DNA of 30,130 bases, taken from IMG/VR virus record IMGVR_UViG_3300043185_000109, positions 1-30,130 of that record; one strand, written 5' to 3'. Origin of the DNA: a virus (lineage: Duplodnaviria; Caudoviricetes). The translations under genes were made by a program, and so were the position numbers. The notes under the pieces were generated by a model. The model had not been told where the DNA came from, did not search any database, and saw only the letters and a list, made by a program, of their open reading frames with translations. Shown piece after piece: positions 1-30,130 of the stretch. How positions within the stretch are numbered: position 1 is the first letter of the stretch; each line of letters opens with the position of its first letter.

Positions 1-203
1 GAGCAGAGATTCGTGAAAAACTCCGCCGTTTCCCGCGCGGGAAACGGCCAGTCGCGCATAGAAAACAATGTAAAGAAGTTAATGAGAAAGGAGGCGGCGA
101 GCAGGCTGAGCAGCCACTGCACGCCGGTCTGACGCATGTGCCAGGCGCAGCCCCACCAGCCAAAGAAGGCCGCTAGCGACACCACCATCTCAAGGTACAG
201 CAT
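1..203 (-). CDS. Membrane protein, truncated at the window edge; probably part of the lysis module
   Basis: Manually translated from ATG at 203 (MLYLEMVVSLAAFFGWWGCAWHMRQTGVQWLLSLLAASFLINFFTLFSMRDWPFPARETAEFFTNLC...). Two hydrophobic segments, AAGGA upstream, 7 nt after the stop of the holin-like gene. Absent from the ORF track because it is truncated. Confidence 0.65.
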   Translation of the reverse strand, partial: MLYLEMVVSLAAFFGWWGCAWHMRQTGVQWLLSLLAASFLINFFTLFSMRDWPFPARETAEFFTNLC

Positions 204-210
204 GAGATTG

Positions 211-522
211 TTATTCCTTTCTGAAGAGTCGCGAGCGGACCAGCTCAACGATATTGATGGTGTTGACCCAGGTGCGGAGTTTGAGCAGGAGCAGGTTGCC
301 AAGAAATCCTCCAAGATACAAACACGCGCCGATTGCGTAGGGCGAGGATATCGCATAATACTCACACGCGGCAGGCACGAGGAAGACGGAGAATCCGGCG
401 CCCGAAAGCAGAATCGTCGCCTTTTGTCGCCAGGAAATATCCTCGCTCAGCATCGCGCTCGTGAGAGCGCCGAACACCGACGCGGCGATTAGAAATTGCT
501 CGCGGTCGACGCGGTCGAACAT
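211..522 (-). CDS. Putative holin (103 aa, about 3 TM segments)
   Basis: Three hydrophobic helices (FLIAASVFGALTSAML; ATILLSGAGFSVFLVPAAC; YAIGACLYLGGFLGNLLLL), basic C-terminus, position after the tail genes. Confidence 0.6.
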   Translation of the reverse strand: MFDRVDREQFLIAASVFGALTSAMLSEDISWRQKATILLSGAGFSVFLVPAACEYYAISSPYAIGACLYLGGFLGNLLLLKLRTWVNTINIVELVRSRLFRKE

Positions 523-523
523 G

Positions 524-829
524 TCAACAACCCTTCACTCTGAGCTTTCCGCAGACGGTCACGAGCGCGCCGCTCTGGCTCGTCGGACTATCGCACCGCA
601 CGATGTAGGTCTTGTCTGCCAGGCCGCCGGAAAATTCCGCTTGCACGATCTTATTAGAGCTGCCAATCACCGGGGCGCCGACCGTCACTTCACCGGGCGG
701 CGTCACGGCAATACTTGCCGTTCCGCTGAGCGTCTGTCCGGCAACGATATTCGGGTGCTCCGTGAAATCGAAATTAAAGAGCACCTTATTCTCGATATCA
801 TATTTTTCTAGCGTGATTTCCAGCCCCAT
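524..829 (-). CDS. Small Ig-like virion protein (fibre-tail adaptor-like)
   Basis: K-D...FNFDF...SGG...Y.V.C pattern recalled from ~100-aa phage fibre adaptor proteins; AAGGA SD; 1 nt from the next gene. Confidence 0.55.
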   Translation of the reverse strand: MGLEITLEKYDIENKVLFNFDFTEHPNIVAGQTLSGTASIAVTPPGEVTVGAPVIGSSNKIVQAEFSGGLADKTYIVRCDSPTSQSGALVTVCGKLRVKGC

Positions 830-847
830 ATTGTTTCCTTTTCTTGT

Positions 848-1189
848 CTACATGATCGTTCCGTGGCGATGCTCCCGCCAGGTATCCGTTTGCGCGGGCG
901 CTCGTAGTAGGGCTGTGCGTCCATGATTGTGCCAGGTTGGTACGACGCCAGCAATGAATATCAATGTCGGCGGCGGCATGAGCGCGCCGATCCACCCGGA
1001 CTGTGACTCGGCAGTCCGTGGGAAGCGAGAGTCTCGCGTCCGCTGCCGCGCCGCGTCTTGGAGCTGGACAATCCCCGCCCAGAGCGCCGGGTCCATCACG
1101 ACGGGCGGCGGCATGAGCGCGCCGATCCAGCCCTCTTGCGCAACGTGCGAACGAGGGAAAGATCGGCGTTCTACTCTAAGAATAGACAT
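848..1189 (-). CDS. Hypothetical protein with an internal duplicated motif
   Basis: 113-aa ORF in operon orientation; FPR-x5-Q-x-GWIGALMPPP occurs twice. Confidence 0.6.
   Translation of the reverse strand: MSILRVERRSFPRSHVAQEGWIGALMPPPVVMDPALWAGIVQLQDAARQRTRDSRFPRTAESQSGWIGALMPPPTLIFIAGVVPTWHNHGRTALLRAPAQTDTWREHRHGTIM
969..1129. repeat. Exact 26-bp direct repeat GGCGGCGGCATGAGCGCGCCGATCCA (969-994 and 1104-1129)
   Basis: Read directly; 135-bp period keeps the reading frame. Confidence 0.9.
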
Positions 1190-1251
1190 GATCTATGTGC
1201 AGCTTGCACATCAAAGCACCAGCGTGCTGGCGCACTCCAAAAAAATCAGAC

Positions 1252-1728
1252 CTAGGGTTCCCACCAGTGCACGTCACCAGAGACTTTACCCGCGGCGCTG
1301 GAGATCACCAGCGCGCCAAAGCTCAGGTGCGTTTGTCCACCGTCGGACTCGTAGCCTTCCCCCTGTGGTACGCCCCACCGCATTCCTCCATATTGGCTAA
1401 AACCGAACAAAGTAAAGATATTGGTCTCGTAGGTGATGGGTTCAGCGGAATAGGAGATGCCAGCCGTAAGCTGACTTGGGCTGGAGGCTTGTTTCATTCT
1501 GGTCGGCGTTGGCGAAGCTCCGGGCGTCCCAGCGCCAGAGTTACTGAGAAAAGCAACTTTGCATTCATGCTGTATGCCCGGCACCGTGGGAGGCGGCGTG
1601 ACGCCAGACCCTGTCATAATGACTTCAACTACCTCGAACTTTTTTCCGGTCGCGCCGATGATTTTTGCGGCGGTTTTATTGGCAGTTGAGGTCGCAAAAT
1701 CGCTGAACGCTACTGAAAACTTGCCCAT
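1252..1728 (-). CDS. Hypothetical beta-rich virion-type protein (158 aa)
   Basis: G/S/T-rich beta-sandwich-like sequence; start overlaps the upstream stop (TAATG). Confidence 0.7.
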   Translation of the reverse strand: MGKFSVAFSDFATSTANKTAAKIIGATGKKFEVVEVIMTGSGVTPPPTVPGIQHECKVAFLSNSGAGTPGASPTPTRMKQASSPSQLTAGISYSAEPITYETNIFTLFGFSQYGGMRWGVPQGEGYESDGGQTHLSFGALVISSAAGKVSGDVHWWEP

Positions 1729-2006
1729 TATCTTCTGTCCTTCCCTGGCTGATGCAGCCAGACGTAGATTTTACTTGGCAGTTTTGCCAGCGCCGTCCCG
1801 ACGAGAGGCGTACGGTATGCACCATATTTGATTGTGAGACCGCAACGCCGGCAGCGCCGACGGTAAACGTACACGTCTAATTGATGGTGGGCTTCGGTGT
1901 CGGTGTCTACCTCTATTTTACATCGTGAACACCAGTCCAATCCGAGCGAGCTAAACGGGTTTCCCCCTACTTCAGTTCGCGTGTGATACCATGGAATTTT
2001 ATCCAT
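1728..2006 (-). CDS. Small putative Zn-binding protein (92 aa)
   Basis: CSRC...CRRC pair; overlaps both neighbours. Confidence 0.65.
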   Translation of the reverse strand: MDKIPWYHTRTEVGGNPFSSLGLDWCSRCKIEVDTDTEAHHQLDVYVYRRRCRRCGLTIKYGAYRTPLVGTALAKLPSKIYVWLHQPGKDRR

Positions 2007-2670
2007 ACACTCTCCCGATCATGCCGCCCGAGGCCGAGAGTTGCGCGGCGGCAGGGGCAAAAACGGTGGCCGAGGCCGGGACGCTTTCCAGCAGAAAATC
2101 ATCTATCTTCGTGCCCGCCAGTCCGTTCCCGTTGATGAAAATCCCGGCGCGGGTGTTCCCCGCCAGGCTGTCGTCGGTCACATTAAACTTTTCTACACCG
2201 TTGACGGTCACACGTATTTTGTCGTCCCCATTATGGATATGCAACACGACAGTGCAGAAGGTTGCCGTAGCAACCCCCGAGTCGACTGCCGCAGCGAGAC
2301 TCGTGCGCGTCCCCGCGACCTCCTTGATAAGATGGATATTCGCGTTACTACCGGAAAACCACTCCAGGTGCGTCTCAATCGCATTGTCGAAATCACTGCC
2401 GCTCATGCGTCCCGCTATCCCGGCTTTGCGGTTCGCGACCGCCGAGACCTTGAGTCTGGCGCTGACCACCATTGCGTCGGCGCCGACATCGGTGCTGATG
2501 CGCGCGTACCAATCCGAGGTGCCGGTGGCCGTCACCTCGTCAATGGTCGCATTGATGTCGATCGTCGTGCCTTCCTCCGCCCACGAGCCGGTTCCGCCCG
2601 GCGTCGGGGTGTGATCGGTAATAGCGACATTGCTCGCTTCAACGAAGGTATCTTGGATGAGTGTAGGCAT
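1999..2670 (-). CDS. Lectin/concanavalin-like beta-sandwich protein, probably virion-associated
   Basis: D-T-F N-terminus; ...IRVTVNGVEKFNVTD...AGI...IDDF pattern of ConA-like folds; 2 nt after the sulfatase stop. Confidence 0.6.
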   Translation of the reverse strand: MPTLIQDTFVEASNVAITDHTPTPGGTGSWAEEGTTIDINATIDEVTATGTSDWYARISTDVGADAMVVSARLKVSAVANRKAGIAGRMSGSDFDNAIETHLEWFSGSNANIHLIKEVAGTRTSLAAAVDSGVATATFCTVVLHIHNGDDKIRVTVNGVEKFNVTDDSLAGNTRAGIFINGNGLAGTKIDDFLLESVPASATVFAPAAAQLSASGGMIGRVYG

Positions 2671-2672
2671 GT

Positions 2673-3866
2673 TTATCTCGGCTGGACGGCAATCAGCGGC
2701 GCCGGCACGCGCTGGTCATACCACGTGCGCGCCTTCGGCCAGAGCATCATTTTCACGGCTACCCCCTCGGCGGTCGCGCCAATGTGCGTGTAATGCTCCT
2801 GCGGATCAATACCGATATTCCAAACCTGATTGGGTGAAGCAGATAAGGTCGGCGCATAGACACGGTAGAGGTCGCCATTTATCTCCTGCTCGATACAGAG
2901 CAGGCTCTTATACGTCTCACACGCATACTCCCGCCATTGGCCGTGTCCGCCGTTTTCGCAGAGCGAACGAAAGCTCATCGTATCGAACGTCGGTGCGTTA
3001 GCGGGTAACGGCAGCTCGGCGAAATCCAGAATCGTCGGGTACATGTCTGCCTGTGACACCAATGCGCGAGACCGCCAGCCTGACGGGATTGTGGGGCCGT
3101 TGATAATGATGGGCGTCCGCATCCCGTCGTCGCGGTGATTGTACTTGCTCTGGTCAAGAAGATTTCCGTTGTCCGTGAGCACGATAACGACGGTGGTGGT
3201 GCGGAGTCCGGTTTGGTCAAGGAACGCCACCGCTTCGCCGACGCGCGCATCGAACCAGGAGACCATGCCAAGGTAGCGTTGCGCCTCCAACTTGCTGTTA
3301 CGCAACGCGCCAAACGGCAGACTCGCGACCGCTTGAGCAGAGATGCCGTCGTAGAGCGCCTTGTATTGCGCGGGCGGCGTGTAGGGAGAATGGGGGAGAG
3401 GCATCGCGGCAAACGCCACGAACTGCCGGGCGTGGGCCTGACAGTCGCTCATGAACGCAAGCAACGGCTGGATGCCGTTGGCGTCGCGTGCGAACTCCCA
3501 ATCCATGCCGCCGCCGTGGTCGGTGAAGGCCGTCTCAATGCTCCCGCGCCACCACTTGCCTCGATGAAACGTGCGCCAGTCCGGAGCATGGGCATTGAGA
3601 GCGGTGGACCAGAGCGAATACGAGTTGACAATGTCCGAGGTCCGGATATCGTGCTGATGCAGCCCGGTCATCAGCGAATCAATAGACTGTTCACAAACGG
3701 CGGCGCAGGCGTGTGAGTGCTCGAACAAGCCGCCCCCCGCTGCTAGCGCGTCCATGTGCGGCGTAAGTGTGACCCCCGCACCCTGCATGTATGAGGCGAG
3801 ACAGGGCTGCATGTAACCGGCGTAAGGCCAGCCGTGGTCGTCGGAGTAAAGTAGTAAAATGTTCAT
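2673..3866 (-). CDS. Sulfatase-like hydrolase (alkaline phosphatase superfamily)
   Basis: NILLLYSDDHGW, TPHMDALA, AVCEQSIDSLMTG (canonical CxPxR-x4-TG position), GKWW, PHSPY, WFDARVG, LTDNG, K...GMRTPIII, VSQADMYPTILD, DPQE. Start placed at 3866; 3890 is an alternative. Confidence 0.9.
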   Translation of the reverse strand: MNILLLYSDDHGWPYAGYMQPCLASYMQGAGVTLTPHMDALAAGGGLFEHSHACAAVCEQSIDSLMTGLHQHDIRTSDIVNSYSLWSTALNAHAPDWRTFHRGKWWRGSIETAFTDHGGGMDWEFARDANGIQPLLAFMSDCQAHARQFVAFAAMPLPHSPYTPPAQYKALYDGISAQAVASLPFGALRNSKLEAQRYLGMVSWFDARVGEAVAFLDQTGLRTTTVVIVLTDNGNLLDQSKYNHRDDGMRTPIIINGPTIPSGWRSRALVSQADMYPTILDFAELPLPANAPTFDTMSFRSLCENGGHGQWREYACETYKSLLCIEQEINGDLYRVYAPTLSASPNQVWNIGIDPQEHYTHIGATAEGVAVKMMLWPKARTWYDQRVPAPLIAVQPR

Positions 3867-3925
3867 CTCGTTGTCTTCCGCGCCATCCATGGCCCGTACT
3901 GCATGGTAGAGTTGAGCGCCTGTTG

Positions 3926-3950
3926 CGCGCCCAGGCTCTGCCTGGGCGCG
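3926..3950 (-). other. GC-rich hairpin between the 129-aa gene and the sulfatase
   Basis: CGCGCCCAGGC-AGA-GCCTGGGCGCG, 11-bp perfect stem, no U-tract. Confidence 0.7.
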
Positions 3951-3955
3951 GGGGG

Positions 3956-4345
3956 TTATGTTCCAAAGCCGCGTAAAAAACGTCCGACCGCTTGCGCCGC
4001 GCGCACGCCGCGTTTGCGCTCCACGTCGTGCTCGATCTCGTATTCTTCGCCGTCGATCTCGACGAGGCGGCGCACAGACCAGCCGCGTTCAGGATCGTAA
4101 CGGAACCGCACGGCGCCAAGATGGTTGACGATGTCGTGCATGTCCGCCGAGTCGATCACCGCATCGAGATCGAGCACAACGTGGTGCGGCGCCGCATTGA
4201 TCACTGGCGGTTCGCCCGTCCCGACCGAATGAACCGGCGGGAGCGAGGAAAACACTTGACCTTCGGGAAGCGCGGTCTGATTCCATGCCCACACGGCCTT
4301 CCCCGTATCCGGATCTATCAGTACACCTCGTCTCGGTAAGTTCAT
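3956..4345 (-). CDS. Hypothetical protein following the tail tip gene (129 aa)
   Basis: ORF in operon with AGGA upstream; no recognised motif. Confidence 0.7.
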   Translation of the reverse strand: MNLPRRGVLIDPDTGKAVWAWNQTALPEGQVFSSLPPVHSVGTGEPPVINAAPHHVVLDLDAVIDSADMHDIVNHLGAVRFRYDPERGWSVRRLVEIDGEEYEIEHDVERKRGVRAAQAVGRFLRGFGT

Positions 4346-4358
4346 CCTGTGAGTCCTC

Positions 4359-6896
4359 TCACCAATAGCGGATGACGAACGTCCGCGTCCGGTCCCCCGC
4401 TACGTTATTTTTCAAATTCAGCGTACACACGGACGTTGTGACATTCGCGACGCACGCTTGCACCGCGCCATCCGTCCCTTCGGCGAAGTGCGAAACCACC
4501 ACCGGCGTCTTGGCCAGCGCCGGGCTAAAGTTGAAGATCGCCTGATTAAAGTTGTTGCCCGAGACGGTAACCTCACTGCTCTGCGACAGCATATCCTGCC
4601 GTTTGTCCGTATCTACTTGATCGTTGTTAATATCGTTAGTCGCAACGCGCGGCACGGTGCGACTGGCGGTGCTCGAAAAACTTCCGGCATTCTTGCTCTT
4701 ATCCAGCGCCCGCACGCGCACGTATTGCGTCGCGCCGTTGGTCAAGTTGGTCAACGGCAGCTCGTTGCTGTCGACGTGGAAGGTGCGCAGGTTGGTGGAG
4801 AAGCCCGAGTTGTCCGCCACGTCGACTTGATAGCGATCGAAATCATTCACGGAGGCGCTGAGGTCATTCCAGGCGGCGCGAATGCCGCGCGGCGGGTGGT
4901 CCGTCAGGGTCAGTCCGGTCACCTGGCCCGGCGCCGTGGTGTCTCCCGCAGCGACATGGCCGGTAATCTGCGCTACGAGCGACAGCCTGGCGGACGGATC
5001 ATTCGCTCCGTTATATGCGTAGCATTCCAGTGTGTAAGTAATGCCGGGCTGCATCTCCAGCGTACAGGGTACATCAACTTGACTGAGGGAAACGTTAATC
5101 GCGGTATACGGAGCCTGGACGGCGCCGGCAGGAACCGCACGGAACCAGAGTTGACTAACATTCACGCTCGGAGCGGTCGCCTTGACCGGTTGAAGCGTCT
5201 TTGCTTTACCATCGCCAGCGAGCAGAATCGTTGCCGAGCCGTTCAGGGCGAACCCCGTCGGCGCTGCCGGCAGCGTCAGCGAATAATCCGTCACATAGTT
5301 TGCGGTCGGCGCCGCTTCGACGGTTCCAGGGGTATACGTAAAAATGGCGGCATGATAGCCGCCCAGCGCGATCGTAATGGACGCCTGGATATTTCCGTCT
5401 TGATCTCTGGTCCCGCGAAAACCGAGTTGACGAATCTCGTAGATTTCGTCGATCGCAAGGTCAGGCGAGTTAAATCGCACGAGTTGCCCAAGCGAGAGCG
5501 ATTGCGCCACCCCCATTTCCGCCGAACAGTCGACCCGTTTATCGAGATAGTTGAGTCGCTTCCAAAGGTAGTCGCATTGCATGTCGAGACTGGCGGCGTC
5601 TCCGAGGAACGGATTTTGAATCTCCTTGACCGCGCCTTTCCGAGTCGAGTCTGACCGACTCGCCTTCAGCAAGTAGGCGCCGGCGCCCTGGAAGCCAGGC
5701 TGAAATAAACCGAACAGATTAAACTGCTTGACTTGGTTACTGAGCGGGTCCAGCGGCACGCTGATCGAAGGAAGCAGGACGTTGTTCCACTGTCGATCAT
5801 CCGCTCCGAGAACGATCGACGCATTGGTATGAGCTGCCGCGCTATCGACGGTGATGAGGTACTCGCCGGCGCTGTTCTTGTCCAAGACCGCGCCGTAAAG
5901 CAGCAGAAGGGAGAAGAGGTCTCCTGCCGGTTCACGGCGCGTCAAGCCACCCGCCACAACCATCCCCACAGTCGTATACGCCGTCGCCGCCGTCGAAAAC
6001 GACGAGGCATTGACGGCCTTGCCGAGACCATAATTAGTATCACTCAGCAAGAAGTTTATAGCGTTCGCCGGATTCACGAACTCCGTGGCTGTCACGGTCG
6101 CCTGAATCTTGAAGGGCGTTCCGTTCGGGTCCGTTTGCGCTCTCGCAAAACGAATCACGTAGTAGCCAATCGGCGATTCAATCAGCGAGTATTCCGCATT
6201 CTGCACCACCCGTCCGTTGCGATAGACGGCATTGACGACGAGCGATCCCGTCGCCGGTTTGCGGAAGGCGCCATAATCGTATTGATTCGTTCCGGTCTGA
6301 CAGCGCACCAGTGAGACTTCGCGCATCTCGCCGAATACGACGAGGATTGGCATGTCCGTGTCATTCACATTGGAAATATCGGCACTCGGGTAGATGTCGA
6401 GTACTCGGAGTTTCGGAAGTAGTTCCGTCAGCGTCTCCGTATCCGTGGCGCTAATGGTCAAGTCCGCCTCGACAATTGACAGCCTGAGATCCTGGATAGT
6501 TCCCGTCAGGTCGAAAAGATCGGTTGCGGTATCGAGGTCTCGTATCCGCGCTCTGGCTGCGTTACCTCTCAGCTCTTGCGCCGCCTGGATAAACGAGAGA
6601 AGGGGATGGGTCGCATGCCCACCGGGAAGGGTGGCGCCCGCGCCGGACTCGGCTCCGGAAGCCAGCGCCCCGGCTCCGAAGCCGTCCGTTTCTTTTGCAC
6701 CGGAGATATTCGAGACACGTATCCGCACCGTGCGGTTCGGCATGATGCCCGCAAAGAGGTCCGGCAGCTCACGAGTGAACTCAATCGGCGCCAGCAGCGC
6801 ATCATAGTAATTGTTTATTTCCTCATGAAACTGGTCGCTATACCGCAGCGTTTCAAGAGACGAAAAGAGTTCAACGAGTGAGACAAGGCGGTTCAT
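4359..6896 (-). CDS. Tail tip / central fibre protein with fibronectin type III domain(s)
   Basis: 845 aa downstream of the tape measure; PILVVFG and NPA...FLLSD..YGLG hub-type motifs; FN3 pattern DTTAPGQVTGL...AAW...Y.V...YVRVRALD..N.G.FS. Confidence 0.8.
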   Translation of the reverse strand: MNRLVSLVELFSSLETLRYSDQFHEEINNYYDALLAPIEFTRELPDLFAGIMPNRTVRIRVSNISGAKETDGFGAGALASGAESGAGATLPGGHATHPLLSFIQAAQELRGNAARARIRDLDTATDLFDLTGTIQDLRLSIVEADLTISATDTETLTELLPKLRVLDIYPSADISNVNDTDMPILVVFGEMREVSLVRCQTGTNQYDYGAFRKPATGSLVVNAVYRNGRVVQNAEYSLIESPIGYYVIRFARAQTDPNGTPFKIQATVTATEFVNPANAINFLLSDTNYGLGKAVNASSFSTAATAYTTVGMVVAGGLTRREPAGDLFSLLLLYGAVLDKNSAGEYLITVDSAAAHTNASIVLGADDRQWNNVLLPSISVPLDPLSNQVKQFNLFGLFQPGFQGAGAYLLKASRSDSTRKGAVKEIQNPFLGDAASLDMQCDYLWKRLNYLDKRVDCSAEMGVAQSLSLGQLVRFNSPDLAIDEIYEIRQLGFRGTRDQDGNIQASITIALGGYHAAIFTYTPGTVEAAPTANYVTDYSLTLPAAPTGFALNGSATILLAGDGKAKTLQPVKATAPSVNVSQLWFRAVPAGAVQAPYTAINVSLSQVDVPCTLEMQPGITYTLECYAYNGANDPSARLSLVAQITGHVAAGDTTAPGQVTGLTLTDHPPRGIRAAWNDLSASVNDFDRYQVDVADNSGFSTNLRTFHVDSNELPLTNLTNGATQYVRVRALDKSKNAGSFSSTASRTVPRVATNDINNDQVDTDKRQDMLSQSSEVTVSGNNFNQAIFNFSPALAKTPVVVSHFAEGTDGAVQACVANVTTSVCTLNLKNNVAGDRTRTFVIRYW

Positions 6897-6897
6897 C

Positions 6898-7776
6898 TTA
6901 TGCGCTCGTCACCGCTTCCCAGGCAGAAGCGCCACGGACATTCAGTTTATTGGTTGTCGTATTAAAGATGAGTAGTCCGACGTTGGGAGAGCCAATCGCG
7001 TCGCGTTGCGTGGTCGTCATGCGCGGGGGGAGAAGCCCCTGTGTGGTGCTGTCAATCTGGAATCGCGCTGTGGCGACTGGTGCGCCAGCGCCGACCAGCA
7101 TACTGCCGTCCGGCGTTATGCGAAGCCGCTCGACCGAGTTATCTCCGGCGTTCGTATAGAGCCGGAGCGAACCTTTAAGGGGATTGGCGCCGCCATCCTC
7201 GATGAATCCCAAAATCTGCGCAACCTGATTGGTACTGGAGCTTGCGGCCCCGTTGTGGGTGAGAAAGAGCAGCCGGGTATCCGCTCCAACGGATTCCGTC
7301 ACACGGCTGACCAGGTAGCCCACCGCCTCAAAAGTATGCACCGGCGCCGTGAGACCCAAGCCGAGGTTTCCCTCATGCGTCAGCCGCATTTTCTCGGTGA
7401 GCGCATTCGAGGTGTAGGTCAAGAAGGCAAGGAAGCCATTCGCAAAGGTTCCACTCGAGAAATTGCTTGCAAGCAGACTTCCCATCGGTTGCGTGGCTGA
7501 CCGGCCAAGACTAATAGAGGCGGACTCGGCGCTGTTTGTCCCATTGCTGTTGTAGACCCATAGTCCCGTGAGATTTCCACTCTGGCTTTTCGCAATGACT
7601 ACGGGATGACCGGGGGTTGCCGTCCCGATCCCCAGCCGCTCATTTCCTACGTCAACGCGCAGTACGCTGAAACGGGTATCCAGTATATCCAAATTCGTGT
7701 TGTATAGCTCCCGCCAGCCGACGTGGCCGAAGTCCGGCTTGAACATGCTGAGCGTCGTGGTCAACGTATAGCTCAT
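6898..7776 (-). CDS. Tail fibre-like protein
   Basis: N-terminal KP...W...NTNLDILD anchor; fibre repeats RLGIGTATP, EKMRLTHEGNLGLG, ERLRITPDGSMLVG; C-terminal GLLPPRMTTTQRDAI..P..GLLIFNT. ATG at 7776 overlaps the upstream stop (ATGA). Confidence 0.75.
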   Translation of the reverse strand: MSYTLTTTLSMFKPDFGHVGWRELYNTNLDILDTRFSVLRVDVGNERLGIGTATPGHPVVIAKSQSGNLTGLWVYNSNGTNSAESASISLGRSATQPMGSLLASNFSSGTFANGFLAFLTYTSNALTEKMRLTHEGNLGLGLTAPVHTFEAVGYLVSRVTESVGADTRLLFLTHNGAASSSTNQVAQILGFIEDGGANPLKGSLRLYTNAGDNSVERLRITPDGSMLVGAGAPVATARFQIDSTTQGLLPPRMTTTQRDAIGSPNVGLLIFNTTTNKLNVRGASAWEAVTSA

Positions 7777-7967
7777 TCGTCCACCATCCAAGTCAGTGTT
7801 TGCGGGTCGAGTTCTTTTTCCTCTCGCCCGTACTGCGCCGCGAGTTCTTTTACTTTGGCGTTGAGTTGCATTTCATAGATGATGCTCTGTAGCTTATGGT
7901 TCTCCGTGCTGAGCTGCAAGATGCGCACGGCAAGGTGGTCGAGTTGGGTGAGCGGCTTGGGTGTCAT
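7773..7967 (-). CDS. Small coiled-coil hypothetical protein (64 aa)
   Basis: Exactly fills the gap with start/stop overlaps on both sides. Confidence 0.65.
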   Translation of the reverse strand: MTPKPLTQLDHLAVRILQLSTENHKLQSIIYEMQLNAKVKELAAQYGREEKELDPQTLTWMVDE

Positions 7968-8734
7968 CAGACCAATTCCTTCATACGAGGATTCACTTCA
8001 TATCTCACGGTTCCGGCGTTGCCGTGCTCCACGCGCATGGAAACCGAGTCGATGAATCGTGAGAGCCAGATTTTCTCGAATGTACCCCCCGCGTCGTCAT
8101 ACCACAACACAGGCGTATGACGGCGCGCAATGCCAAAATTCCAGAACGGCGTCATTTCACTCGCCTGGTAGAGCTGACGCCATTCATGCTGCACAGAGAG
8201 CGGGCCCGAGGGGGCCATATCACTGCCGCTTTCTGTTTGCGGATCGAGCAGCGTCAATCCCATGCCCGGCGTCGCCACACGGACAAGCGTAGTCAAAGCC
8301 GACGAGAGCAGAAGGACGGCGCCGAGCTTGAAATAGCTCTCTCCTCCGGTCGGCGTCTGCGTAGGAATCCGAACTCTCAAATACCGATTGGTCCAACTTA
8401 CGTTGACCAGGCGATTGTAGTACCCGCCCGGCAAGCGGCGTGTAATCGTGAAGGGACTGCCCGTCACGTCGGTATACGGGTCTACATTATCAGCATCGTG
8501 CGCGAGTTGTACCGAGGTAAAGTTGGCTCCGAGGAGCGCAACAGCAGCGACACTTTTACTAGACCCGAGGTCAACGACGATATCCGTCTGTGTCGTCACC
8601 GTGCTCCGCCAATGCCGCGTGACGGGATGCGCCACGATCGAGGCAAGGTAATCATCTTCATAGCCTGCCGTTTCAGATGTAGCCGTCACGGAGGCGGGAA
8701 GGTAAAACCCGGTCGCATAGTGTTTGGGGATCAT
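7967..8734 (-). CDS. Distal tail-like protein with a discoidin/CBM-like N-terminal part
   Basis: Immediately after the tape measure (ATGA overlap); WRS...IVVDLG...VALLGANF...RYLRVRI pattern. Confidence 0.65.
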   Translation of the reverse strand: MIPKHYATGFYLPASVTATSETAGYEDDYLASIVAHPVTRHWRSTVTTQTDIVVDLGSSKSVAAVALLGANFTSVQLAHDADNVDPYTDVTGSPFTITRRLPGGYYNRLVNVSWTNRYLRVRIPTQTPTGGESYFKLGAVLLLSSALTTLVRVATPGMGLTLLDPQTESGSDMAPSGPLSVQHEWRQLYQASEMTPFWNFGIARRHTPVLWYDDAGGTFEKIWLSRFIDSVSMRVEHGNAGTVRYEVNPRMKELV

Positions 8735-11700
8735 GCGCTCCGTCTCCTCATATCGTTGCGAATCGCAAGACCGAGACCGCCCGTCTGATACTCGCGCATC
8801 ATCGCAAGACTGAGCGCCCGTCCGAGCCGCGTCCCGTCTTGTTCCGGATCATGTGTCCCCTGGACGGTCACGGAGATGACGGGGGCAAAGGTCACACTTC
8901 CACCACCATTCTGACCTGAAGGGCCGATGCTCACGGCTTCATTCCGGTGGGCAAGAATGAGCTGATTGCTCGGCAGGCGCGGGGAGTAAAACCCTCCTGC
9001 CGCCGAAGCAATCGTGGTCAGGAAAGACGACAGCACCTCTTGCATTGCCTGTGTATTCGCATTGATGTCAACAAGTTGATTGAGTTGTTCCGTCTGCAAA
9101 TCGGCTTGCTGAATAAGACGGGCCGCCTGCTCGCGCAAGAGGGCGTCGCGCGCCGCGGCCAACTCCTCAAGTCGGGCCACGATGACCACACGATATGCGT
9201 CAATCGCGGCTTTCGTCTCCGCCTGCGCTGCCGTGATTTGCGCCGCCCCGGCCCGTTGCACCGCCGCGATCGCATTGTTTTCACTCGTCGCCAAGGCCTG
9301 GAGGTGCTGCTGTTGCGCCTGTTGAATCTGCTCGATATGACGTTGAATATCTTCCGCACGCCGACCCTGCTCGGTTGCCGTGTCTCTTACGTATTGGAGT
9401 TCGTCCGTCACGTCGGCAAACAGACGACTGAAGGTGGTTGGGTCCAAAAATTCTTGGCCCACCTGTAACTGACTTGCAAGATTTTGACTGAGTTGCTGAA
9501 TGGCATCCGCCGTGTTGACCCCACGCAATTCCGTCGCCTGCCGCTGGAGGAAGGCGAGCTTTTCGGGACCAAACAACGGGGAGTTGCTCAATGTCAACGA
9601 GTTAATCGTCTGCTGAACGGACTCGGATACCTGCCGAAATTGTTGTGCGGTCTGGAGGAGCGCCTGTAATCCGGCAATCTGTTCTTGAGACGCCTGTTGC
9701 GAAGCGGCCCGGCGCGCCGCGTATTCTTGTCGAATGCCGTCGAGAGCGGTTTGCGTGCTCTCGTTGATCAACCGAATCCGCTCTTGCAATCCGGCGTTGA
9801 GCTCCTGTTCCGCCGCATGAAATCGGGCGACCGCAAAGTCGGCCATCTGCGCGACGGCATCAAGCGCGGGTTGAATCTCTTCCTCCGTGAAGTTAAAGAA
9901 CGGACGCGCGCCGATCGGCCCACGGGCATTGAGCACCCGATTCACGGTCGGAATGAGCGGCGTCTCTTGGACGGCAATCACTTGTGTCGGCGTGAGCGCG
10001 CCGATGGAGCCAAGCTGCCGGGCAAGATCCACTTGCACCTGGACTCGTCTGTTTGCCAATTCATCAAGCTGGCGGTTGAGTGCCGCGATATCCGTCGAGG
10101 CATCGACCGCCGCATCTCCCGTCTCGTGTAGTGCGGTCACGAGTGCATCGGCTTCCACACGCGCCGCACGCACACGGTCGCGGAGGAGCGCTATTTCTTC
10201 CGTGCCGAACCCGTCACTGAGATCGATGCCCTCAAATAACTTGTTGTCGATGAAGTCTTTTAGAAAAGCGCCCAGGGCCAGCTCATCGAGTCGCCGTTTA
10301 AGTCCCTTGGCAAAGATGTCCGCCGCCTCTTCTCCCGATTGACTATCCTGGATTGCGGCCACGGCAGATTGGCCGATGGCGTCAAATATCCCGGTTGCCT
10401 CTTCCACGCGGCGTTGGAATTCCGTCAAGGAAAAGATGCCGTCATCCGTGAAGGACTTCATCGCGATGCCTGCCGTATTGATCGCTTTGGGCAAGGCATC
10501 GTCGAAGATATCCACGGCGCCCAAAATGGCTTCTTTGTAGAATTCCGCGCCAATCAGATTATCTTGAAAGACCGTATTGAGCTTGGCCGTGAGTGATTCG
10601 AGCGTCAGGTTCGCCTGCTGCACGATTTCACTGATGGCGTCAGGTATGGCGTCTATCCCGAGATTGGCGACCAGGAGGTTACCGAAGGTCGTCCCCGTCT
10701 GCTCAACGGGTTTGCCGAGACTCTTTGCCTGATCCGCCGTAATGAAGGTGCCGAGCGCCTTGAGTTGATTGGCGAGTGCCGGTTCTGCTTTTGTTTCCAG
10801 AATTTCCTTGCTGGCTGCAAGGAAGTCGCCGCCGAACAGCTGTTCTGCCAGTGTCTTTGTTTCCTTGAAAAAGTACTTTTTCGAGGAGAGTTCATTGGCG
10901 AAGGAGACGCCGATCTCATCGAGCCAGTTGATGACGCCTTTTCGGATTTGCGTCCCCTTCGTCGGGATATGGGCGAAAAGATCGCCCAGGACGCTACCTA
11001 AGAGTACGCCAAGTATCGCTCCCACGCCAGGCAGAATAAAATTGAGTGCTTGTAACCCCAAGCCAAGGGCAGCGCCTATCGCTGCCCCAGCGCCACTCCC
11101 CGCCAGCACTCCACCGCCTATCCCTCCAACGATCCCGCCGATTTGCCCACCAGTCGAACCCTCTCGGGATTGCCCGATACCAATCAAGTTCGCCAGACCG
11201 CGCCCAGCGAAATTGCCGACAATGCCGCCGAGGGCTCCAACAGCGAAGCCGCCGCCTCCACCGGCTGGCGTCAATCCTGTACTCGCGCCGGACCCGTTGC
11301 CCAACGCCTCCCATCCGCTTTTCCAAACGACAGAGGCGGCATCAAATGCCGCCGTGCCAAACTCAAGGCCAGCGCTGGAACCGGCACTACTCCACAGATC
11401 AAGCCCGATCGCGGAGAGCAGCGATTTCCCACCGCGAGCGACCGTATCAAAAATGTTACTGATTAAGTTATTGCCAAGATTCAGCCCTTCTTGTCCAAAA
11501 ATCCCCGCCGCATCTATGCCGAGTAATTGATTGAAGTTGACAAGTATATCTTTTTCTTTTCCCCTTTTGCCGAAAAGAATCCCTTCAATCATCGAGACGC
11601 CAATGGCTTGTCCTTGTTTTTTGACGAGGTCCTTGAGGCTTAATGTCCCTTGCGCGAGACCGCGAATACTCTCACGGAAAATATCGGTGATGTTGACGCC

Positions 11701-13908
11701 CGAGTTTTTCAGGCTATCAAGCGCCTCTCGCTCCGTCTCCAACGCCGCAGCGCTATCCACGGCGGCAACGGCAAGTTCGTGCACACTCTCCGCCGCCACC
11801 TTTCCCGTCAGCTCGATTTCCTTTTGACGGATGGCTACGTCACGCAGTACGTCATCATAGTTCCGTCCGGAAGTAACGCCCTGATGGATGATGCGGGCAA
11901 GTTCGGTGTTATTGGTCGCCGTGTTCTTCGTCTGAATCGCCAGCGCCGCCATGGCGGTGGCTTCGTCCGCACGGACTTTCACGAGTTCCGCATCAAGACG
12001 CGCTCTGAGCGCCTCCGCTTTGCCCAAATCCTCCGCCGCCGTTTTCTGTTTGAGAAACGCTTCCGCGATGGCGCGCGACCCGACCGTCACGGCCAGTTGC
12101 TGAACGGCGAGTTCTTGTTCCGCCTCTTCGAGTGAGAGTGTCCCCTTGATGACCAAGCCATAAACGGAAGACTGCGCTTCCAGCACGGTGCGGTGCTTGA
12201 TGATTTCCTCAGTGTGTTGTTTGACTTTTTCCGCCGCCCTGTGGGAAGCACGTTCTGCCTCTTTGTCCGCCTCGGCCTTGTCTTTCAGTGGCCTGAGAAT
12301 GTCCTCAATTGTTTTTTTAAGTGCGGCATTCTGTGCTGCCGCCTCTGCATCGTTGCTTTTAAGAGCGTCGACCGCCTCCGCCGCTTTCCGTTGTGCTTCT
12401 TCGTAGCTCAGTCCTTGCCCGGCGGCTTCACGAAGCACGTTTGCACGAAGCACGAGTTCTGCCGAATTCCCCCGTAAGGACTGACGGAATTGCTCGTGTG
12501 CCTTCGTTTGGTCATCGGTTGCATCCTTGGTCTTATTCGATGACGTGACATACTGTGCAAGCACGCTCTGTTGAAGCCCCCACTCGACTTCCAGCTCTCG
12601 GAGCTTCGTCTTCATGTCCGCAAGATGCCGATTGGCTGGCACGAAATTCTGATTGAGTGATTCCATCGTGCGCTGGAAGCTTGCCCAATTCGATCTATCG
12701 TTAAGATTAACCTGAAGGTCCTCGATGTTCTTCTTCAGATTCGCAATAGCTGAGTCAAGATCGCCGGCAAGCGTATTGCGGATTTCCGTCAGGAAATTAA
12801 GCACTCCTTGCATGGCGTTCCGGAGCGCATCGAAGACTGGCGCCGCAGCCAGCCCCAGAATCTGACTGGAGACATCGGCAATCGAAGAAGATAAACCGGA
12901 AAAACTTTGCTCCGTCGCCGTTCCGGCTGCCGCAAAGGCTTCCGTTTTTTCGACGATAAACTCAAAGAGCTGTCCGTGTGCACGCGCCGCTTTCACTTGT
13001 TCGGTGGTGATGCCGAGCGCGTACGCCAAACGGGCATTGATATCAATCGAGCCTTCCGCAATCGCCCGCACCTCTTGCGCCACCTGGTGCATGGGCACAC
13101 CAAGGGCGGAGGCAGCCTGCACAATAAGGAGCGTCGCTTGTCGAGCCCTATCCAGGGAGAGACCGGCGGCGGTGAGTGGACCGGCTGCCTGTTGAAAGGC
13201 GTCAACTAATTGTTCCGTGGTCGCCGTGGTTTTGAGCGCGTCCTGCTGAATTTGTTTCATCAAGCCGGAGGCCAGTTGTTGCGCAACGTTAAACTTCTCT
13301 ACTCCTTCAAGTGTTTTTCCTTGCGCGGTGGCGATGTTCTGCGTGGCGGCAATGATGGAGCCGATGCCGATGCGCTGCTGTTCCAGCGTGGCATTGTACC
13401 GAATTCCTTCGGTCACCAGCGCCCTGACGTGACTCACGGCGGCGGCAAAGAGACCGGCGAGGGAAAAGCCCGCCGCGATCTGAATGATGTTGAGGAGACT
13501 CGCCGAGACGTGACCGTGCGCCGCCGTCTGCGCCTGCGCCGCACGAGTCACCTGTGCGTATTGCTGCTGGAGTCCGGCCAGCTGTTGCGCGAGTTCCCGG
13601 CTGCCGGTACGAGCGAAGATTTCGGCTTCCGCCATCTGGCGCGTCGCGTGCGCCGCCGACAGGGCGCCGGTCGCCACACGTTGCTGAATGGCGATCTTCT
13701 GCTGAAGGGTATTGATTTCTTGCGTGGCGGCGACTTGCGCTTGCTGTTGCGTCTGCGCAAGACGGACGATAGAGGCAATGGTCTGAGAAACGGCGCCGGT
13801 TTCCCGTGTGGCGGCGGCGCTGATGGCATCCAGCGCTTTTGCCACCTCCTCGGCGCTGCGACGAGCGGCGCCGCCGTCGATGACGATGCCGAGACGCGCC
13901 TCCGCCAT
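8731..13908 (-). CDS. Tail tape measure protein (1725 aa)
   Basis: Longest ORF, after the tail chaperones; Ala/Gln/Leu-rich helical, coiled-coil stretches, Gly-rich hydrophobic segments. Confidence 0.92.
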   Translation of the reverse strand: MAEARLGIVIDGGAARRSAEEVAKALDAISAAATRETGAVSQTIASIVRLAQTQQQAQVAATQEINTLQQKIAIQQRVATGALSAAHATRQMAEAEIFARTGSRELAQQLAGLQQQYAQVTRAAQAQTAAHGHVSASLLNIIQIAAGFSLAGLFAAAVSHVRALVTEGIRYNATLEQQRIGIGSIIAATQNIATAQGKTLEGVEKFNVAQQLASGLMKQIQQDALKTTATTEQLVDAFQQAAGPLTAAGLSLDRARQATLLIVQAASALGVPMHQVAQEVRAIAEGSIDINARLAYALGITTEQVKAARAHGQLFEFIVEKTEAFAAAGTATEQSFSGLSSSIADVSSQILGLAAAPVFDALRNAMQGVLNFLTEIRNTLAGDLDSAIANLKKNIEDLQVNLNDRSNWASFQRTMESLNQNFVPANRHLADMKTKLRELEVEWGLQQSVLAQYVTSSNKTKDATDDQTKAHEQFRQSLRGNSAELVLRANVLREAAGQGLSYEEAQRKAAEAVDALKSNDAEAAAQNAALKKTIEDILRPLKDKAEADKEAERASHRAAEKVKQHTEEIIKHRTVLEAQSSVYGLVIKGTLSLEEAEQELAVQQLAVTVGSRAIAEAFLKQKTAAEDLGKAEALRARLDAELVKVRADEATAMAALAIQTKNTATNNTELARIIHQGVTSGRNYDDVLRDVAIRQKEIELTGKVAAESVHELAVAAVDSAAALETEREALDSLKNSGVNITDIFRESIRGLAQGTLSLKDLVKKQGQAIGVSMIEGILFGKRGKEKDILVNFNQLLGIDAAGIFGQEGLNLGNNLISNIFDTVARGGKSLLSAIGLDLWSSAGSSAGLEFGTAAFDAASVVWKSGWEALGNGSGASTGLTPAGGGGGFAVGALGGIVGNFAGRGLANLIGIGQSREGSTGGQIGGIVGGIGGGVLAGSGAGAAIGAALGLGLQALNFILPGVGAILGVLLGSVLGDLFAHIPTKGTQIRKGVINWLDEIGVSFANELSSKKYFFKETKTLAEQLFGGDFLAASKEILETKAEPALANQLKALGTFITADQAKSLGKPVEQTGTTFGNLLVANLGIDAIPDAISEIVQQANLTLESLTAKLNTVFQDNLIGAEFYKEAILGAVDIFDDALPKAINTAGIAMKSFTDDGIFSLTEFQRRVEEATGIFDAIGQSAVAAIQDSQSGEEAADIFAKGLKRRLDELALGAFLKDFIDNKLFEGIDLSDGFGTEEIALLRDRVRAARVEADALVTALHETGDAAVDASTDIAALNRQLDELANRRVQVQVDLARQLGSIGALTPTQVIAVQETPLIPTVNRVLNARGPIGARPFFNFTEEEIQPALDAVAQMADFAVARFHAAEQELNAGLQERIRLINESTQTALDGIRQEYAARRAASQQASQEQIAGLQALLQTAQQFRQVSESVQQTINSLTLSNSPLFGPEKLAFLQRQATELRGVNTADAIQQLSQNLASQLQVGQEFLDPTTFSRLFADVTDELQYVRDTATEQGRRAEDIQRHIEQIQQAQQQHLQALATSENNAIAAVQRAGAAQITAAQAETKAAIDAYRVVIVARLEELAAARDALLREQAARLIQQADLQTEQLNQLVDINANTQAMQEVLSSFLTTIASAAGGFYSPRLPSNQLILAHRNEAVSIGPSGQNGGGSVTFAPVISVTVQGTHDPEQDGTRLGRALSLAMMREYQTGGLGLAIRNDMRRRSA

Positions 13909-14243
13909 TAGCCTGCATCCTCTTCATCGTCCGGCATGAGACGAGCCTCGATGCGCGCCCATTCTTTCTTCTGTCGTTGCTCGGCAGTCAAGAGGAACGG
14001 GAACACGTCATCGGCAGACACCGCGTGTCCATCTTGACCACCGTTGACGTTGCGCAGCGCGGCAATAATCTCCCCCGTATGCCAATACTGCTCCTGTTGG
14101 CGTTGCTGATAGCCGCGATAGGCGGCGAGAAATTCGGGGAGACTCATGGACCAGAACTCCTGCGGCGTATAACCAAGATGCCCCGTGCCGATCTCTTGAT
14201 AGTCCGCCCACGGGATTATGAATGGGTCACCGGCAACAAAGGG
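13908..14243 (-). CDS. Tail assembly chaperone C-terminal extension (gpGT-like), reached by -1 frameshift
   Basis: The -1 frame after C-CCT-TTG reads VAGDPFIIPWADYQEIGTGHLGYTPQEFWSMSLPEFLAAY..., with the LGxxPxEFWxM motif lying upstream of the ATG at 14147. Confidence 0.8.
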   Translation of the reverse strand, partial: PFVAGDPFIIPWADYQEIGTGHLGYTPQEFWSMSLPEFLAAYRGYQQRQQEQYWHTGEIIAALRNVNGGQDGHAVSADDVFPFLLTAEQRQKKEWARIEARLMPDDEEDAG

Positions 14244-14611
14244 TCAGGGATTTGCGCCTCCGCGTGTGTCTCGTCGTTTTTCTTTTCCTTGTCTTCCTCG
14301 GCGCTGAGACCAAGACCAAGCGAGAGAAGCGAAATCGCCACGCCGGACAATTCCGTAAAGGGAAGATCGTCCAGCGTTTTCGTCGCCTTCATAATGGTCA
14401 TGTTACTGCCCGTCATGAGACCGCGCCGAAGAATGAGCAGCGCTTCACGAAGGCCGATCCCGACCTCTTGCAAATTCGCCAGGAATCGAAGCGCACGTTG
14501 CCCAAGTTCGTCTTTTCCTTCCAGCCCTACGATGTCGTTTTGCGACAGTCGTAGGGTGTACGTTTTTCCGTCGATCTCGAACGGCAGCTCCGCTCGATAT
14601 TTGTTCGCCAT
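14216..14611 (-). CDS. Tail assembly chaperone (gpG-like)
   Basis: Between tail tube and tape measure; FEIDGKTYTLRL start; acidic tail ending in DPL; AAGGAGG SD. Confidence 0.85.
   Translation of the reverse strand: MANKYRAELPFEIDGKTYTLRLSQNDIVGLEGKDELGQRALRFLANLQEVGIGLREALLILRRGLMTGSNMTIMKATKTLDDLPFTELSGVAISLLSLGLGLSAEEDKEKKNDETHAEAQIPDPLLPVTHS
14237..14243 (-). promoter_or_regulatory. -1 programmed frameshift slippery heptamer CCCTTTG
   Basis: In-frame X XXY YYZ (GAC CCT TTG); the -1 frame has TGA immediately before it and is open to 13908 after it. Confidence 0.8.
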
Positions 14612-14661
14612 ACGTCATCCTCCTTCCCGAGAGGATCACCCGAGTCGTCTCTGTTACTGGA

Positions 14662-15087
14662 TTAAGGGACCCAGGTGACATCGCCCGAGAGCTTAATGGT
14701 CATGGGCATTTTAATAGCCTCGTTATTGGTGAACGGGCCCCAGGCATGGCGCTTGACGAATCCCTGGAACGTGCCGGTGCGAATTAAGGAACCGGCCCGA
14801 TAGACCTCGACTTTCCAGTAGCGCACGGTGCCGTTGCGTCGATCGGTGTCCATCTGCTGGTGTACCGCATTGAGCGGGTCCGCTAGAAATCCAAAGACGA
14901 TTTCTGCCGAGTCCGCCAATCCGGCCAGATACTCACGCGCCGTGCTCTCCAGGTCGGTGACCTCAACCTGTGGATTCTCGTTGCCGATCTCGCCGATCGA
15001 CTCGCATTGAGGCACCTGGAGAAAACTTGTTGGTCCCGTCGTATCGCCATAATACAGCTTTGCGCCGCGTCCGACTTGTTTTGCCAT
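14662..15087 (-). CDS. Major tail (tube) protein
   Basis: 141 aa; VEVTDLES..REYLAGLAD and FQGFV motifs of siphovirus tube proteins; AAGGAG SD; no sheath gene nearby. Confidence 0.88.
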   Translation of the reverse strand: MAKQVGRGAKLYYGDTTGPTSFLQVPQCESIGEIGNENPQVEVTDLESTAREYLAGLADSAEIVFGFLADPLNAVHQQMDTDRRNGTVRYWKVEVYRAGSLIRTGTFQGFVKRHAWGPFTNNEAIKMPMTIKLSGDVTWVP

Positions 15088-15149
15088 GTCAACAACTCCT
15101 TCTCATGTTGCGTCCATGGCGTTCCCGAGCACGCCGAGTCCCGATAATT

Positions 15150-15213
15150 CTTGCGCGGGCGAGGCGGCTCGGGTATTCCGCCGTTTCGGGTCGCGTACCC
15201 TAGCCTGCGCAAG
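15150..15213 (-). ncRNA. Putative structured RNA element upstream of the tail tube gene
   Basis: Nested stems CTTGCGC/GCGCAAG, GGCT/AGCC, GGGTA/TACCC and apical CCG-AAA-CGG in a 132-nt intergenic gap. Confidence 0.4.
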
Positions 15214-15219
15214 TGACTG

Positions 15220-15720
15220 CTAGCTCAATCCGCCGATCACCACGATGTCGTACACCGAAGAGGCCGCGCCGGCCAGAATGTTGACGACGAGATCCGTACT
15301 TCCTCCCGTTATCGTGACACCGGCGGCGCTCGGGTCCAGCCAGAAAAAAGCGCCGCCCGGCTTCAACACCAGCGCATCACCGGCGGCGGAGAAGAGGGCG
15401 GCGCCGAGTGAAGCGGGACGGGACACCGTGAGGTTGACCGTGTTGGCGCTGGAGGCGTATATCCATAACCCCTTTACACGGGCAAGAGTCAACGTGCCGG
15501 AGATATGACTCGTCAGGGAGCCGGCGAGGTCAATATCTTCGTTCGCGCCGGACCCGAGCGTACGCTGATCGGACCATATCATGTCGGCCTGATTCAGCCC
15601 AACGCCGGACGCCAGCATAAACCCTTTGTTATACGTGAGGGGAAACGTGGTGGTCCCGAAATCGGCGGGGTTGGTGAGCGAAGCAATGATACTGAAATTA
15701 ATCTGCGTCGTAAGAGCCAT
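15220..15720 (-). CDS. Hypothetical virion structural protein (166 aa, beta-rich)
   Basis: Between tail terminator and tail tube; GGAGGG SD; S/T/G/A-rich. Confidence 0.75.
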   Translation of the reverse strand: MALTTQINFSIIASLTNPADFGTTTFPLTYNKGFMLASGVGLNQADMIWSDQRTLGSGANEDIDLAGSLTSHISGTLTLARVKGLWIYASSANTVNLTVSRPASLGAALFSAAGDALVLKPGGAFFWLDPSAAGVTITGGSTDLVVNILAGAASSVYDIVVIGGLS

Positions 15721-15725
15721 AAAGT

Positions 15726-16130
15726 TTATCCCTCCTCCCGCTCGAACGGGACGGTCACGTTACGTTGCGCCCATCCGTTGGTGATCGACAGCGCGCTCAA
15801 GGATGGGGAAAAAAAATGAATCTGCTCAGTGCCTGAAATACTCAGTTCGTTGTTAAAGCCGGTAAATAACGACTTCACCTGATCGGCGAGCGTCCGTATG
15901 TTGACCTCTCCGTTGTTTTCCTTATCGAAGATTTGTACGATGACGACGCCGCGATGAGAAAGCATGGTGTCATCCAACGTGACGGCGCGGCTCTCGCCGT
16001 TTTGTATATAGACCCCGATGAAGGCGCTCGCCGGTTGTTGAAACGCCTTGTTCGGCCATCGAATCGGCGTCGCCGACCAGGCTAAAAACTTGTTTTCAAT
16101 AGCCGTTCTTTCCTCGACGAAGCCCATCAT
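15726..16130 (-). CDS. Tail terminator-like protein
   Basis: IRWPN..F..P, GVVIVQIF...GE, LADQV..LF, GW.Q.NVTVPF pattern; canonical position. Confidence 0.75.
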   Translation of the reverse strand: MMGFVEERTAIENKFLAWSATPIRWPNKAFQQPASAFIGVYIQNGESRAVTLDDTMLSHRGVVIVQIFDKENNGEVNIRTLADQVKSLFTGFNNELSISGTEQIHFFSPSLSALSITNGWAQRNVTVPFEREEG

Positions 16131-16576
16131 CCTATCCCGTGGTCTTTCGCGGCGCGCGTCAGGAGACCGCCAATCTCCGCCTCGACTTCCGCCACTACGC
16201 TTTCGATAAATCCAGCAGGAGCCTGCTGACTATGCCCTTCGTTCAGGGGGATGATGTACGGCAGGTGGTTGTAGATCCACACCTGTCGATAGGGATTGGC
16301 GTCCAGGTCGGCAAGTTTTGCCTGCTGATTTTTTATGGCTGCTCCCGCTGCCTCCTGACCCCCGGAAAACGATGCCGGTTGCTCGAAGGTTCCCGGCTGG
16401 TCGAAGTCGATGCCGTAAGACCCCGCCGCCCGTCCGGTATCGACCGGCGTCATGACCGCCAGTCCGTCGCTCACCTGAATGACGGCGCGACGGATCGCCT
16501 GTCCCATCGTGAGGTCGAGCGCCTTGGAAAATTTGTCAAGATCGGCCTTGAATTTGATGAGTTGTTGGTCTGCCAT
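16127..16576 (-). CDS. Neck / tail completion protein (HK97 gp10-like)
   Basis: TPVDTGRA and N.LPYI..LNEGHSQQAPAGF motifs; GAGGAG SD before ATG 16576. Confidence 0.8.
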   Translation of the reverse strand: MADQQLIKFKADLDKFSKALDLTMGQAIRRAVIQVSDGLAVMTPVDTGRAAGSYGIDFDQPGTFEQPASFSGGQEAAGAAIKNQQAKLADLDANPYRQVWIYNHLPYIIPLNEGHSQQAPAGFIESVVAEVEAEIGGLLTRAAKDHGIG

Positions 16577-16578
16577 GT

Positions 16579-16923
16579 TTATCTCCTCACATGCAGGAGG
16601 TAGGCGGCGCCTGCCGGGTCCGTCGTCACACGGGTGACGGTCCAAATCTCTGATCCAACAGTGAGCGTGTCGTTCTCTGCCGGGACGATGACGCCGAGGG
16701 CAAGACTGGCGATGAGATACTGCCGGTCTTGAAGTTTCACGTTGACCCCGTCCACTTTTGCGATGTCGAACTCTATGCGTATGGCCGAGACGGTCACGTT
16801 CGTCGTCCCCGTCATCTGCCCAGCCGTGTAGGTCTGACTGCCATACGTGACGACATCGGGCACGTTGCCTGTGGCTTGCACGGCGGTGTACGCCGCCTTC
16901 TGTACGGCTTCACGGAGTCCCAT
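16579..16923 (-). CDS. Head closure / head-tail joining protein
   Basis: 114 aa; VDG..V...D, P...D.L, DPAGA.Y.LHVR pattern; position after the adaptor. Confidence 0.7.
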   Translation of the reverse strand: MGLREAVQKAAYTAVQATGNVPDVVTYGSQTYTAGQMTGTTNVTVSAIRIEFDIAKVDGVNVKLQDRQYLIASLALGVIVPAENDTLTVGSEIWTVTRVTTDPAGAAYLLHVRR

Positions 16924-16926
16924 AGA

Positions 16927-16989
16927 TCACCAGGCATGGCATCCGACCGACACCGCCGTGACTCCCGACAACAGGACAACGCATCGCAT
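16927..16989 (-). CDS. Candidate 20-aa hydrophobic micro-ORF MRCVVLLSGVTAVSVGCHAW
   Basis: ATG overlaps the upstream stop (TGATG); stop lies 3 nt before the next ATG. Confidence 0.35.
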   Translation of the reverse strand: MRCVVLLSGVTAVSVGCHAW

Positions 16990-17507
16990 CACACCCTCAC
17001 TAAGGTCGCTATCGACGGACGGGGACCATACGTGATGCGCCCATACGGTTTCAGCAGAGCTATGACCACCTCGTGCAGCACGCTCTTACGACTGCCTTGA
17101 TCTTTCACGAGCGAAATCGGCCCCACCGAAAGCGAGGAAAACTCGAGGAGGTCCGGCTCCGCCGTGCGATCGGATTCCTGTAGGCGACGCCCCTGTTCGG
17201 CAGTCGCCTGTTTGAGCCAGAGCGGGATAACCGTACTGTCGATGGCATATCCGTCCCGATCGACCACGCCCACACGCGGCCAGCGCAAGGCTTGTGCTTC
17301 CGTGGCTTTCGATCCATCCCAGTCGAGATAGACATCAATCAGCAGGGTTGCTTCCACGAGCGCCACCGTTTTCTCCGTCAGCGTCAGAGCTGTCCAGGCA
17401 GACACATGCGAACGTCCCTCGTGATAGCTCTCCGCCTCCGCAAGGGAGGCGTAGCTATTGGCGTTCGACAATCCGGCGCCGGTTTCGAGGATGAGTTGTA
17501 GCGCCAT
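16989..17507 (-). CDS. Head-tail adaptor (DnaT-like family)
   Basis: ETGAGLSNANSYASLAEA..Y, QALRWPR, IP..LKQA..E, LLKPY motifs typical of this connector family. Confidence 0.8.
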   Translation of the reverse strand: MALQLILETGAGLSNANSYASLAEAESYHEGRSHVSAWTALTLTEKTVALVEATLLIDVYLDWDGSKATEAQALRWPRVGVVDRDGYAIDSTVIPLWLKQATAEQGRRLQESDRTAEPDLLEFSSLSVGPISLVKDQGSRKSVLHEVVIALLKPYGRITYGPRPSIATLVRV

Positions 17508-17510
17508 AGG

Positions 17511-17744
17511 TTATCGTTTCGGTTTCGAGATAGTTGTCAGGTCTACGATTTCTTCTTGCGGGACTTCATTTTTTTGGTCTTCATCTTTTTCATGAGTCGC
17601 CTCTCGGGGGAGGGGCGGATTGACCGCCCCCATAGTGCGTTCCTCGTCCGTCGGAAGAACGAGTTCCATGGTGTGATAATCCACATCTCTGTGGTCGATC
17701 ACCGCCCGTCCGTCCGTGCCGAGGACATGAATGGCTACACGCAT
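17511..17744 (-). CDS. Small acidic hypothetical protein after the capsid gene
   Basis: ATG 17744, 77 aa; fills the gap between coat and adaptor genes. Confidence 0.6.
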   Translation of the reverse strand: MRVAIHVLGTDGRAVIDHRDVDYHTMELVLPTDEERTMGAVNPPLPREATHEKDEDQKNEVPQEEIVDLTTISKPKR

Positions 17745-17766
17745 AGTACGCTCACGCGGCTGTTGC

Positions 17767-18951
17767 TTACGTCGGGATACCGGCAATGCGACAGGCAAGC
17801 TCCGCACGCACGAGTTCACCGCCATACAGCATGTCGTAGGAGAACCGTGTCCGCTTATGCTCGCGCGTGATTTCCAGCCTCAGCACAAGACCGGAAATCT
17901 CGTCTACCGCCGAGCGCACGAGCGCCCCTGGTGTATCAATATCCAGCAAGGGGCGCGACGCGAAGGCAAAAGCGTCTCGATGAAAAGCGAGATTCACAGA
18001 ATGCGAATTGTAGAACTTGATAACCGAGTTATCCGCCCAGGCTTTTTGCGCCACCGGAGCAAACGTCACGCCAGTGATCGCGTTGCCCGAAGCCGTGAGC
18101 GTACTCGCGTTCGTGACGACATAGGTTTGCAGGTCGTTTGCCGCCGTGGTGACGACAAAAATATCGCCGGGAACGATCGTACCCGTCAACGTCGTTGAAT
18201 CCACGTTCATGGTCGCAGCCCCGGCGGACACGGCGCCGTTCAGCAGACACTTATGACTGGTGCCGTCACTCAATGTGCCGGTCGTGTGAGTCGGAATAAG
18301 CTGATCCATATACCAGTCGGCGCCGAGTTTCGTGCCGATCTGACCACGGGTAATGACATCCGTGCTGCCTGCATTTTGCCAAAACGCGAAGGCTTGCAAA
18401 TTGAGCGCGTTGCCTTCGGTATCAGGATTCAACACCACCCGCCGATCATCGGGAGGCGCCAGTTGCTTGTTCAGAATCGCGCGGGCATTGGTGTACTCGG
18501 AGGGGCTGGAGGCAAACGGATTGGCCGTGAAGGCGGTATCCGCCGCTGCCGTGGCGGCGATACCGTAGATCTTTTTGTACTTCCCGAGAATAAATGTGTC
18601 TACATTATTGATAAGTCCCTTGATCGCTTCGGACGCCTGCATGGGAATCACGCCGGTCATGGCGTCTTTTAAGTCCTTGTCGGTCAGGTAAAAAGGAGCC
18701 TCATACCATTGATCGAGTGCGATCGGGACGGAGGTGGGCGCGATGTCTGCCGTCGAGGGCGGTACCGCTGCCGGCGCCACGACGATGGGCACGATCGCCG
18801 AGGAGATGGGAACATTGACGATTGATCCGCGTTCGGCGGCGAGAGATTCATACCCCCGATTAATCAAACGCGGCATGATAGCCTGTTGTCGAAGAGCCAT
18901 CAGCCCTTCGGCTAAAAGTTTTGGGAGAACTTCGGTCAGCGTGTTAGCCAT
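17767..18951 (-). CDS. Major capsid protein (P22 gp5-like coat with insertion domain)
   Basis: MANTL start, G..VNVP, NLAFHRDAFAFASRPL, SGLVLRL, DMLYG...RAELA motifs; T/G-rich insertion; AAGGAG SD. Confidence 0.9.
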   Translation of the reverse strand: MANTLTEVLPKLLAEGLMALRQQAIMPRLINRGYESLAAERGSIVNVPISSAIVPIVVAPAAVPPSTADIAPTSVPIALDQWYEAPFYLTDKDLKDAMTGVIPMQASEAIKGLINNVDTFILGKYKKIYGIAATAAADTAFTANPFASSPSEYTNARAILNKQLAPPDDRRVVLNPDTEGNALNLQAFAFWQNAGSTDVITRGQIGTKLGADWYMDQLIPTHTTGTLSDGTSHKCLLNGAVSAGAATMNVDSTTLTGTIVPGDIFVVTTAANDLQTYVVTNASTLTASGNAITGVTFAPVAQKAWADNSVIKFYNSHSVNLAFHRDAFAFASRPLLDIDTPGALVRSAVDEISGLVLRLEITREHKRTRFSYDMLYGGELVRAELACRIAGIPT

Positions 18952-18980
18952 AGTGGGCACTCCTTTATGTGGCCTGGAAT

Positions 18981-19109
18981 CCCCACCGGGGCGGCGCCGT
19001 CCAGCGCCCGAATCTCATTTCACCGGCAGCCCGTTTCGTCTCGCCGAGACCGCCTTTCACCGAAAGACGCAGGCAGCAGGTGCGGATAATTCGTTGAAGA
19101 GCCGCTCTT
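18981..19109 (-). promoter_or_regulatory. Cluster of short hairpins in the capsid gene leader
   Basis: Hairpins at 19097-19109, 19051-19069, 19038-19050, 18993-19008 and 18981-18991; three have C-GGY-G loops. Confidence 0.55.
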
Positions 19110-19112
19110 TAC

Positions 19113-19880
19113 TTATTGAACAACAACTTTTCCTTCCGCAATTTCCTTTGCGTACCTGCCAAACATGACAGGATCGGACCCGTCGATGATTTTGACGCCA
19201 GCTTGCTTCGTATTCATATTCCCCCCGGCGCCGCCGCCGCTTGAGGCAGGGTAGAAATGGGGAGCCTCTTTTATTAAAACATGCTTTGCCCACTCGTCTA
19301 CCGTCAGCCGCTCGGTCGTCTTGCGCTCGCTATAGACTTCCTCATCACCACGCATGGCGACGAGGGCGCCATCTTTGATCCGGAACAAACGGCGCCCTCG
19401 ACTCAACCCATCCTCCAGCGCCTCTTTTTTGATACCGCTTTCCACCAACCCGCGCGTGAGTTCGGTATCAATTTTGTATTCGTCAAGCTTCTGCTTCGCT
19501 TCTTCTTTCTCCGCCTGCTCGCTGGCCAGCTGATCGGCATGCTGTTTTTGTATTTTCATAATTTGCGTACTCAGCATGGCAATCTTCTGTTCCAGCTCCG
19601 AGCTGCCGGCGCCGTGCTCTTTCGCCGAGGCTTCTTTCAGGGCGCGGTACTCGTCCGGGTCAATGTATCCATCGCCGTCTTTATATTTTGCTATGTGTTC
19701 CTCCAACGCCCGCATTTTTTTCATCAAGCCGGTGTTCTTGTCACGGAACTCGGATACCTTCTCAGCTGGGACAAGACCCTCCACGTCGACCAGGACGAAG
19801 GCGCCGTCACTCTCCTCATACAGACCATGATATTTTTCGGGGATGTCCGCCAACGAAGCGACTTTTCGTTTCAACGCCAT
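19113..19880 (-). CDS. Capsid scaffolding protein
   Basis: Charged coiled coil directly upstream of the coat; DIPE.Y..LY N-terminus; APHF...SSGGGAGG C-terminal motif; AAGGA SD before ATG 19880. Confidence 0.8.
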   Translation of the reverse strand: MALKRKVASLADIPEKYHGLYEESDGAFVLVDVEGLVPAEKVSEFRDKNTGLMKKMRALEEHIAKYKDGDGYIDPDEYRALKEASAKEHGAGSSELEQKIAMLSTQIMKIQKQHADQLASEQAEKEEAKQKLDEYKIDTELTRGLVESGIKKEALEDGLSRGRRLFRIKDGALVAMRGDEEVYSERKTTERLTVDEWAKHVLIKEAPHFYPASSGGGAGGNMNTKQAGVKIIDGSDPVMFGRYAKEIAEGKVVVQ

Positions 19881-19911
19881 GAGTCGTATCCTTTCCCTGC
19901 GATACACGCCA

Positions 19912-19941
19912 ATTATGAAGCAGAGTTCAGCAGTTTGTCAA
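19912..19941 (-). promoter_or_regulatory. Putative sigma70 promoter for scaffold/coat
   Basis: TTGACA-18 nt-CATAAT in the intergenic gap. Confidence 0.6.
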
Positions 19942-19959
19942 CTAACCGTCGAAGTAGAC

Positions 19960-21126
19960 TCAGGTTATTCCATATTTTTGCCTCAGTTGTTTCACGGTCA
20001 ACGGATTCCCCTTCATATCCACGAGGTCGCTTAGGTCCTTGAGCAACTCCCGTTGATAGAGTTCATAGCGCCCGGCGCCCAGCGTCTCACGTTGAAACGC
20101 TTTCCCCTTGCCGGCAAACCACTGCGAGTAATCGAGGTCCTGTGACATAGGGCCATCCATGCTCGCCTGTGTTCGACGCTGCGCCTTAGAGATCCGCTCT
20201 TCGTCCCATCCCCGGTCCCTGAGCTTCTGGCGGAAAATCCGGTCAATCGTCTGATCGTCGGCTTGCTTGAGCGGTCGCCCGGCAAGCTCGGACCATGTCT
20301 TGAGAATCGACACAATGAGACTCCGGCAATTAAAATGACGAGGACAACCTCCGTGAAACGGTAAACGGTGGCCGATCGGTCGATGGTTGAGGTCCCATTG
20401 TTTACTTGAGTACGCCTGGCAGATAGCCGAGGTACGCCCGTCCAGCGTAGATGTCTGCCGATACCCCTTGATGATATCCTTATTTGCCTGGTAGGTCGCA
20501 AGCCGAGCGTCATTGCTGACTTGTTGCACGCTGGTGCGGACGAGCGCCTCCGCCTGGCGGCGTTTTTCTTCGATGAGGCTAATGCCTTTAACGCCCTTTC
20601 CCCCGCGTATCTGCGTGACAATCTCCGGCGTCGTGGCCCCTCGCAGGAGTCCTTGCTTGACCGTATCAGCATAGCGGAGACGAAGGTCCGCCGCCTGCTT
20701 GCCCCACCACTCGGAGATGGTTGATCCTTCGAGAACGGCATCACTGACGATGGCTTCAAGTTGCGTCATCGACCAGGCAATCGAAGTGAGGTCGATCGGG
20801 ATACTCACCTCTGCTCCCACGGCGCCGTTGATTGCCCGCACCACCCACTTTGATTCAAGATCCGCTAGGTCCACCAGCGACTCACGGTTGCCGTCGCGCA
20901 TGGCGCGGTACTGAGTCTTGATGGTTTCACGAACCGTCACGAGCAGGCGCTCATAGCGATCCTTGCGAAAGGTGGTCAGTTTCGCGCTCTCAAGGTCCTT
21001 GACCAGCGCCCGCTCAAGCGTCCCAAGTTGTCGCACGGCTTCCGTGACGAAGCCCGCTTTGATGCGCTCAAGGTAGACCGCGTGAGTCAAAAAGGCATCC
21101 GCCAGGCGGTCATTCGTGGAAGGCAT
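19960..21126 (-). CDS. Minor head protein (Mu gpF / SPP1 gp7 family)
   Basis: AEALVRT, STLDGRTSAIC, PRHFNCRS, Y.QW motifs; follows the portal. Confidence 0.88.
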   Translation of the reverse strand: MPSTNDRLADAFLTHAVYLERIKAGFVTEAVRQLGTLERALVKDLESAKLTTFRKDRYERLLVTVRETIKTQYRAMRDGNRESLVDLADLESKWVVRAINGAVGAEVSIPIDLTSIAWSMTQLEAIVSDAVLEGSTISEWWGKQAADLRLRYADTVKQGLLRGATTPEIVTQIRGGKGVKGISLIEEKRRQAEALVRTSVQQVSNDARLATYQANKDIIKGYRQTSTLDGRTSAICQAYSSKQWDLNHRPIGHRLPFHGGCPRHFNCRSLIVSILKTWSELAGRPLKQADDQTIDRIFRQKLRDRGWDEERISKAQRRTQASMDGPMSQDLDYSQWFAGKGKAFQRETLGAGRYELYQRELLKDLSDLVDMKGNPLTVKQLRQKYGIT

Positions 21127-21132
21127 GATACG

Positions 21133-22536
21133 TTAGGCCGCCTCTTCCATCCCCGGCTCCGGCTTCACTTCCGGCATCGCTGGCGGGTCGGATTCAATAA
21201 GCGCCTTCTCATCTTCGATGCTTCGGTTATCCGGTAATAGGCCGCCTTTTTTGAGGTTGTAGAAGTAGGTGTCACGGGAAATGCCGCGCGACTGCATGGC
21301 TTGCATAAAGCCAAGCAGCTCTTCAACCGTCATGCGCGCGTCGATAAAGTCCGTGTTGACGGTCACCGTTGCCTGCACGTCTTCAGGCTTTTCTTCCACC
21401 CCTGCCCACCAGAGATACCACTGAAGACACTGCGTGAGTCCGCGACTCGCCGTATCCGCAATCAGCGCCAACACGGACGCGCGACCAGCCTGGCGGAGAC
21501 GCACGGTCTCCGCCGCTTCCACTCCTGCTATGGGCGTGTCCAGCAGCTCGGCGCCGAGTCGCGCCATGCGGCTTTCCAGCTTATCCAGGGCGCGTTCATG
21601 CGCATCAATCCCGGTGCCGTTCGACTCCAACATCATCGCGCTATCGCCGGGGTTCAGAATCCAGGCGACGGGACCGCCGAAGTAATACGTGTCGTCATTT
21701 TTATTGGTGAACACAATGGCTTGCACGACGGCATTCCAGTGCATCTTATGCCAGTAATCGGCGGACTCGCGGTAGTGCGCCAGATTGGTGAGCGAGAGCG
21801 CAAGCAGGCGCGGTTCGTCAACGTCCGGCGTGAGGTCACGCGCGCCGATGAATTTGAAGGGGATGAAATCGAGCCGCTGACCGCGCCGCGCCGGCTCAAG
21901 GACTTTCGTCACCATCCATTCCTCACTGTTCAACCTCTTCTCAAAAACACGTTGACGATAGAAACCGGACGCATCGAAATCAAGCACCCGGTACTGCTCC
22001 TCCTCTGTGCTGCCGAATCCGTCCGGCCCGATTTTTCCCTTCCACTCTTTCAGCACGACCAAGGTCAGGACGTTGGCGCCGGCAATCATCGTCTCACGCC
22101 ACAGCGTGATGCTCTCCGCACAGTAGGCGCTCCACTTCGGGCGCTGGACGGCGCCGTCCTCGGACATATCGACCAGCACGCCAAGGCGGGAGACCTCGAC
22201 TTGTTCCTTGACGGTGTTGCCGACGAACGACGTGAGCGGAACGCCCGCCAACGTGATATCGTCAAGCCATGGGAGAAACTGCTCGAAGACCCCCGTCACA
22301 ACGGGCGGGTGGCGCATGATGAGACCAACCAGCCCTTCGACCGTGCGGGCGACCGCATTGTAAAACGTGTTGCGGTCTTTGTAGACTTGATAGTGCTCCA
22401 TCTTTTGACCGCCGAGCATGGGCAGATACGCCGTGCCCCCGGCCTTGAGCGCCTGCTCGCCGCGAATCACATCGCGGATGGTTTGCCATGCCGTTTTCGA
22501 GGCGGCGTATTGCGGGTGTTCGTCGGTGACGGGCAT
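21133..22536 (-). CDS. Portal protein (DUF4055-like)
   Basis: 467 aa after TerL; HP.Y...W...RD, YLP, FYN...RTV.GL.G, IPF.FIG, NLAHYR.SADY motifs. Confidence 0.88.
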   Translation of the reverse strand: MPVTDEHPQYAASKTAWQTIRDVIRGEQALKAGGTAYLPMLGGQKMEHYQVYKDRNTFYNAVARTVEGLVGLIMRHPPVVTGVFEQFLPWLDDITLAGVPLTSFVGNTVKEQVEVSRLGVLVDMSEDGAVQRPKWSAYCAESITLWRETMIAGANVLTLVVLKEWKGKIGPDGFGSTEEEQYRVLDFDASGFYRQRVFEKRLNSEEWMVTKVLEPARRGQRLDFIPFKFIGARDLTPDVDEPRLLALSLTNLAHYRESADYWHKMHWNAVVQAIVFTNKNDDTYYFGGPVAWILNPGDSAMMLESNGTGIDAHERALDKLESRMARLGAELLDTPIAGVEAAETVRLRQAGRASVLALIADTASRGLTQCLQWYLWWAGVEEKPEDVQATVTVNTDFIDARMTVEELLGFMQAMQSRGISRDTYFYNLKKGGLLPDNRSIEDEKALIESDPPAMPEVKPEPGMEEAA

Positions 22537-22539
22537 GGG

Positions 22540-24201
22540 TCAGACTCCTCGTATTTCAGCGGTCGACACGCGGGACGGAGTATGGAGACAGCGATACCGG
22601 AGGCAATCGGCAAGATGGTCTTCCGCGCCTGGCTCGATGTCATCGGCGTTGCGAACATCACGGTTGAGCAAGGGTAACGTGCGAATCAATTGGGGACACA
22701 CAGCGAAGATAAACAGCCCCGGAGCCTCCATCGGCGTCTGGTTCGAGGCAACGAGGCGGTCATAAATATGTTTCCATCCCGTCACCCGAGAGCCGGGACG
22801 TTTATCCGCGGCGAGCCACTGCACCCCGTACGGCGCCATGTCAGCGGCAATCGTTTTCCCCTCGTTCGACACATTGAAAATTTGCGTATCAGCCGGACCC
22901 GGATGGACGTTGATTTTTATGCCGCGGAACTTGTCATCCATCGCTCGTATCCGCTGACCTATGCCCGCATTCGTAAGCCGCAAGCCTTCGTTCGGTCGCC
23001 CGTTCCAGCCGTAGTCTTCGGCAATCACGAAGAGCGTACCCTTCGGCCAATAACGTTTCACGCCGCTTGCCGTTTCCACCTCTTCGCCGTTACTCTCCGC
23101 CATCCACAACGTCGCAAACGGCGAAGAAGATCCCCAATCAAACGCCCGGTCAACCCACCAGCTCGCGGGGAGGGGGAACGGCGGCAGAATGTGGACACTC
23201 TCATGAAAGACATCTGCGTACATCTTGCCGTGCATGGAGGATTTTTCGTGCTGGTACTCGGCCAGAAACGGGCGCACGCCTATGTCGTTCGCAATCTCTT
23301 GCAGGCGCGGAAGAGGCAAACCCGACCAAGTCGATTCCCCGCCTGTGATGACCATGTGGTGCCGCGCCGCGACCTCGTCATAGCGCACCTCGTAGGTCAG
23401 GTTGCGGATCGCGGGATAGGGGCCACAGACCGTGCGGGTTGAGAGAAACTCCGCGCGCCCGTCCGCCAAACGGGAGAAGACGGAATTGTCATGGATGAGA
23501 TTTTGAACGGCCAGCACGGCGACATGAGGGGCGCCGGCAGGGATGACTTTTCTGGTAACCGTCGCAATTTTTTTCTCGACGCGGAACGGGGAATCAGATT
23601 CGTTGTCAATATCGTCGAGGATGATGAAGTCCGGGCGGTGTTCTTCCAGTTTCTTCCCTCGGCTCGCGACATCGAGACCTAGTGCGTCCACGATGAATCC
23701 CGCGCGCGTCCACACCCGGTTCCGGCGCCAGGCTCGAGGGTTGCCAAATTTACCGACACGCCGGTCGGAGAGATGCGGGTAGCGCAAGGCGATCTGTGGG
23801 GATTCCAACAGACCCGCGATGTTTTGTACGTGGTCATCGCTCTGTTCTTGCGTCTCGCAGACGTACCAGACGTAGCGCCGGACCTGCCGGGCGGCGAGCG
23901 CCACGCTGGCGGCTTCCGTGTTGGTCGACTTCCCGCTCCCCCTTGACCAGATAGCAACGAACGGGTCGGGTCGGGTTCGCAGTTCGATGGACCACACCCA
24001 CTCCCACATTTCCTCATGGAAGTCGGCGAACGGCGCCGTGAAATGATCGGGAAAGAGCGTGGTAAGCCACTCATACCATCCCGGCGCGTCATCGAGATCG
24101 GTCAGGTGGTCTTCAGGCCGCAGACCGAGATTGATAAGCGAGCGACATAGCTCGATCGAATTCGGCTTGGATGTTGGCGCGGGTCTCACGGTCGATAACA
24201 T
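22540..24201 (-). CDS. terL: Terminase large subunit
   Basis: Walker A SRGSGKST, Walker B FIILDD, RNase H-like nuclease DWGSSSP and EDHLADCLRY. Start codon uncertain. Confidence 0.93.
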   Translation of the reverse strand: MLSTVRPAPTSKPNSIELCRSLINLGLRPEDHLTDLDDAPGWYEWLTTLFPDHFTAPFADFHEEMWEWVWSIELRTRPDPFVAIWSRGSGKSTNTEAASVALAARQVRRYVWYVCETQEQSDDHVQNIAGLLESPQIALRYPHLSDRRVGKFGNPRAWRRNRVWTRAGFIVDALGLDVASRGKKLEEHRPDFIILDDIDNESDSPFRVEKKIATVTRKVIPAGAPHVAVLAVQNLIHDNSVFSRLADGRAEFLSTRTVCGPYPAIRNLTYEVRYDEVAARHHMVITGGESTWSGLPLPRLQEIANDIGVRPFLAEYQHEKSSMHGKMYADVFHESVHILPPFPLPASWWVDRAFDWGSSSPFATLWMAESNGEEVETASGVKRYWPKGTLFVIAEDYGWNGRPNEGLRLTNAGIGQRIRAMDDKFRGIKINVHPGPADTQIFNVSNEGKTIAADMAPYGVQWLAADKRPGSRVTGWKHIYDRLVASNQTPMEAPGLFIFAVCPQLIRTLPLLNRDVRNADDIEPGAEDHLADCLRYRCLHTPSRVSTAEIRGV

Positions 24202-24751
24202 ATTTCACAATCGCAGCTAGCAAGGTCGTCATAATAAAGTTAAGCTGATCCATGGGGATACTGTGTTGCAGCTCCATGGTGCGCTTGCGTTGGCTCTCCA
24301 CGAGACGTTGCGTGCGATCGACCTGCCTGCCGACATCTTCCCACGCCGCATAGTCGCTCGCGCCGCGCTGAATCAGCTGCCCGAGTGCGGTAATCACGGC
24401 CAATTGTTCCTCCCCGTTTTTTGCCTGTGTGAGGTCGCCAAAGGTCCGTTGCAGCTCCCGCCAGAGATGACTTGATTCACCTGTGTCAACTCGTTTGACG
24501 AGGTCGACGGCGCGCGCGCGCACAAGGGAAAGTTCATCGTCAAGTTCAAGGCGTTGCGGGTCGATCAAGTACTCGTGATAGTCCGCCATAATACGGGTCG
24601 GGAGATGACGAGAAAACCGCCCGTGTTTGAAGTGCGGAGACGCGATGCCTTGCGGCGTCGCGCCGCCGTGGCGCTCGCATTTTTCCCGGCCTTTGACGGC
24701 ATATTTGCCGCACGGTTTTTTATCGCCCGAGCGATGGGCATTACACCGCAT
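24113..24751 (-). CDS. Terminase small subunit-like protein (HGGxSTG-type N-terminus)
   Basis: C.A.....PC...A......C..HGGATP.G...KHGRFS followed by a helical region; directly upstream of TerL. Confidence 0.75.
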   Translation of the reverse strand: MRCNAHRSGDKKPCGKYAVKGREKCERHGGATPQGIASPHFKHGRFSRHLPTRIMADYHEYLIDPQRLELDDELSLVRARAVDLVKRVDTGESSHLWRELQRTFGDLTQAKNGEEQLAVITALGQLIQRGASDYAAWEDVGRQVDRTQRLVESQRKRTMELQHSIPMDQLNFIMTTLLAAIVKYVIDRETRANIQAEFDRAMSLAYQSRSAA

Positions 24752-24753
24752 GA

Positions 24754-25059
24754 TTATGCCGCCCGACGCGCACGTTTCGTCCGGCGCGTGGCGGCTCCAG
24801 CCCGACGCGCACGTTCCGCCCGGCGCGCGACGGCTCCAGTCCGACGAACGGCGCCGCCGCGACCAGCCGCGACCGTGGCCCGGACCCGTTCACGACTGGC
24901 CGCCACGCGCTCGGCAAGGGATCGTCGGGCAGGTTTCCCTGCCCGTTCGCGCTCGGCGCGCTTCAGTTTTATGGTGCGCTTTGCTTTCGCAACGGCGGCG
25001 CGCAGTTTCTTCCCGCTGATTTTCCCCCCGCCGACGAATCCGTGACAGTGTGCATCCAT
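24754..25059 (-). CDS. Protamine/histone H1-like Arg/Ala-rich small protein (101 aa)
   Basis: Strong SD AAGGAGAGG; 24 Arg + 9 Lys against 6 acidic residues (hand count); fills the gap between the radical SAM gene and terS. Confidence 0.8.
   Translation of the reverse strand: MDAHCHGFVGGGKISGKKLRAAVAKAKRTIKLKRAERERAGKPARRSLAERVAASRERVRATVAAGRGGAVRRTGAVARRAERARRAGAATRRTKRARRAA
24761..24846. repeat. Imperfect 39-bp tandem repeat (about 2.2 copies) in the Arg-rich gene
   Basis: Units 24761-24799 and 24800-24838; the protein repeat reads RRTGAVARRAERA / RRAGAATRRTKRA. Confidence 0.8.
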
Positions 25060-25069
25060 AACCTCTCCT

Positions 25070-26260
25070 TTACGAAAAATACTGAGCCGCGTCGAGAGTC
25101 GCCTCCGTACCGAACCCGGTTACACGAAAAATCAGATAGGGCATCTCATGCTCATCGACCACGACCTTGTCGTTCACGACCGGAAGCGCAAATTGTGGAA
25201 GCCGAACCGGACTATTCCCTACCTGTGGATCTTTCCACGCCCACGCAAGCAACTCCTTGTAGGTGCCGCGCGTCGGCACGACATACGTGCGCCACAACTC
25301 CCGATTCCCACTGCCGAGGTAGTCTCGCGTGTAGTAGTCGCCCTGCGGTAACTCCGGCAGCAGGACATCGCAAAAATCATCGAACGAGACCACAGGATCG
25401 TCTTCCTTGACATTGTCAACACACCAATTCAGGAAATCCGCCATCACCGGAAAGACTTTCGGGTAGGTGGCCCGATAGACCTCGAAGAGATCGGTTTGCG
25501 TGGGGAACGAATTGGAATAGACGGCAAGACCGGCATCGTCAAGCATGTCCATCGCGTCCAACACGGGACCGATGTCTTTGTGCAGTTGCAACCCTGACGC
25601 AATGACCTCCGGGCCGAGCGCCGTTTTCTCACGCGGCGTCATGGCGGCGACTTGGCGTCGATTGAAGTGCATGCCCTGCACCCACACGCCCCAGACGCCG
25701 AGCGCCGACCAGCACCGTGCATGGTCGGCGAGGTCGGGCATCCACTCGGGCACGTAGGGATTCAGCCCGACAATGACATGGTGCCCTTTGTCTCGTAGTT
25801 TTTCGAGCAAGGTATAACGATGCGGGAGTGAGGTGGCGCCGGGTTCGATGCAGCGCCGTAACGTATCGTCGCTTTGGTTGATGGAGAGATACCACACGGA
25901 CGGTGGAAGAAACGACAAGAGTTCGTCTTCGTTCCGTCCACCTCGCGATTGTATACTCAGAGGAATACCGAGTTCGACTAACGTGCGAAGCAACGGGATT
26001 GCTTGCTGATCGTTACTGTTCGCGAGCGGGTCTGATCGGTTCGAGACGGCCACGGGATAGCCCTGTTGGAGCAGGGACGCGGTCAACGTCTGGCGTTCGG
26101 GAAATTCAGCCAGGAGGCGCATGATACGGGGCATATCCGCCACACGGTGCGGCGTGCCCAGATTGGCAAAGCAATACGAGCAGCCCATTGAACAGCGGTT
26201 CAGCGAGAGCTCAAGGCCGCATGGAGAACTCAGCAACTCCCCGGAAAAAGGAACGATCAT
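25070..26260 (-). CDS. Radical SAM enzyme, spore photoproduct lyase (SPL)-like
   Basis: CSMGCSYCF (CxxxCxYC), SDP, EPGA.S...R and NP..P motifs of SPL-like proteins; ATG 26260 overlaps the ParB-like stop (ATGA); GGGAGGG SD; 396 aa. Confidence 0.88.
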   Translation of the reverse strand: MIVPFSGELLSSPCGLELSLNRCSMGCSYCFANLGTPHRVADMPRIMRLLAEFPERQTLTASLLQQGYPVAVSNRSDPLANSNDQQAIPLLRTLVELGIPLSIQSRGGRNEDELLSFLPPSVWYLSINQSDDTLRRCIEPGATSLPHRYTLLEKLRDKGHHVIVGLNPYVPEWMPDLADHARCWSALGVWGVWVQGMHFNRRQVAAMTPREKTALGPEVIASGLQLHKDIGPVLDAMDMLDDAGLAVYSNSFPTQTDLFEVYRATYPKVFPVMADFLNWCVDNVKEDDPVVSFDDFCDVLLPELPQGDYYTRDYLGSGNRELWRTYVVPTRGTYKELLAWAWKDPQVGNSPVRLPQFALPVVNDKVVVDEHEMPYLIFRVTGFGTEATLDAAQYFS

Positions 26261-26949
26261 GCCCCGTCCCTCCCAGCAAACAGATTGACAAAAGCAGACG
26301 TATCCGAGGAGACCCCGAGCTGTTCCTTGTAGGCGTCCCAGTCGCGTTTCTGCGCATTCGTCAGCACGACAGAGAGCGGATGTCGCGCCTGGTCGGCGGG
26401 GGGAGTTCCCTGCCACGGCCTGGCGCCGTCGGGAGGCTCCTCGTCAAGCAAAAAAGGCATGGCCTGCTTCGGGTGTAAGGCCGACTTCAGTTCCGTCTCG
26501 TCCCACATCAGCGTTAAGTCAATCTCCGTCGCCAGACACTGCAACACGGCAGGATCAAAGGACAGGTTGACTTGTGCAATGCGATTGGCGGCAAGTGCAA
26601 TCTGCTTCGCGCGCGGGTCTTGTGCGCTCGGAATGTCGGTGCGCACTTCGACGATAGGGCGTGTGCCGTCATGTTCGAGGACAATAGCCTCGTCGGGGAA
26701 CAGCAGCGCCGATTTTTCGATGCGCGCCGAGCCGTCGATGATGTTCCCATTCGCCGCTGCCGTCATGCCGTCAAAGAAGCCATTGCGACGCATGGACTCC
26801 TCAAGCATGACCATACCGCGCTCCGTGTGGCGGTTCGTATTCTCCGCTTGCGGAATAAACTTGGAGAGTTTATCAATCTTGAGACGAGGCGGCGCGCGCT
26901 CCATGTCGTCGCTCACCCGTGGCGTATTCTCTTCCGTTCTCTGTGTCAT
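26257..26949 (-). CDS. ParB/sulfiredoxin-like N-terminal domain protein
   Basis: N.NRH...LEESMRRNGF...IIDGSAR...LAANRI matches the phage ParB-N pattern (N..H...L..SI..FGF...IIxGxxR...ADNR). Confidence 0.72.
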   Translation of the reverse strand: MTQRTEENTPRVSDDMERAPPRLKIDKLSKFIPQAENTNRHTERGMVMLEESMRRNGFFDGMTAAANGNIIDGSARIEKSALLFPDEAIVLEHDGTRPIVEVRTDIPSAQDPRAKQIALAANRIAQVNLSFDPAVLQCLATEIDLTLMWDETELKSALHPKQAMPFLLDEEPPDGARPWQGTPPADQARHPLSVVLTNAQKRDWDAYKEQLGVSSDTSAFVNLFAGRDGA

Positions 26950-27210
26950 TCCCCGATCTTATACTCCAGCCTCAGGCAAAAGAGCAAGAGGGGAGTCATG
27001 GTTTTCCTGGTTGAGACGGTTCATGGGTCGAGGGCAGAAAAAAGTGTCATAGGCTTTTTTTCGACCGCAAATGGCCCAAGAGCAGGCGATCTCCCTGAGC
27101 CAACCCCAAATCACGGACCCGAGAGGTCGAAGGTCAGGAATGCGCCATTGCGTTCGTCATTGTGCCAACGCTAGCACAGTGCAGGAAGTGACTGAGATCA
27201 TAGTCGACCG

Positions 27211-27422
27211 ATACCTCTTCACGATACCTCTTCACATACCTCTTCACGTGCACACACACGGGAAGAGGTACGTACTCTCTCTCTTATAAATCTACATCAT
27301 AATAATTATAATATATATATATTATATACTTAGCTTATGTGAGTGAATGTAAACCATCACTCGGGTACGAACGCACGCAGACGTGAAGAGGTAAGGCGTG
27401 AAGAGGTAAACGTGAAGAGGTT
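27211..27422. repeat. Putative replication origin: inverted iteron arrays around an AT-rich core
   Basis: ATACCTCTTCAC at 27211, 27224, 27236; reverse-oriented CGTGAAGAGGT at 27382, 27397, 27411 plus a variant at 27259; AT-only palindrome at 27307-27326. Confidence 0.75.
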
Positions 27423-28753
27423 CATTCGGGGAGTTGTAAGATCTTTTTCGTTCCTTTTTCTCCTTGCTTCTGTACGATAAGTCCGCCAGCGTGCAAGAGT
27501 TTCTCTATTTGTTGTGATATTTGAGCGTATCCGCCGTGTCGTTTGAGGCGCTGACAGATAGCGTTCTTTGTCGCGGACGAATCAGAAGCAACGACATGTA
27601 AGATCAGATTATCGAGGTCGCTATAAGCTTGCATCGTAGGCGTCAGACTCGGCACTTTCTCAGCGAAGAGATAACGGAGAAATGAGAGCGAAGACTCGAC
27701 GGCGGCATGACCAGCGCGTACCTGGCTAAGTGAGATAGACGATGACCGCATGGACCACGCCAGGAGCGCGGGAATACGACGAGAGTAGACATGAAGTCGC
27801 TTATAGACTGAAGCTTCATCCTCCTCCTCAATTTCGTTATGAAGCGGCTCAAAGAGCTGCGTACCCCAGTAGTTGTTGATTGCCGCCGCATCGACATCGT
27901 AGACCGAGCGCATGGCGACGCCATGGCCGAACGCATGTCCCAACGGCAGATTCTCCTCGGCATACGCACGTAGCGCCTGTTCAGGAAATGCCTCGTAATC
28001 GGCATCGTATCGCCACGGAATAAACGAGCCGGGCACGATGAAATGTCGATTGATGAATCCTGACTTGATGTGATGCGCCTTGACTGAGGCGCGAAACTCA
28101 TTCAGCGTCGTAGTACCGAGCAACGTCAGGACAGGATCGGAGACAGAGATACTGTCCGTGACGCCGCGCTTCTCCGTCCGATTGACCTCGAGGGGATGAT
28201 CGCCGTCATAGCATTCATTGAGTTTTGGCAGCAGCGACGAGCCGTGGATATCCATATTGTCAAGTAGTAAAGTCCACTCGGAAAGCAGCAGCGCCGTCGG
28301 GACCGCCTGCAAACCCATGAGGATTCCCTCCTCGTTCGTGAGACGCTCAGCGATCAAATACGGAAGCGCCTGACCGGATTCGACCGAGTATTTGCAGCGG
28401 TACGCGGAGGGGAGCAGCGCGCGACAGAGGCGCGTCGCGAGGCTCTTCCCGGTGGACGACGCGGCGACGAGGAGATAGTACCCCATGCCGTGCAGCGGCG
28501 CATGGTAGCTAAGATTGAGATTGCGATGCGCGCGGGCGGAGAGCGCCGCCGTGACGCCGACCCACACGCGCCAGTCGCGGAACCCGAGGATATCCGCCAC
28601 CTCGGCGTAGGGACCGACCCACACGTCGTCAGGACACGGAAAGGAGGGCGCGGAGATGGCGCCCTCCCGTTCACGCTCCATTAGCACGGCGTTTTCTTGC
28701 GCGTCGATATACGTCCGGATCGGCTCATCGCCGTTGTCGTGCGCGCCCATCAT
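27422..28753 (-). CDS. P-loop replication protein / helicase (DUF3987/YfjI-like) with a C-terminal winged-helix-like region
   Basis: Walker A AASSTGKS, SGQAL, Walker B-like LLLSE, L.ECYDG, LTLLGTTT, SGFINRHF; SD before ATG 28753. Confidence 0.7.
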   Translation of the reverse strand: MMGAHDNGDEPIRTYIDAQENAVLMEREREGAISAPSFPCPDDVWVGPYAEVADILGFRDWRVWVGVTAALSARAHRNLNLSYHAPLHGMGYYLLVAASSTGKSLATRLCRALLPSAYRCKYSVESGQALPYLIAERLTNEEGILMGLQAVPTALLLSEWTLLLDNMDIHGSSLLPKLNECYDGDHPLEVNRTEKRGVTDSISVSDPVLTLLGTTTLNEFRASVKAHHIKSGFINRHFIVPGSFIPWRYDADYEAFPEQALRAYAEENLPLGHAFGHGVAMRSVYDVDAAAINNYWGTQLFEPLHNEIEEEDEASVYKRLHVYSRRIPALLAWSMRSSSISLSQVRAGHAAVESSLSFLRYLFAEKVPSLTPTMQAYSDLDNLILHVVASDSSATKNAICQRLKRHGGYAQISQQIEKLLHAGGLIVQKQGEKGTKKILQLPE

Positions 28754-28895
28754 CCGCCTCTTTCTCCGTGCGTTTGAGATAGCGGTCAATGGCGCGGCGG
28801 ATGAGTTCCGCGCGCGGGGCGCCCGTTTTCTTCTTGACATCCTCAAGCAACGCCAGTTGCCGAGGCTCTAAATCCAGGATGATTGCTTTTTTCAT
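28725..28895 (-). CDS. Ribbon-helix-helix (CopG-like) regulator
   Basis: MKKAIILDLEPRQLALLEDVKKKTGAPRAELIRRAIDRYL is a typical RHH pattern. Confidence 0.85.
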   Translation of the reverse strand: MKKAIILDLEPRQLALLEDVKKKTGAPRAELIRRAIDRYLKRTEKEADDGRARQRR

Positions 28896-28901
28896 ACGAC
28901 G

Positions 28902-28931
28902 AAGATATACATAGATATCCTTTTGCGTCAA
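28902..28931 (-). promoter_or_regulatory. Putative promoter for the RHH-replication operon (leaderless transcript)
   Basis: TTGACG-18 nt-TATCTT, then 6 nt to ATG 28895. Confidence 0.55.
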
Positions 28932-28945
28932 GAGAGGCTCTGGGT

Positions 28946-29506
28946 ATGCGTCAAGAACTGCTTGATTTTTTCTCCGACCTGCTCACGCGGCATGTGCGTC
29001 GTCTCGTCCAACGCGGTGAGAAACTGACCGGCTTGTGTCCGTTCCATGCCGAACAGACCCCGAGCTTTACGGCGCATCTCGGCAAAGGCGTCTATTATTG
29101 TTTCGGGTGCGGCGCCGGCGGCGGCGTGGCCGCCTTCGCCACAGCCGTCGGTGAGCCGCTCCCCTGGCGTCGACGCGATTCCCCGCTCCCCGACCTGGTC
29201 GTTCTGCGGCGCCGCTTGCACCACGCCGCCACGCAGGAGTTTCGCGCATGGAAGGCGGAGAAACGCCTTGACGCGGTAGCAGACTTCGCCGCTGCGGAGG
29301 CCGCGCTCCGCAGCCTCGCCGCGTGCTTTCGCTTTGCCTTCCCCCCCGCCGACCAGGCGCGGCTCCACCGTCTGATGGACGAGCAGGGCGCCGCGCTGCT
29401 CGACGCGATTGACCGCTTTGATCGATATGATCTGAATCCGCTGCTGGACGACGCGGCGGCGCAGCGGGAATGGGTCGACGAACGGACCGCCCTGGAGCGA
29501 CGATAG
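28946..29506 (+). CDS. CHC2 zinc-finger protein (DnaG-type zinc-binding domain without TOPRIM)
   Basis: GLCPFHAEQTPSF...YYCFGCGAGG; GAGAGG SD before ATG 28946; short helical C-terminus. Confidence 0.85.
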   Translation: MRQELLDFFSDLLTRHVRRLVQRGEKLTGLCPFHAEQTPSFTAHLGKGVYYCFGCGAGGGVAAFATAVGEPLPWRRRDSPLPDLVVLRRRLHHAATQEFRAWKAEKRLDAVADFAAAEAALRSLAACFRFAFPPADQARLHRLMDEQGAALLDAIDRFDRYDLNPLLDDAAAQREWVDERTALERR

Positions 29507-29609
29507 TACGAGCACGGCCCGCGCCGCACCCCACGGACATGTGGAGACGCGGTAAACATGTTTGTAAGTATCGAGAATCGTTGAACAATTAACATACGGA
29601 AGATAGTGC

Positions 29610-29638
29610 TTGACAAGCATGCGCGCAATTGCTATTGT
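29610..29638 (+). promoter_or_regulatory. Strong sigma70-type early promoter
   Basis: TTGACA-17 nt-TATTGT with extended -10 TG. Confidence 0.75.
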
Positions 29639-29709
29639 GCATGTATGCAGAAGAACCGCTCAGAACTGGGGCGCCTGAGCGGAAAAATTTAAGCTCTAGG
29701 AGAAAGATC

Positions 29710-30024
29710 ATGTCCAAGAAAACCCAAGCGTTATCCCTTTCCTCCCTTCCCGCTGTCGTCGAAAAATTCGAGCGACGGCAGGACCGTCTGGAAAACCCAG
29801 ACGGCGCCTTCGACAAGAAGGGCCGCTGGTACCCCAGCAAAGACGAGCGGCAGGAATGCTGCTCGTCTATTCGTTATCCGTCCCGAGCGTGGCCGTACTC
29901 GTACATGGTCCACTGCCGAACACTTCAGCACATCCAGCATCTGCTGGGTGTGGCGAAAGAACAGTGGATTAGACGCGCGCGCAGCAAGAAAGTGGCTGCC
30001 GCGCTTGCCGCTCGCACCGCCTAA
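29710..30024 (+). CDS. Hypothetical early protein with Cys/His cluster (104 aa)
   Basis: AGGAG SD; GRWYPS...CC..IR.PSRAWPYS...HCRT..H. Confidence 0.75.
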   Translation: MSKKTQALSLSSLPAVVEKFERRQDRLENPDGAFDKKGRWYPSKDERQECCSSIRYPSRAWPYSYMVHCRTLQHIQHLLGVAKEQWIRRARSKKVAAALAARTA

Positions 30025-30032
30025 CCCCGCGT

Positions 30033-30054
30033 CCTGCCCCCTTCGGGGGGCAGG
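30033..30054 (+). other. C-UUCG-G tetraloop hairpin after the early gene
   Basis: CCTGCCCCC-TTCG-GGGGGCAGG, 9-bp stem, no U-tract. Confidence 0.7.
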
Positions 30055-30108
30055 CTCCCACTCCCAGGGCGGCTCAGTCAAGAGCGCCCTGAGCGCAGGA
30101 GGACAAGG

Positions 30109-30130
30109 ATGAAAGCGAAAACGACGAGTT
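30109..30130 (+). CDS. Start of the next early gene (truncated)
   Basis: AGGAGG SD followed by ATG AAA GCG AAA... Confidence 0.6.

Follow-up and report, generated by a model that had tools for sequence, protein, structure and literature searches.

The protein gp53 of M6 is a radical SAM glycinyl-thymine isomerase, which converts the glycinyl-thymine of DNA into a C-C linked isomer; speculatively, its authors invoke a radical at the glycine C-alpha, and the enzyme isomerises a pre-made adduct and is not a coupling enzyme (PMC8989533). A ParB activates phage thymine dioxygenases and depends on its C-terminal domain to do so, although a stable complex could not be captured; terminases accompany 19% of these ParB/thymine dioxygenase pathways (PMC13229309). 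Phage ParB folds are also often fused to methylases and to DUF4417 (bioRxiv 2025.10.10.680097). Elsewhere, repair by spore photoproduct lyase (SPL) requires Cys140 as the H donor (PMC3467042), PA0069 is an SOS gene (bioRxiv 2022.03.14.484287), and Rv2578c coincides with a LexA peak (PMC3381160). Finally, only a few routes by which tailed phages load and deliver early-acting proteins are known, among them fusion to a MuF or portal domain and the T4 protein Alt, and the ADP-ribosyltransferase (ART), NUDIX, and DdrB-like ParB domains belong to proteins that are predicted to be packaged and injected (PMC5512222).

The locus described here brings together a ParB-like gene, a radical SAM enzyme gene, and a small basic gene beside phage packaging genes. 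It lies in the window, the 30,130-nt IMG/VR record IMGVR_UViG_3300043185_000109, which is estimated to be 37% complete and was analyzed over its whole length. The three genes belong to a mobile late-gene module characterized by gene linkage, a tag shared within phages, cargo domains of the effector type, and enzyme homology. What is new is that in relatives the small gene belongs to a set with a common N-terminal tag on unrelated bodies, and such a shared tag on interchangeable cargo was invisible to the original prediction because that was made from a single window. The parts have precedents; no paper on the combination was found in the literature searched, which covered a minority of subscription journals.

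Gene Order in the Window

The ParB-like, radical SAM, basic, and probable TerS genes are all on the minus strand (Table 1). The radical SAM start overlaps the ParB stop by ATGA and a 2-nt gap separates the basic ORF from the probable TerS ORF, so that the tight spacing first claimed for the three genes (ATGA overlap, 10 nt, 2 nt) is borne out by the coordinates. The TerS ORF gives a weak match to NF041373 (18.9 bits; cut-off 29), and it is followed by TerL, portal, MuF, scaffold, and major capsid genes, as identified with PHROGs. No sigma-70 promoter was found upstream.

Table 1. Positions of the module and its neighboring features in the window
Feature	Position	Strand	Remarks
ParB-like protein	26257..26949	-	230 aa; phrog_620 E 6.5e-11; aligned with 23 neighbours from related loci
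ParB C-terminal domain	26260..26403	-	AF2 pLDDT 90.9; helices 16-29 and 34-47
Radical SAM enzyme	25070..26260	-	396 aa; ATG start at 26260; Cys23/27/30 motif; Asn74
Spacer between enzyme and basic ORF	25060..25069	-	10 nt; GGAG-type ribosome-binding site for the basic protein
Basic protein	24754..25059	-	101 aa; in the slot of the relatives' tagged cargo genes
Tandem duplication in basic ORF	24761..24838	.	39 nt = 13 codons, 90% identical; lengthens the basic tail
Probable TerS	24113..24751	-	212-aa ORF; assigned by position; only weak matches
TerL	22540..24201	-	phrog_38 E 6e-26; start codon uncertain

The basic protein begins with 12 residues rich in His, Cys, and Gly, followed by an Ala/Arg/Lys tail, and has a pI of about 12. 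The description of it as protamine-like holds for its basic character (33% Arg+Lys) but not for its type, which, with 25% Ala, we take to be Ala/Arg/Lys-rich rather than that of an Arg-cluster protamine. A homologue search came back empty and no family was assigned, and none of the 1,039 ORF starts in the window, a record 37% complete, revealed a paralogue with the same tag. The Trp tag of the relatives described below is absent from it, and its His/Cys/Gly start loosely resembles the tag form of a cyanobacterial clade. The idea that its His/Cys motif is a conserved substrate of the enzyme family was rejected, as the recurring tag differs and the peptide is without homologues. The protein would nevertheless be placed with the tagged cargo on its position and composition only.

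Relatives of the Enzyme

A first search for relatives of the enzyme returned 23 proteins, and a profile search placed 331 clusters in the family at E <= 1e-30 (clusters at 50% identity, hence a family of more than 300). A DNA scan of IMG/VR yielded 245 relatives (80 of 245 kept), the GTDB genomes 25, and metagenomes 127 (80 of 127 kept). Together with the window, the resulting 185 loci formed 116 clusters at 80% identity, 110 of which score above 100 bits. The counts below take one locus per cluster and depend on heuristic gene calls made for this analysis.

Tagged Cargo Proteins

In 45 of 103 loci (the window included), the enzyme is followed by a gene that is either tag-like or small and basic, versus 2 of 254 control genes (p 7e-26). 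The test considered an ATG gene directly after the enzyme that either has a Gly/Ala/Ser-rich and basic start or is short and basic; its criteria were post hoc and its controls were genes of the same loci. The other 58/103 loci did not pass, and some of them have upstream, short, or non-ATG genes. Across many clades, tagged genes start 0-20 nt from the enzyme's stop codon. The commonest tag is Met-Ala-x-x-Gly-Gly-x-Trp, as read from alignment rows picked for the motif, and the start is otherwise Gly/Ser/Lys-rich; tags vary, many being without an aromatic residue, and Trp or Phe occupies position 8 in most of the aligned tags. In its strict form the tag has 37 matches among 13,912 ATG starts, in 24/110 loci, and all 37 lie on the enzyme's strand, from -3.3 to +2.4 kb of the enzyme. 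The original prediction envisaged homologues preceded by ParB-N and followed by a short basic ORF with a conserved Cys/Gly motif at its N-terminus. The ParB-N gene and the tag-like or basic gene do recur, but the Cys/Gly motif does not, its place being taken by the two tag forms just described.

Several phages have 2-4 tagged copies, with a maximum of 8 per genome. Within one phage, paralogues are identical at 7-10 of their first 10 residues (hand-picked sets), and in 18 of the 19 tested pairs similarity is absent beyond residue 30; the comparison excluded one pair that was too short and three from L165 whose leaders are offset. The bodies behind the tags range from basic tails of 29 aa to 750 aa, and many partners are enzymes of 200-750 aa. 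Nine of 48 scanned proteins exceed Pfam cut-offs (4 ADP-ribosyltransferase, 2 NUDIX, 2 DdrB-ParB, and 1 DnaJ), 7/48 have weak Pfam matches, and 32/48 have none. Among the same 48 tagged or adjacent proteins, none matches Phage_Mu_F. One cargo protein matches the minor-head-protein family phrog_16619. These cargo domain types, encoded among head genes, recall the polyvalent and MuF-fused effectors and T4 Alt; here, however, a tag of 8-10 residues, paired with an enzyme, replaces the MuF or portal domain of those systems (PMC5512222).

The tag class clusters on the enzyme tree, the Trp class requiring 13 changes versus 19.5 when shuffled (FastTree), a pattern obtained with automatic labels and one that kinship alone can produce. 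In the cyanobacterial clade, the tag takes another form, in which an acidic leader precedes a Gly-rich stretch, often with Cys first. The tail genes of provirus G001 include a fourth tagged gene, some 11 kb distant, that differs by synonymous codons. A scan of IMG/VR for the tag only returned 54 loci, most of them out-of-frame or internal chance matches, and both contigs with several tag copies contain the enzyme. One of the two is outside the 80 kept enzyme matches and has ParB and an enzyme scoring 503 bits; in it, 8 tagged genes of 66-118 aa are spread through the head operon; four come right after the enzyme and the rest lie between terminase-, portal-, and capsid-like genes, as read from the sequence. 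A gene family of 358 aa, found in 3 contigs, has a tag-pattern start and a fetched flank from which the family enzyme is absent.

ParB, Terminase, and FtsK Context

Where at least 1.5 kb of upstream sequence was available, ParB-N was found within 2.5 kb of the enzyme in 60/69 loci (41/50 after removal of the loci that seeded the model) and the ParB C-terminal domain in 50/69 (31/50 without seed loci). TerL was present in 57/66 tested loci at E <= 1e-9, the test covering 76 of the 133 long ORFs, spread over 66 of the 72 eligible loci, and the best matches fall in five PHROG families; it was further found in L131, L145, and, weakly, L049. The module recurs in other phages, as the original prediction required (ParB 60/69, TerL 57/66, tag or basic gene 45/103).

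The window's ParB-like protein has a ParB-N fold, an acidic linker, and a conserved C-terminal domain, and the alignment with 23 neighbours revealed no conserved middle domain of the helix-turn-helix (HTH) type. Lying beside the enzyme, it thereby fits the activator architecture described for thymine dioxygenases, namely a nucleotide-binding domain, a linker, and a C-terminal domain with no obvious DNA-binding domain, next to a DNA-modifying enzyme and often near a terminase. The enzyme there is an Fe/2-oxoglutarate dioxygenase, and tagged cargo goes unmentioned in the available part of that work (PMC13229309). The C-terminal domain was modeled by AF2 as an extended segment and two helices, a pattern that would suit a ribbon-helix-helix-like fold; it likely serves in dimerisation or enzyme recruitment. 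In Atlas, it retrieved only unnamed clusters, under 0.9. The domain stands alone in L083 and L130, and it ends FtsK-like proteins in L137 (E 4e-27), L109 (weakly), and L122, the last of which is truncated and without a Pfam hit; in these three loci, the module sits behind the FtsK-like protein. Given the five TerL families and the FtsK-like partners, the tag goes with the enzyme rather than with any single packaging motor. In several loci, ParB-methyltransferase fusions and D12 methylases lie near the enzyme. Some distant relatives (L067, L071, L072, and L080) have ParB without a tagged gene. Conversely, the pair of enzyme and tagged gene occurs without a nearby ParB in L145 and, among tail genes, in the distant L066 and L075.

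The Enzyme Compared with Known Radical SAM Proteins

The enzyme belongs to the radical SAM superfamily, as its motif, its match to Radical_SAM PF04055 (30.9 bits; cut-off 29.5), and its fold matches establish. The three Cys of CxxxCxxC are invariant in 133/133 homologues, and the AF2 model (pLDDT 91.6) contains a single cluster motif, beginning at residue 23. Its top folds are those of the PFL-activating enzyme (Z 17.6), SPL (15.9), and viperin (15.3); Foldseek ranks several radical SAM folds nearly equal, and a search of PDB sequences gave no significant match. The family profile scores 69.5 bits with a PA0069-family protein, 51.5 with M6 gp53, and 15.8 with an SPL-family protein. In the control for gp53, which was picked out by the cluster motif printed in PMC8989533, 200 shuffles reached at most 1.1 bits.

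Judged by sequence comparison, M6 gp53 is the closest characterised homologue found for the window enzyme. Both are SPL-like radical SAM proteins with a single cluster, and their distant homology extends over about 250 residues, including a Ser-x-x-x-Asp-Pro-Phe motif. They differ in that gp53 acts on an adduct of free glycine, which a kinase and a transferase build on hydroxymethyl-U DNA, and in that tagged protein partners are absent in M6, as far as the available portion of its description extends. The presumed M6 transferase and 5-hmU kinase, assigned by gene order in an unannotated record, gave no tblastn match in 186 sequences (the window, 37% complete, and the fetched loci), and the transferase was absent from 5 longer records, 1 of them at least 90% complete. 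The distant relative L067 adjoins a PLP gene whose homologue in M6 immediately precedes gp53. PA0069 and Rv2578c give the best profile match (hhalign probability 98.6), but the enzyme falls far below the NCBIfam cut-offs for them (19.3 versus 360 and 21.1 versus 430 bits), and theirs are chromosomal, SOS-linked genes for which no function was found in the papers that a literature search listed.

The likeness to SPL on which the original prediction drew stands for the cluster motif and the fold (Z 15.9, rmsd 3.2 over 233 residues) and fails for the H-donor cysteine and the family model. The SPL model TIGR04070 found 0 candidates in the window and was positive in its B. subtilis control. The position of the H-donor Cys140 is occupied by Asn74, and by Asn in 131/133 homologues, a mapping made through the Cys-Thr-Ser-Asp context and the PA0069 alignment, the direct SPL alignment being unreliable there. 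Beyond the cluster motif, Cys columns occur at 280 (84/133), 356 (40), and 350 (27), with none conserved before residue 280; likewise, no upstream column reaches 20% Cys, as an alternative upstream H donor of the kind found in Clostridia would require. Phe replaces Tyr98 of SPL in 126/133 homologues. For the base-flipping hairpin of SPL (Arg304/Tyr305), the comparison extended to model residue 251, where the structural alignment to 4fhc stops. An identity as SPL was ruled out by the Asn at the H-donor position and the negative TIGR04070 result. Compared with radical SAM RiPP systems, the family shares an adjacent short gene with a conserved tag, the window's own peptide being divergent, but the cysteines of a SPASM/Twitch auxiliary cluster are absent from its columns and an N-terminal RiPP recognition domain is absent from the model. 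The enzyme of the window is acidic (net charge -15, against a family median of -4; pI 5.0), a property more in keeping with a basic peptide as its partner than with DNA.

Possible Functions of the Module

We infer that the enzyme couples tagged proteins to phage DNA for co-packaging, helped by ParB, a tentative reading whose chances we put somewhat short of even. The radical SAM enzyme would recognise the glycine-rich N-terminal tag and bond it to phage DNA, the 5'-deoxyadenosyl radical taking H from a tag glycine or a thymine methyl before the two are joined. The C-terminal domain of ParB would bring the enzyme to DNA or activate it there, much like the ParB that serves phage thymine dioxygenases. 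The tagged proteins would then be packed with the genome and injected into the next host, where the cargo may act by ADP-ribosylation, nucleotide hydrolysis, or DNA shielding; that of the window may be a plain basic tail compacting or masking DNA. A bond to DNA is proposed because the enzyme is of a DNA lineage and the closest characterised homologue found joins glycine to thymine, because its helper resembles known activators of DNA-base enzymes, and because its partners share only a glycine-rich N-terminus and have injected-effector domains. The fuller claim of a radical SAM "protein-to-DNA ligase", by which any protein bearing an 8-10-residue tag at its N-terminus would be covalently stapled to genome thymines, packaged, and injected, and which would also serve FtsK-type mobile elements, is possible but more doubtful. 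Folded cargo of 500-750 aa on DNA would, by its size, pass the portal channel only with difficulty, so binding to DNA would require the cargo to be unfolded, to sit at the genome ends, or to be joined inside the capsid. This difficulty, the acidity of the enzyme, and its fold resembling the PFL-activating enzyme are the reasons why the first two alternatives below are kept open.

In a RiPP-like alternative, the enzyme would modify the tag only, through glycine C-alpha chemistry, a Trp cross-link, epimerisation, or cleavage, and the matured tag would be a non-covalent signal for capsid loading or stability. The best fold match, an enzyme that attacks a peptide glycine, is consistent with this, as are an acidic enzyme paired with basic substrates, the Trp or Phe at position 8 of most aligned tags, and the clustering of tag class on the enzyme tree (which kinship alone could give). 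We nevertheless consider it rather unlikely, in view of the missing SPASM/Twitch cysteines and N-terminal recognition domain, the DNA-linked nature of the enzyme's nearest sequence relatives, and a constant ParB or FtsK partner that it leaves unexplained. The original prediction had offered a kindred alternative, in which the enzyme modifies the HCHGFVGGG segment of the peptide or links it to DNA. It comes closest in the latter form; the segment is not a conserved motif and the RiPP features are missing. Modification of DNA bases against restriction, also suggested at the outset, is a live rival with a published precedent for the ParB helper: ParB activates phage thymine dioxygenases, and terminases occur in 19% of those pathways (PMC13229309). 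The ParB-activated enzyme would add a small group to a DNA base, and the tag would be an independent capsid-targeting sequence that shares the operon. T4 internal proteins have such a capsid-targeting sequence. The ParB-methyltransferase fusions and D12 methylases in several loci, and the four loci with ParB and no tagged gene, point the same way. Against it, the tagged genes of many clades begin within 0-20 nt of the stop codon of the enzyme, the enzyme/tag pair persists without ParB (L145; L066/L075) and across five TerL families, and homologues of the M6 transferase and kinase were not found in 186 sequences; we regard it as unlikely.

The third suggestion, spore-like protection, which combines a basic protein as a coat for the DNA in the virion with SPL-like repair of the thymine photoproduct, is very improbable. 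SPL is the second-best fold (Z 15.9) and the window protein is very basic, but the H-donor Cys140 (PMC3467042) corresponds to Asn74, with Asn in 131/133 homologues, and TIGR04070 finds nothing. The cargo proteins, moreover, are often enzymes (many of 200-750 aa) and not DNA coats, and a late, packaging-coupled position would be poorly timed for repair after infection. An explanation other than these three and the proposed bond of tag to DNA is improbable.

A short tag that is moved between unrelated cargo proteins and recognised by an enzyme of its own would be a new delivery route. Were the tag bonded to DNA, this would imply new radical SAM chemistry and a sequence-programmable tool for protein-DNA conjugation, and, if the whole reading is true, genetically programmable delivery of anti-host effectors and DNA-shielding peptides. 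Even under the rival explanations, the enzymes form an uncharacterised family whose likely substrates are identified here.

Distribution

A tblastn search (E 1e-5) of 50,697 GenBank phage records gave no match to the enzyme, which may be why the module has remained unstudied. Dozens of uncultured phages have the enzyme and tagged proteins beside DNA-packaging genes, and the relatives in GTDB genomes span seven phyla. Two cultured strains carry the enzyme, Oculatella sp. LEGE 06141 and Chitinophaga skermanii DSM 23857. Finally, two homologues have intein-like inserts at the cluster motif, and a model for an intein-containing Rv2578c exists.

Variation among homologous loci

Three loci with relatives of the radical SAM enzyme encode a protein in which an FtsK/SpoIIIE-like translocase is joined to the C-terminal domain of ParB, and this fusion is followed by the enzyme and a tagged gene (one encoding the common Gly-rich N-terminus). 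The three loci lie on short contigs and possibly represent mobile elements other than tailed phages.

More distant relatives of the enzyme occur in gut phages (L066 and L075), each beside an ORF with a Gly-rich start; no ParB was seen in the printed neighborhood of either. In another locus, L067, the PLP enzyme is homologous to the gene neighboring gp53, the glycinyl-thymine isomerase of phage M6, and a base-modification cassette like that of M6 is a possible reading.

In the cyanobacterial clade, the partner proteins have in common an acidic leader and, after it, a Gly-rich stretch whose first residue is often Cys; the leader is possibly cleaved to expose an N-terminal Cys. At four loci, small acidic ORFs come immediately after large cargo genes, an order that recalls toxin-immunity pairs.

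Two enzyme homologues (P0048 and P0084) were seen by eye to carry intein-like inserts of ~340 aa within the CxxxCxxC cluster motif, immediately ahead of the third Cys. In a phage carrying eight tagged genes (L229), glycosyltransferase-, methyltransferase- and epimerase-like ORFs, likewise read by eye, cluster between the MuF and capsid genes (1700-7681).

Repeats upstream of ParB in the window

Upstream of ParB, where the primase/helicase-like DUF3987 gene ends, positions 27234-27422 hold four 15-nt direct repeats and one inverted repeat of 17 nt, together with an AT-rich palindrome; the arrangement is origin-like.

Coordinates of features in the window and at homologous loci (L-numbers)
Feature	Position	Strand	Remarks
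Sulfatase-family gene	window 2673-3890	-	PF00884, E 1e-20; downstream of tail genes
AT-rich palindrome	window 27303-27332		within the repeat region
Stand-alone CHC2 zinc-finger (primase-type) ORF	window 28883-29506	+	strand opposite to DUF3987 gene
ParB C-terminal domain-FtsK/SpoIIIE-like fusions	L137:1-2097, L109:54-1316, L122:2-1063		
Cyanobacterial-clade partner proteins	L165:5074-8996, L178:4820-5800; also L091, L159, L174, L184		
Small acidic ORFs	L130:4318-4569, L083:5237-5500, L141:1637-1822, L120:2041-2256		directly 3' of large cargo genes
Distant gut-phage enzyme relatives	L066:5938-7412, L075:5908-7436		among tail genes
ParB, distant radical SAM, PLP enzyme and probable terminase genes	L067:5420-8319
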